In this document: positions 1-64,000 of the stretch, piece after piece | How the letters are laid out: each line of letters opens with the position of its first letter | Numbering within the stretch: position 1 is the first letter of the stretch | Virus record (IMG/VR): IMGVR_UViG_3300023179_000009 | Location: 248,001-312,000 of that record | Length of the DNA stretch: 64,000 nt | Reading direction: 5' to 3' (one strand) | Program-made: the position numbers and the translations under genes | Notes under the pieces: generated by a model | The model's database searches: none | The model's input: only the letters and a program-made list of their open reading frames with translations | What the model was told of the DNA's origin: nothing

Positions 1-2
1 TT

Positions 3-167
3 TGGGATGAAGAACACCATTTAAAAATATCAAAAAACAGATCGTTGCCTGTGAGTTATATCAATAGAAACAGACAAAGAATCTGCGATACAATAAATTA
101 TTTGGAACTTGAAGGAACAATAAAAGTTATGGGCCGAGAGGGCTTGGCATTCACTCATGAGGTTTAA
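3..167 (+). CDS. 3' end of a probable glycosyltransferase (paralog of next gene), truncated by window edge
   Basis: Frame 3 reads WDEEHHLKI...TINYLELEGTIKVMGREGLAFTHEV*, resembling the C-terminus of 170..988 (YDLDHHKLT...DIVKIKSLGEVAFTYTI). Confidence 0.5.
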   Translation, partial: WDEEHHLKISKNRSLPVSYINRNRQRICDTINYLELEGTIKVMGREGLAFTHEV

Positions 168-169
168 AA

Positions 170-988
170 ATGATTTCAGGAAAACTGCCATTAATTTCTT
201 GTGTTTGTGTTACCAAAGATCGTTTTGAATTATTAAAAAAATCAATTTTTTGTTATTTAAATCAAAATTACCAAAATAAAAATTTAATCATATTGAGTCA
301 AAGCAATGATGACACTAATAAAAAAATAGAAAAATACATAAAAGATTTATCAAGAGAAGATATTCTTTTTCTTGCTGCTCCAACTATGTTGACGTTAGGG
401 GCCATGAGAAACACATCTATTGAATTGGCCACCGGCGAAATAATTTGTCAATGGGACGATGACGATTTGTATCACCCCAACAGACTGACTAATCAATATA
501 AGTGTTTAAAAAGCGATAATAGAAATGTTGCTTCTTTGTATTCAAATTTTTTAAAGTATTTTGCCAATTCAAAAGAAGTATATTGGTGTGATTGGTTAAA
601 CGAATCAGAGTACTCCCACAGATTTTTGTGTGGTTCGGTGATGTTTTACAAATCTCTTTTTCATATGTGGGAAAATTTTTATCCTGAGCGTGGTGCTCAG
701 AGTTGTTGTGAGGAAGATTTAAATGTTCTTGAGAAGTTGATGTTAAAAGGGTCCATAGCCCCAGTCTTGGATGGCAATGAATATGTTTATGTTTATCACG
801 GCGTTAACACCTATGATTTAGATCACCACAAATTAACCTTGGACATTAGATGGGGTAAAAAAGTTTATACAAAAGAAGATTTATTAAAAAAGCAAGATTT
901 GATTGAGGAAACTTTTGATTTGATACAAATGGACGATATTGTTAAAATTAAGAGTTTAGGAGAAGTTGCTTTTACTTACACAATATGA
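170..988 (+). CDS. GT2-family glycosyltransferase
   Basis: N-terminal LISCVCVTKDR...LNQNY, LGAMRN, ICQWDDDD (DxD) pattern of GT-A/GT2. Confidence 0.8.
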   Translation: MISGKLPLISCVCVTKDRFELLKKSIFCYLNQNYQNKNLIILSQSNDDTNKKIEKYIKDLSREDILFLAAPTMLTLGAMRNTSIELATGEIICQWDDDDLYHPNRLTNQYKCLKSDNRNVASLYSNFLKYFANSKEVYWCDWLNESEYSHRFLCGSVMFYKSLFHMWENFYPERGAQSCCEEDLNVLEKLMLKGSIAPVLDGNEYVYVYHGVNTYDLDHHKLTLDIRWGKKVYTKEDLLKKQDLIEETFDLIQMDDIVKIKSLGEVAFTYTI

Positions 989-2007
989 AATTCGAACAAA
1001 AGTACCCCACGGCTTTATCAAACGAGAGATTTGAATTTGAATACTCTTATGTGACCAAAAGCCCAAAACTAGGACAGTGTCGTTGGTGTTCTTCTTTTAC
1101 CAAATGGATAGATGTTCTTTTTCAAGTTAACGTTTGTAGCGAAGAGTGCAACGCTGAGATGTGGCACCGCTATAGGAATGATCAAAAATTAAATGGTACT
1201 TATAAAAATTTTGAGGATCATTTTGAACAAGTAAAAAAAGAATTAAAATTGGGAGAAAAGGCCACGGATGATTGGAAAGACATATTAATTGTTGTTCATG
1301 ATCAACTTGACTATATCAAAGATTGCGTTGATTCGGTACAAAAATATACAAAAAATTACCATTTGTTTATTTGGGACAATGCATCCGGCAAAGAGACTCA
1401 AGAATATATACAAAATTTATTGTTAAAATATGATCCAAACAAAGATAAGCATTATAAATTAACAACTATAAGAAGAGAGAAAAATGTTGGATTTGTGGTT
1501 CCAAATAATGAAATGATTGCTCTCGGGGAAAGTCCCTATATCATCCTACTAAATTCTGATACCAAAGTTTTTGAAAATTGGGACAATACCATGATAGCAT
1601 TTTTAAAAAACAACCCGGAATATGCCCAGGTTGGCTATTGGGGAGGACACCTTAATGCTGATGGGCGTGGATTTGGCGGGGCGAATGGAGAACGTGTTGA
1701 CTATATCCCAGGTTGGTGCTTTTGCATACCACGTGAGACCTACGATCAATTTGGTTTGTTCGATGAACATCTCAAATTCGCTTATTGCGAAGACTCTGAT
1801 TTTTCTTTGAGACTGAAAGAAGGTGGAAAAAAGATTTATTCACTTTACGCTCCACTTGTTCACCACTATCAAAACAAAACTGTAAAACAAGTCGAAAAAG
1901 AAGGTGAATTGGATCTTCAAGCAACTTTTGATCACAATCATTCCTACTTTAAAAATCGTTGGAAAGAATATTTGTCTAAAAATCGAGTTCTTTTGGATCA
2001 AAAATAA
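985..2007 (+). CDS. GT2-family glycosyltransferase with N-terminal Cys-rich (Zn-binding?) extension
   Basis: WDNAS, NVGF..NN, ILLNSD, GLFDE..AYCEDSDFSLR, VHH motifs; N-terminal CRWC...CSEEC. Confidence 0.8.
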   Translation: MKFEQKYPTALSNERFEFEYSYVTKSPKLGQCRWCSSFTKWIDVLFQVNVCSEECNAEMWHRYRNDQKLNGTYKNFEDHFEQVKKELKLGEKATDDWKDILIVVHDQLDYIKDCVDSVQKYTKNYHLFIWDNASGKETQEYIQNLLLKYDPNKDKHYKLTTIRREKNVGFVVPNNEMIALGESPYIILLNSDTKVFENWDNTMIAFLKNNPEYAQVGYWGGHLNADGRGFGGANGERVDYIPGWCFCIPRETYDQFGLFDEHLKFAYCEDSDFSLRLKEGGKKIYSLYAPLVHHYQNKTVKQVEKEGELDLQATFDHNHSYFKNRWKEYLSKNRVLLDQK

Positions 2008-2064
2008 TTATTGTTTCGGCCAACCTTTACGTCGCTTCTTTTTTCCGTAAAATAAAGATATCCC

Positions 2065-3381
2065 ATGAGCGAAACTTTCAAGGAAAATAAAATGAGTGCG
2101 TGCTGTTTTTGCGGACAAACTAAAAAAATGACCGGTCCTTTGGTTCAAGGAAATGGTCTTGGTGACGAACACCCCGTTTACATTTGTTATAGTTGTATTA
2201 AAAGTTGCGAGGAAGCACTTGCTGAAAAAATTTCAAGCATGCGGTCGGAGAACTTGAAGAAATTAAATGTTCCAAGTCCTGTTGATCTATATCAACACCT
2301 TAATCGATATGTAATTGGCCAAGATGTCGCCAAAAAGAAACTATCGGTAGAAGTTAGCAATCACTATCAAAGACTAATAGATAGTTACGAATTAAAATCT
2401 TTTAAAAACTCCGGAGATTGTTCCGTAGAAGATCCAGAACTTAGAGATGTTGAGATTGAAAAAAATAATATTCTTCTTGTGGGACCAACAGGAAGTGGAA
2501 AAACTTTATTGGCAAAAAGTTTAGCCGAAAAACTCAATGTTCCTTTTGCAATCGGTGACGCCACAACGCTCACTGAGGCTGGTTACGTGGGAGAAGATGT
2601 TGAAAATTTGCTTTTGAAACTCTTGGTTGCAGCAGACTACAACGTTGAAGAAGCACAAAGAGGCATTATCTATATCGATGAAATTGATAAAATTCGATCC
2701 ACTGGCGGAAATGTTTCTATTACAAGGGATGTGAGTGGACAAGGTGTTCAACAAAGTCTTCTTAAAATGATAGAAGGAACTGTTTGCAATGTTCCACCTC
2801 AAGGAGGTCGCAAACATCCAGAACAAAACTACATTCAGATTGATACAACTCATATTTTGTTTATTGTTGGCGGCGCTTTCGTTGGTTTAGAAGACATTAT
2901 TCGTCGTCGTTTAAGGAAGACTGCGATTGGTTTTAATGTTGAAAATCAGGTTACTGACGAAAGAAAAGAATACAACGATGTGATGAAGAAAGTTCGCCAA
3001 GATGATTTTATTGAATTCGGTATGATACCAGAGTTAATCGGCAGGCTTCCTGTGATTAGTTCTCTGGAAGAACTCTCGGTGGATGATTTGGTTCGTGTTT
3101 TAAAAGAACCCAAAAACGCCCTGCTAAAACAGGAGCGGAAGAAAATGTCTTACAAAGGCGTTGATCTTCAATTTACCGACGATGCCGTCACAAAAATTGC
3201 AGAAATTGCTATTGAAAAAGAAATTGGAGCACGTGCTTTAAGAAGTGTTCTTGGCGAGTTTATGACAGATCTTTACTTTGATCTTTCAGACGACTGTTCT
3301 GGAAAGTCTTATCTGGTCGATGTTGATGTTGTTTTGAATAAAAAGAAGCCCGTTTTGATGAACAAAAACGAGGCTGCTTAG
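2065..3381 (+). CDS. clpX: ATP-dependent Clp protease ATP-binding subunit ClpX
   Basis: C4 Zn finger (CFCG...ICYSC), YVIGQD.AKK, GPTGSGKT, DATTLTEAGYVGEDVE, IYIDEIDK, GGRKHP, IGF loop, PELIGRLP, GARALR. Confidence 0.95.
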   Translation: MSETFKENKMSACCFCGQTKKMTGPLVQGNGLGDEHPVYICYSCIKSCEEALAEKISSMRSENLKKLNVPSPVDLYQHLNRYVIGQDVAKKKLSVEVSNHYQRLIDSYELKSFKNSGDCSVEDPELRDVEIEKNNILLVGPTGSGKTLLAKSLAEKLNVPFAIGDATTLTEAGYVGEDVENLLLKLLVAADYNVEEAQRGIIYIDEIDKIRSTGGNVSITRDVSGQGVQQSLLKMIEGTVCNVPPQGGRKHPEQNYIQIDTTHILFIVGGAFVGLEDIIRRRLRKTAIGFNVENQVTDERKEYNDVMKKVRQDDFIEFGMIPELIGRLPVISSLEELSVDDLVRVLKEPKNALLKQERKKMSYKGVDLQFTDDAVTKIAEIAIEKEIGARALRSVLGEFMTDLYFDLSDDCSGKSYLVDVDVVLNKKKPVLMNKNEAA

Positions 3382-3660
3382 CTACAGATTATTCAGATAA
3401 TCAATTTCTTCTTCTGTTAAATTGTCAAAATTAATTTGATCTTTAATTTTTAATAAAATTTGATCTGCGATTAATTTTGATGAATTTGTCAAATCTAGTT
3501 CGTATTTTATATTCTCAATTTTTTGACTGTAGTCTTTGTAAAAAGAGATTATTTTTTCTTTTTTATTTTGCGAGTATAGACTAACAGCAATAAACATAGA
3601 CACTACGATGGTTGTTGCTGTCAATAGTTCAAGAAGAGATGTTCCTTTGCGTCCTTGCAT
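3382..3660 (-). CDS. small protein with prepilin-type N-terminal cleavage/methylation signal
   Basis: MQGRKG|TSLLELL followed by a hydrophobic helix, Glu at +5 as in type IV pilin signal peptides. Confidence 0.6.
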   Translation of the reverse strand: MQGRKGTSLLELLTATTIVVSMFIAVSLYSQNKKEKIISFYKDYSQKIENIKYELDLTNSSKLIADQILLKIKDQINFDNLTEEEIDYLNNL

Positions 3661-3740
3661 TTTTGCCCCATTTTATATGAAAAACATCAATGTTTTTCAT
3701 CAATATTTACTACTATTAATTTATATTTAGGAGCAAATTC

Positions 3741-4097
3741 ATGGCTGATTTTTTTTGTTATGGAACTTTAAAAAAAGGATTCAATGCCCACAGGATATTA
3801 AAAAATGCCCCAGCAGCCTTTTTGGGCGAAGTGATTACAAATGAAGACTACCACTTGTATGATGTTGGAAGTTTTCCTGGTATGGTTTTCGACTCAACAA
3901 CAAAAGGCGGGGTTCAAGGAGAATTATATAAAATTCCAGAGCGTGCTTTCAATGACCTAGACCGTTACGAATGTGTAAGTACAGGTCTTTTTCGTCGTGA
4001 GGAAATAATTTTACAAGACGGTAGTAAAGCCTATGCTTACATATTTAATTCTAATCTAGACAATGCAATTAAAATTGAAGATGGTTTGTGGAAATAA
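3741..4097 (+). CDS. gamma-glutamylcyclotransferase (AIG2/GGCT-like) family protein
   Basis: FCYGTLKKG, LYDVGSFPG, VQGELY, LDRYE, AYAY motifs. Confidence 0.85.
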   Translation: MADFFCYGTLKKGFNAHRILKNAPAAFLGEVITNEDYHLYDVGSFPGMVFDSTTKGGVQGELYKIPERAFNDLDRYECVSTGLFRREEIILQDGSKAYAYIFNSNLDNAIKIEDGLWK

Positions 4098-4130
4098 TAC
4101 ATATTATTAGTTAATGCAGAAAGGTTTTCT

Positions 4131-5192
4131 ATGTGGGGCGATGCTTTTTGTGCTTTTCCATTTAATCGACTAAGAATAACATCCGAAGGCAATGCTTCTT
4201 TTTGTTGTTTTATGAGACCAGACCCTCTCAAAGCAGAGGAGGACGCTTATATCGGTAATGTTTTGAATAATACATTTGATGAGGTTTGGTTTGGAGAAAT
4301 TGCCGAGGAAATAAGACACGAAACACTCAAGGGCAATTTGCACAAAAAATGCCAATGTCCCGGTTGTCCTTATTTGCCGCTTAAAAAACCATACCCGATT
4401 CAGAACTTTATTTACAATGAGTATCCTAATTTCTTAGAAATAGATCTTCCGAATACCCATTGTAATGTTGGCGGATTAAAACCTCACCCGGAACACTCTC
4501 CAGCTTGCGTTATGTGTGAGCGATCAAGTCCAGTTTTCCGCCCAGAGAAAAATCATCTTTTTGAAGTTCTTGAAAAAATTAAGCACATCGTTCCCAACCT
4601 TTATCAAATACACGTTCAGGGAATAGCGGAACCTTTCTATCAAACAAGACAAGATGGATTTTTGTTGTTTGAAATTATGGATATTTTAGAATATGATAAC
4701 CATGCAGAGCAAATTACTTTAAGCATCACTACAAATGGAACCTTATTAAAACAAAATGTACGTGAGCAATATCTTAGGCGTGCTCCAAATTCTATTACTA
4801 ATTTTTCAATAGACGCCGCTACACCAGAAACTTTTAAAGCTATAAGAATATTTGATTGTTTTGATAAAGTTTTGGAGAATATGTATGCTTTTGATCAAGA
4901 GCGTGTTCGTGAGAAGCAGTTCTTGAAAATTCACAATAATATTAACATAATGAATGTGCATGAGGTTGTTGAGATGTGTCGAATTGCACACAAAGCAAGA
5001 GCGGAATTTGTTGAATTTAATCCAACAAATGGATTTAATCATAAGATTCTTGTGAACAAAAAAAATTGTGGTTTGTTTGCAAAAGCTCAACAAGATATTA
5101 TTGAAGAGTGCAATAAACTAGGACAGCCGGTTAACTTTATAAGACCACTTGACTTAAACTTAACCGACCAGTTGATACAACTCACTTTATGA
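4131..5192 (+). CDS. SPASM/twitch + radical SAM domain protein (paralog 1)
   Basis: N-terminal C.FPF..L.I...G....CC...IGN...W...C..C SPASM-like block; CNVGG-x-ACVMC (CX14CX2C); GIAEPF, TTNGTLL, FSIDAATPETF. Confidence 0.75.
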   Translation: MWGDAFCAFPFNRLRITSEGNASFCCFMRPDPLKAEEDAYIGNVLNNTFDEVWFGEIAEEIRHETLKGNLHKKCQCPGCPYLPLKKPYPIQNFIYNEYPNFLEIDLPNTHCNVGGLKPHPEHSPACVMCERSSPVFRPEKNHLFEVLEKIKHIVPNLYQIHVQGIAEPFYQTRQDGFLLFEIMDILEYDNHAEQITLSITTNGTLLKQNVREQYLRRAPNSITNFSIDAATPETFKAIRIFDCFDKVLENMYAFDQERVREKQFLKIHNNINIMNVHEVVEMCRIAHKARAEFVEFNPTNGFNHKILVNKKNCGLFAKAQQDIIEECNKLGQPVNFIRPLDLNLTDQLIQLTL

Positions 5193-5960
5193 TTTCTTTT
5201 TGTGTTTGAATTTTTTTTCAAATTTTAATAGTTTATACTGGAGGCAATTCCAAGGAATATGTGGTTGAATTATATCTATAAAACAATCATAGTCTATAGA
5301 TCCGATGTAGATCACATATTGAATTTGATTATTTTTGTTTTTTCTGCTCGGTACCGGACGAGTGTCTAGTTTCAAATCTTTTTTTATAAGACCAACTAAT
5401 CGTTCTACCTCAATTTTACTAAAATTGTGGGTACAAATAAATGCGTTGTTGCTTTTCCCAATGTATCCATCGTCACAGAACCAATAAGCTAATGTTAGAG
5501 GCGTTATGTTCAATTTTTCGGGCAATATCTTTTTTTCTTTTACATACCATTGATTTCTTAGTTTGGTAAAAATAGGATGACAACAGGTATGGTATAACAT
5601 TGTTTGTTCAACATAATTTTTCCCTTTCAAACTTCTGTTTTTTTCGTACATTTTTAGCGAGTTAGAGTAGGGTTGTAGTTCATCGTGCAAACTTTGTTGA
5701 TATTCTTGCATTGCCATCTTTTGACCTTTTTGAAAACGAGAATTGTGCGTTTCTTTTTTTGGTCGATCTAAATGAGCGTCACCTAATAATGAACCGACAA
5801 TAATCTCCATCTGCCTATCATTTATTTCAGGCAAACAAGGCACAAGACCTTTGCTTTTGCATTCCCTTGAGCAATTTTTTCTTAAATGAAACTCGGAGGG
5901 TTTTATTTCAAATATTTTACCACAAAATTGACAGGCTTTTTGTATTTTACATTTTTTCAT
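5187..5960 (-). CDS. LAGLIDADG homing endonuclease (two-motif type) with N-terminal Zn-finger
   Basis: IIVGSLLGDAHL and LAYWFCDDG motifs, CTHNFS..EV..L; N-terminal CQFCG...CSREC. Confidence 0.85.
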   Translation of the reverse strand: MKKCKIQKACQFCGKIFEIKPSEFHLRKNCSRECKSKGLVPCLPEINDRQMEIIVGSLLGDAHLDRPKKETHNSRFQKGQKMAMQEYQQSLHDELQPYSNSLKMYEKNRSLKGKNYVEQTMLYHTCCHPIFTKLRNQWYVKEKKILPEKLNITPLTLAYWFCDDGYIGKSNNAFICTHNFSKIEVERLVGLIKKDLKLDTRPVPSRKNKNNQIQYVIYIGSIDYDCFIDIIQPHIPWNCLQYKLLKFEKKFKHKKKS

Positions 5961-6007
5961 AATTATATGTATTCACATAGTTGTGTTTTTCTTAACAACA
6001 TAAACAC

Positions 6008-6190
6008 GTTGAATTTAATCCAACAAATGGATTTAATCACAAAATTTTAGTTAATGAAAAAAATTGTGGTTTGTTTGCAAAAGCTCAACAAGATATTATT
6101 GAAGAGTGCAATAAACTAGGACAGCCGGTTAACTTTTTGCGTCCTTTAGATTTAGGTTATACCGAACGGCTGATACAGTTGACTATATAG
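6008..6190 (+). pseudogene. orphaned duplicate of the last 60 codons of the radical SAM gene 4131..5192
   Basis: 183-bp copy of 5010..5192; translates VEFNPTNGFNHKILVNEKNCGLFAKAQQDIIEECNKLGQPVNFLRPLDLGYTERLIQLTI*; identical blocks alternate with recoded blocks. Confidence 0.9.
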
Positions 6191-7283
6191 TTAATTGTAT
6201 CAAGTCGTTCCCTACTACTTGTTCAAATTCCCTCACCATTTTAATGGGCATATTTATTTCTTTTGCTTTTTCTTTTGCTTTTTCAGAATTCTCTAAAAAA
6301 ACAGATACGTTATCTTTGGTGACCATTATATCTTGTATAGTTTTTTCTGATGTTAGTGATCCGCAGTCGTGAGTAGGATTGAATTGAATTTCATTAAAAT
6401 TATTATCTTTGGCAAAGACTACCATATCTTCCATTTCTTTCACGTTTAAAGTATTTATATTGTTATACATTATACTTCGATGGTTTTCTCCTTTTATTTT
6501 GTTGTATAAATTTAGATTTTTTTGAATTATTTCAAAAAAATCTCTTCTCCTTATACTTTTATAAGTTTCTTTTGTGGCAGCATCTATTGAAAAATAAATA
6601 AATGATTTTTTTACTATTTCTAGATATTTTTTTTGTAAAATTTCGTTAAAAATAGAACCATTGCTGTACGTCCAAAAATTAATATTATTTTGATATTTTT
6701 TAAATTCTATTTCTTCAAAAATTTCAAAAATTAAGTCCTTGTAGAAGGGCTCAGCCACACCCAAAACGGAGAATAAAATTAGGTTTGGAACAATACACTT
6801 TATTGAGTCTATAATTTTTTTTGTATTATTTAATTTAAAATTTTCACTTTTTCGAAAAACATCAAAATTTCTGGGACACATTACACAAGCTTGATTTTTA
6901 TCATTTGGATTTTCTCCACCTATGTTGCAATGTGTTGGTGGCAAATCTATCTCCAAAGATATTGGATAATTTTCTAAAAAAACTACTTTTTGATTATTTT
7001 CTTTTAAATTTTTGTTTATATAAGGACATCCACCCCATTCTTGACAATTATTATGCAATTCTCCATTTAAAGTTTTTTCTCTTATTTCTTTTGAAATACT
7101 ATTATTCCATATTTGTATGATATTATCTTTAAAAATATTGCCTAAAAATTTCCCTTGATAACAACACATTGTTACATCGCCGGTGACATTTATTTTTATG
7201 TGCCTAAATGGCATTTCACAAAAACTATAAATTATTTGTTTTTTATTTTTGAAGTTGGGATTTTGATTTTGATATTTGAACAT
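6183..7283 (-). CDS. SPASM/twitch + radical SAM domain protein (paralog 2)
   Basis: CEMPF...GDVTMCC...GN; CNIGG-x-ACVMC (CX13CX2C); GVAEPF, SNGS, FSIDAAT; C-terminal LIQLTI. Confidence 0.75.
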   Translation of the reverse strand: MFKYQNQNPNFKNKKQIIYSFCEMPFRHIKINVTGDVTMCCYQGKFLGNIFKDNIIQIWNNSISKEIREKTLNGELHNNCQEWGGCPYINKNLKENNQKVVFLENYPISLEIDLPPTHCNIGGENPNDKNQACVMCPRNFDVFRKSENFKLNNTKKIIDSIKCIVPNLILFSVLGVAEPFYKDLIFEIFEEIEFKKYQNNINFWTYSNGSIFNEILQKKYLEIVKKSFIYFSIDAATKETYKSIRRRDFFEIIQKNLNLYNKIKGENHRSIMYNNINTLNVKEMEDMVVFAKDNNFNEIQFNPTHDCGSLTSEKTIQDIMVTKDNVSVFLENSEKAKEKAKEINMPIKMVREFEQVVGNDLIQLTI

Positions 7284-7334
7284 TTTTAAAATTAATTAAT
7301 CATAAATAATTAGTTATTCGAGCAAGGAGGCTTT

Positions 7335-8276
7335 ATGAGCGTTTGTTTTGAAGAAAATAAGCACATTATATACTACTGGTGGAATGATAATCCCAATATT
7401 AAACCACATCAAGATTTAAAAAGTCCAGTAATTTTGTCGATAGCAACCCTTAGATCTTTTCACAAAAACGTCCCAGTAACAATTTTTGATATTAGTGATT
7501 TTGAAAGACCAAAAGAGGACTGGAAAGACTTTCAAAATATTTTAAATTTCGACGTAGTTAAAACAACAACAGATTTGAATACTTCTTCTCCAAGATATTG
7601 GAAACTTTGTTCAAAAATTGCAGATATTTCTAAAAATATACAATTTTTAAAAGAAGATAATATTGTATTTGTAGACTCCGATATTTTTTTTCTTCAACAA
7701 ATTTTTCCTTTGAAATATGAAGAGCAATTAGATAAAAATTTTTATTGTTACCCACACAACACCGGATTTTTTTACTTTAATAAAAACTTAGAATCAAATA
7801 AGGAAATATTTGAACTTTGGGCTAACACAATAAATAAATGTTTAATAGACGAAGATTTTTTTACAGAGGTGTGCTTAAAGATAAACGATTATTCAACAAA
7901 AAGTCTTCATGACGAAATTAGTTTAAGATATTTGATCAAAGAAAAAAAAATAAATAATATAAAAAACTTAGACATCTCCGAGAGTTTTGTTTTCAATCAA
8001 ACCCAAATATACGCTGCTAATTACGGAAGAATTGATAGTGAAAATTTTTTAAAACTAAAACATAAAATTAAATTTATTCATGCGATGTTAATTTATAATG
8101 GGCCAAAAAGAGGTTTACTTTGCTTAATAATCGAAGAATTAAAACAAGCAATTAGCAAATCTTTGAATGCTGAATTAATTAAAAAAATATTTAGAAATGA
8201 TATTGTAATTCCAAGTTACAATATTGATTTAATTATTAAAATGTCACATAAGCAACTCTATTGTCTACTTAATTAA
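7335..8276 (+). CDS. putative nucleotide-diphospho-sugar transferase
   Basis: LSIATLR...NIVFVDSDIFF (DxD), NTGFFYF, DE and IHAM motifs typical of GT-A folds; clustered with GT2 genes. Confidence 0.5.
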   Translation: MSVCFEENKHIIYYWWNDNPNIKPHQDLKSPVILSIATLRSFHKNVPVTIFDISDFERPKEDWKDFQNILNFDVVKTTTDLNTSSPRYWKLCSKIADISKNIQFLKEDNIVFVDSDIFFLQQIFPLKYEEQLDKNFYCYPHNTGFFYFNKNLESNKEIFELWANTINKCLIDEDFFTEVCLKINDYSTKSLHDEISLRYLIKEKKINNIKNLDISESFVFNQTQIYAANYGRIDSENFLKLKHKIKFIHAMLIYNGPKRGLLCLIIEELKQAISKSLNAELIKKIFRNDIVIPSYNIDLIIKMSHKQLYCLLN

Positions 8277-9817
8277 TTTTCTTGTGGTATTGAAATTAGT
8301 TCTATATCATCTTTTTCTTTAAAATCATACAAAGCATCACTATAAGTGTTGCATATAGGCTTCCCAGGTCCATTTAAACTTGTATTTATTATACACTCAC
8401 TCCCAGTTATTCTACCGTACTCAACAAGTAGTTCGTGTAACCAAGGATCTTTTTCCTTGTGAACCACTTGCGGCCTACTACTGTTGTCTTTGTGTACAAT
8501 TGCTGGACACTCCATTTTTGCTGCCAGATTACATTCACAACGATACTGCATGTATTCTCCTTTGGGACCAGTAAAATATCTGTCGAAGCTTTCTGCGGTT
8601 ACCATCGGAGCTAATGGGCGATAATATTCTCTTCCTTTTAACTCTTGCGAGACACGTTTTAAATTCTCATACTTACTGGCATTTGCTAATATAGATCTGA
8701 AACCCAAAGCTCTAGGGCCACACTCCGCTTTTCCACGAAGCAAGCCCACAACTTTATCTTGGGCTATCAGCTTCGCTATTTCTTTTGGCTCTTGTGGCCC
8801 TATTTTTGACAGAGGTTCTTGCAAATACATTATTGAAGGTGTTTTTAAAGCTTTTGGCCATTTTCCTTTATCTAAAAAATAACCATAAGAAGCGGCCCCC
8901 AAAACTAAACCACTATCATTTATAGCTGGTCCGAAAACAAAATCCTTAACGTAACTTGCTATATTAGTGTTCAATTCAAGAGCTAAACATGTTCCACCGC
9001 CGACCACTATTCCTAATTCTTTGTTTGGGATAAAATTTTCTAAATTCTTTTTTATTGAATCCCATGTACGATTTATCCAAAATTTATAAAATTTTGCTAT
9101 AAATTTAAGATCCTCTTCAGACGGATTGGGAAACCAAGGAAAACTTGGAATATACTCTTGTTGTCCGGGGGTCCACAACCACGCTGGGGGTGGCATATAA
9201 GGTTTTGTGAAAGATTCGACTAATCTCACAATATCATCCTCAGAAATTTTTTCTTTTGTGTCTTCTAAAAAACCAGACAACCCCATAGCTTTACCGGCAC
9301 TATTAAAACCCAACATCGACCCCAAACTACAACTGCTTGGTATAGGTGGGTCACACACTTTTAAAGAAAACCCATCTTCATTAATCATTCCGCAAAAACA
9401 ACTTCCTAAAACCATGCCATCTGCGTTTGGGCCAGCGCCGTCAAAAGCCAAAGCAAATCTTGTTTCGTCATTTTTTCTAAAAAACCAAGAAGATAATATA
9501 TGGCATAAGTGATGGCTTATGCAGTAGTTTGGCTCATATCTTATGTTTTTTTTCATCCACTCACTGAAGGTTGATTTCATTGCAACAACCGGATGTTGCC
9601 CTTCTATTGTTTCATAATTTAATCCCATGGGTGGCACGCAAACGATATCTTCTTTACTTGGAGGAGGAATAAAATCTAATATTTCTGCCAGACTGTTTTC
9701 TGTTTTTACTCGTTTACCATAACGTTCTGCGTGTGCGTAAAATTCCAAATTGCCACTCTCGTCAAGAATAGCCACTCCAGAATCGTGATAACCACCATAA
9801 AATCCATAATATCTCAT
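8273..9817 (-). CDS. carbamoyltransferase (CmcH/NodU family)
   Basis: HDSGVA, ERY.KR.K, HHLCH, DGAG, GKAMGL, GG..LN, DSGLVLGAA, ECGPRALGFRSILA, RPLAP, H.DNSSRPQ, INTSLN.PG.PI. Confidence 0.9.
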   Translation of the reverse strand: MRYYGFYGGYHDSGVAILDESGNLEFYAHAERYGKRVKTENSLAEILDFIPPPSKEDIVCVPPMGLNYETIEGQHPVVAMKSTFSEWMKKNIRYEPNYCISHHLCHILSSWFFRKNDETRFALAFDGAGPNADGMVLGSCFCGMINEDGFSLKVCDPPIPSSCSLGSMLGFNSAGKAMGLSGFLEDTKEKISEDDIVRLVESFTKPYMPPPAWLWTPGQQEYIPSFPWFPNPSEEDLKFIAKFYKFWINRTWDSIKKNLENFIPNKELGIVVGGGTCLALELNTNIASYVKDFVFGPAINDSGLVLGAASYGYFLDKGKWPKALKTPSIMYLQEPLSKIGPQEPKEIAKLIAQDKVVGLLRGKAECGPRALGFRSILANASKYENLKRVSQELKGREYYRPLAPMVTAESFDRYFTGPKGEYMQYRCECNLAAKMECPAIVHKDNSSRPQVVHKEKDPWLHELLVEYGRITGSECIINTSLNGPGKPICNTYSDALYDFKEKDDIELISIPQEN

Positions 9818-9875
9818 ATCTTCCTCTATAATTGATGCATAATTTATAAATACATATTATACATTAAATTATTTT

Positions 9876-10955
9876 ATGTTAAAAAACCCAGATAACCAAT
9901 CAACCAATTTTGCTTTTTGCTCCAATCCTTTCACGAAAGTGATATTAACCAGTTGGGGCGAAGTTTCTATGTGCTGCCATCAACATACCCAACTGGGAAA
10001 ATTAGACGAAAAAACCGATATTTTGGATATTTGGAATAATTTTGTTGCAAAAGAAATAAGAGAATTTACAAAAAATGGAAAATTGCACCCAGTTTGTTTT
10101 TCTTGGAATGTTTGTCCATTTATCACTAAGTTAAAAAAACCTTTTTATTTTGAATCTTATAAAAATTCTCGTTTTCCAATATTTTTAGAAATATGTTTGC
10201 CGGATAAGCATTGCAATATCGGCGGAGAAACACCTGATGAGGATAACCCAGCTTGCATTATGTGTGCAAGAAACTTTCACAAGCCAGACCAGCCGGATAT
10301 GACAGATTTTTTATGCGAAAAAGCAAAATCATTAATGCCCTATTTAAGATTTTTAAGTGTTTTGGGCATAGCAGAACCTTTTTGGAAGGATGCAGTTTTT
10401 AGAATTTTTGAAAAACTAGATTTTAAAAAATATAAAAATGAAATAGAATTTACAACAAATACTAATGGAACTTGTTTGAACGAGAAAACATCATTAAAGT
10501 TTTTTAATTCAACTACTAAATCTAATATCTCTTGGTCATTAGACGCTGCCGATCCAATTACTTTTAAAAAAATTAGAAGACTTGATTTGTATGACCAAGT
10601 AATAGAGAATTTAAAAAGATGGATTAAAATGAGAGAAAAATTTGGTGGCAAAAAACAACACAGAGTTTCTATTTACAACAACATAAACATGTTAAACGTT
10701 CACGAAATGTCTAAAATGGTGGAAACAGCACACAAGTTAAATGTTGAAAAACTAACAATGATCCCCACCTCAGACCAATTAGGCATTGTAAAATTGGGAG
10801 ATTTGTTGCTCAATAAAAAAAACGTTGATCTTTTTAAACAAGAGTCTGAGAAAGCGACGAGTCTGGCAAAAAAATTAGGTGTAGAATTAGAATATCCTAA
10901 ATGTTTTGATCTGGTTCCTCCCACTGTTGAGCAGTTGGTTCAATTAAGCATTTGA
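9876..10955 (+). CDS. SPASM/twitch + radical SAM domain protein (paralog 3)
   Basis: CSNPF...GEVSMCC; CNIGG-x-ACIMC (CX13CX2C); GIAEPF, NTNGT, SLDAA; C-terminal LVQLSI. Confidence 0.75.
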   Translation: MLKNPDNQSTNFAFCSNPFTKVILTSWGEVSMCCHQHTQLGKLDEKTDILDIWNNFVAKEIREFTKNGKLHPVCFSWNVCPFITKLKKPFYFESYKNSRFPIFLEICLPDKHCNIGGETPDEDNPACIMCARNFHKPDQPDMTDFLCEKAKSLMPYLRFLSVLGIAEPFWKDAVFRIFEKLDFKKYKNEIEFTTNTNGTCLNEKTSLKFFNSTTKSNISWSLDAADPITFKKIRRLDLYDQVIENLKRWIKMREKFGGKKQHRVSIYNNINMLNVHEMSKMVETAHKLNVEKLTMIPTSDQLGIVKLGDLLLNKKNVDLFKQESEKATSLAKKLGVELEYPKCFDLVPPTVEQLVQLSI

Positions 10956-10999
10956 GTTAACAATCCTAAATAAAATATAACATAACTAAAGGAGGATTT

Positions 11000-11248
11000 A
11001 TGTTTTATATAATTGGTTGGTTGTTTTATGGCTTATTAGTAGGCTTAATCGCAAAAGCATTCCACCCTGGGAATGAAGCACAAGGTTTTCTTCCAACAAT
11101 TGGTATCGGAATAGCTGGCAGCTATGTCGGTGGCTTAATCAACTATTTAATTGGTGCGGGCGGTAGCCCAATTTCGCCATCAGGCTTTGTTATGGGAATA
11201 GTTGGAGGTGTATTGTTTTGTTGGATCTATAAAAAATATTTAGCCTAA
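11000..11248 (+). CDS. GlsB/YeaQ/YmgE (transglycosylase-associated) small membrane protein
   Basis: Three Gly-rich TM helices, GLLVGLIAKAFHPG...IGIGIAGSYVGG pattern; RBS AAGGAGG upstream. Confidence 0.8.
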   Translation: MFYIIGWLFYGLLVGLIAKAFHPGNEAQGFLPTIGIGIAGSYVGGLINYLIGAGGSPISPSGFVMGIVGGVLFCWIYKKYLA

Positions 11249-11250
11249 AT

Positions 11251-11285
11251 TTTTTTTGGGGGGCAAAAACTGCCCCCCAAAAAAA
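11251..11285. repeat. perfect 15-bp inverted repeat (hairpin)
   Basis: TTTTTTTGGGGGGCA-AAAAC-TGCCCCCCAAAAAAA; the T-run precedes the stem on both strands, so it is not a canonical intrinsic terminator. Confidence 0.7.
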
Positions 11286-11305
11286 TATTTGCAACGGAGG
11301 GAGCC

Positions 11306-11635
11306 GTGCAAAAATTTTGTTTTTCTTTTAAGCCCTACACACTCAACAAATTGTGGTTTTTTGATGATCTAAAAAATGGATTAGTCAAAGAAGCACTTAC
11401 CGATGGTGTTCCCGAGGTGATAATTCGTGCTTGTCAAAAAAGCAATCTGATGCAAAATATTGAAGTGCATTTTGCAGATTTTCGTTTTGGTCGTTTTTAT
11501 CTAGATTTTCAAAAGCCATTGAGAAATGGAAATCTTTATTCTTGGAAAGAAGAAAATTTAAAATGTTGGTTCTGTCCAGCTTTATTGAAGTATTTTATAA
11601 AACCTCCAAAAAAGATTTGGTTCTCCGTAATTTAA
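11306..11635 (+). CDS. hypothetical protein (DUF6717-like)
   Basis: WFFDD...LVKEA...G...WFCPALLKYF..PPKKI pattern; family recalled, not searched. Confidence 0.5.
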   Translation: MQKFCFSFKPYTLNKLWFFDDLKNGLVKEALTDGVPEVIIRACQKSNLMQNIEVHFADFRFGRFYLDFQKPLRNGNLYSWKEENLKCWFCPALLKYFIKPPKKIWFSVI

Positions 11636-11760
11636 CAAAAAACTTAAATCAAAATCAGATTTGCTGATTATATTATATTTTGATATATTTATGGCCCGGT
11701 GGTGTGTACGATCTGGTTCGACTCCAGCCTCACATCATCGGGCTTTTTTTTGGAGATTTT

Positions 11761-13512
11761 ATGGAAAACCAACAAGATATTCAATCACACATTGAAAGAG
11801 AAGTTCAAAGAAAAACAAGCAGACTTCTCATACAGCACAACGAAGAAATTTCTGAACTAAAAAAAATTATCGAACAGTGCAGATCGGATTTGGTTCGCCA
11901 ACACAATATTATATCCAAATTATCGTCTGAGCCTTTAGTTTATGGTTATTTGCTCAAAGTCCACAAATTAGTGGATCCTGCTTGTTTTAAAAACAACGAT
12001 GAAATCATTGTCGTTGATGAAAACAGTCCACATTTTCAAAAAGGTGGCAAGATAATTCTTGCGTCGAGTTACGATAGTGTTGTTGATGAACATGGTAGTG
12101 TTCTCGTTAGATTAGTAGACGACACAGAGGAAAGATTTTTTATAGGCTCAAAGCAAGGACAATCCGCACAAATTCGCCTAACACAAAAAGCCGATGGCAC
12201 CTACGCTGTAGTGCAAATTGATGGCAAGCCATGGGAAATACAAGGTTTGCCATTTTTAGATCTTTGCGTAGGCGATTCAGTAAAAGTAAAACCAGATAAT
12301 AAAGCCATAGTTGATAAGGCAGAGGACTTGCCTGCTGGCCCAATTTGTATCGTATCCGCCGTGTTGGATCAAAATATAGAAGTCTTATATAAGGGAGATA
12401 AATTTTTAGTTTTCAATCCTAAAAACTTCACCCTAGAAGAAGGTGATAGAGTCCTAACGGACTACAATCTTTTTTCTGTTACAAAAAAACTTGAAAAAGA
12501 AAATCATTCAAAATATAAAATTTCCCAAGATTTGAATGTGAGTTGGGATGATGTCGGTGGATTAGACTTTGCAAAACAAGAATTAAAAAGCGCTTTGGAA
12601 TTTCCTTTTTTGTATCCACATCTTTTTGACCATTATAACATAGAGGGTTTACGTGGAGTTTTATTATATGGCCCACCAGGATGCGGAAAGACTCTTCTTG
12701 CAAGAGTGTGTGCTCATTCAATTGCAAAAATTCATGGAAAACAAGCAATAGACTCGGCATACATTTATGTGAAATCACCAGAAATCTTAGATAAATGGGT
12801 TGGCAATACCGAAAGAGAAATTCGTGAATTATTTGAACGTGGCAGAAAGCATTATCGTGAACATGGCTACAAAGCAATTCTTGCAATCGACGAAGCAGAT
12901 GCAATCATGCCCCAACGTGGCACACGCAGAAGCAGTGACATATCTGACACTATAGTACCTATGTTTTTGGGAGAAATGGATGGCATTGATAGCGTTCAAA
13001 CAAAAGAGAATCCAATTGTGATTCTTATGACCAATCGTGCCGATGTGTTGGATCCGGCAATTACTCGCCCAGGAAGAATCAGCCGCCATATCAAAATCGA
13101 TAGACCAAACGAGATCACATCGATTGACATATTAAAAATTCACTCTGATCGGGTTCCTTTTTCTAAAGAAGAAGAAAAAGAGGCACTTTTAACCATCACA
13201 ACAGCCGATGTTTTTTCTAAAAATCACACCCTATACAGGGTCAACAATGAATATGATTTTACACTTGGAAATTGTGTGAATGGAGCTATGTTGTCAAATA
13301 TTTTAGAAATTGCTAAAATGAATGCACTGCATAGAGATATTGAAAATAAAACAACCACCGGTGTGGATCTGGAAGACTTTCGTTTAGCGGTCAAAAAAGT
13401 TTATCGTCAACAAAGAGGATTAAATCACTCATACGATTTACAGGACTTTGCTGAAAGTTTAGGAATTCAACATCAAAATATGCAAGTTGAACGTTGCTTT
13501 GGATCTTTTTAA
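11761..13512 (+). CDS. AAA+ ATPase resembling proteasome-associated ARC/Mpa/PAN unfoldases
   Basis: N-terminal coiled coil and beta-rich region, WDDVGGL, GVLLYGPPGCGKT, VKSPEILDKWVG.TE, IDEAD, EMDG, TNRADVLDPAITRPGR; start chosen at ATG 11761 after GGAG. Confidence 0.8.
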   Translation: MENQQDIQSHIEREVQRKTSRLLIQHNEEISELKKIIEQCRSDLVRQHNIISKLSSEPLVYGYLLKVHKLVDPACFKNNDEIIVVDENSPHFQKGGKIILASSYDSVVDEHGSVLVRLVDDTEERFFIGSKQGQSAQIRLTQKADGTYAVVQIDGKPWEIQGLPFLDLCVGDSVKVKPDNKAIVDKAEDLPAGPICIVSAVLDQNIEVLYKGDKFLVFNPKNFTLEEGDRVLTDYNLFSVTKKLEKENHSKYKISQDLNVSWDDVGGLDFAKQELKSALEFPFLYPHLFDHYNIEGLRGVLLYGPPGCGKTLLARVCAHSIAKIHGKQAIDSAYIYVKSPEILDKWVGNTEREIRELFERGRKHYREHGYKAILAIDEADAIMPQRGTRRSSDISDTIVPMFLGEMDGIDSVQTKENPIVILMTNRADVLDPAITRPGRISRHIKIDRPNEITSIDILKIHSDRVPFSKEEEKEALLTITTADVFSKNHTLYRVNNEYDFTLGNCVNGAMLSNILEIAKMNALHRDIENKTTTGVDLEDFRLAVKKVYRQQRGLNHSYDLQDFAESLGIQHQNMQVERCFGSF

Positions 13513-13530
13513 AAAGGAAAAATAAAAATT

Positions 13531-14031
13531 ATGGACGCTTTAACATCTAAATTTAACATTTACGATATTGAAACTTTAATAGAGGCTATGGGCGACTGGG
13601 AAATGATGGGCAACCATGATTTCCACGTGTTGCAAATGATAAAAAATGCACCCATGCCACCAGAAGATTCGGAAGCTTTTGATGTTATGCACCAAATAAA
13701 AGAAGTGTTTCGCTCAAGAGAAAAAGATATTTTGGCCGGGAGAGCCATGCGACAAGAAAAAGCTATATTTCTCAAAGCCAAATTGCTAATGGTTCGCAGC
13801 AAACTTACGAGTGGTCAACTTTTTGATATGGGCGAAAACAGCGATGCTGTGAATCAACAAAATACACAACAATCAGCAAAAGCAATTGCAAAAAAGAATT
13901 TAGAAAAATCGAATCTAGAAAAAAGATTGGAAATGGCTGAATATTTCATAAAAGATCTCGGTGTTTGGGATCATTTTCAAAAGTTCATATCAGAAACCGC
14001 AGGTGCTTTAGACAAAAATAAGAGTAAATGA
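13531..14031 (+). CDS. hypothetical protein
   Basis: 166-aa ORF with RBS, in operon. Confidence 0.6.
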   Translation: MDALTSKFNIYDIETLIEAMGDWEMMGNHDFHVLQMIKNAPMPPEDSEAFDVMHQIKEVFRSREKDILAGRAMRQEKAIFLKAKLLMVRSKLTSGQLFDMGENSDAVNQQNTQQSAKAIAKKNLEKSNLEKRLEMAEYFIKDLGVWDHFQKFISETAGALDKNKSK

Positions 14032-14990
14032 AAAACATCAATATATTTCAGGGCGATTGTATTGATGTTGAAAAAAGAATTCCTGATGAATCGGTGGATC
14101 TTGGAATTTTTGATCCTCCTTTTGGCTTGGGTGAGTCTAATTTTGACAAACATTATAATCGAGACGAAAATAACGTACTTGTTGGCTACAAAGAAGCCCC
14201 AAAAGATTATGAAAAGTGGACACACGAGTGGCTAACAGAGGCCGTTCGTGTTTTGAAGCCTAATGGTTCCATGTACGTTTTTATGGGACACACAAATCTT
14301 AGGCACCTTCTTAATGCCGCCCATAAACTGAATTTATTTGAAATAAATCATTTAATATGGAGATATAATTTTGGAGTTTATACAAAGAAAAAGTTTGTGA
14401 CATCCCATTATCATATTCTCTATTACAAGAAATCCAAAATTTCCAAAGTCAAGTTTAATACTTTTTGTCGATTTGGTTCTCAAGAAAAAGACAACAAAAA
14501 TGGATCTTTGCTTTATCAAGACTTAGAAGACGTTTTTGTGGTAAATCGTGAGTACGCTTTTGGAGAGAAAAAAAATCAAAATAAATTACCCGAAGAAATC
14601 ATAAAAAAATTAATATTGTATTCTTCAAATGAAAATGATGTGGTTTGCGATTTCTTTATGGGTAATTTTACCACAGCACTAGCCGCAATTAAACTCGGCA
14701 GGAAAGTTGCTGGTTATGAAATTAACAAAAATTCTTATGACTACAATATTAAAAAAGTTGAAAATATTGAATATGGTTGCGACTTAAAAAATTTAAAAAA
14801 AGTTGAAAATTTAAAACCATTGAATCAAGGCAAAAAAATAACAAAAGAAGAAATTGATTCTATAAAAAAAGATTATCTTTTAATGCTAGAAAAAGGTTTT
14901 AAAAAAGGTAACATCCATTTAGAATTACAAAAAAAATATGGCAGGGGCAGATTTGCCATCAAAAACATTCTTGACAAGTGCTTGTTTTAA
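14028..14990 (+). CDS. DNA N6-adenine/N4-cytosine methyltransferase (beta class)
   Basis: GDC, SVDL..FDPPF (motif IV) precedes VCDFFMG..TT (motif I), GYEIN. Confidence 0.9.
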   Translation: MKNINIFQGDCIDVEKRIPDESVDLGIFDPPFGLGESNFDKHYNRDENNVLVGYKEAPKDYEKWTHEWLTEAVRVLKPNGSMYVFMGHTNLRHLLNAAHKLNLFEINHLIWRYNFGVYTKKKFVTSHYHILYYKKSKISKVKFNTFCRFGSQEKDNKNGSLLYQDLEDVFVVNREYAFGEKKNQNKLPEEIIKKLILYSSNENDVVCDFFMGNFTTALAAIKLGRKVAGYEINKNSYDYNIKKVENIEYGCDLKNLKKVENLKPLNQGKKITKEEIDSIKKDYLLMLEKGFKKGNIHLELQKKYGRGRFAIKNILDKCLF

Positions 14991-15033
14991 ATTTTCAAAT
15001 ACTAAATATATTGTTTAGTATTTGGTGGTCTAA

Positions 15034-15696
15034 ATGTCATGTTGGAAATCCATAGTCACAGTTACTTGGGAATTTGACTCTCTTGAATCTCGTCAAGAAT
15101 GTTTAAAAAAAGTTAAATCTCAAATAGATGAAATTATAGAATCTTCTCCTCACGGTCAAGATTTTGAGAACTTCGCTGTTCAAGTCGATCTTGTCAAGAT
15201 GAAAGATCGCAATAAGTTAATTCATATAAAAAAATATGAGCCAGAAGAAATTTTTTCTTTGGTTACACACGAAGAAGAAAAAATAGAGTTTATAGTTGGT
15301 GAAAAAAGTTATTTTGTCAAAATGAATTCAAGTCGTTATCACGTTTTTAAATCTAATCAAAATTGTGTTTCTTGCGGGTTGCAAGGCAAATACATGATAC
15401 TAGACATTAATCCTAGCGATATGTGTCCTCATTTTAATTTCTATGCTGAAGAAAACGGCAGACTCGTTTTGATGACGAAAGATCATATAGTCGCTAAATC
15501 AAAAGGAGGCACTAATGATTTATCTAATTTCCAAACCTGTTGTGCTGTTTGTAATAATTTAAAAGCCGACTATGACTTGAGTTATTGCAATGTTAAAGAA
15601 TTAAGAGAAATCTATAAAAATGACAACAAACTTTCCAAGAAAGAGTTGCGTGATCTTATTAATAAAACAAGAGAAAAAATGATATCAAAAAATTAA
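15034..15696 (+). CDS. HNH endonuclease-domain protein
   Basis: CVSCG...TKDHIVAKSKGGTNDLSNFQTCCAVCNNLK. Confidence 0.8.
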   Translation: MSCWKSIVTVTWEFDSLESRQECLKKVKSQIDEIIESSPHGQDFENFAVQVDLVKMKDRNKLIHIKKYEPEEIFSLVTHEEEKIEFIVGEKSYFVKMNSSRYHVFKSNQNCVSCGLQGKYMILDINPSDMCPHFNFYAEENGRLVLMTKDHIVAKSKGGTNDLSNFQTCCAVCNNLKADYDLSYCNVKELREIYKNDNKLSKKELRDLINKTREKMISKN

Positions 15697-15699
15697 TTT

Positions 15700-16404
15700 T
15701 CATAAAAACTTAAATCTTGATTTTTGCTCATCATAGTGGTTGTATTTTAAATAATTTGATATCACAAAAGCCAGCACAGTTCCCATGTTTGATGCTTCCT
15801 CTTTATTTTTTCTAAATTTATAAGGTATTTCTAGTTGCATTGATTGAACCATGGCATCATTGCTGTGTTTTCTAAAATATTGATTCAAGTTATTTGTATC
15901 TCTACCGGCATATCTACCACCACCTTTTCCTTCAAACACACTTTTTTTAACAACATTTTCAAAACAATCACAAAATAAATTTTTCCTCCATAATTGACAA
16001 GTCAGACTGTCTTTTTTTATCCCCAACCCGTAACCTACCACCATAGCAACTTCTTCACCGGCTCTTTTGTGAACTATATCACCACATCCGTGAATATAAA
16101 AAATATTTAATTCATTTATTTTATGCAATTTGTTAACAATTTTATTTTTTAATTTAATTATCGGCTTGAGAAACTCTTCGTAAACTACGTCTTGTTTGCA
16201 ATGATCAATTCTATTGCAATTTGCTTTATCGTTGTTGACATCAACCAACTCCGACCTCTCGAAACCTCTGTTTATAACGGCATAACAATTTAGTTCTTTT
16301 GCGGCCTTTTCCGCAATAACATCTGTATTGGTGTCGTCTGCACCGTGGGGTGCAACCAACATTACATTTTTTTTACCTAAGATTATAGACACACGTTCTT
16401 TCAT
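15700..16404 (-). CDS. putative Zn-dependent amidohydrolase/peptidase-fold protein
   Basis: LVAPHG, IHG, MQLEI motifs like N-formylglutamate amidohydrolase-type proteins. Confidence 0.4.
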   Translation of the reverse strand: MKERVSIILGKKNVMLVAPHGADDTNTDVIAEKAAKELNCYAVINRGFERSELVDVNNDKANCNRIDHCKQDVVYEEFLKPIIKLKNKIVNKLHKINELNIFYIHGCGDIVHKRAGEEVAMVVGYGLGIKKDSLTCQLWRKNLFCDCFENVVKKSVFEGKGGGRYAGRDTNNLNQYFRKHSNDAMVQSMQLEIPYKFRKNKEEASNMGTVLAFVISNYLKYNHYDEQKSRFKFL

Positions 16405-17114
16405 AAATGAATTTTTCTCTTTTTGTTTTTAAAAATGTTAAAAGCTTCGTGATTCTTTGTTCTGTTTAAGCCTATGAAATGATAACCTTTTCCTTCGCAC
16501 AATGTATATTCGCAATTTGTTATTGATTCTTTAGGTATTATAATATAATTCTTATTATCCAAAAGTGCAAGAGCTACCAATCCTTGTTCGTCAAAAGTTT
16601 CATTTTTATCATGTTCATATAATGCATTTTTTTCCCATTTTTCCCCAACATAAAATTTTATGTATTTTTCAAAATCGAAATTTGGTGGCATTCCATAAAC
16701 CCCACTGTTTATACAAAACTTTGGAGGAACATGATTTTCAAATCTTCCATAAGTTCTTCCTAAATCTTCTAATAATAAAGTGAAATTATTTTTTTTGAAA
16801 AACTCGTCTATTTGTTCGATTCTTTCATTTAAAATTATATCGTTGTCTATTGATATTTCGTGTCTTTTTATATCTAATCTCGGCGGATACAGTTTCCAAG
16901 CAACACCCGCTGCTTCTGGCATTCCGTTGATATTTTTTTGTTGTTCTACTAAGTTAAATTTTTTCAACTGTTGTGGGAGTTGGCCTAATTCACAATTATA
17001 GCAAATAAACACATCGGCTTGGTAATACTTTAAGAATGAATTGATTGATTCTATCAAACATTCATATCCGTCTTTGCTTGTTTTTCCAATTGTCCATCTT
17101 ACTAAAGGTTGCAT
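16401..17114 (-). CDS. putative glycosyltransferase-like protein
   Basis: ISIDNDII (DxD), INSGVYG, FDEQG, HFIG. Confidence 0.45.
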   Translation of the reverse strand: MQPLVRWTIGKTSKDGYECLIESINSFLKYYQADVFICYNCELGQLPQQLKKFNLVEQQKNINGMPEAAGVAWKLYPPRLDIKRHEISIDNDIILNERIEQIDEFFKKNNFTLLLEDLGRTYGRFENHVPPKFCINSGVYGMPPNFDFEKYIKFYVGEKWEKNALYEHDKNETFDEQGLVALALLDNKNYIIIPKESITNCEYTLCEGKGYHFIGLNRTKNHEAFNIFKNKKRKIHL

Positions 17115-17435
17115 AAAAAAATTATTAATTATAGATAAATAATTCTAACAAAAAAGGTATTTTTGAAAAACAAATCAAATATTATTGATTTAAGCGACTG
17201 CAATAAGATAGTTGTTTCTAAAATTATTCTATCTGTTATGGGCTATTTTGAGTCTAAAGGGAAAAAAGTAACCCTTAAAAAGAAAACACAAAAAACCCAT
17301 AAAATTCTCACTGTACAAAAAGCCACTTGACATAGTGCGTATAATGTATTGGTGGCCCAAAAACACACACCGAACAGCCCGCCTATAATTTTTGATACCA
17401 ACTAGAGCGGCGTACCCCAACCGGAGAAACCGAAA

Positions 17436-18941
17436 ATGTCTGAGTGGTTTAGTGCCCATAAAGATGGATTGCGTCAAATTGCGGAAAGGTTAGTTGAACG
17501 TCGTGGGTTCGGTATTGTAGGAGGAGAACTCTATCAAAACGTGATGGACACCAACGCAACCTCTTGCGTTATCACTCTAAATAAACTCGCTGGTCGTCCC
17601 TTGGCCGAGTTAAGCGTTGAAGACAATGATCCCAATGGATTTCCTGATTTGGCTCACGCTTGGACTGTTTTTGCTCCTTCCTTGAAAAAGAGCGACCCCA
17701 CCAAGGCTGGAAGATTTAATGTTGGCGAAAAAATGGTTCTTGCTTTTTGCAAAGAAGCCAAAATTCACACAACCAAAGGTCTTGTAGAATTTAATCAAGA
17801 AGGCAGAAAAGAATATACTCGCAGAAAGAGAGAAGTCGGCACTGAATTTTGGGCTTTAATTGAGTGTAATCAAGAGCGTTATGATCAATTTATTGATTAC
17901 ATGAGAAAAATTATCGTTAGACCAGGATTGACTTTGACGGTTAACGGGGAAATAATTCAATGTCGTGAACCACTCACTAAATTTGTTGAAAAACTACCCA
18001 CGGAAATTGCTGGCGAAGATGGCATTCTTAGAAAATCAATACGCCAGACAGAGGTTCAAATTTACGAAGCGTTGCCGGGAGAAGAACCGTACTTGTACGA
18101 AATGGGAATCCCGGTTGTCGAAACCGGAGACAAGTGGCACTATAATGTTTTGCAAAAAGTTCCGTTGAATGTTGACAGGGATAATGTCACTCCTTCTTAC
18201 TTAAGAAACTTGCGTGTCGTTGTTTTCAACAACATGCATGAAAAAATTGAAGAAAGCGACGTTACATCTTCTTGGGTCAACGAAGCAGCGGATGATAAAA
18301 ATTGTTTGCCAGATGCCGTAGAAACTTTTCGTGTTAAGAGATACGGTGAGAAATCGGTTGCTTTTGACCCGACTAACCAAGAAGCAAATGCAGAAGCCGT
18401 GGCTCATGGTTATACCTTGATACCACCTAGGGGACTGAGTTCTGGTCAAAGAAAGAATCTTTACTCAGCAGGAACTTTGGTTTCTAGTAGTGATGCTTTT
18501 CCTTTGGCTGGCAAGGGTGCGTATAGTGATGATCCAAATGCTACTCCGGTAGAAGTCATCGAAGAAAATGACTGGACCGATGACATGTGTTTGATTCACG
18601 AATACACGACAGAAGTTGCAAAAAGATTGTTGGGTAAAAATGTAGATGTGAGATTCGTTAACTGTTCACGATATGCTTATAAGCCTTGGAGTGCATGTTT
18701 TGCCAGAGGTCACTTGTTATCAACCAGTTATTTTGATTACAACATTCACGCTCTTGGCAAAAAATGGTTTTCTTCAGGGGTCAATGAGAACGTTGATGAT
18801 TTAATTTTACATGAACTTGCCCATGAGTTTGAATCCAACCATCTATCGGAAGATTATTATAAGGCTTGCACAAAACTAGGTGCCAGACTTAAGGCAGAGG
18901 TTTTGAGAGATTATGATTGGTTCTTGAAGTTTGTTAAATAA
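17436..18941 (+). CDS. GHKL-type ATPase with C-terminal HExxH metallopeptidase-like motif
   Basis: ELYQNVMD (N box), VEDND.NG, S.KK....GRFNVGEK (G2 box); C-terminal LILHELAH...H. Confidence 0.65.
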   Translation: MSEWFSAHKDGLRQIAERLVERRGFGIVGGELYQNVMDTNATSCVITLNKLAGRPLAELSVEDNDPNGFPDLAHAWTVFAPSLKKSDPTKAGRFNVGEKMVLAFCKEAKIHTTKGLVEFNQEGRKEYTRRKREVGTEFWALIECNQERYDQFIDYMRKIIVRPGLTLTVNGEIIQCREPLTKFVEKLPTEIAGEDGILRKSIRQTEVQIYEALPGEEPYLYEMGIPVVETGDKWHYNVLQKVPLNVDRDNVTPSYLRNLRVVVFNNMHEKIEESDVTSSWVNEAADDKNCLPDAVETFRVKRYGEKSVAFDPTNQEANAEAVAHGYTLIPPRGLSSGQRKNLYSAGTLVSSSDAFPLAGKGAYSDDPNATPVEVIEENDWTDDMCLIHEYTTEVAKRLLGKNVDVRFVNCSRYAYKPWSACFARGHLLSTSYFDYNIHALGKKWFSSGVNENVDDLILHELAHEFESNHLSEDYYKACTKLGARLKAEVLRDYDWFLKFVK

Positions 18942-18968
18942 TTCTTTTCATTTTCAAAGAAAGAAAAC

Positions 18969-19826
18969 ATGAATACTTTTGAGTATTATGCTCCCACAAA
19001 GTTATCCAAAGAAGAAAAAGCCGAAATTGAAAATAAAATGAAAGAAGCTTTCTTTTGCTTCGAGTCTGTGGCAAAAGAAAGATATGGATTTCCAAATGTT
19101 AAAAAACTTAGGAACGATTACAAAAAAGGATTGGTTGATCTTGATGGCAAGGCCAAAGATCTAATGGACTGGATGATTGCCAACGAACAAAGAATCATCT
19201 CGGGCTATATCAAGATGGTCAAGAAAATGGGTTTAACTCCAAGTTATCGAAGCAAAAGAAGAGGGGTTTCTTATAGCGATTATCTCCAAGAAGCCTGTTG
19301 TGCTATTTATGATGCAATGTATTTGTATAATGGAAAAAGCAAGTTTTCTACATATTGCTTTTGGGTAATCAAGAACAACATCATTAACTACAATAGGTCT
19401 CAAGAAAGACAAGATGTTGTAGAGCATCACATTGATGAAATCAAACAACAGGTGTTTGATCTTCAAAATCAAGGAATCACCGTTGAGAAGGCTGTTTCAA
19501 AATTATCTTCAACAGACGAATCTGTTTTCGGAACAATTCAAAAAGTTCAATCCTCACTATTGGGTGAATCAAGATCTTTTCAAGATGGCGATGAAAGGCT
19601 TTTGATGTGGCGGGCCATAGAAGAAACTCAACTTAGCGATCTTGAAAGAAATTTAGTAGACAATTGTATTAACGGCAATCGTGGTCACATAGCCAGAATG
19701 GCAGAAACTGTTATAAATCCAAACACGGGAAAGTTGTATACAAAACAAAGGCTTTCCCAGATTTTTATTCGGGCTTGTGAAAAAATTCGCAAAACTTATC
19801 GCACCAAGCAACGAGCGGCTGCTTAG
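18969..19826 (+). CDS. RNA polymerase sigma-70-family factor (phage-encoded)
   Basis: Region-2-like YSDYLQEACCAIYDAMYLYN..SKFSTYCFWVIKNNI; region-4-like LSDLER...TKQRLSQIFIRACEKIRK. Confidence 0.7.
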   Translation: MNTFEYYAPTKLSKEEKAEIENKMKEAFFCFESVAKERYGFPNVKKLRNDYKKGLVDLDGKAKDLMDWMIANEQRIISGYIKMVKKMGLTPSYRSKRRGVSYSDYLQEACCAIYDAMYLYNGKSKFSTYCFWVIKNNIINYNRSQERQDVVEHHIDEIKQQVFDLQNQGITVEKAVSKLSSTDESVFGTIQKVQSSLLGESRSFQDGDERLLMWRAIEETQLSDLERNLVDNCINGNRGHIARMAETVINPNTGKLYTKQRLSQIFIRACEKIRKTYRTKQRAAA

Positions 19827-19860
19827 TTTGATACTAACTAACGAAACACAAGGAGTGAAA

Positions 19861-21063
19861 ATGAGAACACAACAACAAAAAGCTTTTTTTGATTGGACGG
19901 AAGATCAGAGTTTGGCTCAAAAAGGTATCCAGCCTCCCAAGCCAAACGCCGATCAGATTCGGACAATGCTTGCTCAAAATAACTCTAAGTGTCCGCTGAA
20001 TGACATAGTTGTTAGCCCATCCAACGAAGGCAACATGCGAATTTTGCGTAGGTTCGCCTTTTCTTCATATTGCTATCACAACCACACCTGTAGGGGTTGC
20101 AATTTTGGAATTTACAGTCCCCCAGGTCAAGGTAAAACTTTTGTTGTGAAGAAGTTTGCTGAAACTATTGGGATTCCTTTTGTTTTTGTTCAAAGCAGTT
20201 CTTTAGAGAACAATTTCATGCTGTTTCAGCAGATCTCTGAGGTTATGGAAAAGTTTGGAACTCCTTTGGTTCAAGAACAACACAAGGATCGAGACTTTTA
20301 TTTGCCTCCTTGTATTGTGTTTTTTGATGAGGCGCATGAGTTAAAAGATTCTATGACAAAAGGATCTTTGTTAAATGCCATGGAGCCGAACGATGCAATG
20401 ATGGTTGTGAAAACTCCTGGCAAAAATGGTTCAACTTTTCGTGTTGATTGCTGGGAGGTTTGTTGGATCGCAGCAACCACAGAGCGGGGCGATCTTTTCG
20501 ATGCGTTTGAAAGTCGTCTCAGCACTGCTATTGAATGGCATCCTGCCGAGGGTGATGAGTTGGTTCAAATTGTAAAGAATGGTTTGACCAACAAAGTTAA
20601 AACTGGCGAGTTGCCTTATGCTCCTCCAGATGATGTTTGTGCTTTGATTGCAAAATATCAGAAGGTTCCTCGCTTGGCAATTCACGGCTTCGGAACAAAG
20701 GTGGTTCAACATAAAATGTATATGCCAAGTTGTTCTTGGCGTGAGTGTTGTGATGTTGTGGCAAATGATATTGGCATGAACAATTTCGGTTTAACCAAGA
20801 AGCAGATGGTCATCCTGTCCGCACTCGGACAGCGACCAATTGCAGAAAATCGCCTTGCGGATATTGCTCGTTGCAGGTTGGCTCAGATTAAAAAGTACGA
20901 ACTGCCAGCATTGATGCAATACTCAGCAGGTGGCCCTTTTGTAATCAGTGTTTCTGGCAAAGGTCTCTGTATTACCAAGGCCGGAATATCGCTACTTGAT
21001 AAAATGAACATAGAACACAACGGTTCAAAAATTACCGCAGAGTTTTTTGAATCTAGGCGTTGA
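19861..21063 (+). CDS. AAA+ ATPase, RuvB-like
   Basis: YSPPGQGKT, FFDEAH, IAATT....DAFESR, VPRLA, C-terminal wHTH-like GLT...IL..L...E.P.L; start at ATG 19861 after AGGAG. Confidence 0.65.
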   Translation: MRTQQQKAFFDWTEDQSLAQKGIQPPKPNADQIRTMLAQNNSKCPLNDIVVSPSNEGNMRILRRFAFSSYCYHNHTCRGCNFGIYSPPGQGKTFVVKKFAETIGIPFVFVQSSSLENNFMLFQQISEVMEKFGTPLVQEQHKDRDFYLPPCIVFFDEAHELKDSMTKGSLLNAMEPNDAMMVVKTPGKNGSTFRVDCWEVCWIAATTERGDLFDAFESRLSTAIEWHPAEGDELVQIVKNGLTNKVKTGELPYAPPDDVCALIAKYQKVPRLAIHGFGTKVVQHKMYMPSCSWRECCDVVANDIGMNNFGLTKKQMVILSALGQRPIAENRLADIARCRLAQIKKYELPALMQYSAGGPFVISVSGKGLCITKAGISLLDKMNIEHNGSKITAEFFESRR

Positions 21064-21138
21064 AAACAATGTTGTTAAAGATTTTTAATTTGATTAGAAT
21101 GATGACTTCACTCAAACCCCAACAAGTGGAGTTATCAC

Positions 21139-21765
21139 ATGGAATCTTTAAAAAGCGAAGTTAAGACATATTACGAAGGCGGAAGAGGCAAAAAACAATG
21201 TTCGAAGTGCTACAAATACGTCGCCGCAGTAACAAAAATTTGTGCTTGCGGAGCCGAATTTGCCGCAAAGACAAATTTTAAGGCTGAAATTTCCACCTTC
21301 TCGACAGGAGGCAGGGGTAGAAAAGAATGCCCTGACTGTCGTAAGTTTGTTGGCGCAATAGTGCCAAAATGTGTTTGTGGCTTTGATTTTAAACAAGCGA
21401 AGATTTCCAAAAAAGACGCATTATCTCAATCAATCAAATCGGCACTACAAGCAGCGAACTTACAATCCCAAGAAAAACTTACATTAAGTCCCGAATTTGC
21501 TTCTTTAATGGTTGGGTGCAAGTCAACAATAATCGCACCAGCAGGAAGTTGTCCTCATAAACTCGACAGTACGGAACCTGATAAAATAGATGAATGGATC
21601 AGCAAGGTGAGATTGTCATTCAAAAACAAACAACAGTTTCTAACAATCTCTGGAGTAATTTATTTCATTCATCAATTTTTTAATATGTTCAGTCCAGAAT
21701 ACAAAATTGTCAGGGATTACGTAGAAAAAAGTTTAGGTTCGGAAAGAAGTTTAGGTCTTAGTTAA
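21139..21765 (+). CDS. protein with two tandem Zn-ribbon repeats
   Basis: GGRGKKQCSKC...CACGAEF and GGRGRKECPDC...CVCGFDF. Confidence 0.65.
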   Translation: MESLKSEVKTYYEGGRGKKQCSKCYKYVAAVTKICACGAEFAAKTNFKAEISTFSTGGRGRKECPDCRKFVGAIVPKCVCGFDFKQAKISKKDALSQSIKSALQAANLQSQEKLTLSPEFASLMVGCKSTIIAPAGSCPHKLDSTEPDKIDEWISKVRLSFKNKQQFLTISGVIYFIHQFFNMFSPEYKIVRDYVEKSLGSERSLGLS

Positions 21766-21792
21766 TACCAACTAGTAAGTCGGAGAGCAACA

Positions 21793-22200
21793 ATGAACAC
21801 GCCAGAAAAACAGCCGATTGTTTTGTCGATGATTTCGCAGGGAACACCAGAGTATCCTCGTTTTTACATAGCCGATCAATATCTTCGTTATTGGACGGGA
21901 GATGGTTGGACGAAGCAAAAAGATGATAAAAACGCATTGATGTATGCTGATTCAAATCAGGCTCTTTCTGATATGAATAGTTTGTTGGTTACCCAACACG
22001 AAAACAAGGTTGTTAAAAGATACAAAGCACCTATTTATATAGAAGTTTTCTCTGATCAAGAAATTCCTTTACGTGACTTAAAGATGTGGCTTTTCAAAGC
22101 AACAAAGTTGTTGATTGATTCGCCAAAACATGGAAATGGTCCAGTGGCTGGTTCTCTCGGCACCTGTAGAATCGAATACTCCGAAATGGAAAGTTACTAA
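21793..22200 (+). CDS. hypothetical protein
   Basis: 135-aa ORF after motif copy and GGAG RBS. Confidence 0.6.
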   Translation: MNTPEKQPIVLSMISQGTPEYPRFYIADQYLRYWTGDGWTKQKDDKNALMYADSNQALSDMNSLLVTQHENKVVKRYKAPIYIEVFSDQEIPLRDLKMWLFKATKLLIDSPKHGNGPVAGSLGTCRIEYSEMESY

Positions 22201-22201
22201 A

Positions 22202-22891
22202 ATGTTTCTTGAATTAGTCACTAAAATTTGCATTGTGATATTTGCCGTTTCGATGGTTAAGGTTAAGGTGTCAAGCCCGGAGTTTGCTACTAATTTTGCT
22301 ATTGCGATGTTGGCTTTGAGTTTTTTGAGAGATTGGTATATTCGGCGTAATGAAATTTTTCGTATGTTGCCTACTTTTGGTTTTTGGTGGATTGTTACAT
22401 ACTTGATATTATTGCCATTAATGCCACTTTCAAAAACTTTGACGGGGCAATATTTTTTCAATGCATGGGAAACAGTTTTTGCAACATCAGTTTGTGCTTT
22501 TGCGTTCAGGGTATTCTTGATTGCCAATGAAGGTGTGGCACGTGCAATTATGACTTTGTTGGGTTTTGATAACAAAAGATTAGACAGGGTTCAGAGGACC
22601 ATGCAACAGAGATTTTATGGCAATGTCAGGAATAAAGGTAACAGTTGTGTGGTCGATGGTTCTTGTGGTATCAATAATTTTGTTCAGCCAGAGCAGGGGT
22701 ATTACTTATATGAATCGTGTGGAGAGCAAGGTTGTTGTTCTAGGTGCGGAGCAGTGGAGGTAAACTCTTTTGAACCTTGTTGGAACTGCGGGCTTGCCAA
22801 GCAACAAGTTGCCACTAGAAGATTTAAATGCAAATCTTGTAAGCCAAAAAATATAGATTTTAATTACACAAATGTTCAACCAAAAAGATGA
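22202..22891 (+). CDS. membrane protein with C-terminal Cys-rich domain
   Basis: About four hydrophobic segments, then CSRCG, CWNCG, CKSC. Confidence 0.55.
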   Translation: MFLELVTKICIVIFAVSMVKVKVSSPEFATNFAIAMLALSFLRDWYIRRNEIFRMLPTFGFWWIVTYLILLPLMPLSKTLTGQYFFNAWETVFATSVCAFAFRVFLIANEGVARAIMTLLGFDNKRLDRVQRTMQQRFYGNVRNKGNSCVVDGSCGINNFVQPEQGYYLYESCGEQGCCSRCGAVEVNSFEPCWNCGLAKQQVATRRFKCKSCKPKNIDFNYTNVQPKR

Positions 22892-24023
22892 TATGTTATG
22901 TACACAAAAGTATCTGCTGTCAGGCAAGACTTGTGATGATTTGAGTAATGAGTTTTGTATAAAAACTAATTTTCACCCAGATCTTCCTTTGGTCATTTTA
23001 AACTATGACCAAATTAATTCTCCTAAAAAACATCCTATTGTTAGGGAGTGTAGAGGTCTTGTTCTAAATAGTAGTGACTGGTCTTTAGTCGCTCGTTCTT
23101 TTCCTAGATTTTTTAATTGGGGAGAAGTTCCTGAAGAAATGGATTTCTTCGATTTTGATGATTTCGTTGTTCAATCCAAAGAAGACGGATCTTTAGTAAT
23201 CATTTATTTTTTCAATAATGAATGGCATGTAAACACAAAAGGTTCTTTTGCAACAGATATGATGCAGAATCAATCTTTTACTTGGAGACAAGCTGTTTGC
23301 AAAGGTTTAGGAATAAGCGATCTAAAAGATCTGAACTCCATATTGGATCCCAAATTAACTTACATTTGTGAGTTTGTTAGTCCTTGGAATAAAGTTGTAA
23401 GATATTACAAAAATCCACAAGTCTATCTACTGACTGCTTTTGAAGAACACAAGGAAATAGCATTAGAAAATATAGATGTTTCTAGAATTAAAGTTTTTCA
23501 AAATCTTGATATTTTTGAATTTAGAAGCATTCAACAAATTCAAAAATTTTTAGAAGAAAAATCTGTGAAAGATAAAACTTTTGAAGGTTTTGTGATTTGT
23601 GATAAAAACAAAAACAGATGGAAGATTAAGAATCCAAGTTATCTCTCTTTACACAAGATTAAAGGTGAAGGAGATAATCTATTTCATCCCAAATACTTAC
23701 TTCCATTTGTTCTAAAAAATGAAGCAGACGAGTTGTTTACTTATTTTGAAGAAGTAAAAGACCAATATTTTTCAATCAAAAATCAAGTAGATAATTTTTA
23801 CGAACAAACCTTAAAAGTTTGGCAAGAAAACAAGAACATAGAATCTCAAAAAGAATTTGCACTATCAATTCAACAAGAAGATTTCAAATCTGTCCTGTTT
23901 GATGTTCGAAAAAAGTACGGTCAAAACCAAACAGAAAAAAATTTGAGAGAAGAATTTTTAGCCCACCCAGATCTGATTCTAAAAAAATTGAAATCAAAGC
24001 AGTCCGTTTTTCAAGAATCTTAA
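22872..24023 (+). CDS. T4 Rnl1-like RNA ligase
   Basis: ECRGL, ARSFPRFFNWGE, motif I KEDGS, CEFVSP.N.VV, EGFV, KIK...Y. Confidence 0.85.
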   Translation: MFNQKDDMLCTQKYLLSGKTCDDLSNEFCIKTNFHPDLPLVILNYDQINSPKKHPIVRECRGLVLNSSDWSLVARSFPRFFNWGEVPEEMDFFDFDDFVVQSKEDGSLVIIYFFNNEWHVNTKGSFATDMMQNQSFTWRQAVCKGLGISDLKDLNSILDPKLTYICEFVSPWNKVVRYYKNPQVYLLTAFEEHKEIALENIDVSRIKVFQNLDIFEFRSIQQIQKFLEEKSVKDKTFEGFVICDKNKNRWKIKNPSYLSLHKIKGEGDNLFHPKYLLPFVLKNEADELFTYFEEVKDQYFSIKNQVDNFYEQTLKVWQENKNIESQKEFALSIQQEDFKSVLFDVRKKYGQNQTEKNLREEFLAHPDLILKKLKSKQSVFQES

Positions 24024-24240
24024 AATTTTTTGGGTCAAAATTTTAGATTTTTTTGCATAAATGCTTGATTTTAAGCCACTTAAAGCGTGTTGTTAACGAT
24101 AAAAAAAAATTTCGGTATTTGATATTGACGACTTCTTTAAAAATTTTCTTGACTTTTGAGTTTTCTGTGTAAGGATTGATTTGAGGGCAAGGGTTGCCCT
24201 AAAGTTTTTACTTTTCAAGAACGGAATCAAGGAACAACCA

Positions 24241-24450
24241 ATGCTTGTTTTAACCAGAAAAGAAGGCGAACAGATACGGATTGGCAACAGCGTGACCATC
24301 ACCTTGGTGTGCGTCAACGGCGATAGAGCAAGAATCGGAATCGACGCTCCAGAAAACATTCCGATTGACAGGGCGGAAATTGCGATAGCGAAGATTAATG
24401 GCGTGGCTCCAAAAAAGTTTAAGAAACTTAATCAAAACCAAAGATGGTAA
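24241..24450 (+). CDS. csrA: carbon storage regulator CsrA/RsmA
   Basis: MLVLTRKEGEQIRIG..V.I......RIGIDAP.NIPIDRAEI signature. Confidence 0.9.
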   Translation: MLVLTRKEGEQIRIGNSVTITLVCVNGDRARIGIDAPENIPIDRAEIAIAKINGVAPKKFKKLNQNQRW

Positions 24451-24471
24451 CTTTGAAGAGGAGAAACAGCA

Positions 24472-25035
24472 ATGTCTCGTAAAGCAAGTGAGTTCACTCA
24501 AGCGATTCGAAAGATTTGTCAAGAACACAATTTCAACATCACTTATGCTGATGCTCGTCCTATTTTGCTTAAAATGGGATTTAAATTAGCAAAAGAACCA
24601 GAAGACAAATCTGAGAATTACAAGGCATTTGAAGAAAAAAGAAAAGGTTCTCTTCCCAAAAAGGAAGAAGAAGTTATTGAATACTACAAAAAGTTTGTAA
24701 AAGCAGCAGGCTTATCAAACTTGGAGTTAGATTCAATAATGAAAGAAGATGCTGTTCATCGTGCTTTTTGTAACGAAAGAAATATTTTTGATGTTACAAA
24801 ACACAACTGGTACCGAACTCTGAACAGGATGGATTTGTCAAGTGTTGTTGTGAAAAAGAAACACCAAACTTTAAAAAGCAAAGAAGCTTTGGAAATAATG
24901 AAACTTCTTTTAGAGTCTGGTGGCTCTGATGCCATTAAGGCTAAAATCAAGTCTTTAAATGTAGAGATAGATCGTTTGTCATCTATCTTGAAAAAGGCCG
25001 TGAAGGTTCGTAAGTTGTTTCCTGACGCTGCTTGA
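24472..25035 (+). CDS. hypothetical protein
   Basis: 187-aa ORF with GAGGAG RBS. Confidence 0.6.
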   Translation: MSRKASEFTQAIRKICQEHNFNITYADARPILLKMGFKLAKEPEDKSENYKAFEEKRKGSLPKKEEEVIEYYKKFVKAAGLSNLELDSIMKEDAVHRAFCNERNIFDVTKHNWYRTLNRMDLSSVVVKKKHQTLKSKEALEIMKLLLESGGSDAIKAKIKSLNVEIDRLSSILKKAVKVRKLFPDAA

Positions 25036-25059
25036 TTTCAAAAATCATTGTTGTAGAAT

Positions 25060-25098
25060 ATCTTGGGTGCGTGATCTTTATGGTCACGCACCCAAGAT
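25060..25098. repeat. 17-bp stem-loop in intergenic region
   Basis: ATCTTGGGTGCGTGATC-TTTAT-GGTCACGCACCCAAGAT, immediately followed by TATAAT and a motif variant. Confidence 0.7.
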
Positions 25099-25147
25099 TA
25101 TAATTTGATACTATCTAGCAGGATGCATCCGACTCAAAAGGAATTTT

Positions 25148-26338
25148 ATGAAATATCAAGTCAATTTGTCACGCACAATTTCTAAGCGTATCCGACCAGA
25201 AAAGATTCAAGCCCAAGTAGACTTTTTAATTCAAAGAGCCATGAACGGTAATCGTGGCAGGTGTTGGGCCTTTGAGTGCGAAAGCGTCAACGGTCCAGAA
25301 TCCACACCGGCTGGTTGGAAATATTCTTGTGATGTAAGTTTTGAAAAAACCAGCGGCAAAGGAATTGGTGGAGAAATTGAATTTAAACAGTGGCAAGATA
25401 TTAAAGCCATGTTAACCCAAACAGGCAAAAATTCAAAGTTCCAAGATAGCCCTTGGATAATCACCGACAATAACGAATCTTTCTCAGAATCGGATGTTGA
25501 AGAAAACAATAGCTCAGTTGACGGCGTAAGCACCGTTGCCGCTTGTGTTTCTGATAAAGTTTTGGATTGGCAGGATCTAAAGTTTCCAGAAGAATTACTT
25601 GAAGGTGATGAAGCACTTGCTGGTCATCCTGCTTTTTGTGATCTTTATGATTTGGGACCGCAAATTCGAACCGTGTTGTCGGCTATCAAGCGTGCAGTTG
25701 ATACAAACGGCGCTAGTAGATACCACTCTGTTTTGTATGGCGAACCTGGGTGTGGAAAGACTAGCACTCTTCGTGCAGTAGAAAAACTTTTCGGTCCTGG
25801 ATCGGTTTTGCATTTGGATGCCACAACCACAACCAAGGCTGGTATTGAGAAATTGTTTTTCAATGAGTTAAAGCAATACCCAAGGCTTGTTTTTCTTGAA
25901 GAAGCAGAGAAGGCACCCGAAGATGGTTTAAAGATTTGGTTAGGTGCCTTGGATGATCGTGGCGAACTTCGAAAGGTAAACTTTCGTCAAACGCAAGTGC
26001 GTGAGATACAGATATTGTTTTTTTGCACCGCCAATAACAAACGTGCTTTTGACAACATGATGGGAACCGGTAGCGGTGAACCTGGCGCATTGTCTAGTCG
26101 CTGTGTAAATGAAATTCAATTTCCTCGACCTGCCGAAAGTACACTTCGAAAGATTTTAGAAAAAGAAATTGATCTTAAAGGCGGAAACAAAAAATGGGTA
26201 ACTCCATGTTTGGATCTTGCTCGTGAATTAAAAGTTGCAGATCCAAGAAAAGTTAAAGCCTTCCTTACTGGCGGGGATAGACTTTTGGATGGATCTTTTC
26301 AAGAAGATCAAAGGTCAATTCGCAAAGTAAATGTTTGA
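25148..26338 (+). CDS. AAA-family ATPase
   Basis: VLYGEPGCGKT, VFLEEAEK, FCTAN, ALSSR. Confidence 0.75.
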   Translation: MKYQVNLSRTISKRIRPEKIQAQVDFLIQRAMNGNRGRCWAFECESVNGPESTPAGWKYSCDVSFEKTSGKGIGGEIEFKQWQDIKAMLTQTGKNSKFQDSPWIITDNNESFSESDVEENNSSVDGVSTVAACVSDKVLDWQDLKFPEELLEGDEALAGHPAFCDLYDLGPQIRTVLSAIKRAVDTNGASRYHSVLYGEPGCGKTSTLRAVEKLFGPGSVLHLDATTTTKAGIEKLFFNELKQYPRLVFLEEAEKAPEDGLKIWLGALDDRGELRKVNFRQTQVREIQILFFCTANNKRAFDNMMGTGSGEPGALSSRCVNEIQFPRPAESTLRKILEKEIDLKGGNKKWVTPCLDLARELKVADPRKVKAFLTGGDRLLDGSFQEDQRSIRKVNV

Positions 26339-26834
26339 TGTTAAAAAAATAATTTATTTGAAAAAAAATCTTTATTTAAATGATTTTAATTCAAATAATA
26401 TTGTTTTTGTTCCTAATATTTTGAGCGATAGTGGAGTTTTTACTTCTTCTTTTGAATCAGAGGAAGCAAAAAAGCATTATCTAGATTGGTACAAAAAAGG
26501 GGTTTGGAAACAAGATAATGTTTGGTTTTGCAAAAACTTTGTTCTTGGTCAAACTCAATTCCTAAAATGCAATTTTAATGAATTAGATTTTTTTGTTGCC
26601 AATATGCTTTGCAAAAAAGGATTAGGTGGAGTCAGATCTCTTAGGTACAATTCTTTTTCTCGTTGTATGGATTTGTTGGTTTCTTTTTGTGAGAAACATA
26701 GTTTTGATTTGTCTAAAGTTGAAGTTAGAATCAACTACGGTAGTTTCGAAAAAGGAGTTGATTGGAAATTGGTTGAAAGTCTGATATTTGATTGTTGGGT
26801 CGAAAGAGGCTTGCAAGTAAAAATTTATCTTTGA
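26331..26834 (+). CDS. divergent macro-domain-like protein
   Basis: Y..WY...LG..Q...VANM....G.....RY.....C...G...DW.LVE.LI layout of phage macro (Appr-1-p) proteins; the N-terminal motif is degenerate. Confidence 0.4.
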   Translation: MFDVKKIIYLKKNLYLNDFNSNNIVFVPNILSDSGVFTSSFESEEAKKHYLDWYKKGVWKQDNVWFCKNFVLGQTQFLKCNFNELDFFVANMLCKKGLGGVRSLRYNSFSRCMDLLVSFCEKHSFDLSKVEVRINYGSFEKGVDWKLVESLIFDCWVERGLQVKIYL

Positions 26835-26841
26835 GGATAAG

Positions 26842-27996
26842 ATGGAATATTATCATTGGCAAACTATGGTTGATGAACATCGTTGGATTCATCGACAAGA
26901 CAAAAAGAGAGTTCGTAATCTGACTGATGCTCAGATTAGGGATATTGAAATGGAGAATATATTGACTACTCCATTTAAAAAAGAGTCTAATCGTTGGCGC
27001 AGAGTGATTCGTTTGACAGGAGAAAATGTTTGGATCAATGCTGGCAAGCCATACTACAACATTCACCCTCAAATGGTTAGGTCGCTTTGCAATACAAATT
27101 TAGACAAGATACCAGCAAATTTGATCGAAGTTCCGGCGGGTCTGGAGGCAGTAGTTTTTAGATTTGCCGAGGATGTTCCGATTCGCCATATCTCAAATGA
27201 TGGATTTCACACTGTGGCAGCAGATGAGGTGCATCATTCTCCCATTTATTGTAGATCAGTTTTGTTTGGAAAAATAAAAAACGATCATTCAAAAAATGTA
27301 GCTGAAAATATAAAGAAAACCGCAGGAGATTTTTTTCAATTAATGAACATGCCTTCTTTAAGCGACAGTGTAAAATCTGTTATAGATATGGCCTCTGAAG
27401 GCTTTTATAAAGATGTTGATGACTTTATGATAATGTGTGTTGACGAAGGCTTTAGAGTTAAAGATCGTGGCGTTGATAGAAGTTTGTGTAATTTGATCAC
27501 TATTAATTGCAAACATGGTCAAAGCGTCTCAGAAGCAATACAGACTACCGTAGAACAAGCCTCCGCTGGTGAACAGGCTGTTATGGTTACTATGGGTAAT
27601 CGTTTATCAAATCTAATTCGTGTGATCGTATCTGCTGGTTTTTTGGCAAATTGTCCTGAAGACGATTTGGTTGTCCCAGATATTTTGAGTGCTGATAAAC
27701 AAAGTTTCAAAGATGCCTCTCAACGTGGAGATTCGGCGGCAATCCAAACTATTGTTGAGCGTGCAAAAAGGCGTGGCAAAAACGGTTACAATATCGGCAC
27801 ATCAGAGATGTTCGTCTCAGAGAACGAATCTGAACATCAAAAACAATACGATAGCACCGGCAAACAATTAAGTTTTAGCCACTTACGTGGTGGTCATCCT
27901 CATGCCGTCAGATATGGTGAGGGCAAAAATAAAGTAAAAATTAAATGGTTTAGACCAACTAGAGTCAGGCCGGATCTGCCATTTAAAAATGTTTAA
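26842..27996 (+). CDS. hypothetical protein
   Basis: 384-aa ORF, C-terminal HLRGGH..VRYG.G....KWF.P motif. Confidence 0.6.
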   Translation: MEYYHWQTMVDEHRWIHRQDKKRVRNLTDAQIRDIEMENILTTPFKKESNRWRRVIRLTGENVWINAGKPYYNIHPQMVRSLCNTNLDKIPANLIEVPAGLEAVVFRFAEDVPIRHISNDGFHTVAADEVHHSPIYCRSVLFGKIKNDHSKNVAENIKKTAGDFFQLMNMPSLSDSVKSVIDMASEGFYKDVDDFMIMCVDEGFRVKDRGVDRSLCNLITINCKHGQSVSEAIQTTVEQASAGEQAVMVTMGNRLSNLIRVIVSAGFLANCPEDDLVVPDILSADKQSFKDASQRGDSAAIQTIVERAKRRGKNGYNIGTSEMFVSENESEHQKQYDSTGKQLSFSHLRGGHPHAVRYGEGKNKVKIKWFRPTRVRPDLPFKNV

Positions 27997-28067
27997 TTAT
28001 TTTTAAAACCTTGACGATCACATTTTCTAACGTATCATGATTGTGTCACACATGAAGGGATTTCGCA

Positions 28068-29111
28068 GTGGACACTCAAGAAGATTTTGACTTTCTTAAA
28101 GCAATAGAAAACACAGAGCCCGACTTTGTTCGGGCATACCTTGGAGGCATTAAGTCAGATATGTCTAAGACAAATGTTCAACTTACCGTTCGTCAGTGCG
28201 CATCTTTACTTGGCGTTTGCCAGAATACTGTTCTCAACCACATCAAAGCAAACAAATTAAAAGCCAAACTTGTTGAAGGCCAGTGGTTTATACAAGAAAG
28301 CGATTTTGATTCATACAGGTCGTCTATTGTTGTTTCAAAAGGAAAAGATAGTCGTTCGATTATAAGATTTTCTAAAAAATCAAAAGAAACTAAAGTTTCT
28401 TCAAACAAAGAAGAGGTTCATGTCATGGATGAAAAAATTCGTTATCAAAAAGCAACCTCAAGAACTGTCACAGACTTTCTTCACGATTGGCACCGCAACA
28501 AGTCGTCCGGATTTTCCTTGTTGACTATTTGCAGAGACTTTAACCAAGTTTCAGCAAATCCAACCAATGAAAATCAGATGAGCGGGATTTTGTCATCGCT
28601 TAGAAACAAGGGAATAGTTATCCGCAAAGGCAAGGGCATTTACCAAGTTAGCCCTTCAATTGTCGGAGAAATAATTGAAGATCAATCGCATTCAACTACA
28701 GATACCACTCCAGAAACACAGGCAACTTTAATCGACACAGACATTGAGCAAATTCGCACTTCTTTGAAAAAGACTGAGCGAATGGCTGTTGAGGCTTTTA
28801 TAAGAAATCATGCTTCTCCCGGTGTTGATTTTTATTTTACAATCGCTGATGTTGCTCGTGAGTATCCGCATCTTGATCGCAACAAACTCGGCAAAGCTTG
28901 CGTTAACATGTGCCAAACCGGCAAACTTGTAAAGAGCCAAGGTTTGGGAGAATATGTTAAGCAAACTAAAGAAAACCATGTGCAAGAACGAAATCAGAGT
29001 GTCAAGCAACCTTCTACCGATAGCGTTCTTGAAAAAATTAATCGAATCATCAACTCTGACTTTGAAGATAAATTTAAAGAGGAACTTATAAAAGGAATTA
29101 TGCAAAATTAA
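28068..29111 (+). CDS. multi-HTH DNA-binding protein (excisionase-like HTH at N-terminus)
   Basis: LTVRQCASLLGVCQNTVLNHIKANKLKA..V.GQWFI; later wHTH-like LSSLRNKGIV...GKGIY; upstream TTGACG-16-TATCAT (28011-28038). Confidence 0.65.
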   Translation: MDTQEDFDFLKAIENTEPDFVRAYLGGIKSDMSKTNVQLTVRQCASLLGVCQNTVLNHIKANKLKAKLVEGQWFIQESDFDSYRSSIVVSKGKDSRSIIRFSKKSKETKVSSNKEEVHVMDEKIRYQKATSRTVTDFLHDWHRNKSSGFSLLTICRDFNQVSANPTNENQMSGILSSLRNKGIVIRKGKGIYQVSPSIVGEIIEDQSHSTTDTTPETQATLIDTDIEQIRTSLKKTERMAVEAFIRNHASPGVDFYFTIADVAREYPHLDRNKLGKACVNMCQTGKLVKSQGLGEYVKQTKENHVQERNQSVKQPSTDSVLEKINRIINSDFEDKFKEELIKGIMQN

Positions 29112-29117
29112 TTTTTC

Positions 29118-29154
29118 ATGGAAAAAAATCTTTTACCAAAAGAAGAACTAAATC
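29118..29154 (+). repeat. left copy of 37-bp direct repeat (mscL 5' end) flanking the cas-CRISPR cassette
   Basis: ATGGAAAAAAATCTTTTACCAAAAGAAGAACTAAATC, identical to 31770..31806. Confidence 0.95.
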
Positions 29155-29155
29155 T

Positions 29156-30781
29156 ATGTTAGAACAAGAAGAAAATAATTGTGTTGTTATTAAAGTTCCA
29201 TTGATTTGTAACCAAAAGCAAATTAAATTGCTTAAAAGTAGATTTAATTCTTCTAGAGTTTTTTATAATTCTTGTTTAGCAGAGTGCGAAAGAAGAAGGA
29301 AAATTCTTGTCGTTCATCCTAATCGTATCGAAGCCAATAGAATATACAAAGAATTAAAAGAAAAAGACAAACAAGTTAAAGAAAAAAAAATTACTAGAAG
29401 TTCTTATGACTTTAAAAAGAACAAAGAACTCTATAGTTCTCTTTATCGAAAATCTGAGAGGGAGACGGGTTTTTATTTAAGATCTAGTGCCACAAATGAT
29501 ATGACAAATTCTTTAGAACAATGGGTTTCGAATGTAAGAAATGGAACCAATATTGAAAAAGAGTTGGATAGCCACACCTGTATGACTTTAATGGATCGAG
29601 CATTTAAAGCATCTAAAAGAGTTTTAAATGCTCGATGGGTATTTAATAAGAAAAAAAACACTTACATAAAACCATCGGTTCAGTTTAAGAGTGTAAAAAA
29701 ACCAATCCTTAGCATTTCTAGCAAAAGCCAAAAATCTTCTCTTAAATTTTTATTAGAAAGCAAAACAATTCGGGTTCCTCATGTCGTTTGGACAATTAAC
29801 AAAAAAGCAATATGGCCTATTTTAAATTTGGACCCAATTGATCCTTATCATAACTTTTTAATTGAAAACTACCACAAAGTGGGTCATATTAAATTGTGTC
29901 GTGAAGAAATTAAAGGAAAGTGGGTTTATTCTATGCAGGCTACTTGTAGCATAGATTCAATGAGTAAATTTTATTTGGGAGTTAAACCAAAATATTTAGG
30001 TGAAGGTGTTTGTGGAGTTGATATTGGAGCAAGCGACTTTGCCTTTTCAGCACCGAACCACTCGGAAATTACAAAATTATTTCCGGAGTTTGATTTAGGT
30101 GTTGAGAAAAAGTTAAAGCAACTACACAAACAAAATTCTCGTATGCTCAGACAGAACAACCCAAACAATTTTGAGCCTGATACTTGGGAAAAAAATCCCA
30201 ATGGCAAACTAATTAAGAAATTTGGATCACAAAAAAAGGGTTGCAAAAATTTTATTAGCAAAAGGCACAAAAAAGTGCTACTTCAGATGAAGGAAATTTA
30301 TAGAAAACTCAAAGAAAGTCGTAGCATTTCTCATAAAAAAGCGGCAATTCGCTTACGTTCAAAAGCCGACAATCTAAGAATGGAAGATCTCAACTATTTT
30401 TCGTGGCAAAAAGGCGGCATGGGCAAATCATCCCAAATACGCTCTCCCGGACTATTTAGTAAAACTTTAGAGAACACATTCAAAAAAACCGGCGGTAAGG
30501 TTGAAAAAATTGATCCTTTTAAATCTTGTCTTTCGCAAATTTGTCCCAATTGCGGAAGCAAAAAAAAGAAAGAAAGAAGTCAGGATTGGCACGAGTGCGA
30601 AGAGTGCGGTTACGGTAAGAAATTTCCAGTTCAAAGAGACTTGAATTCTGCTATGCTTGCGTGTACAGTTGATTTGAAAACTCAAACTGTCGATGTGGAA
30701 GAAGCCAAAAAACTTCTTCGGGATAGAGGACCGATCCTGCGGACGACATCGGCTAGTTTTAAAAAAGGTGCGAAGAACTAG
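29156..30781 (+). CDS. compact type V CRISPR effector (TnpB/Cas12-like RuvC nuclease, 541 aa)
   Basis: TnpB-like N-terminus (R.FYN.CL), RuvC-I GVDIG (D289), RuvC-II MEDL (E410), Zn finger CPNC...CEEC, RuvC-III QRDLNSA (D495); adjacent to a CRISPR array. Confidence 0.85.
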   Translation: MLEQEENNCVVIKVPLICNQKQIKLLKSRFNSSRVFYNSCLAECERRRKILVVHPNRIEANRIYKELKEKDKQVKEKKITRSSYDFKKNKELYSSLYRKSERETGFYLRSSATNDMTNSLEQWVSNVRNGTNIEKELDSHTCMTLMDRAFKASKRVLNARWVFNKKKNTYIKPSVQFKSVKKPILSISSKSQKSSLKFLLESKTIRVPHVVWTINKKAIWPILNLDPIDPYHNFLIENYHKVGHIKLCREEIKGKWVYSMQATCSIDSMSKFYLGVKPKYLGEGVCGVDIGASDFAFSAPNHSEITKLFPEFDLGVEKKLKQLHKQNSRMLRQNNPNNFEPDTWEKNPNGKLIKKFGSQKKGCKNFISKRHKKVLLQMKEIYRKLKESRSISHKKAAIRLRSKADNLRMEDLNYFSWQKGGMGKSSQIRSPGLFSKTLENTFKKTGGKVEKIDPFKSCLSQICPNCGSKKKKERSQDWHECEECGYGKKFPVQRDLNSAMLACTVDLKTQTVDVEEAKKLLRDRGPILRTTSASFKKGAKN

Positions 30782-30980
30782 TACTCACTCTAATTGAAAA
30801 ATTAGTTTGCCGAAAAATCTACTTTTTAGAAAAACACCTAAAGAGTCAGAGTACCTCGTCCGTGAAACTACGAGCGATTTAGAATGACAGCCCTCATCGG
30901 AATAGTTTTAAATCGTCGTGGTCTCGTCTTTTGTTGCGAGAGGTACGGTGGCGTTAAAAACCGCCGTACCTCTCGTTTTT
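30782..30980 (+). ncRNA. putative tracrRNA (5' end uncertain)
   Basis: Anti-repeat CTCGTCTTTTGTT (30923-30935) pairs with repeat AACAAAAGATGAG (one G-U). TGACAGCCCTCATC (30885-30898) is partly complementary to the repeat 3' end. Long stem at about 30868-30885/30905-30921; ends in a terminator. Confidence 0.7.
30937..30980 (+). terminator. intrinsic terminator
   Basis: 15-bp stem CGAGAGGTACGGTGG / CCGCCGTACCTCTCG, 9-nt loop, followed by TTTTT. Confidence 0.8.
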
Positions 30981-31073
30981 ACTTAAATACTGTGTTGTCA
31001 ATGATTTACAGAACTCTTATTTTGTTTTTTGATATTTGATGGATCTAAATTTTAACAACCTCTCGCAAAGGTC

Positions 31074-31102
31074 TTGTTTTTTGTTGTGGTTTTTTGTATA
31101 AT
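31074..31102 (+). promoter_or_regulatory. sigma70-like promoter in CRISPR leader
   Basis: TTGTTT (31074-79) - 17 bp - TATAAT (31097-31102), 11 bp before repeat 1. Confidence 0.6.
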
Positions 31103-31113
31103 TTTAATGTGCT

Positions 31114-31772
31114 ATTGCAGTACTTAAAACAAAAGATGAGTATGTCAAGTGGTCTCTAGGGCATCGTTGGCGTCTCGGTAAACCAAATTGCAGTACTTAA
31201 AACAAAAGATGAGTATGTCAAGAGGGCATCGTTGGCGTCTCGGTAAACCAAATTGCAGTACTTAAAACAAAAGATGAGTATGTCAAGGACATTGAGAAGG
31301 TACTCGGAATCTTGTTCGGGGGATTGCAGTACTTAAAACAAAAGATGAGTATGTCAAGGTGCTGCTCAGGCGTTAGTGGAGGTTTGTTGGTAGCCAATTG
31401 CAGTACTTAAAACAAAAGATGAGTATGTCAAGAATTAGCGGCAGTACGAGCCACCGACCATCAGCAGATTGCAGTACTTAAAACAAAAGATGAGTATGTC
31501 AAGGAAACCCAAGTCCATAGACGCAAGAGGCAAAAACGGATTGCAGTACTTAAAACAAAAGATGAGTATGTCAAGTACCGATGGGCTACCAAAAACATCG
31601 CCAGGGCGGCAAAATTGCAGTACTTAAAACAAAAGATGAGTATGTCAAGATGACCAAGGCAAAAACCCGCCATTGCAGTACTTAAAACAAAAGATGAGTA
31701 TGTCAAGGTCAAGTGGCGTATTATTAGACAACGTGAGTTCTCATTGGATTTCAGTGCTTAAAACAAAAGATG
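31114..31772 (+). CRISPR. CRISPR array, 9 identical 36-bp repeats + 1 degenerate truncated repeat, 9 spacers
   Basis: Repeat ATTGCAGTACTTAAAACAAAAGATGAGTATGTCAAG at 31114, 31187, 31252, 31323, 31397, 31468, 31540, 31614, 31672. Partial ATTTCAGTGCTTAAAACAAAAGATG at 31748. Spacer lengths 37, 29, 35, 38, 35, 36, 38, 22, 40. Orientation taken from the leader, the degenerate trailer repeat and the anti-repeat. Confidence 0.97.
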
Positions 31773-32195
31773 GAAAAAAATCTTTTACCAAAAGAAGAAC
31801 TAAATCGTTATAAGCAATTTGCTTTTAAAGACGATATGTTCAAATTGGCTATAGGTTTTATTTTAGGCAATTCTTTCAATAATGTGGTTGGTGGAATTAG
31901 CAGTTTTCTAATTATGCCGGTGGTTAATTTTTTAACTACACAAACAGGAGAGAATTGGAGAACTATTGTTTTTTCGCCAGTGAGTGGTTTGGATTTTGAA
32001 CTAGGAAAACTTTTAGGAACTTTTGTAGATTTTTTACTAACATCTATTGTTCTTTATGTAATTTACGTTAAAATTTTAGGGTCAATAAAAAAACAAGAAG
32101 AAGATTGTAATTTGAAACAATGCAATCGTTGTCTAAGTTTAATTCATGTTGACGCAACAAGATGCAAGTTCTGCACCAGCCCAATTAAAAAATAA
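31770..32195 (+). CDS. mscL: large-conductance mechanosensitive channel MscL family protein
   Basis: YKQFAFK.D...LAIGFILGNSF..VV......IMP, G.LLG..VDFL; C-terminal C..C...I...ATRC.FCTS Zn ribbon; the ATG is supplied by the truncated last CRISPR repeat. Confidence 0.8.
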   Translation: MEKNLLPKEELNRYKQFAFKDDMFKLAIGFILGNSFNNVVGGISSFLIMPVVNFLTTQTGENWRTIVFSPVSGLDFELGKLLGTFVDFLLTSIVLYVIYVKILGSIKKQEEDCNLKQCNRCLSLIHVDATRCKFCTSPIKK

Positions 32196-32196
32196 C

Positions 32197-33210
32197 ATGA
32201 GAAAATTAGCATCTATACAAATTGTTAATTCAATTAAGCCTATCCCTAATGCAGATGCTATTGAATGTGTCGGTGTTCTTGGTTGGGAGTGTGTTTCAAA
32301 AAAAGGTGAATTCAAAGTTGGTGATAAATGTGTTTATTTTGAAATCGACAGTTTGCTACCAGAAACAGAAACATTCGAGTTTTTAAGAAAAAATTGCTAT
32401 AGAAAAGATCTTAAAAAGTTTAGATTAAAAACCGCTAAATTGCGTGGTCAACTTAGCCAAGGTCTCGCCCTGCCTTTGAGTTTATTCCCCGATCTATACC
32501 ACCTAGAGGCGTGTGCGGATGTCACCGATCTGCTGAATGTAGAAAAATATGAGCCTCCGATTCCGGCTCAAATTTCGGGCGATGCAAAGTCTTTTAGTTG
32601 GCCTATTGCGAAAACAGATGAGGTCAGAGTTCAGACCGATGAGGGCTTGAACTTGTTGGGTGCCCTTCACGGCAAGCCTTATTATTTAAGCCTTAAATTG
32701 GACGGAACGAGTTGTTCGTTTATCATAGATCCGTCAAACAAAGAATTTCATGTTTGTGGAAGAAATTATAGTTATAAAAACAAACCAAATCATAGTTTTT
32801 GGACAATAAATGAACGATACCAAGTAGAAGAACGATTGCGTTCAATTGGTGAAAATTTAGCCTTGCAGGGAGAATGTGTTGGCCCAGGTATTCAACAAAA
32901 TAAACTTGGATTACCTAACATTGATTATTACATATTTAATGTAGTTGATACTTCTACTCGCAAAAGACTATCTCTTGAAGATTCTTTGAGTGTCGTAAAA
33001 GAACTCAAAATGAATTTTGTTCCAATATTGGAAAAAGGCGATTCATTCAAATACAATATGGAACAGTTGCTTGAAAAAGCAAAAGGAAAGTATCGTGAAC
33101 ATTTTGAAAATGCAAAGCAGCATCAAGAGCGTGAAGGAATAGTGATTCGAAGTTTGTGCGGATCAGTTAGTTTCAAAGCCATAAATAACGAATTTCTCCT
33201 ACAAGAATAA
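32197..33210 (+). CDS. RNA ligase (ATP), DRB0094/Rnl2-like family
   Basis: MRKLASIQ..IKPIPNADAIE OB-like N-terminus, LRGQLSQGL, KTDE.R.Q, KLDGTS, QGE..GPGIQ.N, REGIV, FKAIN. Confidence 0.9.
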   Translation: MRKLASIQIVNSIKPIPNADAIECVGVLGWECVSKKGEFKVGDKCVYFEIDSLLPETETFEFLRKNCYRKDLKKFRLKTAKLRGQLSQGLALPLSLFPDLYHLEACADVTDLLNVEKYEPPIPAQISGDAKSFSWPIAKTDEVRVQTDEGLNLLGALHGKPYYLSLKLDGTSCSFIIDPSNKEFHVCGRNYSYKNKPNHSFWTINERYQVEERLRSIGENLALQGECVGPGIQQNKLGLPNIDYYIFNVVDTSTRKRLSLEDSLSVVKELKMNFVPILEKGDSFKYNMEQLLEKAKGKYREHFENAKQHQEREGIVIRSLCGSVSFKAINNEFLLQE

Positions 33211-33211
33211 T

Positions 33212-33820
33212 ATGTCGATTACAGTTATCGGTGATGTTCACGGCCATTACGCACGATATCACAAAATCGTGCGTCAAAAAGATCGTCACCCACACACTGT
33301 TCAAATTGGCGATTTTGGTTTTGAGTATGAAACATTAAAAAATGTTGATGCCAATAATCATAAGGTTATTGGTGGAAATCATGACAATTATAATAAAATT
33401 ATTGATACTCCTCATTATTTGGGTGATTTTGGGAACGTTTCTTTAAACAATGTTAATTTTTTCTTTTTGCGTGGTGCTTTTTCTATTGATCAACAATATC
33501 GAGTAATCGGTAGAAGTTGGTGGCCTGAAGAAGAATTGAACAACGATAGTTTTAATGAGGCAATGAAGTTGTATGTTGAAAAAAAGCCAAAAATTGTTTT
33601 AACACACACTTGTCCAATTTCAATTGTGCCTCAGTTGTTGCCTGCTGGTAGTCACTTATTCCAAAGTAAAACAGAGATGTTCCTGGAATCAATGCTTAAT
33701 GCACATCAGCCAGAGTTATGGATATTTGGTCACTTTCATGTTTCTAGGACAATCAATCAAACTTTAAATGGAACTCAATTTGTTTGCCTAGATGAATTAG
33801 AAACTTACAAATTAGGTTAA
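33212..33820 (+). CDS. calcineurin-like metallophosphoesterase
   Basis: GDVHG, QIGDFG, GNHD, THTCP, FGHFH. Confidence 0.9.
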   Translation: MSITVIGDVHGHYARYHKIVRQKDRHPHTVQIGDFGFEYETLKNVDANNHKVIGGNHDNYNKIIDTPHYLGDFGNVSLNNVNFFFLRGAFSIDQQYRVIGRSWWPEEELNNDSFNEAMKLYVEKKPKIVLTHTCPISIVPQLLPAGSHLFQSKTEMFLESMLNAHQPELWIFGHFHVSRTINQTLNGTQFVCLDELETYKLG

Positions 33821-33822
33821 AA

Positions 33823-34332
33823 ATGTCTCTTATCATTGTTGATGTTGAAAGCGATGGACCTATTCCCTGTGAATATAGTATGATTTGTTTCGGTGCGGTA
33901 ATTTTTGACGAAAATCTAAATGAAACATTTTATGGACAAACAAAGCCTATTTCTAAAAACTATCAACCCGACACATTAAAAATAAGTGGATTTACTAGAG
34001 AACAACATGAAAATTTTGATAATCCATATGATGTAATGGTGAAGTTTAGTTATTGGATAAAAGAAAACAGTAGGGGTAAACCTATCTTTATAAGCGATAA
34101 TCCATGTTATGATTGGCAGTGGATAAACTATTATTTTCATTATTTTGTTGGAGAAAATCCTTTTGGATACTCTGGCAGAAGAATTGGCGATTTATTTTGT
34201 GGAATGAAAGGTGACGCTAGAGCATCTTGGAAACATTTGAGAAAAACAGTTCACGACCACAATCCAGTGAACGACGCTATAGGCAATGCCGAAGCATTGC
34301 TTGAGATGAAAAAAATGGGTCTAAAAATTTGA
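33823..34332 (+). CDS. DEDDh 3'-5' exonuclease (Rv2179c-like exoribonuclease)
   Basis: VDVESDGP, YD, HNPVNDA. Confidence 0.8.
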   Translation: MSLIIVDVESDGPIPCEYSMICFGAVIFDENLNETFYGQTKPISKNYQPDTLKISGFTREQHENFDNPYDVMVKFSYWIKENSRGKPIFISDNPCYDWQWINYYFHYFVGENPFGYSGRRIGDLFCGMKGDARASWKHLRKTVHDHNPVNDAIGNAEALLEMKKMGLKI

Positions 34333-34523
34333 CTGGAGAACAGATGAGGCGTAGAATTTTTTTGAGTTCGGCAATTTTTGTTGGTTTGTTTAACACCCCA
34401 ATTTTTGCTGCCAGCAAAACTTACCGATACAAATGCCCCAAATGCAAATTAATTCAAGAGTATGGTTCAATCGGCACAAAAAAGTGTCCAAATGATGGAA
34501 GAACCATGATTAGGGTAAACTAA
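34329..34523 (+). CDS. small Zn-ribbon protein with Tat-like signal
   Basis: RRRIFL + hydrophobic stretch, CPKC...CPND. Confidence 0.45.
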   Translation: MTGEQMRRRIFLSSAIFVGLFNTPIFAASKTYRYKCPKCKLIQEYGSIGTKKCPNDGRTMIRVN

Positions 34524-34675
34524 AAAATCTAAAAATTTCTAGAAAAAATTTTGATTCTTGGCTAGACGATTTCGATGCGCTGTGTATACTAAAGTTAGGA
34601 TGTTTTTAGTTTTAATTTCATTTTGATTATTCGAACGGAATAGAATTTATCAAATTTTAAATAAGGGTTAAAAAA

Positions 34676-35338
34676 GTGATCTCTGGTTCTTCGCAAAGAG
34701 TGAGTTCTTCTAATAGGCCGGTCAAGACGAATAGTTTTTCAACAATTTCAAACAGTGGGTTATATTCTAAAGTGAAAGAGTTAAATCAAAAAGAATATTA
34801 TAACGAATCCAGAAACGAAACCAACCAAGACACAGACATCAAGAAAAATAGAGTGGCAGTTTTTCTTGATGGATCAAATTTCTTTTATATGCAGAAGGAT
34901 GCCTTGAATTGGTTTATTGATCCAAAGAAACTTTTAAATTGGATAAATCAATTTGGGGATATCACCGATGCGAATTACTACACCACAGTTGACAATCAAA
35001 ATCAAGGTCAACTAAATTACATCAGGGCGCTTAATCACATGGGCTTTAGAGTTGATGCAAAGCCTATTGATTCTTATGAAGATTCTGATGAAGGGTTCGA
35101 TGGTAGTGTAGATTTAGATATGTTGATTGATATCTTGGTGCAAATGGAAAATTATGATATGGCTGTTATAATTTCCGGCGATGCTGATTTTGCGAGAATT
35201 GTTGAGGTTTTGCGTCAACGTGGCAAGAAGTATCTTGTTCTTAGTACGAAAGGCATGGTCTCTGGAGCCGTAAAGAGTGCTGCTGGCTTGCATTACAAAG
35301 ACATAGCGGAACTCAGAAGTAAAATTGAGAAGAATTAA
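34676..35338 (+). CDS. NYN (LabA/DUF88, PIN-like) domain protein
   Basis: VAVFLDGSN, VDLDM, IISGDADF....LRQRGK. Confidence 0.85.
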   Translation: MISGSSQRVSSSNRPVKTNSFSTISNSGLYSKVKELNQKEYYNESRNETNQDTDIKKNRVAVFLDGSNFFYMQKDALNWFIDPKKLLNWINQFGDITDANYYTTVDNQNQGQLNYIRALNHMGFRVDAKPIDSYEDSDEGFDGSVDLDMLIDILVQMENYDMAVIISGDADFARIVEVLRQRGKKYLVLSTKGMVSGAVKSAAGLHYKDIAELRSKIEKN

Positions 35339-35940
35339 ATTGGGCGTCAGATGAATAAGCACAAAATTATTTCGCAGGATGCGGAACTGGTCTCCATCAG
35401 TGTGGGGAAAGTTGACGGTAAACCTCGGTTGTTTTTAACTTTTAGGTTTGATAAAAATGATTTTTCTACTCAAACTATAAGTTTAAAATCGAGACAAGCG
35501 GTTCGTTTAAAAAACGATATTAATGATTTGGCAAATAAAAGTCCTTTATTTCAAAAGGTTCTAAGTAAAGCCAAAAATTACTATAGTTCTTTTGAACGAA
35601 TATTTTTTGATCGGCCCCCGGTATAAAATTTGTTATGAGAAAAACAGTTTCTAAATTAACAAGTAAAGAAATATCTTTTCTAATGAGGTTGTATAACGAA
35701 CAGTCTCTAGGAATTGATAAACTTCCTTACACCCCAGAGTTTGATAATATTGTTTTTCAATTCCATCAAGTTTTCGGAAATGAAAACGGACATAGAGAAT
35801 TGTGGCACACTCTTATCAATCTTAGAAAACAAAAAAAACTTTTGAGAAAAACTCGAAGTCGATGATGATTGATACCAACTAGGACTTTGCAAAAAGGCAT
35901 GGATTTCCGTGCCTTTTTGTTTTTATAGAAAGGATTCACT

Positions 35941-36375
35941 ATGATTTTTGCAACCATTACAACCAAGGTCGATGTCCAAAAAAAAGACGTTCAAAATTTG
36001 CTTGTTGGTCTTTTTGAAAACAACTATTCGCCTTGGCTAAGAGAAATTAAATCAAAGAATTTTGCAGAAGGATACACGTTTACCGATTTTAGAGTAGGCG
36101 GGAAGATGCAAGATATGAAAGACTATTATCATTGGTCTCAAATCATACCCGTGACAGAAGGTTGTTCCTTAACCCTCTCTGTGGATGATCCCGATAGCGA
36201 CAAAGGTGGTGAAAAAGACGTTATTTTAGATTGCGAATCTATTTATCGTGGCTTACAAGTAATGGCTACAAAATATCGAGAACATTGGGAAAATTTTATT
36301 TACAAAGATGATGATGCAATTACGGCTGATGTTTTTGGACAATGCTGTGTTTACGGAGAGGTTTTTTACTCTTAA
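35941..36375 (+). CDS. hypothetical protein
   Basis: ORF between two motif copies, AGAAAGGA RBS; C-terminal DAITADV..Q..VYGEV. Confidence 0.6.
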   Translation: MIFATITTKVDVQKKDVQNLLVGLFENNYSPWLREIKSKNFAEGYTFTDFRVGGKMQDMKDYYHWSQIIPVTEGCSLTLSVDDPDSDKGGEKDVILDCESIYRGLQVMATKYREHWENFIYKDDDAITADVFGQCCVYGEVFYS

Positions 36376-36411
36376 TCAATACCAACTATGGATGGTGGAA
36401 AGGAACTAAAA

Positions 36412-38517
36412 ATGACCACCACAACCGATAATCCTATTTTTCGCACTATTCGTAATCGTTTTTCTAAAAATTGCTCTGTTTGTAGTATTATTGTTGAAGC
36501 AAATCAAGGTTATGCTTGCGAACACAAAACTGGTTGGGCTACTTATTGTGAGGCTCATGTCCCGGTGAAAATTGAGCCGGAACGTGCCGAAATTACCAAG
36601 GAAGGTCACGTTTATTTTCCTTACCACCCCGATGCTGTTTCGCTCGTTAAAAGTCTCTATTATTCATCATTTAATCGTGAAGGAAAGTTTTGGCGAGTTT
36701 CTATTGAACCCGAGCATATCAATCGTGTAATTCAAGTTGGTCGGCAGTTAGGGCTAAAAATTGCAGATGAGTTGCTTGAACTTGCCAGTGATGTAAAGCA
36801 GGAAGCCGAAGAAAAAGTAGAAACTAATTTTGATACGGTTGGCTTGTTTCCTTTTCAAGTTACCGGCGCTTCGTTTTTGGCAAACAGGTCTCGTTGCTTG
36901 CTTGGTGACGAGATGGGTACTGGCAAAACTGTACAAACTCTTGCGGCATTGCCCAAGGAGTTTGGCACTCTTGTTGTCTGTCCTGCCAGTTTAAAGTTCA
37001 ATTGGCGTGATGAAGCCGCCAAGTGGAGACCGGATCTATCTCCTGTTGTTTTGAATGGTCGTAAAAGTTTTCGTTTGCCTGAAGCGGGTGAAATTGTAAT
37101 TGTAAATTATGATATTCTTCCTCAAGACTTAAATGAAATTCAAAAGAAAAATTTTGTTCTTGTTTGCGACGAAGTTCATCTTTGTAAGAACTACAAAGCA
37201 AAGCGATCACGTGCTGTTAAAATTTTGTCTAATATAGCAAAAAAGACAATCGGACTCACCGGAACTCCGTTGATGAATCGTCCTTTTGATCTTTATGGTG
37301 TATTGTCTTCGCTTCATCTTGAAAATGAAGTCTTTGGTAATTGGGCAGGATTTCTTCGTGCTTTTAATGGATATAAAAATGAATGGGGTGGTTATACATT
37401 CGGTGCTGTTTCGCCGTTAGTACCCGAGTTGCTTCGCAGAGTTATGCTGCGTCGTCGCCGTGAAGAAGTTCTGCCCGATTTGCCTAAAAAATCATACTCC
37501 ACCATTACAGTCGATAGTGTTTCTAGGAGCCTTCAACGACAACTTGATGAAATTTATAATGAAGTTGAATTGTTGCTTGAAATGAAGGAACTTCCTCCTT
37601 TTGAAATGTTCGCTGAAATTCGTGCCGCTTTGGCGGAAAGCAGAGTGGAAGCGATGTTAGAGATGGTAGAAAACCATGAAGAAGAAGAAATTCCTCTCGT
37701 TGTTTTCTCTGCTCATAGGTTGCCTATTGATACTCTTGCGGAGCGTGAGGGTTGGGCAACGATTACTGGTTCTACAAAACCAGAAGATCGACAAGATATT
37801 GTTCGTAAGTTCCAATCTGGAGAACTCAAGGGAATTGGTTTAACAATTTCTGCCGGTGGAGTTGGCTTGACTTTAACCAGAGCATGGAAGGCTTTGTTTG
37901 TTGATTTAGATTGGACTCCAGCATTGAATGCTCAAGCAGAGGATCGCATTTGCCGAATCGGCCAGACCAAGCCGTGTGAAATTGTTCGCATGGTGTCTGA
38001 TCATGTTCTAGATCGTCACATTCATGCTTTGATTGCGGAAAAAATTGAATTGTTTAACAATGCTATCGACAAAGATATTGGCAATGTTTCTTTGAACATT
38101 AATCAAGGTGAGACTGATGAGCAATATAACGCTCGCATGGCCGCTTTGCAGGCTGCTGTTGATGCACGTGAGGCCGAAATGGCAGCAAAGCACGAACAAG
38201 AGCAAAAAATTATTGCAAAGAAAAAAGTCGATATGATTGTTGATCGTGAAATGAATCGTGTGACTAACGGTGGTAAGAAAAAGTTCAAGATGCCTGAGTT
38301 CACACCTGTTTTGGTTTGTTCGATTCACGACAATTTGGCGAAAATGTTGGGTGTTTGTGACGGTGCCAGAGAGCGTGACAATGTAGGTTTTAACAAACCG
38401 GATGCTATGCTTTCCCGTTGGCTTTACGCCGCTGGTCTTGAAGAACCTGAGACACTCCAGGCGGCATATCTGATGTTGCTGCGGTATCCTCGGCAGGTTC
38501 GGCTCAAACTCAAGTGA
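36412..38517 (+). CDS. SNF2-family (SF2) helicase
   Basis: LFPFQ..G, GDEMGTGKT, VCPA, DEVH, LTGTP..N, GVGLTLT, QAEDRICRIGQ. Confidence 0.9.
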   Translation: MTTTTDNPIFRTIRNRFSKNCSVCSIIVEANQGYACEHKTGWATYCEAHVPVKIEPERAEITKEGHVYFPYHPDAVSLVKSLYYSSFNREGKFWRVSIEPEHINRVIQVGRQLGLKIADELLELASDVKQEAEEKVETNFDTVGLFPFQVTGASFLANRSRCLLGDEMGTGKTVQTLAALPKEFGTLVVCPASLKFNWRDEAAKWRPDLSPVVLNGRKSFRLPEAGEIVIVNYDILPQDLNEIQKKNFVLVCDEVHLCKNYKAKRSRAVKILSNIAKKTIGLTGTPLMNRPFDLYGVLSSLHLENEVFGNWAGFLRAFNGYKNEWGGYTFGAVSPLVPELLRRVMLRRRREEVLPDLPKKSYSTITVDSVSRSLQRQLDEIYNEVELLLEMKELPPFEMFAEIRAALAESRVEAMLEMVENHEEEEIPLVVFSAHRLPIDTLAEREGWATITGSTKPEDRQDIVRKFQSGELKGIGLTISAGGVGLTLTRAWKALFVDLDWTPALNAQAEDRICRIGQTKPCEIVRMVSDHVLDRHIHALIAEKIELFNNAIDKDIGNVSLNINQGETDEQYNARMAALQAAVDAREAEMAAKHEQEQKIIAKKKVDMIVDREMNRVTNGGKKKFKMPEFTPVLVCSIHDNLAKMLGVCDGARERDNVGFNKPDAMLSRWLYAAGLEEPETLQAAYLMLLRYPRQVRLKLK

Positions 38518-38544
38518 TACCAACTAGGGTTCAAGGAGGATGTT

Positions 38545-39138
38545 ATGAAAATTACAGAGGAGACTGTGGAAAAAATCAACATTGATAAAGATTTTATTGA
38601 TGTTGATTTCAAACTTTCAATTGGACCCAAAGAAGGTTGGATCAAAATTGAAGGCGATATCAACGAATGTGATTATGGCTGTATTGGCAAATTAGAGTTA
38701 GTGCAATTTAATTTTTTTAAAGTTAATTATGCTTGGATTGATTTAATTGATGAAGTTAACGATGATACCCTAGCTACGCTAAAGCCAATTATAGATGCAA
38801 AAAATTGCGATTACTCAGGTGAGTTCTTGGACATTTTAGATGGAGAATATCCAAGTTCCGTTATTGAAATTCAAAGGTTATTTATTGATTTGGAATTTAG
38901 AGGTAATAACTTGTTGGGCGGAATTTTAAGAATTATTCAAACTCTAAACGACTCTCCAATAGTTCTAACTCCATGTCCTTTGCAACACGCAAACGGTGAA
39001 GATAATTTAAGGGTAATGGGAAGAAATAAAAAAGCCAAAAGATCCGATTTTAAAAACGATTTTCAAAAACTATGCAAACATTATGAGAAGCATGGTTTTA
39101 AGAGAATTAAAAAGTCTAAAACTTGGGTTTTGCCTTAA
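38545..39138 (+). CDS. hypothetical protein, possible GNAT-like fold
   Basis: LFID.EFRGN and L.KHY..HGF patterns. Confidence 0.45.
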   Translation: MKITEETVEKINIDKDFIDVDFKLSIGPKEGWIKIEGDINECDYGCIGKLELVQFNFFKVNYAWIDLIDEVNDDTLATLKPIIDAKNCDYSGEFLDILDGEYPSSVIEIQRLFIDLEFRGNNLLGGILRIIQTLNDSPIVLTPCPLQHANGEDNLRVMGRNKKAKRSDFKNDFQKLCKHYEKHGFKRIKKSKTWVLP

Positions 39139-39159
39139 AATTGCAATTGAAAGAACATA

Positions 39160-40071
39160 ATGAAACTAGGTCTCTGCTGTATATCCTTGAACCTTCAAGA
39201 GCGTGATCCGCCTTTGAAGTTCCAGAAAATGACTTTTAAACGTTTTAGTTCTCTTCCAAGAGAAGAGGCTTTAGAAATTTTGGGCAGTCGTATTCTAAAC
39301 AACATGATTGTTACCAATGAAACAATTAAATATTGCTCAGAGAATAATTTGTGCTATCGAATGAGTTCAGATTTGTTTCCTTTAATTACTTATGATGCCG
39401 CAGAAGTTGAACTTACCGATTTGCCAAATCACGATGATATTCAAGATGCTTTTGATTCTATTGAAAATACAATTAAAGAAACCAGCGTAAGAATATCTGC
39501 GCATCCCTCAGAATTTAATGTTCTTGCAAGCAAAAACGAAACCGCCGTTAAAAAAACAATTGATGAACTTAACTTTTATTCATCTTTTATGGACAGAATT
39601 GGTTGCCCACCTAACCATGAAAGTCCGATGAATTTGCACATCAACAACAAAGATGGAAGTTATGAAGATGTTATCGCTAGGTTTATGGATAGTTTTTCTA
39701 AACTAGATACAAATTGTCAAAATAGACTTACTGTAGAACAAGACGATAAGACATCAGGGTGGAGTGCAAAAGAATTAGTCGAAGAGTTTTATTCACGTAC
39801 TAAAATTCCCATCACTTATGATTATTTACACGATAAGTGTAATCCTTCCTATGATAGCGAAGAACTTGCTATTCGTGCTTGTTATGATACTTGGGAAGAT
39901 TGCATCCCTCTTTTTCATTATAGTGAATCGGCTCCCGGCAATAATCCTAGAAAACACGCAGACTATGCTACTCAGGTATTCGACACTTATGGCTTAGATT
40001 TTTGTTTAGATTTTGAACTTAAAGAAAAATGTCGAGCAATCAGCAATTACAAGAAAGTTTATTTGGTTTAA
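39160..40071 (+). CDS. uvsE: UV DNA damage endonuclease UvsE/UvdE
   Basis: LGLCC, YRMSSDLFP, SAHP..F.VL.S, N.H, RLTVE.DD, DYLH, PLFHYS, HAD, ELK.K. Confidence 0.9.
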   Translation: MKLGLCCISLNLQERDPPLKFQKMTFKRFSSLPREEALEILGSRILNNMIVTNETIKYCSENNLCYRMSSDLFPLITYDAAEVELTDLPNHDDIQDAFDSIENTIKETSVRISAHPSEFNVLASKNETAVKKTIDELNFYSSFMDRIGCPPNHESPMNLHINNKDGSYEDVIARFMDSFSKLDTNCQNRLTVEQDDKTSGWSAKELVEEFYSRTKIPITYDYLHDKCNPSYDSEELAIRACYDTWEDCIPLFHYSESAPGNNPRKHADYATQVFDTYGLDFCLDFELKEKCRAISNYKKVYLV

Positions 40072-40417
40072 AATATGAATACCCTTGATGGTGTTTACAT
40101 TTTGTTGCAAAAAGGCGTGCCTCTCCTTTGGAAACAAAAAGGACAAGATGGAGAAGAGGTTGCTGGTTTAGTGATTGCATTAAACCACTACGATGCAAAG
40201 AGGCTGAGTCAGCAATGGTCTGAAAAATATCAAATGAAGATTAGTCCGTACCTTGTCGGATCAGCCACAGAAAATTTTAATTTAAGCGTTACAGAATTTT
40301 ATGCTCACATTAAAGGCGAAGAACTTGATGTTGTTTTCGTTTTGCATTACGAAGAGGATCGTCCAAAGTTTTGGTTTGTACCTCCAGATCAACTCACTGA
40401 ATTTTTAAAGGGACAAA

Positions 40418-40882
40418 ATGGATAAAGAAAACTTTGAAGAAGCAACAAAAAAATGCTTAGAGGAAGGTTTAATTAAAGTCCACTTTACTTTAAAAGATCA
40501 AAGCGGCCCAGTGGGAGAAAGTGTTTGGGCCACACCAATTGGTAAAAAATACGCAAAAATAAACAATATACCTTTCTTTGTAGATAATGTTAGCATCAAC
40601 GACATTGTTGAAATTAAAACCAACTCAGACAGTTACATCAAAGAATTTGTAAATTTAGTGAGTCGTGGAAGTCGAAAAAGTTTGGCATCATATCACATAG
40701 GTGAAAATCATGAAGAAACCGTAAGTAATTTTACGGATTTACGTGATTATATTGTCGCTCAAAATTGTATGATTGAAGGAGCGTCTCCGGGTTTTTGTGT
40801 TGTTGCTTTTCCTGTAGAGACAACAAAAGCAAAAGCAAAAAAGATTTTATCGAAAGCACCCCATATTAAGGATTTTAGTTGA
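40418..40882 (+). CDS. DUF4265-like protein
   Basis: ESVWA...NIPFF...S..DIV pattern; family recalled, not searched. Confidence 0.5.
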   Translation: MDKENFEEATKKCLEEGLIKVHFTLKDQSGPVGESVWATPIGKKYAKINNIPFFVDNVSINDIVEIKTNSDSYIKEFVNLVSRGSRKSLASYHIGENHEETVSNFTDLRDYIVAQNCMIEGASPGFCVVAFPVETTKAKAKKILSKAPHIKDFS

Positions 40883-41509
40883 AATGATTAAAGTAAGATT
40901 TAATTTGGGTAAAGGTAAAAATTACAAAAAATGGCAAGTAAAACGAGGAACAAAAGTAGAATATTTTGATCCCGATGTTTGTCAATTGAAAATGTTTGAT
41001 TGCAAACTGAGGAATCAACCGAAAACAGCAACAAAAATTTTTCAAGGAAGAAATAAAACAGTTTGTGCTTGGATTGATTGTTCAACCATCGAAATTAGCA
41101 AAACAACAGAGGAAGTTGAAAATAATTCTAGAATTCACTATAATCCTAAAGTAGCCCCTTTTTGGCAAAATGAGCAAGGTTTAAATGTTGATAATGCTCA
41201 TTTTGATTTTTTAATTAGTAGGGGTCGAGTTATTTTTGTTAAGGATTCTTATGAAAATTACATATCGAACACTTGCGCAATTAATTGAAAGACTTAGCGA
41301 AGAACAAAAAGACAAAGAAGTTAGTGTTGATATTTGGGATGGTGCCTCTCTAGAAACTTACGGTGCAGAGTTTCGTATAGTCAATGACAAACATGACTTT
41401 TTAGAACACAACCATCCCGTTTTATGTGTTAATCAAGTTGATGATTTGGGCAAATTAATTAACGATGTAGATTGGATATCACGATCTATAGGGATAGTAA
41501 AGGAGTAAA

Positions 41510-42198
41510 ATGAATATTTCAAATTTAGATATTGAAAATTTATATTATCATCTTGCTCACAATTTCAATTTTAGATGCGATCATAGAGTTGTTCAAGAGT
41601 TTGATTGGATTGTAAATAATTTAGAACCACATGGTACACCAATTTATTTTGATACACTACTAAATAAAATACAATTGCAACAAGCTGGTCAAAGTCCAAG
41701 TTTTGAACAACCTTCTAAGAGCCAATTAGTGGCAGGGTTGAAAAAACTTCTTAAGCACGATCTTGTTGAAATTAATGGCGAGATAAAACATATAAAACAC
41801 GTACCAAAAAAAATTCCAAAACACACAGAGGAAAAAATAAATAAAACAAATTTATTTGCAAAGAAAACAAAGAAAGCAACTTCGAGAAAAAGTGCTATCA
41901 AAAAAGGAGTTAAAAGAAAACAATGAGTGAAATAGAGAAAGGTTGTTATTCGCTACATCCAGAGTTTAATCCAGCACACCGCACTGTGAAAATTTACAAT
42001 TGGATAGTTAATCAAATCAAGGAAGAATCCCATCCTGTTTGTTTTCAAACAATCTTTTCTAAAATTCAACATGACTTTACAAGCAACATAAAAAACATAA
42101 ACAACATAAACAAGGACGAACCTCCTTCAAAAGAGCAAACTATAGAGGGCTTAAAAAGTTTGCTGGCCGAGCGATTGATCGTATCTAATACTAACTAG
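41510..42198 (+). other. tandem pair of paralogous small proteins (41510..41926 and 41923..42198)
   Basis: Shared WIVN...P..F.T...KIQ...PSK.Q...GLK.LL...L pattern. Confidence 0.55.
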
Positions 42199-42380
42199 AC
42201 AACCGCAGGGCGTTTAAATGTCTTTTACTTGGGGTGAAGTTAGCAAGTGGGCAAAAGACCACGGCTACAAAATTAGCCGCAAAGAACAAAAGTTTTATTG
42301 GACAAACACCACCACAGAAGATTCTGGAGAGTGTTATTCGTTAGAAGATTTAACCAAATCAGTCTTTAACAAAATAACAA

Positions 42381-42926
42381 ATGATAAGTGGGTTGATCAC
42401 CAAAAAAACTATGAAAAAAAGCAAAAATAATTGTGGTCCTATTTTAAGTTTTGTTGAAATTGCTCAAAAGCAAGGTTGGAAATATATACCTTGTGTCGTT
42501 GTTGCGGATGATGGCAGAAGAAAAGTTAACCCCGAAGCCGTTCATTTAAATAACGGAACATACGCAACAATTGTTAGCCCCGATGGTCTTGTGCAATTTG
42601 CTTTAGACCACACAATTGTTTACTACCATAATGGGAATGTATGGAGGGGTGACCCCACCGATATTAGAAATGATTTAATTATTATTGCAGCAGTAGTTGT
42701 TGATAAAAATTTTCGAAGAAAAGGTTATGGTACGAAAGCCATAAAAAACTTTCTTGAAATTGCCAATGTTCTAAACATGAAGGTTATGTTGGAAGCCTGT
42801 CCGATACATCAATTTTCTCTCAAATCAAAAAACATTACCCAAAAAAAGTTGATACAATGGTACAAAAAACTAGGATTTGTTTCGGCCTATCCAAATCAAG
42901 GCGATCAAATACTTTGTTATCCGTAG
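42381..42926 (+). CDS. GNAT-family acetyltransferase
   Basis: VDKNFRRKGYGT (motif A), LIQWYKKLGF (motif B). Confidence 0.8.
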   Translation: MISGLITKKTMKKSKNNCGPILSFVEIAQKQGWKYIPCVVVADDGRRKVNPEAVHLNNGTYATIVSPDGLVQFALDHTIVYYHNGNVWRGDPTDIRNDLIIIAAVVVDKNFRRKGYGTKAIKNFLEIANVLNMKVMLEACPIHQFSLKSKNITQKKLIQWYKKLGFVSAYPNQGDQILCYP

Positions 42927-44506
42927 CCCTTATCAGATACCAACTAGAAAATCCTTCCTCTATATCTCGGAGAAAAAAATGAATTACGATATCCTTTACG
43001 TTGCCGATGGTGAAATTTTTAAGGTCGGTCCCTTTTTATCTGAGGCCGAGGCTTTGGAATACATTCGCAACAACAATGGCGAATCTGGTGAGTTTGATAT
43101 AGATAATCAACACATCTATATTATTGACTCACAACTTAGAATGAATGAAATTTTTTCAAGCGACATTGAGGATTGAAATGAGTAAAAAAACTATTAAGAG
43201 ACTTCACGAAGTTCAATCGGGAGAAGTTTTTGAATATGTTCATCCTCTTGTACCGGGCACAGGAGGAAAGTACGTTCGTGTTTTTGGCACAAAGTACAAT
43301 GTACTCTGTTTGAATAGTTTTCAAATTGGCATGAGTGACTTAAACGAAGAGGTCAGGGTAATAGGCAAAATTAATTACAATCTTTTTGAAGAAAGGGTTA
43401 ATTCAAGATTCGATGAATTGTTTGCTGCCGCCGTTGCTGGTTTGGTAGAATTTTACGAAGAACTTGAAGATGCGAGTATTGTTTTAGAAATCAAACAAAG
43501 AATTGAAGATATTGATACGGGGAATGATCAAAAAGATTATGTGTCTATTAAAAATTTAGTTGAGAATCAAGTTCAAAATTGGATTGTTGACAAGCGATTT
43601 ATTTGAAATTTACAAGAAAACCAATATGAAAAAGTATCAAGTAACTTTAGTTAGACGGGTGGGAAAAGTAGTAAGCACTTTTACTATGGATGTATCGGCA
43701 AGTAACCGCAGAAGTGCCGCTTTGGGGGCCGAGAGTTCGGCAAACAAATTTGACCCAGGCGATGATCAAAAAAAATTGACAGGCAGAGGTTGGAAAACTC
43801 AAAAGGTGGTGTCTTCAAGTGATACCAACTATGAATCGCAAGGAGAAAAGCATGACGATTAAAATGGTTGTTGCAGCAAGCGGCTTTGACGGACCAGATC
43901 TTTATTTTTGCAAAGTCGAATGCACCGAAGAACAATACGAGAATGGCGATCATTACGATTGCGCAAAAGAGGCTGCGGCAGAATCTGGTTACGAAGAGCC
44001 AATGGTGGCATTTGATGAAAATGATTCTCCTAAGCCTTTGTTTGATTTGTTTGCTTGGGACTCCGCATCGACTTTCAAGGTTTGATTGTGTCTGTTGGTT
44101 ATCCCGATGTTTTGCCGTGGTTTGATAACGAATCAGACTTGTACGATGAGTTACCAACCGAAGATGTTGCTTATGATGAATGAAAGGTTTTTATGATTCG
44201 TGCCGAAGTTCATAGTGATGATTATGTTCGTCAAGTTAAATTTGACGCTACTAAATGGTTTGAATCCGCCTCTGATCAAGAAATAATTAATTTGATTAAT
44301 TGTGACTTTGGCGGCGATTACCCTGCTGATCGTGTTGCCGAAAATCTTTCCGTGTTTAATCAGGAACTAAGCGATTTTTTCTCTTATTTTGATGATAAGC
44401 CGGTGATGCTAAACGGAGATATTGTTGGTTTTGAGTGCCATGTTAACCAAAGCGATGCCGAGAATTGGATTAAAAACAATCGTTCAAATTTGAAAGAATT
44501 TTTGAA

Positions 44507-45811
44507 ATGAAAACACATCATTTTGATTATGTAGAAAAAATGGTTCGTGATCTTCGTGCTACAAGTGGCACGTTAGAGAAAGAAAGCATCATTGGCGAGT
44601 ATTGCAATCGCAACACTGCGGCTGCTGTTTTTGCTAAAAATATTTTGCTATATGTTTACCATCCAATGTGGCAATATAATGTAACAAGTGATAATTTAAA
44701 GAAGAAACATCAACTTTCAGGTAGAGACTTTGGTGACATTTTCTTTTTGCTAAACGCACTGAAAGATCGTCAAGTTACAGGTCATGATGCTATTGGTGCC
44801 GTGAATACTTTTGTGAACAATCACGCAGAGTATAAGGAACTCATTCATTGCATCATTGACAAAGATCTTAAAACTCGGGCAGGCGACAAAATAATTAACA
44901 AGGCCATCCCAGATTGGATTCCGGAATTTAGTGTTGCTTTGGCCGAAAAATACGAGCCTGATTTGGTTGATTGGGAAGAAGGTTGGTATGTTAGCCGCAA
45001 ACTGGACGGTTGTAGATGTATTGCTATTATTGACGATCACAGTAACGCTATTTTCTATTCCCGTGCGGGAAAAACATTTGATACTCTTGATCGTGTTGCT
45101 AGTGGCATTAAGAGTCTTGGCATTAAGAATGTAGTATTTGATGGAGAGTTGTGTCTTATTGACAAGAATGGCAACGAAGACTTTCAAGGCGTGATGAAAG
45201 AACTTCGTAAGAAAAATCACATTATTGCTAATCCTTCATATAAAATTTTTGATATGATTAGTCATGAAGAATTTTATTCGAAAAAAGGCGACTCTCAAAA
45301 GTCTTATTCGCATCGGTACAAAAACTTGAGAACTATTATTCAAAACAATACTTATTTAAGTGTGTTGGAACAAGAAAAAATTAAAAGTGATGATCATTTT
45401 ATAGAGTGGGCAACAAGATCGAGTCAAAATCAATGGGAAGGCTTGATACTTCGTGCTGACACACCTTATAAGGGCAAGAGAAGTAAAGATCTTTTAAAAT
45501 ATAAAAGTTTTTGTGATGATGAGTATGTTGTTTTAGATGTTGAAAACGGTCCTTTCCGTTATGTGAAAAATGGAAAGGAGGTCGAAGAAAAAATGTTAAG
45601 TTGTGTCGTGATTGAACACAAAGGCCACAAAGTTCGGGTAGGAAGCGGTTTTACGATTGAACAACGTCAAGAATTTTTTAAACACCCCGATAGGTTGATA
45701 AACAAGCAAATCACTGTACAATATTTCTCGGAAAGCGAAAATCAACAAGGCGGATTGAGTCTTCGTTTTCCAACTTTCAAATATTTACACGGTGAAAAAC
45801 GGGAACTGTAA
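44507..45811 (+). CDS. ATP-dependent DNA ligase
   Basis: SRKLDGCR (motif I), FDGE, IFD, EGLILR, LLKYK, VGSGF, LRFP. Confidence 0.93.
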   Translation: MKTHHFDYVEKMVRDLRATSGTLEKESIIGEYCNRNTAAAVFAKNILLYVYHPMWQYNVTSDNLKKKHQLSGRDFGDIFFLLNALKDRQVTGHDAIGAVNTFVNNHAEYKELIHCIIDKDLKTRAGDKIINKAIPDWIPEFSVALAEKYEPDLVDWEEGWYVSRKLDGCRCIAIIDDHSNAIFYSRAGKTFDTLDRVASGIKSLGIKNVVFDGELCLIDKNGNEDFQGVMKELRKKNHIIANPSYKIFDMISHEEFYSKKGDSQKSYSHRYKNLRTIIQNNTYLSVLEQEKIKSDDHFIEWATRSSQNQWEGLILRADTPYKGKRSKDLLKYKSFCDDEYVVLDVENGPFRYVKNGKEVEEKMLSCVVIEHKGHKVRVGSGFTIEQRQEFFKHPDRLINKQITVQYFSESENQQGGLSLRFPTFKYLHGEKREL

Positions 45812-46424
45812 ATGCAGGATTACTGGAATGATCTTGAGTCAAGAGCGGCAATAAATTTGATTTGTGCTTTAGATGCTGAGATAGTAGCCAAGCAACAAAC
45901 TCTTTTGATGTGCTGCGACAAAGATTTTCCAGAAATTTTTAGGCAAAAAATTTGGGATTCGATTAACAATCTTTCTTTGGAAACTGGCTCAGGTCGCATA
46001 CAACAGAATGTTGATTTCTACAAAAAAACAAAGAGAAGTTTGTTGTTAGATTCTCTTAAAACAATTTGGCAAGAGATTGCAAGCAAAAATTATCCAACAC
46101 GATTTGGTATGCTACTAGCAGATCCTGCTAGTAATTTATCTGCTAGAGATTCGTACAACAAAGAGATGGAAGAATTTGATCTTAAAGAACGTGGCGAAAC
46201 CAAGTAGTTGATACCAACTAGTGGGAAAGTTATGATTTTTTTATTTTTGTTTTTCATTGTAATTATTGCGTTTGCAAATCAAATTGCCCAATATTACCGG
46301 TATAATCTGTTTCTCTACAGAAAAGAAATAGAACAACGAGAACACGCAGAATTCCAACTACAAATGCAACGTGAACGTGCCATTCAACAATTAAACCGAA
46401 TTCGAAAATATTACGAGAACTAAT

Positions 46425-47066
46425 ATGATCAGAGTTGCTAAATTTTTGTTGAGCAAAAAGCAGCAATATCATATTGCTGTAAGTATGGGCACGGATAGTG
46501 TTGCTGCTTTGTTTTGGTTAAAGTCTAAAGGTTATTCTATTATTCCTTTGCATTTTAATCATAACTTGCGGGCGCAAAACGGCACAATGCACGAAAGATT
46601 TCTTGAACTTTGCAAAGACTTGAATCTTGAGTGTAAAAGTGATATTGGTATCGGTTTGAAAACCGAGAACGAATGCCGACAGGCAAGATTAGATTTTTAT
46701 TCAAGAGTAGCCAAAGGCGGAACTATTGTAACGGCTCATCATCTTAATGATTGGGTTGAAAGTTATTTGTTAAACTGTCTGCGTGGTCACCCAAATCATC
46801 AGCCGATAAGTTTTCAGAGCGAATTTACTGATTTTAAAATTATTCATCCTTTTTTGTTAACTAGAAAGCAAGATTTTAAACAATATCTTGAGCGGAATGG
46901 ATGGATGAAGTATGTTGTTGAAGATTCTTCAAATACTGTTGTGAAAGGCAGTAGGAGAAACTGGATTAGAAACACAATTATTCCACAAATGCAAACGCAA
47001 AAATTGTCTTTAGAAAAATTTGCAAAAAAGAAAATCGAAAAGATGATTGTTAAGATCGGGGATTGA
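46425..47066 (+). CDS. tilS: tRNA(Ile)-lysidine synthetase-like protein (catalytic domain only)
   Basis: AVSMGTDS PP-loop variant, HFNHNLR, E...R..R, TAHHLND..E..L....RG, HPFL, EDSSN, RNWIR. Confidence 0.85.
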   Translation: MIRVAKFLLSKKQQYHIAVSMGTDSVAALFWLKSKGYSIIPLHFNHNLRAQNGTMHERFLELCKDLNLECKSDIGIGLKTENECRQARLDFYSRVAKGGTIVTAHHLNDWVESYLLNCLRGHPNHQPISFQSEFTDFKIIHPFLLTRKQDFKQYLERNGWMKYVVEDSSNTVVKGSRRNWIRNTIIPQMQTQKLSLEKFAKKKIEKMIVKIGD

Positions 47067-47129
47067 CTTTTCTTTTTTTTTACGTAGAATAGCACTGGTG
47101 TTCGTTTACTTTTTTAAGAAAGAAATAAG

Positions 47130-47306
47130 ATGGACGAGAAAATGGTTGGCAAGGTTTGTTTTTATCTTGGCTTTGTTTCGATTGCCGCAAGCATCGCTAT
47201 TTGGTTTTTGAGCAAAGAACCTGACGCTGCTCACGGTGAACGATTTGGTATCTTTGTTGGGCTTTGGGCTCCAACATTTTTTGCTTTAGCAAATCGTTGG
47301 AAGTGA
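47130..47306 (+). CDS. small two-TM membrane protein (58 aa, below ORF-track cutoff)
   Basis: MDEKMVGKVCFYLGFVSIAASIAIWFLSKEPDAAHGERFGIFVGLWAPTFFALANRWK; upstream TTGACT-16-TAGAAT (47063-47090). Confidence 0.6.
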   Translation: MDEKMVGKVCFYLGFVSIAASIAIWFLSKEPDAAHGERFGIFVGLWAPTFFALANRWK

Positions 47307-47350
47307 AAATAGAATAAAAAGTAAGGAAACAAGAAAGCAAAGACAAAATT

Positions 47351-47425
47351 CCGAGAGTAGCTCAATTGGTCAGAAGCGCCGCTCTCATAAAGCGGATGTT
47401 GTGGGTTCAAGTCCCACCTCTCGGA
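47351..47425 (+). tRNA. tRNA with CAT anticodon (Met or Ile2)
   Basis: Acceptor CCGAGAG/CTCTCGG, anticodon arm CCGCT-CTCATAA-AGCGG, T arm GTGGG-TTCAAGT-CCCAC; CCA not encoded. Confidence 0.9.
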
Positions 47426-47426
47426 T

Positions 47427-47972
47427 TCAACTATCAAGTCTAATAGCCCAATGTTCTTCTCTATGGCAATTTGCACATAGCAGATCGCATTTATCTAATT
47501 CTTTTTTTATTCTATCGCTTAATTTACGACAGCCATATTTTTTGCACAAAGAAAAATCTTTTTCTTTTGGATTTCTATGGTGAAAATCTAAAGCGGCTTG
47601 ACATTTAGCGTATCCGCATCTTTGGCATTTTCCGCCTTTATACTGAATACAATCTAATTTGAGTTTTCTACCCCTTTCTACAGTTTGATCTTTTACGCAT
47701 TTTTTGCAGTGACCAGAATAATTATCTCCTCTTCTTTCATAAAATTCAATGAATTTTTTGTATGTATTACAGTGAGGGCAGTATCGTGTTTCTCCTATGA
47801 TCTTTATTCTGTTGCTGTAGTCATGTCCGTCCTTAAAACTTTTAAAATTAGGTTTCAATCCATACTTCTTCATCCAATAGCGAATTGAACTAAAGCACTT
47901 GTGGCTCTCAGCAGATATTTGTCTAATTGTCAGGTTCCTATCAAGATAATCTTTTAATTCTTCATATTTCAT
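47427..47972 (-). CDS. HNH endonuclease with N-terminal HTH and Zn finger
   Basis: KGGKCQRCGY...ALDFHH..P..K...ELDKCDLLCANCHREEH. Confidence 0.85.
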   Translation of the reverse strand: MKYEELKDYLDRNLTIRQISAESHKCFSSIRYWMKKYGLKPNFKSFKDGHDYSNRIKIIGETRYCPHCNTYKKFIEFYERRGDNYSGHCKKCVKDQTVERGRKLKLDCIQYKGGKCQRCGYAKCQAALDFHHRNPKEKDFSLCKKYGCRKLSDRIKKELDKCDLLCANCHREEHWAIRLDS

Positions 47973-48370
47973 ACCTTAATGTAGTGTGGTCTAAACAAAA
48001 AATACTAACCAATTGAGTTATTGCATTTTCCCCCAATTCAAACAAAATAAATCTATGCACTCTGAAATCAAAATATGCGAAGTAAAAAATAAAGAACATG
48101 AAGATAAGTTGTTAGAAGTCGCTAAATGGTTAGACGACACTACGTTTTCATGTACTTTTTCAATTATTGATGGCATCGCTCATTTCGATATAGACGCAGC
48201 AGATCCAGATTTTTGGGATCAAGATAGGTTTGAAAAATTTTCATCTCAAGAAGTTTTAAGTGCTTTGGCAAAATTTTTAGTTTGAAAAACAAAAACGACA
48301 CTTTACAATAAAAAAGTCGTTTTGTCGCCAACGCACACATTTGATACCAACTAGACGAAAGTAGAATCGG

Positions 48371-48523
48371 ATGCGTAGCAGATATTATTTTATTACTGGG
48401 GCTTTCCTCAGTTTTGTTTTAAGCGTTACTTTGTGGTTTGTTTTTGACAATCAACTACAAGGTATTTTTGTTGGAATTTGGGTTCCTAGCATTTTGTGCT
48501 TAGGAAGGTATTTTGATGAATAA
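48371..48523 (+). CDS. small two-TM membrane protein (50 aa), paralog of 47130..47306
   Basis: MRSRYYFITGAFLSFVLSVTLWFVFDNQLQGIFVGIWVPSILCLGRYFDE; shared GIFVG(L/I)W.P. Confidence 0.55.
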   Translation: MRSRYYFITGAFLSFVLSVTLWFVFDNQLQGIFVGIWVPSILCLGRYFDE

Positions 48524-49319
48524 TTTTGTGTTATTCATTTGTGGATCAATAGTATCAACATTCGCAGGAATGGGTGTTTTGGTTTATATGGTGCATCTTG
48601 GGTATAAACAAAATAAGAAAAAGGATTAAATATATGCCACAATTTAGAGTCGAAATTTGCAGAGTTGGCTACGGTTTTAACGAAGTTTTAGTTGATGCAG
48701 CCAATGAAAGTGAAGCGCAGTATAAGGCTTTAGAAGATGCCGGGAACTTGTTGTTCTCTGAAAAAAGCAGCGAATATAATGTGAATTTTTGTGTAGAGTT
48801 ACAAAAGAAACCAGCCCTCCAGGATTAAAACAATGTTTGAACGTGAAATTGCTTTTACGGGAGAATATGCGGCAATTCCAAAAAATATGCAAGAAAGTAT
48901 GCTTGGATATGTGTTTGAAAACAAGCCTGTAGGTTCGTTTTTAGAAGCCGTCATCTGCAATGATCTAAAGGGTGCTTTTGGAAGAGCCGACAGCACAAAC
49001 TTGCCACTTTTACATCTTTATGTATTGTGGTTTTACAACGTGTGTCCTGCTCATTTAGTGGGACTTGATAATTATGTTTGTCACACTAAAAACAAATCAG
49101 AGTCCGTAACAAAAATCGGTTAGTTTTCGGAGCAAAAATTTATTTTGTATGATTTTAACGAAGACTATAGTTGGGAAGATAGTCTAAGATACTTTTTTAT
49201 TTGGTATCAGAATCTTTTAAAATCTGAAGCCGATACGAAAAACGATGGTTGGAGGTAAAAAACGAAATAATGTATACTACCTAGAGCCGCAAAGGATGGC
49301 ACTCAAGGGATTGTACTTT

Positions 49320-49724
49320 ATGAATCTTGATAAGATTATAGAAATAAGTTTTGCGTTATCTGGCAAGAGAAATACAACACAAAGATGTCGGCATTTTTCT
49401 TTTATATGTGACCGAAATAGAATACTTTCTATAGGAATGAACAGCCCGAAAACGCATCCTTTTAATTTAAAATATAATTATATCAACAAACAAAAACACA
49501 ATATAAGAAATATAGTAGGCACACACTCTGAGTTAAGTGCTGTTTTGAAGATCGGGGCAGAGGATTGTCGTGGACTTACTATAATCAACACGAGAATCAA
49601 CAGAAAAAACGAAATAGATTTTAGCCGTCCGTGTAATGGTTGCATGGACATGATAAACAAAATCGGATTTAAGCGATTAGTTTACACAACTAAAGATCAA
49701 GAGTTTGAATTCGTTGATCTTTGA
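49320..49724 (+). CDS. cytidine/deoxycytidylate deaminase-like Zn protein
   Basis: HSE ... SRPCNGC deaminase motifs. Confidence 0.75.
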   Translation: MNLDKIIEISFALSGKRNTTQRCRHFSFICDRNRILSIGMNSPKTHPFNLKYNYINKQKHNIRNIVGTHSELSAVLKIGAEDCRGLTIINTRINRKNEIDFSRPCNGCMDMINKIGFKRLVYTTKDQEFEFVDL

Positions 49725-51733
49725 TCAAACTAATTAAGAATGGAGTCTTGTTTGAAAAACCTACTTTGTTTGTTGATTTTTTACTTACAGGGTGGCCCAC
49801 ACCTTTACTTTCAGAAAAAGGATTCGAACTATAATGAATGAGTCAATTCAGAGATTGGTGGATTACGCAGTTGAAAAAAATCTGAGCAATAAAAGAATTA
49901 GAGAGCGATGCCATAATGCTCTTAATTCTGTGCGTTCTTTTTGCAAAGAAATTGAGCAACTTCGTTTTAGAGCAAAAGGTTTTGAGGGATCAGCCGAGGT
50001 ATCTATTTCCGAACTGATTTCATACTCTGATTCAGGAGACCCTGTTTCTTTTGTTGAATTTGATAGTGGAGACTTTAATCCAGAGATTGGGAGTTTCCGG
50101 TTTGTTTCGGTTGTTGATCAAAATGATGTCAAAATTAGAGTTGATATTTATGATATCGAAGACCGAAGGTTTGTTCCGGAAAACAAATATATTAGCGTAT
50201 CCGATGCTGTTTCTATGGTCATGGATTGGGCTTTAGCAAACAATGTGATTTTGCCGCAATGAAAAACAAAGTAAGAACCCCACAGCAATTGATGGTGTTA
50301 ATGAGGCAATATTGTGAAAAAAATGATATTGTTTCGTTTGTCGATCAATTGAGTTTTGAAGAAATTACTTTGTGTACAATGTGTTCTGAGTTATTGATGA
50401 GCGACCCTCAATTGAGCCTATTAGAAAGAACCGAGCGAGAAAGTCAGTTTGAGTTTTTTAATAACTTGCGGAAAAGCAGGATAGAGGTAAACTAGATTTG
50501 ATACCAACTAGAACCATGACCCCTGAGAAAGACAAAAACATGAAACTCAACAATAAAGACGAAATTATCGTTGTTGCAAGCGATGATGAAACTTTTGAAA
50601 AGTATGGTGATGAAATAGACTTCACTGTTGAGGTTGAATGGGACGAATCAACAATAAGTTGGACAAGTGATATTTGGAATGTTTATGCTGGGCCGACCGC
50701 ACTTTTAGAAGAATTTGTTGGTGCTAAACTTAAGCAAGCCAAGTTAGATGGCAAACTTATGCCTATAACGGATGATCTTGAAAAGTTTGCAATCAAGAAA
50801 TTAAAAGAAGGATGGCATAAGGCTCCAAATAGATTAAATGGCTATAGTGGAGAGATTTTAGATATTCGGGCAGAAAGCGATGCCAGCTTCTAAAAGATGG
50901 TATAGATGTTGAAGATTGATCAAAATATTGAAACGGTTGATTGATACTAGCTAGCGTTGAAAACAAACTTGACAACAACAAATTGTTGTCTAAAATAAAT
51001 AGAAAGGATTCAATTCTCGTGTCGGAACCATCGGCAGATAACACCATTAATCTTATTTATTCTATTATGCAAGAACTTCATGAAAGAAATCGTGATGTTG
51101 AAATGACTCTATATGGGAACGGATCTGGCAGATTTAAAGTAGGTCTGCGTGAAAAAAACTTTAGCAGTCTCAAAAATGGATTGATTAAAATTCAAGAGAT
51201 GCTAAATTTTGAAAATAAGTAATTCTTGATACTTACTAGACAATAGCCACTAGGAACTAACGATCCCTACGGACAGCCCGAAAATTGTTGCGGGAATAAT
51301 GTGGCGATGCAACCGAAAGCCGTGACGTTGCTTTTTGCGTGAGTCTAGCAGACTGGATTGGGGTATACTATTCAACAGGCCGATGTGTGCTTGGGTAAAA
51401 CCGGCATTGGTGTTTGATGCGTCATGCTTCAAACTAGAATACCAACTACTAAGGTGCAATTCCTTGGTCACGCTTTTTTGGTTTGTGTTTAATTCTATAG
51501 AAAGATTGTTATGAAAACTCAAAAAGCAAGAACTGTTTTGGTTCATATTGAAAATGAAGATCTACAGCGCATCGTTGAAGAACAAAAAGGTGGAATAACA
51601 TTAGAAATAATTGTCACTCATGCCAATATCAAAGTCGATGCCAGAACCGGCGAAGATGAAAAAGTAAAACTGTATCGTTTCAAGTAATACCAACTAGTAA
51701 CCCAGTTCGATTCACTTTTATAGAAAGATTTTT

Positions 51734-53833
51734 ATGAAGATTGCAACCAACAACTCGACCGTTCAAACCAATTCGACCAGCATTGAGAGCCACAATTTTT
51801 CTATCGGTGATGTTAGCACGATCATCGACATTCTGCGTAATCGTCTGTATAGCAACCCTATTCAAACGCTGACGCAAGAGTATCTTTCTAATGCCCGTGA
51901 TAGCCACCGTGAATCGAATCAAAAGCGTCCGATTACGGTCACGCTGCCGACTAAACTTGATAGTGTTCTCAAGATTCGTGACTATGGTGTTGGTCTTGAC
52001 AAGCAGCGTGTTCGTGATGTGTTTGTGAATTATGGCATTAGCACTAAGCGTAGCGATAATACGCAGACTGGTGGCTTTGGTCTTGGTGCCAAGAGTGCAT
52101 GGGCATATACGGACTCTTTCTGTGTGGTTAGTTATTACGATGGTGTTCGATACACTTATGTTGCCCACACTGGCAAGAACAAGAACGGTACGTTTGAATT
52201 GATTGATGAGTGCAGCACCAGTGAGCCTAATGGTGTCGAGGTTCAGATTCCTGTTAAGGAGTCTGATATCTTCAAGTTCATTAATGCTGTTTACCGAACT
52301 ACTTTCTTTTGGGATACGAAGCCTGAGTTGCAGGGCATCACTAAACTGGAAGTTCCCAAGGTGTATAGCCACAATGAGTACGATTTTCAGAAGAACAAGA
52401 CTACGATTGTCAAGGAATCTGATTTTACTCGGTTGTTGTTTAACACTGGTTACAACACGAATAAGATCTTCGCCCTTATTGACGGCATTCCCTACGATTT
52501 GTCGAAGGTTGTTGGTTCTATTCCTGCCGCTCGTCGTATCACCAATATGATGAAGGGTAACTATATCACTTTTATTTCTGTAAATAATGGCGATATCAGT
52601 GTGGCTGCTTCTCGTGAAGAAATCAGTAGCGACGAAAGTAACGTCAAGGCTGTCACCGCATTCTGTGATCGTGTCGTTGCTGATATTGTCGAGATTGTTC
52701 TTGATGAGTTTAACCGTTCGTTTGATTCACTCCAGGATTATGTTGATACTTATGAAAGTGTTGCTGAGGTAGTTAATTATCATCAGTTGTCGCTCACCGA
52801 TGAGCAGAAGAAGATGGTGTTTCGTTATACGGAGAATGGGGTCGAGTTCACGTTTGATCTGACTAATAACTACACCTGTGCTAAGTTTGAAAAGATTCGG
52901 CGTTATCGTTTGAGGAAGAAGCGAGTTCGTCATCACCTTGAAGTTGATGAGAACTCTCATATCAGTTCTGATTCCAAGTCTATTGTTGTAATCAACGATC
53001 AGGTGTTTGCCAACTCTGTCAAGTCGCAGAAAATTCGTGCGCTGCTTGGTCAAAATTACGATACGGTTTATGAGGTTGATTGCAAGGAGGGTTATCAATC
53101 AAAGATTCAAGCAATTTGCAAGGCTCAGTTGATGAGTGAATTGCAGTATGCTAAGAAGACCTATAATCGTACCACTGGTCGTGTTAAGGAAGATGATGAA
53201 GTTCAGATTCGTTGTCTGGCCCCTAGTTACGATTGTGTTGAGAGCGAGGGTATTGAAACCCATAAGGTTGAAGATCTTACCGATGATGGTAACAACTATG
53301 TGTTGATTCCATTTACTCGCAACGAAGAAAAGTTTAATAGCAACAACGCTGATTTTTTTCGGATGGTGCAGTTTCTTCGTGGCCGTGGTTGGAAGGTTGT
53401 TAAGTGTGGTAAGCGTGATTACGATTTGCTTAGTGAACTTGATAACTTTCATGAATATGATGAGGTTGTGGAAAACATCCCTGAATATTTTCCTATCAGC
53501 GATGCTGTGATTCGGACTAAGATTCTTTCTACGGTGAACACTTACCTTTATAACTTGAAGCGGTTCCGTGAACAGATTGTTTGCCCTATGTTTGCTGAAT
53601 TGTTTGGGTTGTATCCTGATCGACTTGATAGAAGTCCCCTGGATATTCATGAAGAGATTCTTGATACTTACTACCCAAGTCACAAGAAGTTTCGTAAGGA
53701 TTTTGCTCAACTTCAAAAGTTGGAGAGCAAAATCTATACCGACTACCCACTGTTGTCTTCTTGTCATAGCGAACGCATGATTGCAGAATACGTTGTTTAT
53801 ATCAATGCCAAGTATGAGTCCAGAAAGAAGTAA
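51734..53833 (+). CDS. rIIA-like protein (N-terminal GHKL/HSP90-like ATPase)
   Basis: LYSNPI...EYLSNARDSH, IRDYGVG, STKR.DN..GGFGLGAKS..AY.DSF.V.S, PNGVEV.IP. Confidence 0.75.
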   Translation: MKIATNNSTVQTNSTSIESHNFSIGDVSTIIDILRNRLYSNPIQTLTQEYLSNARDSHRESNQKRPITVTLPTKLDSVLKIRDYGVGLDKQRVRDVFVNYGISTKRSDNTQTGGFGLGAKSAWAYTDSFCVVSYYDGVRYTYVAHTGKNKNGTFELIDECSTSEPNGVEVQIPVKESDIFKFINAVYRTTFFWDTKPELQGITKLEVPKVYSHNEYDFQKNKTTIVKESDFTRLLFNTGYNTNKIFALIDGIPYDLSKVVGSIPAARRITNMMKGNYITFISVNNGDISVAASREEISSDESNVKAVTAFCDRVVADIVEIVLDEFNRSFDSLQDYVDTYESVAEVVNYHQLSLTDEQKKMVFRYTENGVEFTFDLTNNYTCAKFEKIRRYRLRKKRVRHHLEVDENSHISSDSKSIVVINDQVFANSVKSQKIRALLGQNYDTVYEVDCKEGYQSKIQAICKAQLMSELQYAKKTYNRTTGRVKEDDEVQIRCLAPSYDCVESEGIETHKVEDLTDDGNNYVLIPFTRNEEKFNSNNADFFRMVQFLRGRGWKVVKCGKRDYDLLSELDNFHEYDEVVENIPEYFPISDAVIRTKILSTVNTYLYNLKRFREQIVCPMFAELFGLYPDRLDRSPLDIHEEILDTYYPSHKKFRKDFAQLQKLESKIYTDYPLLSSCHSERMIAEYVVYINAKYESRKK

Positions 53834-53837
53834 TTCA

Positions 53838-55157
53838 ATGAAGTACTATCTGTTGAATAGCAGCATTGTTGTGTTTGTTGACAATAATGTTCACACCATT
53901 AGCAACAACGATTACCGATTCGAACAAGTCAAGGCTGCTATTGCTTGTAACAATCTTGATTTTGTTCGTTCGTTGATTGACCCTAACTATAGTCTTAACA
54001 AAGAAGGTTTTGTAATTCGTAATGGTGTTGTCTTTTATCAAGACAATCCTATCCCCACCGTGTTGGGAAATCGGTTCATGAGCATGAGCCAGGATAGTTT
54101 TGAATTTCGTAGTATCTTCAACTTTTGGTTCAATATGAAGACCAGGGTTGATGATGATACGGCTTCAAACATTATCAATGAACTTGTCCACAGGAATGCC
54201 TATGCTGTTACTGAGGATGGTTTCTATCTTCTTTACAACAATAAGGAGATTGATCAAACCAATAATGTTCTCAACAAGCGTAATCAAAATGAAGTGTTTC
54301 ACTTCTATAATTATGCTACCTGTCCTGCTAAGTATTTTGCTATGTTTGAAGAACAGCGTAGTTTTAGCAGTGTGATTCAAGAAGTGTTTGGTTTCTGCAC
54401 TAAGAAGTTGCGAAACCTTGCTGTTCAAAAAGTGTTTAACACCAAGGATAACTTCTTTAATTATAAGTGGCTTTTCTATGGCGAGGCATTCAAAGATATT
54501 CTCGCCACAGATAATATTCTTTATGCTATTGAACACGAACTTCTCAATACTGATTTGGGAGACATCGACAACTATCAGGATTTGAAGGTGTTTCTCAAAG
54601 ATTATTGTGTAGAAAAGAATGGATCCTATAGTCAAAAGAAGATGCTTAACTTCTTGGAAAGTGTCACCGACAAACACCAACTTGTTGAAATTGGTACTTT
54701 CTACACGGCTGTTAAGCACCAGTTTAGCATAGATATTCAGGGTTTAAATTTTGTCAATAACTGCGATACGATTCACGCTTATATGAAACGTGAGTATGGT
54801 CGCATCCAAAATCCAATTTTTATGCTTAACAATGATCCTGAGATTGAGGCTTTGGATGAAGTTGAATTTGCTAATTTTCGTGTTATGGTTCCTAAGACCA
54901 ATCATGACTTGATCGCATGGGGCGGAATTATGCACCATTGCGTTGGCGGTTTTACTTATGCGAAAGATGTTAAAAACAAAGTTTGTCAGATTCTTTCGAT
55001 AAACGACAAGACCACTAACGAAATGCTTTATACTCTTGATATTCGTAGAAAATCTTTATCTCAATGTCTTGGCAAATACAATAAAGCACCTTCGGCTGAA
55101 GATCGCAATACTATCGTTGAATTCCTGCGTAACAAGAATCTTATTTATAAGGAGTAA
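53838..55157 (+). CDS. protein with rIIB-like N-terminus and PcfJ-like C-terminal domain
   Basis: Directly follows the rIIA-like gene; N-terminal V.Y...IP.VL..R...FNFW.N...TEDG resembles rIIB; C-terminal DL..WG..MHHCVG..Y. Confidence 0.5.
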   Translation: MKYYLLNSSIVVFVDNNVHTISNNDYRFEQVKAAIACNNLDFVRSLIDPNYSLNKEGFVIRNGVVFYQDNPIPTVLGNRFMSMSQDSFEFRSIFNFWFNMKTRVDDDTASNIINELVHRNAYAVTEDGFYLLYNNKEIDQTNNVLNKRNQNEVFHFYNYATCPAKYFAMFEEQRSFSSVIQEVFGFCTKKLRNLAVQKVFNTKDNFFNYKWLFYGEAFKDILATDNILYAIEHELLNTDLGDIDNYQDLKVFLKDYCVEKNGSYSQKKMLNFLESVTDKHQLVEIGTFYTAVKHQFSIDIQGLNFVNNCDTIHAYMKREYGRIQNPIFMLNNDPEIEALDEVEFANFRVMVPKTNHDLIAWGGIMHHCVGGFTYAKDVKNKVCQILSINDKTTNEMLYTLDIRRKSLSQCLGKYNKAPSAEDRNTIVEFLRNKNLIYKE

Positions 55158-55274
55158 TACCAACTATGCCAACTACAACGCCAACTAAAGCACCCACAAA
55201 AACCCCAGCCAGACCCAAACCGGCTCCGTTCAATCCTCCTAAACCAGAACAGTTACCCGAACCTAAAAACTAAA

Positions 55275-56315
55275 ATGTACGAAAACAGCCTGTATGTAAA
55301 CCCTGCGATTCGTAATTTCTGGCGTAATCTCAAAAAGAATGATTCGCCGTTCCATGTTTTCAAGCACAATCGCAACATGGTGTTTTTTGGTGATAGTCTC
55401 AGCAAGGCTTCATTCGAATATATTACCGAGCGTTTGCAAAAGTTAAATGTTGAATATGATCTTGCCGGTATAGGCCAAGCATTTATTGAACTAAGCGAAC
55501 ACGAACAGGGACATACCGAAACTCTTAAAAATCTTGCCATCAAGGCTGTGAGTGAGGCTCTTGATATTCCTGAAGATTTATTAGAGGCCAATCTCAATGA
55601 GAATAGCGATGTGGAACTCAACAATTCCACAAAGCAAAAGAATTACGATTACAATGTTTTGTCGCAAGAACTCAAAGATCAAATCAACAAGCGTATTTTG
55701 TTGAACTGTATCATTCAGGGTTCAAGCATTCATTCGTTTTACACTTTGCATCATGTTGTAAAGAGTGAAATTGATGCAATCAATCCCGAGTTGATCCCGT
55801 TGTATGATAAGTTTGCTGCCGGTTCAGCAAGAACCTACTACAGTGTTGATTACAGTTCTTTGATTGACAATGAGCAGATCGCTCAATTTGCTGCTTTAGG
55901 TAGTGTGAAGGTTGAATATGATGAGAACAAGCCTAAAGTTGTTGCTAATGCAAAGAGTTTTCCGGTATTGTGTCAAGAACTTGTAAAGGGTGCATTTGAA
56001 ACAATTTGTTTGCACGGCTTGCAAAACATTAGCAAGGAAGATCTTGATAAGATCTACTACTTTGCTGATGCTCGAAAGGATGAACCTCGTTACATTCAGA
56101 TAGGTAGCAAGGTTTGGCGTAACATTCTTGAACTCAACAAGATGATTCGCCAAGATAATAATGTTACCATCCCCGAATTGATTATGAGTATTAGCCGGAT
56201 GGATTGCCAAACTATCGACTTGTTTTTCGAAAAGTTGAATGATAATGATTTTGAAGATGCTTGTGAAATGTATTTAGAAATTTCCGATAATGGAGACGAC
56301 TATGACTCTCAATGA
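55275..56315 (+). CDS. hypothetical protein
   Basis: 346-aa ORF, no recognised motif. Confidence 0.65.
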   Translation: MYENSLYVNPAIRNFWRNLKKNDSPFHVFKHNRNMVFFGDSLSKASFEYITERLQKLNVEYDLAGIGQAFIELSEHEQGHTETLKNLAIKAVSEALDIPEDLLEANLNENSDVELNNSTKQKNYDYNVLSQELKDQINKRILLNCIIQGSSIHSFYTLHHVVKSEIDAINPELIPLYDKFAAGSARTYYSVDYSSLIDNEQIAQFAALGSVKVEYDENKPKVVANAKSFPVLCQELVKGAFETICLHGLQNISKEDLDKIYYFADARKDEPRYIQIGSKVWRNILELNKMIRQDNNVTIPELIMSISRMDCQTIDLFFEKLNDNDFEDACEMYLEISDNGDDYDSQ

Positions 56316-57554
56316 TACCGTTCATGTAGAATGTCGGACTTGTGGCAAAGTTTGTTCTATACAGTGTAACAAAGAGGATTTGTCTAAATGGAGAAATGGT
56401 GAAGGTTATATTCAAGACTTATTGCACTACCTTTCTGCTGCTCAACGAGAACTTTTAATTAGTGGCACATGCGGTGAGTGTTTCGATGAGATGTTTTCTT
56501 TAGATGAAGACGAAGAAGAGAGCGACGATACCAACTAAGAAATCGGAGGTAAACAAATGCAAGATTTAATTGATCGCTTTCAAACTCAACAAGGCTGGGA
56601 CAATAATACTATTCTAGATCTGCTCAAAAGTTTTATTGCCACCAGACAATCATACTGGCCCGATGATAACCCAATGATTCGTGATCTTGAGGGGATGTTT
56701 CAAAATGTTGCCGACGTTGAAAATGGAATTATCTAGAATCAACATCATTAGGAATCAAACAAATGAAAACCGTTTACACTAAAGATGCCCCCAAATCAAG
56801 ACAACGTAAAAACCCCCCTAGTGGTGTGTGCTTTAGTTTTCCTTGGGAAAGCATTTGCCATATTGTTCAAGACTTTCGTGTGAAACATAATTTCACCAAC
56901 GAAAAGGAAGGTGTTATTGAGGTTTTTGTGGATGACCAAGGCGTGACTTTTTACACCGAACGTGTTTGATACCAACTAGAATCCTGCACCTTGCCCCTAA
57001 AATAAAAAAATGGCTACAAAGATTGACATTAGTTCACTTGATGCGACCACTAAGAAAAAAATCAAAGAATTAAAGAATAGAGTTGGCGAACTTACCGAAG
57101 GGGTAAGTAAGAAAATTACCATCACTGTTGAAGTAAACCTTAACGCTCATTGGGCAATGGGAGAAACTTGCTTTACAGATTTTTATTATCCCGATGACGA
57201 ATCGGCAATTGATCTTGAAACGAAAAAATACAAGAAACAAATTGATGAGGAAATCAAGGTTATCCTAGATTTCTCTGACAGCGTTGCCGATAAACTTGGC
57301 GTTGATCGCACCGAATTTTGGGATCAGTGCTTTTTGGGTTAAATGATACCAACTAGAAGTGAAAGGAGCAAAAAAAAATATGAGTAGGAAACTGTACACT
57401 GTATACACGCTAAAGAGATTTGTTGATGGATTAAAGTATGTTGTTTATAAATGGGAACATGGAAGGGTTCAACCCACTTATTACAGCAATAAGAAACTCG
57501 CTGAACAAAATAAAAATTGGGTGGCTGGTTAAAAATTACAAATGATACCAACTA

Positions 57555-57585
57555 GAGGGGAGCGAACGAGTGATTCGCTCCCCTC
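57555..57585. repeat. 12-bp stem-loop directly after a motif copy
   Basis: GAGGGGAGCGAA-CGAGTGA-TTCGCTCCCCTC. Confidence 0.65.
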
Positions 57586-57608
57586 CCTAAAACAAAAAGG
57601 AACACAAC

Positions 57609-57998
57609 ATGAAGCGTAATGTTGAAATTGACGACACGCTGCCGGATCGGGTTGAAAACGCTATTGAAGAAGTGCGTGAACAACTGATTGAATACATCAA
57701 GGAAAACAAGCCCGACAGCACCCCCGATCTGCATAACGATCTGGATTACAGCGGTTCAATCCACGAAATCGTTGATGGTTGTGTTCCCGTCTATACTAAA
57801 GAAATTGACGACGCTTGGTATCTCCATAAGCGTGATCTTATCGAAGCCTATGAAAATGCAGGTGTGGGCAGCAACCCTAATGAGAATGACGGCATGGCTG
57901 CGATTTATTATTACATTCACGAACAGGTTTGTGAATGGTATGATAAGAACGCCGACGAAATCTATGACGAAATTATGAACGGACAGGAAACGGAGTAA
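57609..57998 (+). CDS. acidic hypothetical protein, possibly Ocr-like DNA mimic
   Basis: 129 aa, very D/E-rich; IHEIVDGCVPVYTKEI resembles the HM.AD.AVP.Y..I segment of T7 Ocr (recalled). Confidence 0.4.
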   Translation: MKRNVEIDDTLPDRVENAIEEVREQLIEYIKENKPDSTPDLHNDLDYSGSIHEIVDGCVPVYTKEIDDAWYLHKRDLIEAYENAGVGSNPNENDGMAAIYYYIHEQVCEWYDKNADEIYDEIMNGQETE

Positions 57999-60900
57999 AA
58001 CCATGAAAGAAACCATTGCTAAAAAGTGGGTGAAAGCACTTCGGTCTGGTAAGTACAAGCAAGGAAAAGATTTGTTAAAAAAGATTACCAAGAAACAAGA
58101 ACAGCATTGTTGCTTGGGAGTTCTCTGCGATCTTTACAACAAAGAACAAAAATTAAAGAATAAGCCACCGATTAAGCAGAAGATTGAGCGAGACATCTCA
58201 AATCGTTATGATCTTGTTCGTTTTGGCACCACAGCCGAATTGTTACCAACAACGGTTAGGCGTTGGGCTGGTGTAAAAACAAGCGATGGCATGATATTGT
58301 TTAAAGATTACATACATCGTGATAGTTTATCGAGTTTAAATGATCGAGGTGTTACTTTTAAGAAAATTGCCAACTTGATTGAAAAACACTTTAAGTACCT
58401 TTAAGGAAACACAAATGTCAAGTGCTATTTTAGAAGAAAAGAAGATAGAGAAAACGGCAAAAACTTCAGAGAATCAAATTTTGGATATGCTTTGGAGAGA
58501 AAAAGGCAAGCCAAAAAATTATCTCAAAATCAAAGTTGTAAATGTTTTTGACAACGCCTACAGAGTAAATGTTTGGTCTGAGTTTGAGGACAAGATTCAC
58601 AAGATCAATCGTGTGAGAATTTCTCATAGTTACTTTTGCAAAGTTGTTGACCAGGAATTGTTGGTGATATAATGAAAAAGATTCTTTTTGTTTTGTTTGT
58701 TTTGATGAGTGGGTGTGATAATGCTAACTCGGAAGTTGACAAGATACTCAAAGCAAAGCAAATTGTTTTGAGTAAAATTAATTTCCCAGACACCGCTGAT
58801 TTTCATGAAATGAAAACCCAAGTTCAGGGAAATAATGTTAGTCTTACTGTGACGGCAAAAAATGCTTTCGGTGTGCCTGCCACTCAAACCTTCACCGTTC
58901 GTGTTGACTAGGAAAAATTATGGGCTACCTTACAACATTCACTATTTACAATGATGGCATACATTTAATCAAAGAACATCCTCAAGATTTTGCAGAGGGT
59001 GTGTTTTCGGCAGCAAATGAATTTAGAAACGCTCCTATTGATATTGCAATTGGCGGATTTGTTAATCTAATTAGGGTGCAAAGAAGTCGTCACGCTGATG
59101 ATAATACCATCTATGTTCACATGGGAAATTGTGTTGTTGAACTAAACCCTTATTCGGAAGAAACTAAACGTCTAGCAGAAACAAAACCTGAGTTTTTCAA
59201 GAAATTAGTGCAGTTTCTTTCTAAAGACGTAAAAGAACTTAAAACCTTGATTAAAAAGAAAAACGATGAATAGTTTTCTTAAAGGTTTTATGAGTTTGTT
59301 TAGTTGGATAGATTCATTTCACGATCTTTCTCCGAAAGATCGTGTTGATCAAGTGTTAGATGATTTTTACAACGATCATCCTTGGATAGAGCGTGATGAT
59401 AATAAGGCTCTTCAAAAAGATGCTGAAACTATAGCAAGAGATTTTTATGAAAGACGATAAAGTTGTAATGAGTTGCATTGCTTTTTTATTTTGGATTTTT
59501 GGCATGAGTCTGATTGTTTATCATGCTGGTTGGGGGGTTGCCATTGGTTTGTTTTTCGTTATGTGGGCTGATAATGTTAATTCGGTTTTAAGATTAGAAA
59601 AATGTGGAATTAAATGGTGGTTTTATGACATCTAAAAAAAGTAACAATCAATATTATTTCGTGTTTGTTTGGGGCGACGTTGAACCAGAGATTCACGGTC
59701 CTTACAAAACTCCACAATCACGTTTTAAAGCAGTTCGTGCTAGCGTCAAAGAAAACGGGCTGGATGGCAATAGTCATTTTTGGCTTGACAACGTGAATGG
59801 TAAACTTGAGATTGGAACATACGCTAGTAGTGATTTTAGTGATATAGTTGAAAATGAAGAGTGTGTATAAAGGATAAATCAATGAGTGAAAATTTTGTTG
59901 ATTATAGTTTTACCGCAACCGGAAGTTGGTCTATACAAAAACAGTTAAAGCCCTTTTTTGGCAGTCTCAACAATGTTATTGGATTTGAATTACCAGACGG
60001 TCGATCTGTTAGGCTGGTAATTGCTCTTGAAGTTGAAAACAAACAGACCGGCGATATGCAATATGTGACCAGTGAGCGAGAAATGGATGATTTAGGATTT
60101 TATGCTTTAGAGTATGATCGTCTCGATTTTGAAATGTTAGAAGAGTGATTTTGATACCAACTAGCAAAGCGTAATTTCAAACTAAAAAAAGGAACTTAAA
60201 AATGTCGAAAGTCAAGCGTTGCGTTGAATTGTCTCGTCAAGAAGCCGAAATTTTGGTCGCAGAGAACATTTACGAAACTTTGGTAAATGACGCCAATTAT
60301 TTAAAAGAACTTATTCTTGAAGATGGGTTTGACGATCATTTTGGGCCTGTGAAAAATTTTACCGATGAAGCACTTGCCGACAGGATTTTTGAATTAAATC
60401 TTGCTGAGAAAATCGCACAGGACAACGATGCTGAAATGGTTGTTTTGCGTCTTAATCAAATTAGTAATTTTGTTGTTTACGAACGAGAAGATGAGTTGAA
60501 TATCAACACCACGGCTGTTGACACAATCGTTCACGCCGGTTAAAACTTCGATACCAACTAGGACCACGCCAGTTCACAAAGGAGTAAAAATGAAAAAGTT
60601 TAATATCCCAGAGAAGTGTATCATCAAGTATCTTCGTGATCGCAAGCGAAATCCTTGTGGAGTTTTGGTTGCCGCAAGAAGAACTGACGGAACGGTGAGT
60701 GTTCATTACTCATATTGCAACAAGAAGACTGATCGCTTTAACAAGTTCACCGCCTTGACGATTGCTTTTGGTCGTGCGTTAGAAGATAAGCCTTACGAAG
60801 ATTTTAGCAAACTTCCTCGCCATGTGCAGCGTGAATTGGCTGAGTTTAACACAAGAGCAACTAAGTATTTTAAGGTTAACAAGGAAGAAATTTGTAGTTG

Positions 60901-61511
60901 GATGTGATTTATGAATAATATCCAAAACTTGTTGCATCAACTTGAAAGCGAATACATTTTAGAAAAGGCGAATCATCAAAAAACAGTTGACCGCAACTGT
61001 GAGTTGTTCAAGATTTTGGCAACTGTTAAGAATGATTTAGAAAAAACTCTCAAAAAGCCAGAATCGTTAAAAGAAACAGTTTATGGTTGTATCAATTTGT
61101 TGAGAGCAAACACTCCTTATTACAGCACAAATGAAGGTTGTAATAAAATTGATCCGCCCTTAACAGAAGATCAGAAGACTTTATGAACAATCAACGTGAC
61201 GATTTGATTTTAGAATTGAAAGAAATGCAAGGTTTAGGTGTTTTTGTGAGCGAAAAATGCTTAGATCATGCAAAAACTGCGGATTTGAGTGAATATTGTT
61301 GCAAGATTTCAGATCTGGCGAGTTTATTCTTGGAGTTGTACAATTGAGTGATTATGTTGTTTGTTGGTTTGGTGCGATTGCCAAACATTGGGAAGTAATT
61401 TCTGGTTATGATGCAATGCAAGAAAGAGTAAACGAACTGGTGGAAAAGGGGGTTAAAGAAGATGATATTGTAGTCGGAGAAATTACAAAAGATACAGAGT
61501 AAGAAAATGTT

Positions 61512-61583
61512 GCCGATGTAGCACAACGGCAGTGCAATTGATTTGTAATCAATAGGTTGGAGGTTCAAATCCTCTCGTCGGCT
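61512..61583 (+). tRNA. tRNA-Thr(TGT)
   Basis: GCCGATG/CGTCGGC acceptor, ATTGA-TTTGTAA-TCAAT anticodon arm, GGAGG-TTCAAAT-CCTCT T arm. Confidence 0.9.
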
Positions 61584-61587
61584 CTTT

Positions 61588-61659
61588 GGCCCTGTGGTGA
61601 AATAGATATCACAACTCTCTTCTAAAGAGTTATTCCTCGTGCGATTCGAGGCAGGGCTA
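61588..61659 (+). tRNA. tRNA-Arg(TCT)
   Basis: GGCCCTG/CAGGGCT acceptor, ACTCT-CTTCTAA-AGAGT anticodon arm, CCTCG-TGCGATT-CGAGG T arm (atypical TGC loop). Confidence 0.8.
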
Positions 61660-62202
61660 CTTTTTTCTAATGTATTTTTTTGTGTTTATTTCTTCATGTA
61701 CTTCTCGGTGACAATTAGAACAAAACAAGTTGCATTTATCTAATTCTCGCTTCATTTCTTCATTAAAACACCGTTGCTTTGCGTGGGCTATTGTAAAGTC
61801 TTTTTTAGATGGATCTTTGTGATGAAACTCTAGAGCTGCCTTGCATTTTTTATACCCGCATTTTTCACATTTTCCTCCCTTGTACTTAATCATTTTTAAT
61901 TTAATTTGTCTTTGTCTTGCGATTGTCTGCTCATTGGTGCATATTTTGCAATAAACAGAAGAGTTTGGCTTTCCTCTTCGTGAATAAAAATCTTCTGTAG
62001 GAACCTGTTCTTTACATCGAGGACAAAAGCGGAATTCCCCGTACTCCCCTGTGGGCTTGTCTTTAAATGTGACAAACTTTGATTTTAGTTCATGTTTTTT
62101 AGTCCAGTAACGGATAGTGGTTAAAGACTTGCCAGTTTTTTTACTAATTTGATTTAATGATAAATTTTGATTGATATAATTTTCAAGAATATGTTTTTCC
62201 AT
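61657..62202 (-). CDS. HNH endonuclease with N-terminal HTH and Zn finger (paralog of 47427..47972)
   Basis: KGGKCEKCGY...ALEFHH.DP..K...ELDKCNLFCSNCHREVH; its stop codon overlaps the tRNA-Arg 3' end. Confidence 0.85.
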   Translation of the reverse strand: MEKHILENYINQNLSLNQISKKTGKSLTTIRYWTKKHELKSKFVTFKDKPTGEYGEFRFCPRCKEQVPTEDFYSRRGKPNSSVYCKICTNEQTIARQRQIKLKMIKYKGGKCEKCGYKKCKAALEFHHKDPSKKDFTIAHAKQRCFNEEMKRELDKCNLFCSNCHREVHEEINTKKYIRKK

Positions 62203-64000
62203 ACTCTATAATAGTGGATTATTTTGATTTTTTATCCCTTTTTGCTATAATCTCCTTTTCATTAACTACAAGTAAGATTATGAGCGATAAAATCACAAAA
62301 GATGAAATAGAATACGTAGAGATGTTGTGTCTTCAAACAAACACACCAGTTCCAAGCGATTTAAGAGAATATACAGTTAAGCAGTTGTTTGATTTTCTTA
62401 GCATATTAAGAAAAAAAACAACTAATGATAATCGCACCAATGTGCAACTAGACAATCGTATGCCCAATGTATCCTCTGTAAATTTTGAAGGTGAATGATG
62501 AGAGTTGTGGCAAAAACGCCCTCGGGTTGGTATGAAAGAAAAAATATCAAACTAACACCAACCGAACGACAAGAATTGTTTTATGGTTGTGATGATGTTA
62601 AGCGTGAACAAATTGTGAAAAATTTTAAAGAACAATCCATTGTCAAATTAAACGATAACGAAATAGATTGTTTTGAAAAAATTTTTCAATCATTTAACAT
62701 AGATGGCGAATTAGTTATTGCTAATTTGATGATTCACTCTTGTAGGGCCACAGTAGTTACCAAAAATAAGAACACGTTCACAAGGACTGAGCATCAATGG
62801 TCAAGTTAACGCAAGAAGATATTGAAAATCTAAAAACGGTTCTTAACGAACAGTTTGAGAGCATACAAAGATTAATGCCTTTGTTGTATGCTACTTGCAA
62901 ACAACCAAAAGATTTTCAAGAAATTTATCAAGATATTTTAGAGTGCAATACAGTGATGATGGAGATAATTGAAGGCCCAAAAGGCGGCATTGAAAAACTC
63001 ATAGATCGAACGATTTAATCGCAATGTGTGGAACATATCTTGAAAAGTCGTTTTGAAAATCACCCCACCGAAACGCTCATTCGATACCATCTAGCGTGTC
63101 AGAGAACACTAGTTGTCTTAAAAAGTGAAAACATCACTCAACTGATTGTTGAGTTACAAAATGAATTGAGTCGTAGAAATGAAACTGTTTGCAATTTTCA
63201 AGAATGAAGAATTTTTAGGAACAGTGAAAAATTTTAGTGGTGGTGGTCTTAGAGATTGGGCAAGTCAGTTCTATAAAATTCCTATTGTTGAAATCAAAGT
63301 TTATGAACTTGTTGAGGTGAAGTAAAATTCATCTAATCAAATTCTAATAGTAAAATGGTAAAATCATAGTATTACTAATTTACTATGACTAACATTTTAT
63401 TATGGATCGCTTTGTCCGCTCATGTTTTTTTTCTTTTTAGAGTAAGAAATTCTCCTGCTCAAAGTAAAAAGAAAAAAAGAATTCCAAAGCAATATATCGA
63501 AACAAAAAAATATATCAAAAGTTTAGAAAAACAAGTTGTGGATTTAGGACTTTTACAAACTAAGCCTTAAAAATGTCTCATTTAAATCTTGTTGATTTGG
63601 AACCAGAGTATCGTCAATCGGTTGTTGCTTTCCGCCAACTGCTCGATATGCTTCGTGAAGGTGTTGAAGAACCCGTAGGTGAAACATCGAAGATTGTGGT
63701 TCGTTGGCACGAATGCGATTTTATGGGATTGTGTAGCATTGATCCGATTGAAAGCGATTCTATAGATTCCAGGTACAGTTTTTTGGTTGAAAGGATTTTG
63801 AGTCGTTGGAACAATGTTGTTGGTTCAACGATTCGTTTAAACGACAAAATAGCATATCACTTAAATGTTGATAAGAGTTTGGTGTGGCGCAGTTTTTTCG
63901 ATGACGGAAAGTAAACGATGGAACAACAATGCGATGTAAATTTGTGGGTTGTTAAAGTGTTAGACAACCGAACCGAAAATTTTAATATTATCGGTGGTAT

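What the first reader, a model, noticed from the sequence alone, without database searches (positions are those of the whole stretch)
30782..30980. Predicted tracrRNA with two anti-repeat segments, possibly an omega-RNA split into tracr + crRNA
Seen: 30923-30935 (CUCGUCUUUUGUU) can form 13 bp with the repeat core AACAAAAGAUGAG, with the single mismatch being a G-U pair, which also fixes the strand. 30885-30898 (UGACA-gcc-CUCAUC), in the loop of a long stem, is complementary to the spacer-proximal repeat end GAUGAG-ua-UGUCA. A 15-bp hairpin plus U-run follows. Known: Cas12f/Cas12k guides use two repeat:anti-repeat duplexes, and TnpB omega-RNAs lie at the gene 3' end. Inference: a TnpB-to-Cas12 intermediate RNA from which an sgRNA could be designed.
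Basis: partly seen in the sequence, partly recalled or inferred. Interest (0 to 1): 0.72.

Follow-up and report, generated by a model that had tools for sequence, protein, structure and literature searches.

The report
Phage tracrRNA for a TnpB-like nuclease
Between a small TnpB-like nuclease gene and its CRISPR array in a 459-kb freshwater phage lies a conserved, structured RNA gene that pairs with the CRISPR repeat, a trans-activating RNA of the recently described kind in which a transposon guide RNA was split in two; it is a real but not unprecedented feature.

Summary
30923-30935 pairs with repeat positions 15-27 (13 bp, one G-U). A 16-bp hairpin plus U-run follows (30936-30980). The loop segment 30885-30898 matches the repeat's 3' end far better than chance (1 of 2000 shuffles).

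The locus is a cas1/cas2-less type V system in a 458,813-bp phage: a 541-aa TnpB-like effector with an intact RuvC triad (29156-30781), this RNA, a 133-nt leader and a 10-repeat array (31114-31783).

Comparative evidence supports a tracrRNA:
- The core is 95-97% identical in loci whose effector is 75% identical.
- In six lineages at 30-40% protein identity, the segment just 5' of the same terminator hairpin pairs with that lineage's own repeat.
- One arrayless relative joins both halves in a single hairpin, like an omega-RNA.

Corrections:
- The RNA probably starts inside the ORF, at or before 30739. A co-varying long-range stem and suppressed synonymous change support this.
- The two anti-repeats compete for GAUGAG, so only UGACA:UGUCA (pseudoknot-like) can coexist with the 13-bp duplex.
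- Whether split or unsplit came first is unresolved.

No transcription data were found. This is a new member of the known TranC / type V-U kind.

The parts
29156..30781 (+). Effector gene: 541-aa TnpB-like / miniature Cas12-like nuclease. RuvC residues D289, E410, D495; zinc ribbon C463, C466, C481, C484.
   Evidence: Pfam Cas12f1-like_TNB and HTH_OrfB. NCBIfam guided_TnpB below cut-off. Family profile hits LaTranC, Cas12n and ISDra2 TnpB with the catalytic motifs aligned. AF2 model pLDDT 91.6 with a TnpB/Cas12f fold.
30668..30781 (+). Last 36 codons of the ORF with suppressed synonymous divergence. Probable 5' part of the tracrRNA, overlapping the coding sequence.
   Evidence: 31 of 34 same-amino-acid codons are identical between the window and L001, against about 0.6 elsewhere. 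Nucleotide identity is 0.92-0.97 against a gene mean of about 0.77.
30739..30746 (+). 5' strand (GCGGACGA) of the long-range stem S1, inside the ORF (L-R-T codons).
   Evidence: Pairs with 30856-30863. In L015, L011, L016, L010 and L009 a different 5' strand finds its best partner at the homologous site.
30818..30850 (+). Hairpin H2, 12 bp.
   Evidence: One pair changed on both sides and several G-U / Watson-Crick switches among the three close locus groups. An equivalent hairpin is read by eye in relatives.
30856..30863 (+). 3' strand (UCGUCCGU) of stem S1, directly after the family-conserved GAGUnAGAG motif.
30864..30922 (+). Long hairpin H3, about 20 bp, nearly invariant in the close relatives.
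   Evidence: One G-C to G-U change at 30914 in L001 fits the + strand.
30885..30898 (+). Anti-repeat 2 in the H3 apical loop. UGACA pairs with the repeat's UGUCA (positions -7 to -3 from the spacer), a candidate pseudoknot strand. CUCAUC can pair with GAUGAG.
   Evidence: -14.6 kcal/mol, 1 of 2000 shuffles, best of 387 windows. Conserved in L001 and L004 with C to U, keeping a G-U.
30923..30935 (+). Anti-repeat 1: 13 bp with repeat positions 15-27.
   Evidence: Cognate-specific pairing across lineages.
30936..30980 (+). Intrinsic terminator: 16-bp hairpin plus U5. Presumed tracrRNA 3' end.
   Evidence: Two pairs changed on both sides in L001. The same GCGAG[A/C]GG hairpin plus U-run occurs in L011, L012, L015 and L017, with a variant arm in L018.
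30981..31113 (+). Array leader. It contains a second copy of the terminator's 3' arm (ACCTCTCGCAA, 31058-31068), a -10-like TATAAT (31097-31102) and two U-rich anti-repeat-like stretches (31011-31031, 31073-31085).
31114..31783 (+). CRISPR array: nine identical 36-nt repeats plus a degenerate tenth (31748-31783), and nine spacers of 22-40 nt.

Best explanation
The stretch from about 30739 (or a little earlier, inside the effector ORF) to the terminator at 30980 encodes a tracrRNA of roughly 240 nt on the + strand.

Proposed origin (inferred): it is cut from, or made together with, the 3' end of the effector mRNA and ends at the intrinsic terminator.

Proposed fold: a closing long-range stem (30739-46 : 30856-63), inner hairpins, a long hairpin (30864-30922), then a single-stranded anti-repeat (30923-35).

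Proposed pairing with the crRNA: the array is transcribed from its own leader. Each repeat pairs through AACAAAAGAUGAG with the anti-repeat. The repeat's UGUCA, two nucleotides before the spacer, pairs with UGACA in the long hairpin's loop. This gives the pseudoknot-next-to-guide geometry of TnpB omega-RNA and Cas12f guides. The 541-aa RuvC-active TnpB-like protein binds the two-RNA scaffold and cuts DNA matching the spacer.

The RNA is therefore the scaffold half of an omega-RNA whose last stem-loop is split, making this a TranC-like / type V-U system carried by a huge phage without cas1 or cas2.

Shown here: the sequence complementarities, conservation, covariation, protein fold and catalytic residues. 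Inferred: transcription, RNA ends, processing, the pseudoknot, and nuclease activity.
For: (1) Layout: effector gene, structured RNA, terminator, leader, array, all on one strand. The degenerate repeat sits at the far end of the array.

(2) Conservation: the non-coding core 30851-30940 is 95-97% identical to L001, whose effector is 75% identical. L004 has the same layout.

(3) Anti-repeat co-evolution: the 24 nt 5' of the terminator arm pair with the cognate repeat at -18 to -22 kcal/mol in the window group and L015, against -5 to -11 for non-cognate pairs. L012, L011, L017 and L018 have different anti-repeat and repeat sequences at the same position.

(4) Compensatory changes in the terminator hairpin and in the long-range stem, whose best partner falls at the homologous site in six lineages.

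(5) The last 36 codons show 91% synonymous identity against about 60% elsewhere.

(6) The repeats have no conserved hairpin of their own.

(7) L016, a relative at 37% identity without an array, has anti-repeat, UAAC loop and repeat half as one hairpin, followed by A-GGCCA-AG and unique sequence at the stop codon.

(8) The architecture matches ISDra2 omega-RNA and Cas12f guides: stem 4 corresponds to repeat:anti-repeat, and a 5-bp pseudoknot lies next to the guide (PMC10097598).

(9) The protein is TnpB/TranC/Cas12n-like with an intact D-E-D triad.
Against: - No RNA evidence. No listed RNA run holds the stretch, and three metatranscriptomes from a study whose DNA run holds the phage laid nothing on it.
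- No sigma-70-like promoter was found for the RNA.
- No protospacer was found, so activity and PAM are unknown.
- The core is nearly invariant in the three close locus groups, so H3 and anti-repeat 2 have almost no covariation.
- In distant relatives the repeat tail's best partner is a CUUUGGUC motif elsewhere in the scaffold, not an H3 loop.
- The long-range stem is not evident at the homologous site in L012, L017 or L018.
- The 13-bp match alone has about 4.5% chance expectation in this U-rich region.
Confidence: 0.75

Rival explanations
1. The functional guide is one read-through transcript, not two RNAs. Transcription passes the hairpin at 30936-30975. The scaffold stays covalently linked through the leader to the first repeat, possibly with the 11-nt complementarity between 30934-30944 and 31058-68 closing a long loop. 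The locus would then act mainly as an omega-RNA with its first spacer, and the other repeats would be used in trans or not at all.
For: - The leader copy of the hairpin's 3' arm is conserved in the window group, L011, L012 and L015/L014, with a degenerate copy read by eye in L018 and a weaker one in L017. It is absent from the loci without a separate terminator hairpin.
- Its 10-mer occurs nowhere else in the 459-kb genome.
- L014 and L017 carry a single repeat after the same leader.
- L010 has its first unit as a cis hairpin.
Against: - A 16-bp GC-rich hairpin with a U-run is a strong terminator signal.
- It is kept, with compensatory changes, in six lineages.
- The intramolecular hairpin is much more stable than the 11-bp alternative.
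- Nine identical repeats are maintained.
- A conserved -10-like box lies 11 nt before the first repeat.
Confidence: 0.12
2. The region is only the 3' UTR and terminator of the effector gene. The effector uses crRNA alone, and the complementarities to the repeat are by-products of U-rich against A-rich composition.
For: - The 13-bp run has about 4.5% chance expectation.
- Two other U-rich leader stretches also pair with the repeat.
- There are no expression data.
Against: - The anti-repeat changes together with the repeat in several lineages, at a fixed position.
- The core is more conserved than the protein-coding sequence.
- The bipartite loop match has p about 5e-4.
- The repeats lack a conserved hairpin.
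- The TnpB, Cas12f, Cas12n and TranC relatives described in the papers read here use long scaffolds: an omega-RNA, or a tracrRNA with crRNA.
Confidence: 0.05
3. The tracrRNA is real, but the second anti-repeat (30885-30898) is not a repeat-pairing element. It would be a protein-contact loop, and the guide-adjacent pseudoknot would form with another segment or not at all.
For: - There is no covariation for it.
- It competes with anti-repeat 1 for GAUGAG.
- In L016, L012, L009 and L015 the repeat tail's best partner lies in a different scaffold element.
Against: - The match is the best of 387 windows, and 1 of 2000 shuffles reaches it.
- UGACA and UGUCA are both invariant in three locus groups whose repeats differ at neighbouring positions.
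- The -7 to -3 position mirrors the ISDra2 pseudoknot at -6 to -2.
Confidence: 0.3

Closest known systems
TranC systems (transposon-CRISPR intermediates; Jin et al., Cell 2025, doi 10.1016/j.cell.2025.09.004, as cited; LaTranC structures 9jfo/9jfq)
   Same: - A TnpB-like protein of 300-600 aa beside a CRISPR array without adaptation genes.
- The guide is a tracrRNA plus crRNA, understood as a functionally split transposon right-end/omega RNA.
- The 36-nt repeat and short array fall in the ranges reported for clades 11 and 20.
- A phage-borne example (CauTranC9) is already known.
- The family profile hits LaTranC at E about 1e-22.
   Different: - Similarity to LaTranC covers only the RuvC/TNB half and is no better than to TnpB-derived proteins, so this is probably another clade.
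- Placement among the published clades could not be tested, because their sequences are not held.
- Use of both RNA forms, shown for TranC, is untested here.
- Here the tracr 5' part seems to overlap the ORF, and a conserved inverted repeat brackets the terminator-leader segment.
ISDra2 TnpB omega-RNA (PMC10097598; PDB 8h1j, 8exa)
   Same: - The scaffold overlaps the nuclease ORF's 3' end.
- The order of elements matches: closing stem, inner hairpins, a last stem equivalent to repeat:anti-repeat, then a 5-bp pseudoknot strand 2 nt from the guide.
- The catalytic D-E-D triad and zinc ribbon align.
- TM by target is 0.66-0.68.
   Different: - Here the last stem is split between two transcripts and the 3' half is repeated ten times with different guides.
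- No TnpA and no recognisable transposon ends.
- The protein is about 130 aa longer.
Cas12f (type V-F) tracrRNA:crRNA
   Same: A miniature effector with a tracrRNA between the gene and the array, and two repeat:anti-repeat contacts, one of which is the pseudoknot. The fold is similar, TM about 0.5-0.55 by query.
   Different: Sequence similarity is confined to the TNB zinc ribbon, E 1e-5 to 1e-8 against 1e-15 to 1e-22 for TnpB, TranC and Cas12n. Dimer use is unknown.
Cas12n (type V-N; PDB 9j09)
   Same: An early-branching TnpB-like effector whose tracrRNA is encoded within the 3' end of its own ORF. Profile hit E 1.8e-19.
   Different: The Cas12n tracr lies in a disordered, dispensable C-terminal tail. 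Here the C-terminal helix 514-540 is modelled with confidence, and most of the scaffold lies past the stop codon.
Type V-U* branches of Altae-Tran et al. 2023 (PMC10691335)
   Same: CRISPR-associated TnpB clades with the array downstream of the gene, no cas1/2/4, short arrays, and many known only from metagenomes.
   Different: Assignment to a numbered V-U branch could not be tested. V-U24, noted there for an HTH partner, has a non-canonical RuvC-I, whereas D289 here is canonical.

Membership tests
Type V CRISPR-Cas (Cas12-type effector with array) | Single effector with a TnpB-like split RuvC domain and intact D-E-D | tested here: met
   D289, E410 and D495 align with the ISDra2 TnpB and LaTranC catalytic motifs. 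The fold matches Cas12f and TnpB.
Type V CRISPR-Cas (Cas12-type effector with array) | Adjacent CRISPR array, co-oriented, downstream of the effector | tested here: met
   Ten repeats at 31114-31783. The same layout occurs in L001, L004 and L015.
TranC (transposon-CRISPR intermediate) | Protein architecture essentially that of TnpB, with TnpB relatives close by | tested here: met
   Structure TM 0.80 to a bacterial 'ISChy9 OrfB transposase' cluster. NCBIfam guided_TnpB is the top hit. An arrayless relative, L016, exists at 37% identity.
TranC (transposon-CRISPR intermediate) | Guide is a tracrRNA plus crRNA that together reproduce the right-end/omega-RNA scaffold | tested here: met
   In silico only. 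Anti-repeat and repeat co-evolve. The unsplit hairpin in L016 has the same order of elements. The scaffold is homologous to ORF-3' sequence of relatives.
TranC (transposon-CRISPR intermediate) | Nuclease can be guided both by CRISPR RNAs and by a single reRNA | not testable with these tools
   Needs biochemistry or interference assays.
TranC (transposon-CRISPR intermediate) | Falls within one of the published TranC clades | not tested
   Clade sequences are not held. Only LaTranC could be compared: E 1e-22, RuvC half only.
Cas12f (type V-F) | Sequence membership in the Cas12f branch | tested here: not met
   The family profile hits Cas12f chains only over the roughly 60-aa TNB region, at E 1e-5 to 1e-8, weaker than TnpB, TranC and Cas12n. 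No hit with the single sequence.
Cas12f (type V-F) | Asymmetric homodimer on one guide RNA | not testable with these tools
   No verdict is available for protein-RNA assemblies. Not attempted.
IS200/IS605-IS607 TnpB with omega-RNA | Mobile element context: TnpA and/or transposon ends, with a single guide at the right end | tested here: not met
   No Y1 transposase anywhere in the genome. Serine recombinases were not searched genome-wide. The flanking genes scanned are an HTH_17 gene, mscL, an AAA ATPase, a 384-aa ORF without a Pfam match and RNA ligases. There are ten repeats rather than one guide.
tracrRNA (functional definition) | Separately expressed small RNA that pairs with the repeat and is needed for crRNA use | tested here: inconclusive
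   Pairing and covariation are shown. For expression, no listed RNA run holds the stretch and nothing was laid from three metatranscriptomes. Rfam has no match.

The most novel reading that the evidence does not exclude
The 11-nt inverted repeat TTGCGAGAGGT (30934-30944) / ACCTCTCGCAA (31058-31068) begins inside the last two bases of the anti-repeat and ends about 45 nt before the first repeat. A copy of the terminator's 3' arm is kept in the leader of the window group, L011, L012 and L015/L014, with degenerate copies in L018 and L017. The loci without a separate terminator hairpin lack it.

This could be the footprint of the event that split the ancestral omega-RNA: insertion of a terminator-plus-promoter cassette into the loop of its last stem. 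The repeat may still work, for example by letting read-through transcripts refold into a single-RNA guide, or by tethering the tracrRNA to the pre-crRNA leader. That would give a concrete molecular route for the step from omega-RNA to tracr and crRNA.
Probability: 0.15. Interest if true: 0.65.

Novelty: new member of a known kind. Interest (0 to 1): 0.5.

Why it matters
The locus is a natural, well-preserved example of a TnpB-sized nuclease working with a split guide, carried by a huge phage that has no spacer-acquisition genes.

Its protein family, at 30-40% identity, appears to hold every stage side by side:
- a single fused guide (L016);
- 20-26-nt mini-repeats abutting the gene (L009, L010);
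- one repeat behind a terminator and leader (L014, L017);
- full arrays (window, L001, L004, L015).

That makes the family a convenient comparative set for asking how CRISPR arrays and tracrRNAs arise from omega-RNAs. The mapped pairings also give the information needed to try a single-guide design for a 541-aa nuclease. The principle itself (TranC, type V-U) is already published, so the value lies in a new lineage and in anatomical detail rather than in a new concept.

Tried and rejected
- Rfam at E up to 1 over 29000-32500: no family.
- The single-sequence PDB search gave nothing useful. The single-sequence AF2 model was unusable, pLDDT 34, and was replaced by an alignment-based model.
- The search for related loci in viral contigs with the protein found nothing. 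The exact tracr-core pattern found only the source contig.
- GenBank phages hold only ordinary TnpB hits at 24-34% identity over part of the protein.
- Protospacers: blastn of the array against phages gave only chance-level hits. Exact searches with two spacer stretches in viral contigs, and one of them in prokaryote genomes, found nothing. Targets and PAM remain unknown.
- Transcription: no listed RNA run holds the stretch, and nothing was laid from three metatranscriptomes of a study whose DNA run carries the phage. This is no evidence of absence.
- A strict Watson-Crick 5-mer partner for the repeat tail was not found in L009, L010 or L016. In L015 it lies only in the terminator arm. With G-U allowed, a common CUUUGGUC-type partner appears in four lineages, but it competes with a local hairpin. 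I did not build on it.
- A tree of 36 relatives does not resolve whether the split layout arose once, or whether the fused form is ancestral. Re-fusion of tracrRNA and half-repeat is documented in another clade.
- Filing the effector under Cas12f was considered and rejected on sequence grounds.
- The leader stretches 31011-31031 and 31073-31085 were considered as alternative anti-repeats. They were set aside because they are not conserved in L001.
- No covariance model was built. The three close sequences are nearly identical, and the distant ones do not align automatically.

Full report
**Setting.** The window is bases 248001-312000 of a 458,813-bp IMG/VR virus record, 35% GC and estimated 91% complete. 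Near-identical DNA occurs in lake and freshwater metagenomes. Around the finding, every gene runs on the + strand:
- an HTH_17 protein gene (28068-29111);
- a 541-aa ORF (29156-30781) with the Pfam domains Cas12f1-like_TNB and HTH_OrfB_IS605;
- 332 non-coding bases;
- a CRISPR array;
- an MscL homologue gene and an RNA ligase gene.

The array has nine identical 36-nt repeats from 31114 and a degenerate tenth at 31748-31783. The nine spacers are 22-40 nt long. The degenerate repeat at the far end, the AT-rich leader with a TATAAT at 31097-31102, and the gene order all point to + strand transcription. The spacer then lies 3' of the repeat, as in type V systems.

**Checking the observation.**
- 30923-30935 pairs with repeat positions 15-27 over 13 bp with one G-U. 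Cofolding forms exactly this duplex, ddG about -13.5 kcal/mol.
- In this U-rich spacer region, a run that long appears in 4.5% of dinucleotide shuffles when G-U is allowed. The single match would not be convincing without comparative support.
- 30885-30898 sits in the apical loop of a roughly 20-bp hairpin. Its two-part match to the repeat's last 15 nt scores -14.6 kcal/mol. One of 2000 shuffled loops reaches that value, and it is the best of 387 windows across the gene and intergenic region.
- A 16-bp hairpin (30936-51 / 30961-76) with a U5 run follows.
- The region folds far better than shuffles, z = -6.8.

One logical point needs correcting. Both anti-repeats use the repeat's GAUGAG, so they cannot both form in full. 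What can coexist is the 13-bp duplex plus UGACA:UGUCA.

**The protein.**
- The single sequence finds nothing in the PDB.
- A search of 1.8 billion representatives gives 297 relatives at E of 1e-10 or better. Most of the best 150 listed are 450-580 aa.
- A profile of 36 of them hits LaTranC (about 1e-22), Cas12n (1.8e-19) and ISDra2 TnpB (1e-15). Cas12f is hit only over the zinc ribbon, at 1e-5 to 1e-8.
- The RuvC motifs align. D289, E410 and D495 are present, as is the CxxC...CxxC ribbon.
- The alignment-based AF2 model (pLDDT 91.6) matches Cas12f, Cas12p, TnpB and TranC structures at TM about 0.5 by query and up to 0.75 by target.
- It matches a bacterial 'ISChy9 OrfB transposase' cluster at TM 0.80.

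So this is a long TnpB-type protein, not a member of the Cas12f branch. The phage genome has no Cas1, Cas2 or Y1 TnpA.

**Close relatives.** Two locus groups have the same layout: L001-L003 (effector 75% identical) and L004 (82% identical over the 80% of the protein aligned).
- The non-coding core 30851-30940 is 95-97% identical to L001, while the gene averages about 77%.
- In both groups anti-repeat 1 is perfect Watson-Crick.
- The terminator hairpin carries two pairs changed on both sides plus G-U/A-U switches.
- The G-U pairs fit only the + strand.
- The repeats differ at their 5' ends and at the two bases between GAUGAG and UGUCA. The pairing blocks are invariant.

**The RNA starts inside the ORF.** Three observations support this.
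- The last 36 codons keep 31 of 34 synonymous codons identical between the window and L001, against about 60% elsewhere. Nucleotide identity there is 92-97%.
- The consensus fold pairs GCGGACGA (30739-46, the L-R-T codons) with UCGUCCGU (30856-63).
- In L015, L011, L016, L010 and L009 the corresponding codons differ, yet the best complementary partner within 200 nt falls each time directly after the same conserved GAGUnAGAG...GAU motif. Examples are GCAGGCGG:UCGCCUGU in L015 and UUACGAAUGG:UCAUUCGUAA in L016.

In those relatives the motif is part of the ORF (protein motif SELERI). In L015 it is conserved at the nucleotide level in a different reading frame, which points to constraint on the RNA. 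The stem is not evident at that site in L012, L017 or L018. The window lineage has a shorter ORF plus about 60 extra non-coding bases, so most of the scaffold lies past the stop codon. An RNA scaffold overlapping the nuclease's 3' end is the omega-RNA arrangement. Cas12n has it too.

**The anti-repeat co-evolves with the repeat.** In the window group, L015/L014, L011, L012, L017 and L018 the order is always long hairpin, short single-stranded segment, a GCGAG[A/C]GG-type hairpin (variant arm in L018) with a U-run, about 90-150 nt of leader, then the repeat. The segment before the hairpin differs between lineages and pairs with that lineage's own repeat.
- Cognate energies are -18 to -22 kcal/mol for the window group and L015, against -5 to -11 for non-cognate pairs.
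- L018 gives -14.2 and L017 -11.6.
- L012 gives a 12-bp run. L012 and L011 end inside their first repeat and are less clear.

This is the strongest evidence that 30923-30935 is a true anti-repeat. The repeats have no conserved hairpin of their own, which fits dependence on a partner RNA.

**Fused and intermediate forms.**
- L016 (37% identical, no array in 7.6 kb) ends its ORF in a hairpin: AACCAUUU, loop UAAC, AAGUGGUU. This is followed by A-GGCCA-AG and unique sequence. That is anti-repeat, loop, repeat half, tail and guide in one RNA, the order found in ISDra2 omega-RNA. There, stem 4 corresponds to the Cas12f repeat:anti-repeat and a 5-bp pseudoknot lies at -6 to -2.
- In the window the tail UGUCA lies at -7 to -3.
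- L010 has such a cis hairpin followed by two more 21-nt copies of its 3' half. L009 has an anti-repeat and 20-26-nt repeats with about 18-27-nt spacers.
- L014 encodes the same protein as L015 but has one repeat where L015 has at least 13.
- L017 also has one repeat.

The family thus shows fused, mini-array, single-repeat and full-array states. A tree of 36 members leaves the base unresolved and intersperses the states. Re-fusion of a tracrRNA with a half-repeat is documented in another clade. The direction of change therefore stays open.

**The second anti-repeat.** UGACA:UGUCA fits the expected pseudoknot geometry and is statistically supported, but both sides are invariant in the three close locus groups. 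The window has a G-U in anti-repeat 1 and a perfect CUCAUC in the loop. L001 and L004 have the reverse. That is compatible with the two segments sharing GAUGAG, but with two lineages it is only an anecdote. In L016, L012, L009 and L015 the repeat tail's best partner is a CUUUGGUC-type motif in another scaffold element. If the pseudoknot exists in the window lineage, its partner has moved. I put about 0.5 on UGACA:UGUCA forming in the active complex.

**Comparison with what is known.** The idea that type V systems arose when a transposon right-end/omega RNA was functionally split into tracrRNA and crRNA, with TnpB-like 'TranC' nucleases as intermediates, was published in 2025 (Jin et al., cited). 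It included a LaTranC structure, many clades, and later a phage-borne member. Forty CRISPR-associated TnpB branches (V-U6 to V-U45) with downstream arrays and no adaptation genes were catalogued in 2023. The present locus fits that kind in every feature I could test. Its clade could not be determined. It is not Cas12f by sequence, and it lacks the transposon context of TnpB.

**Unexplained.** A copy of the terminator's 3' arm sits in the leader (ACCTCTCGCAA, 31058-68), 46 nt before the first repeat. With 30934-44 it forms an 11-nt inverted repeat whose 10-mer occurs nowhere else in the genome. A leader copy is present in the window group, L011, L012 and L015/L014 and absent from L009, L010 and L016. 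Degenerate copies are read by eye in L018 and, more weakly, in L017. It follows the hairpin's sequence in L011 but not in L012. It could be a regulatory site, a read-through refolding element, or a scar of the split.

**Limits.** No RNA data exist for this phage in the runs offered. No protospacers were found. The RNA ends, processing, PAM and nuclease activity are all inferred.

**Verdict.** It is a new member of a known kind. Interest 0.5.

Noticed in passing
window 30934-30944 and 31058-31068: An 11-nt perfect inverted repeat (TTGCGAGAGGT / ACCTCTCGCAA) starts inside the last two bases of the anti-repeat and ends 46 nt before the first repeat. The 10-mer occurs nowhere else in the 459-kb genome. 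A leader copy of the terminator's 3' arm is kept in the window group, L011, L012 and L015/L014 and is absent from L009, L010 and L016. Degenerate copies are read by eye in L018 and L017.
   Followed up: partly
window 31150-31251: Spacer 2 (29 nt) is identical to the last 29 nt of spacer 1 (37 nt). Spacer lengths range from 22 to 40 nt, and the genome has no Cas1 or Cas2. Together these suggest irregular array growth, such as duplication or recombination, or acquisition by host enzymes.
   Followed up: partly
window 31748-31783: The degenerate terminal repeat overlaps the ATG (31770) of an MscL-family channel gene (31770-32195). The array runs straight into the next gene.
   Followed up: no
window 31011-31031 and 31073-31085: Two further U-rich leader segments can pair with the repeat core, one over 13 positions with three G-U. 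They are not conserved in L001. If the leader is transcribed they could fold back on the first repeat.
   Followed up: partly
L014:2616-2905 versus L015:2667-3751: Two contigs encode the identical 525-aa relative with the same tracr and leader. One has a single repeat followed by a DNA polymerase III alpha gene, and the other has at least 13 repeats. This is an array presence/size polymorphism.
   Followed up: partly
L015:2600-2625 versus L011:4490-4516: The scaffold motif GAGUnAGAG..GGAUCG is conserved at the nucleotide level, although L015 reads it in a different frame (SQSGSP) from its relatives (SELERI). This points to RNA-level constraint.
   Followed up: partly
own genome outside the window: G000:C1 about 25888, 189875, 232766, 456664: Four more TnpB-like ORFs (387-423 aa, strong TNB domain hits) lie in the same phage genome, with no Y1 transposase anywhere. 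Their guide RNAs were not examined.
   Followed up: no
window 28068-29111: A 347-aa HTH_17 protein gene sits directly upstream of the effector. A 347-aa HTH_17 gene holds the same position in L001-L003, but not in L004, L014/L015 or the other relatives. It is a possible regulator of the locus.
   Followed up: no
window 22872-24023 and 32146-33210: Two different RNA ligase genes flank the locus: a T4 Rnl1-type and a PHA02142 OB-fold plus RNA_ligase type. An AAA ATPase gene lies at 25148-26338.
   Followed up: no
L005:4691-4790: A distant relative (26% identity) has a terminator hairpin after its gene, followed by two tandem copies of a roughly 25-nt unit. It has no obvious array.
   Followed up: no
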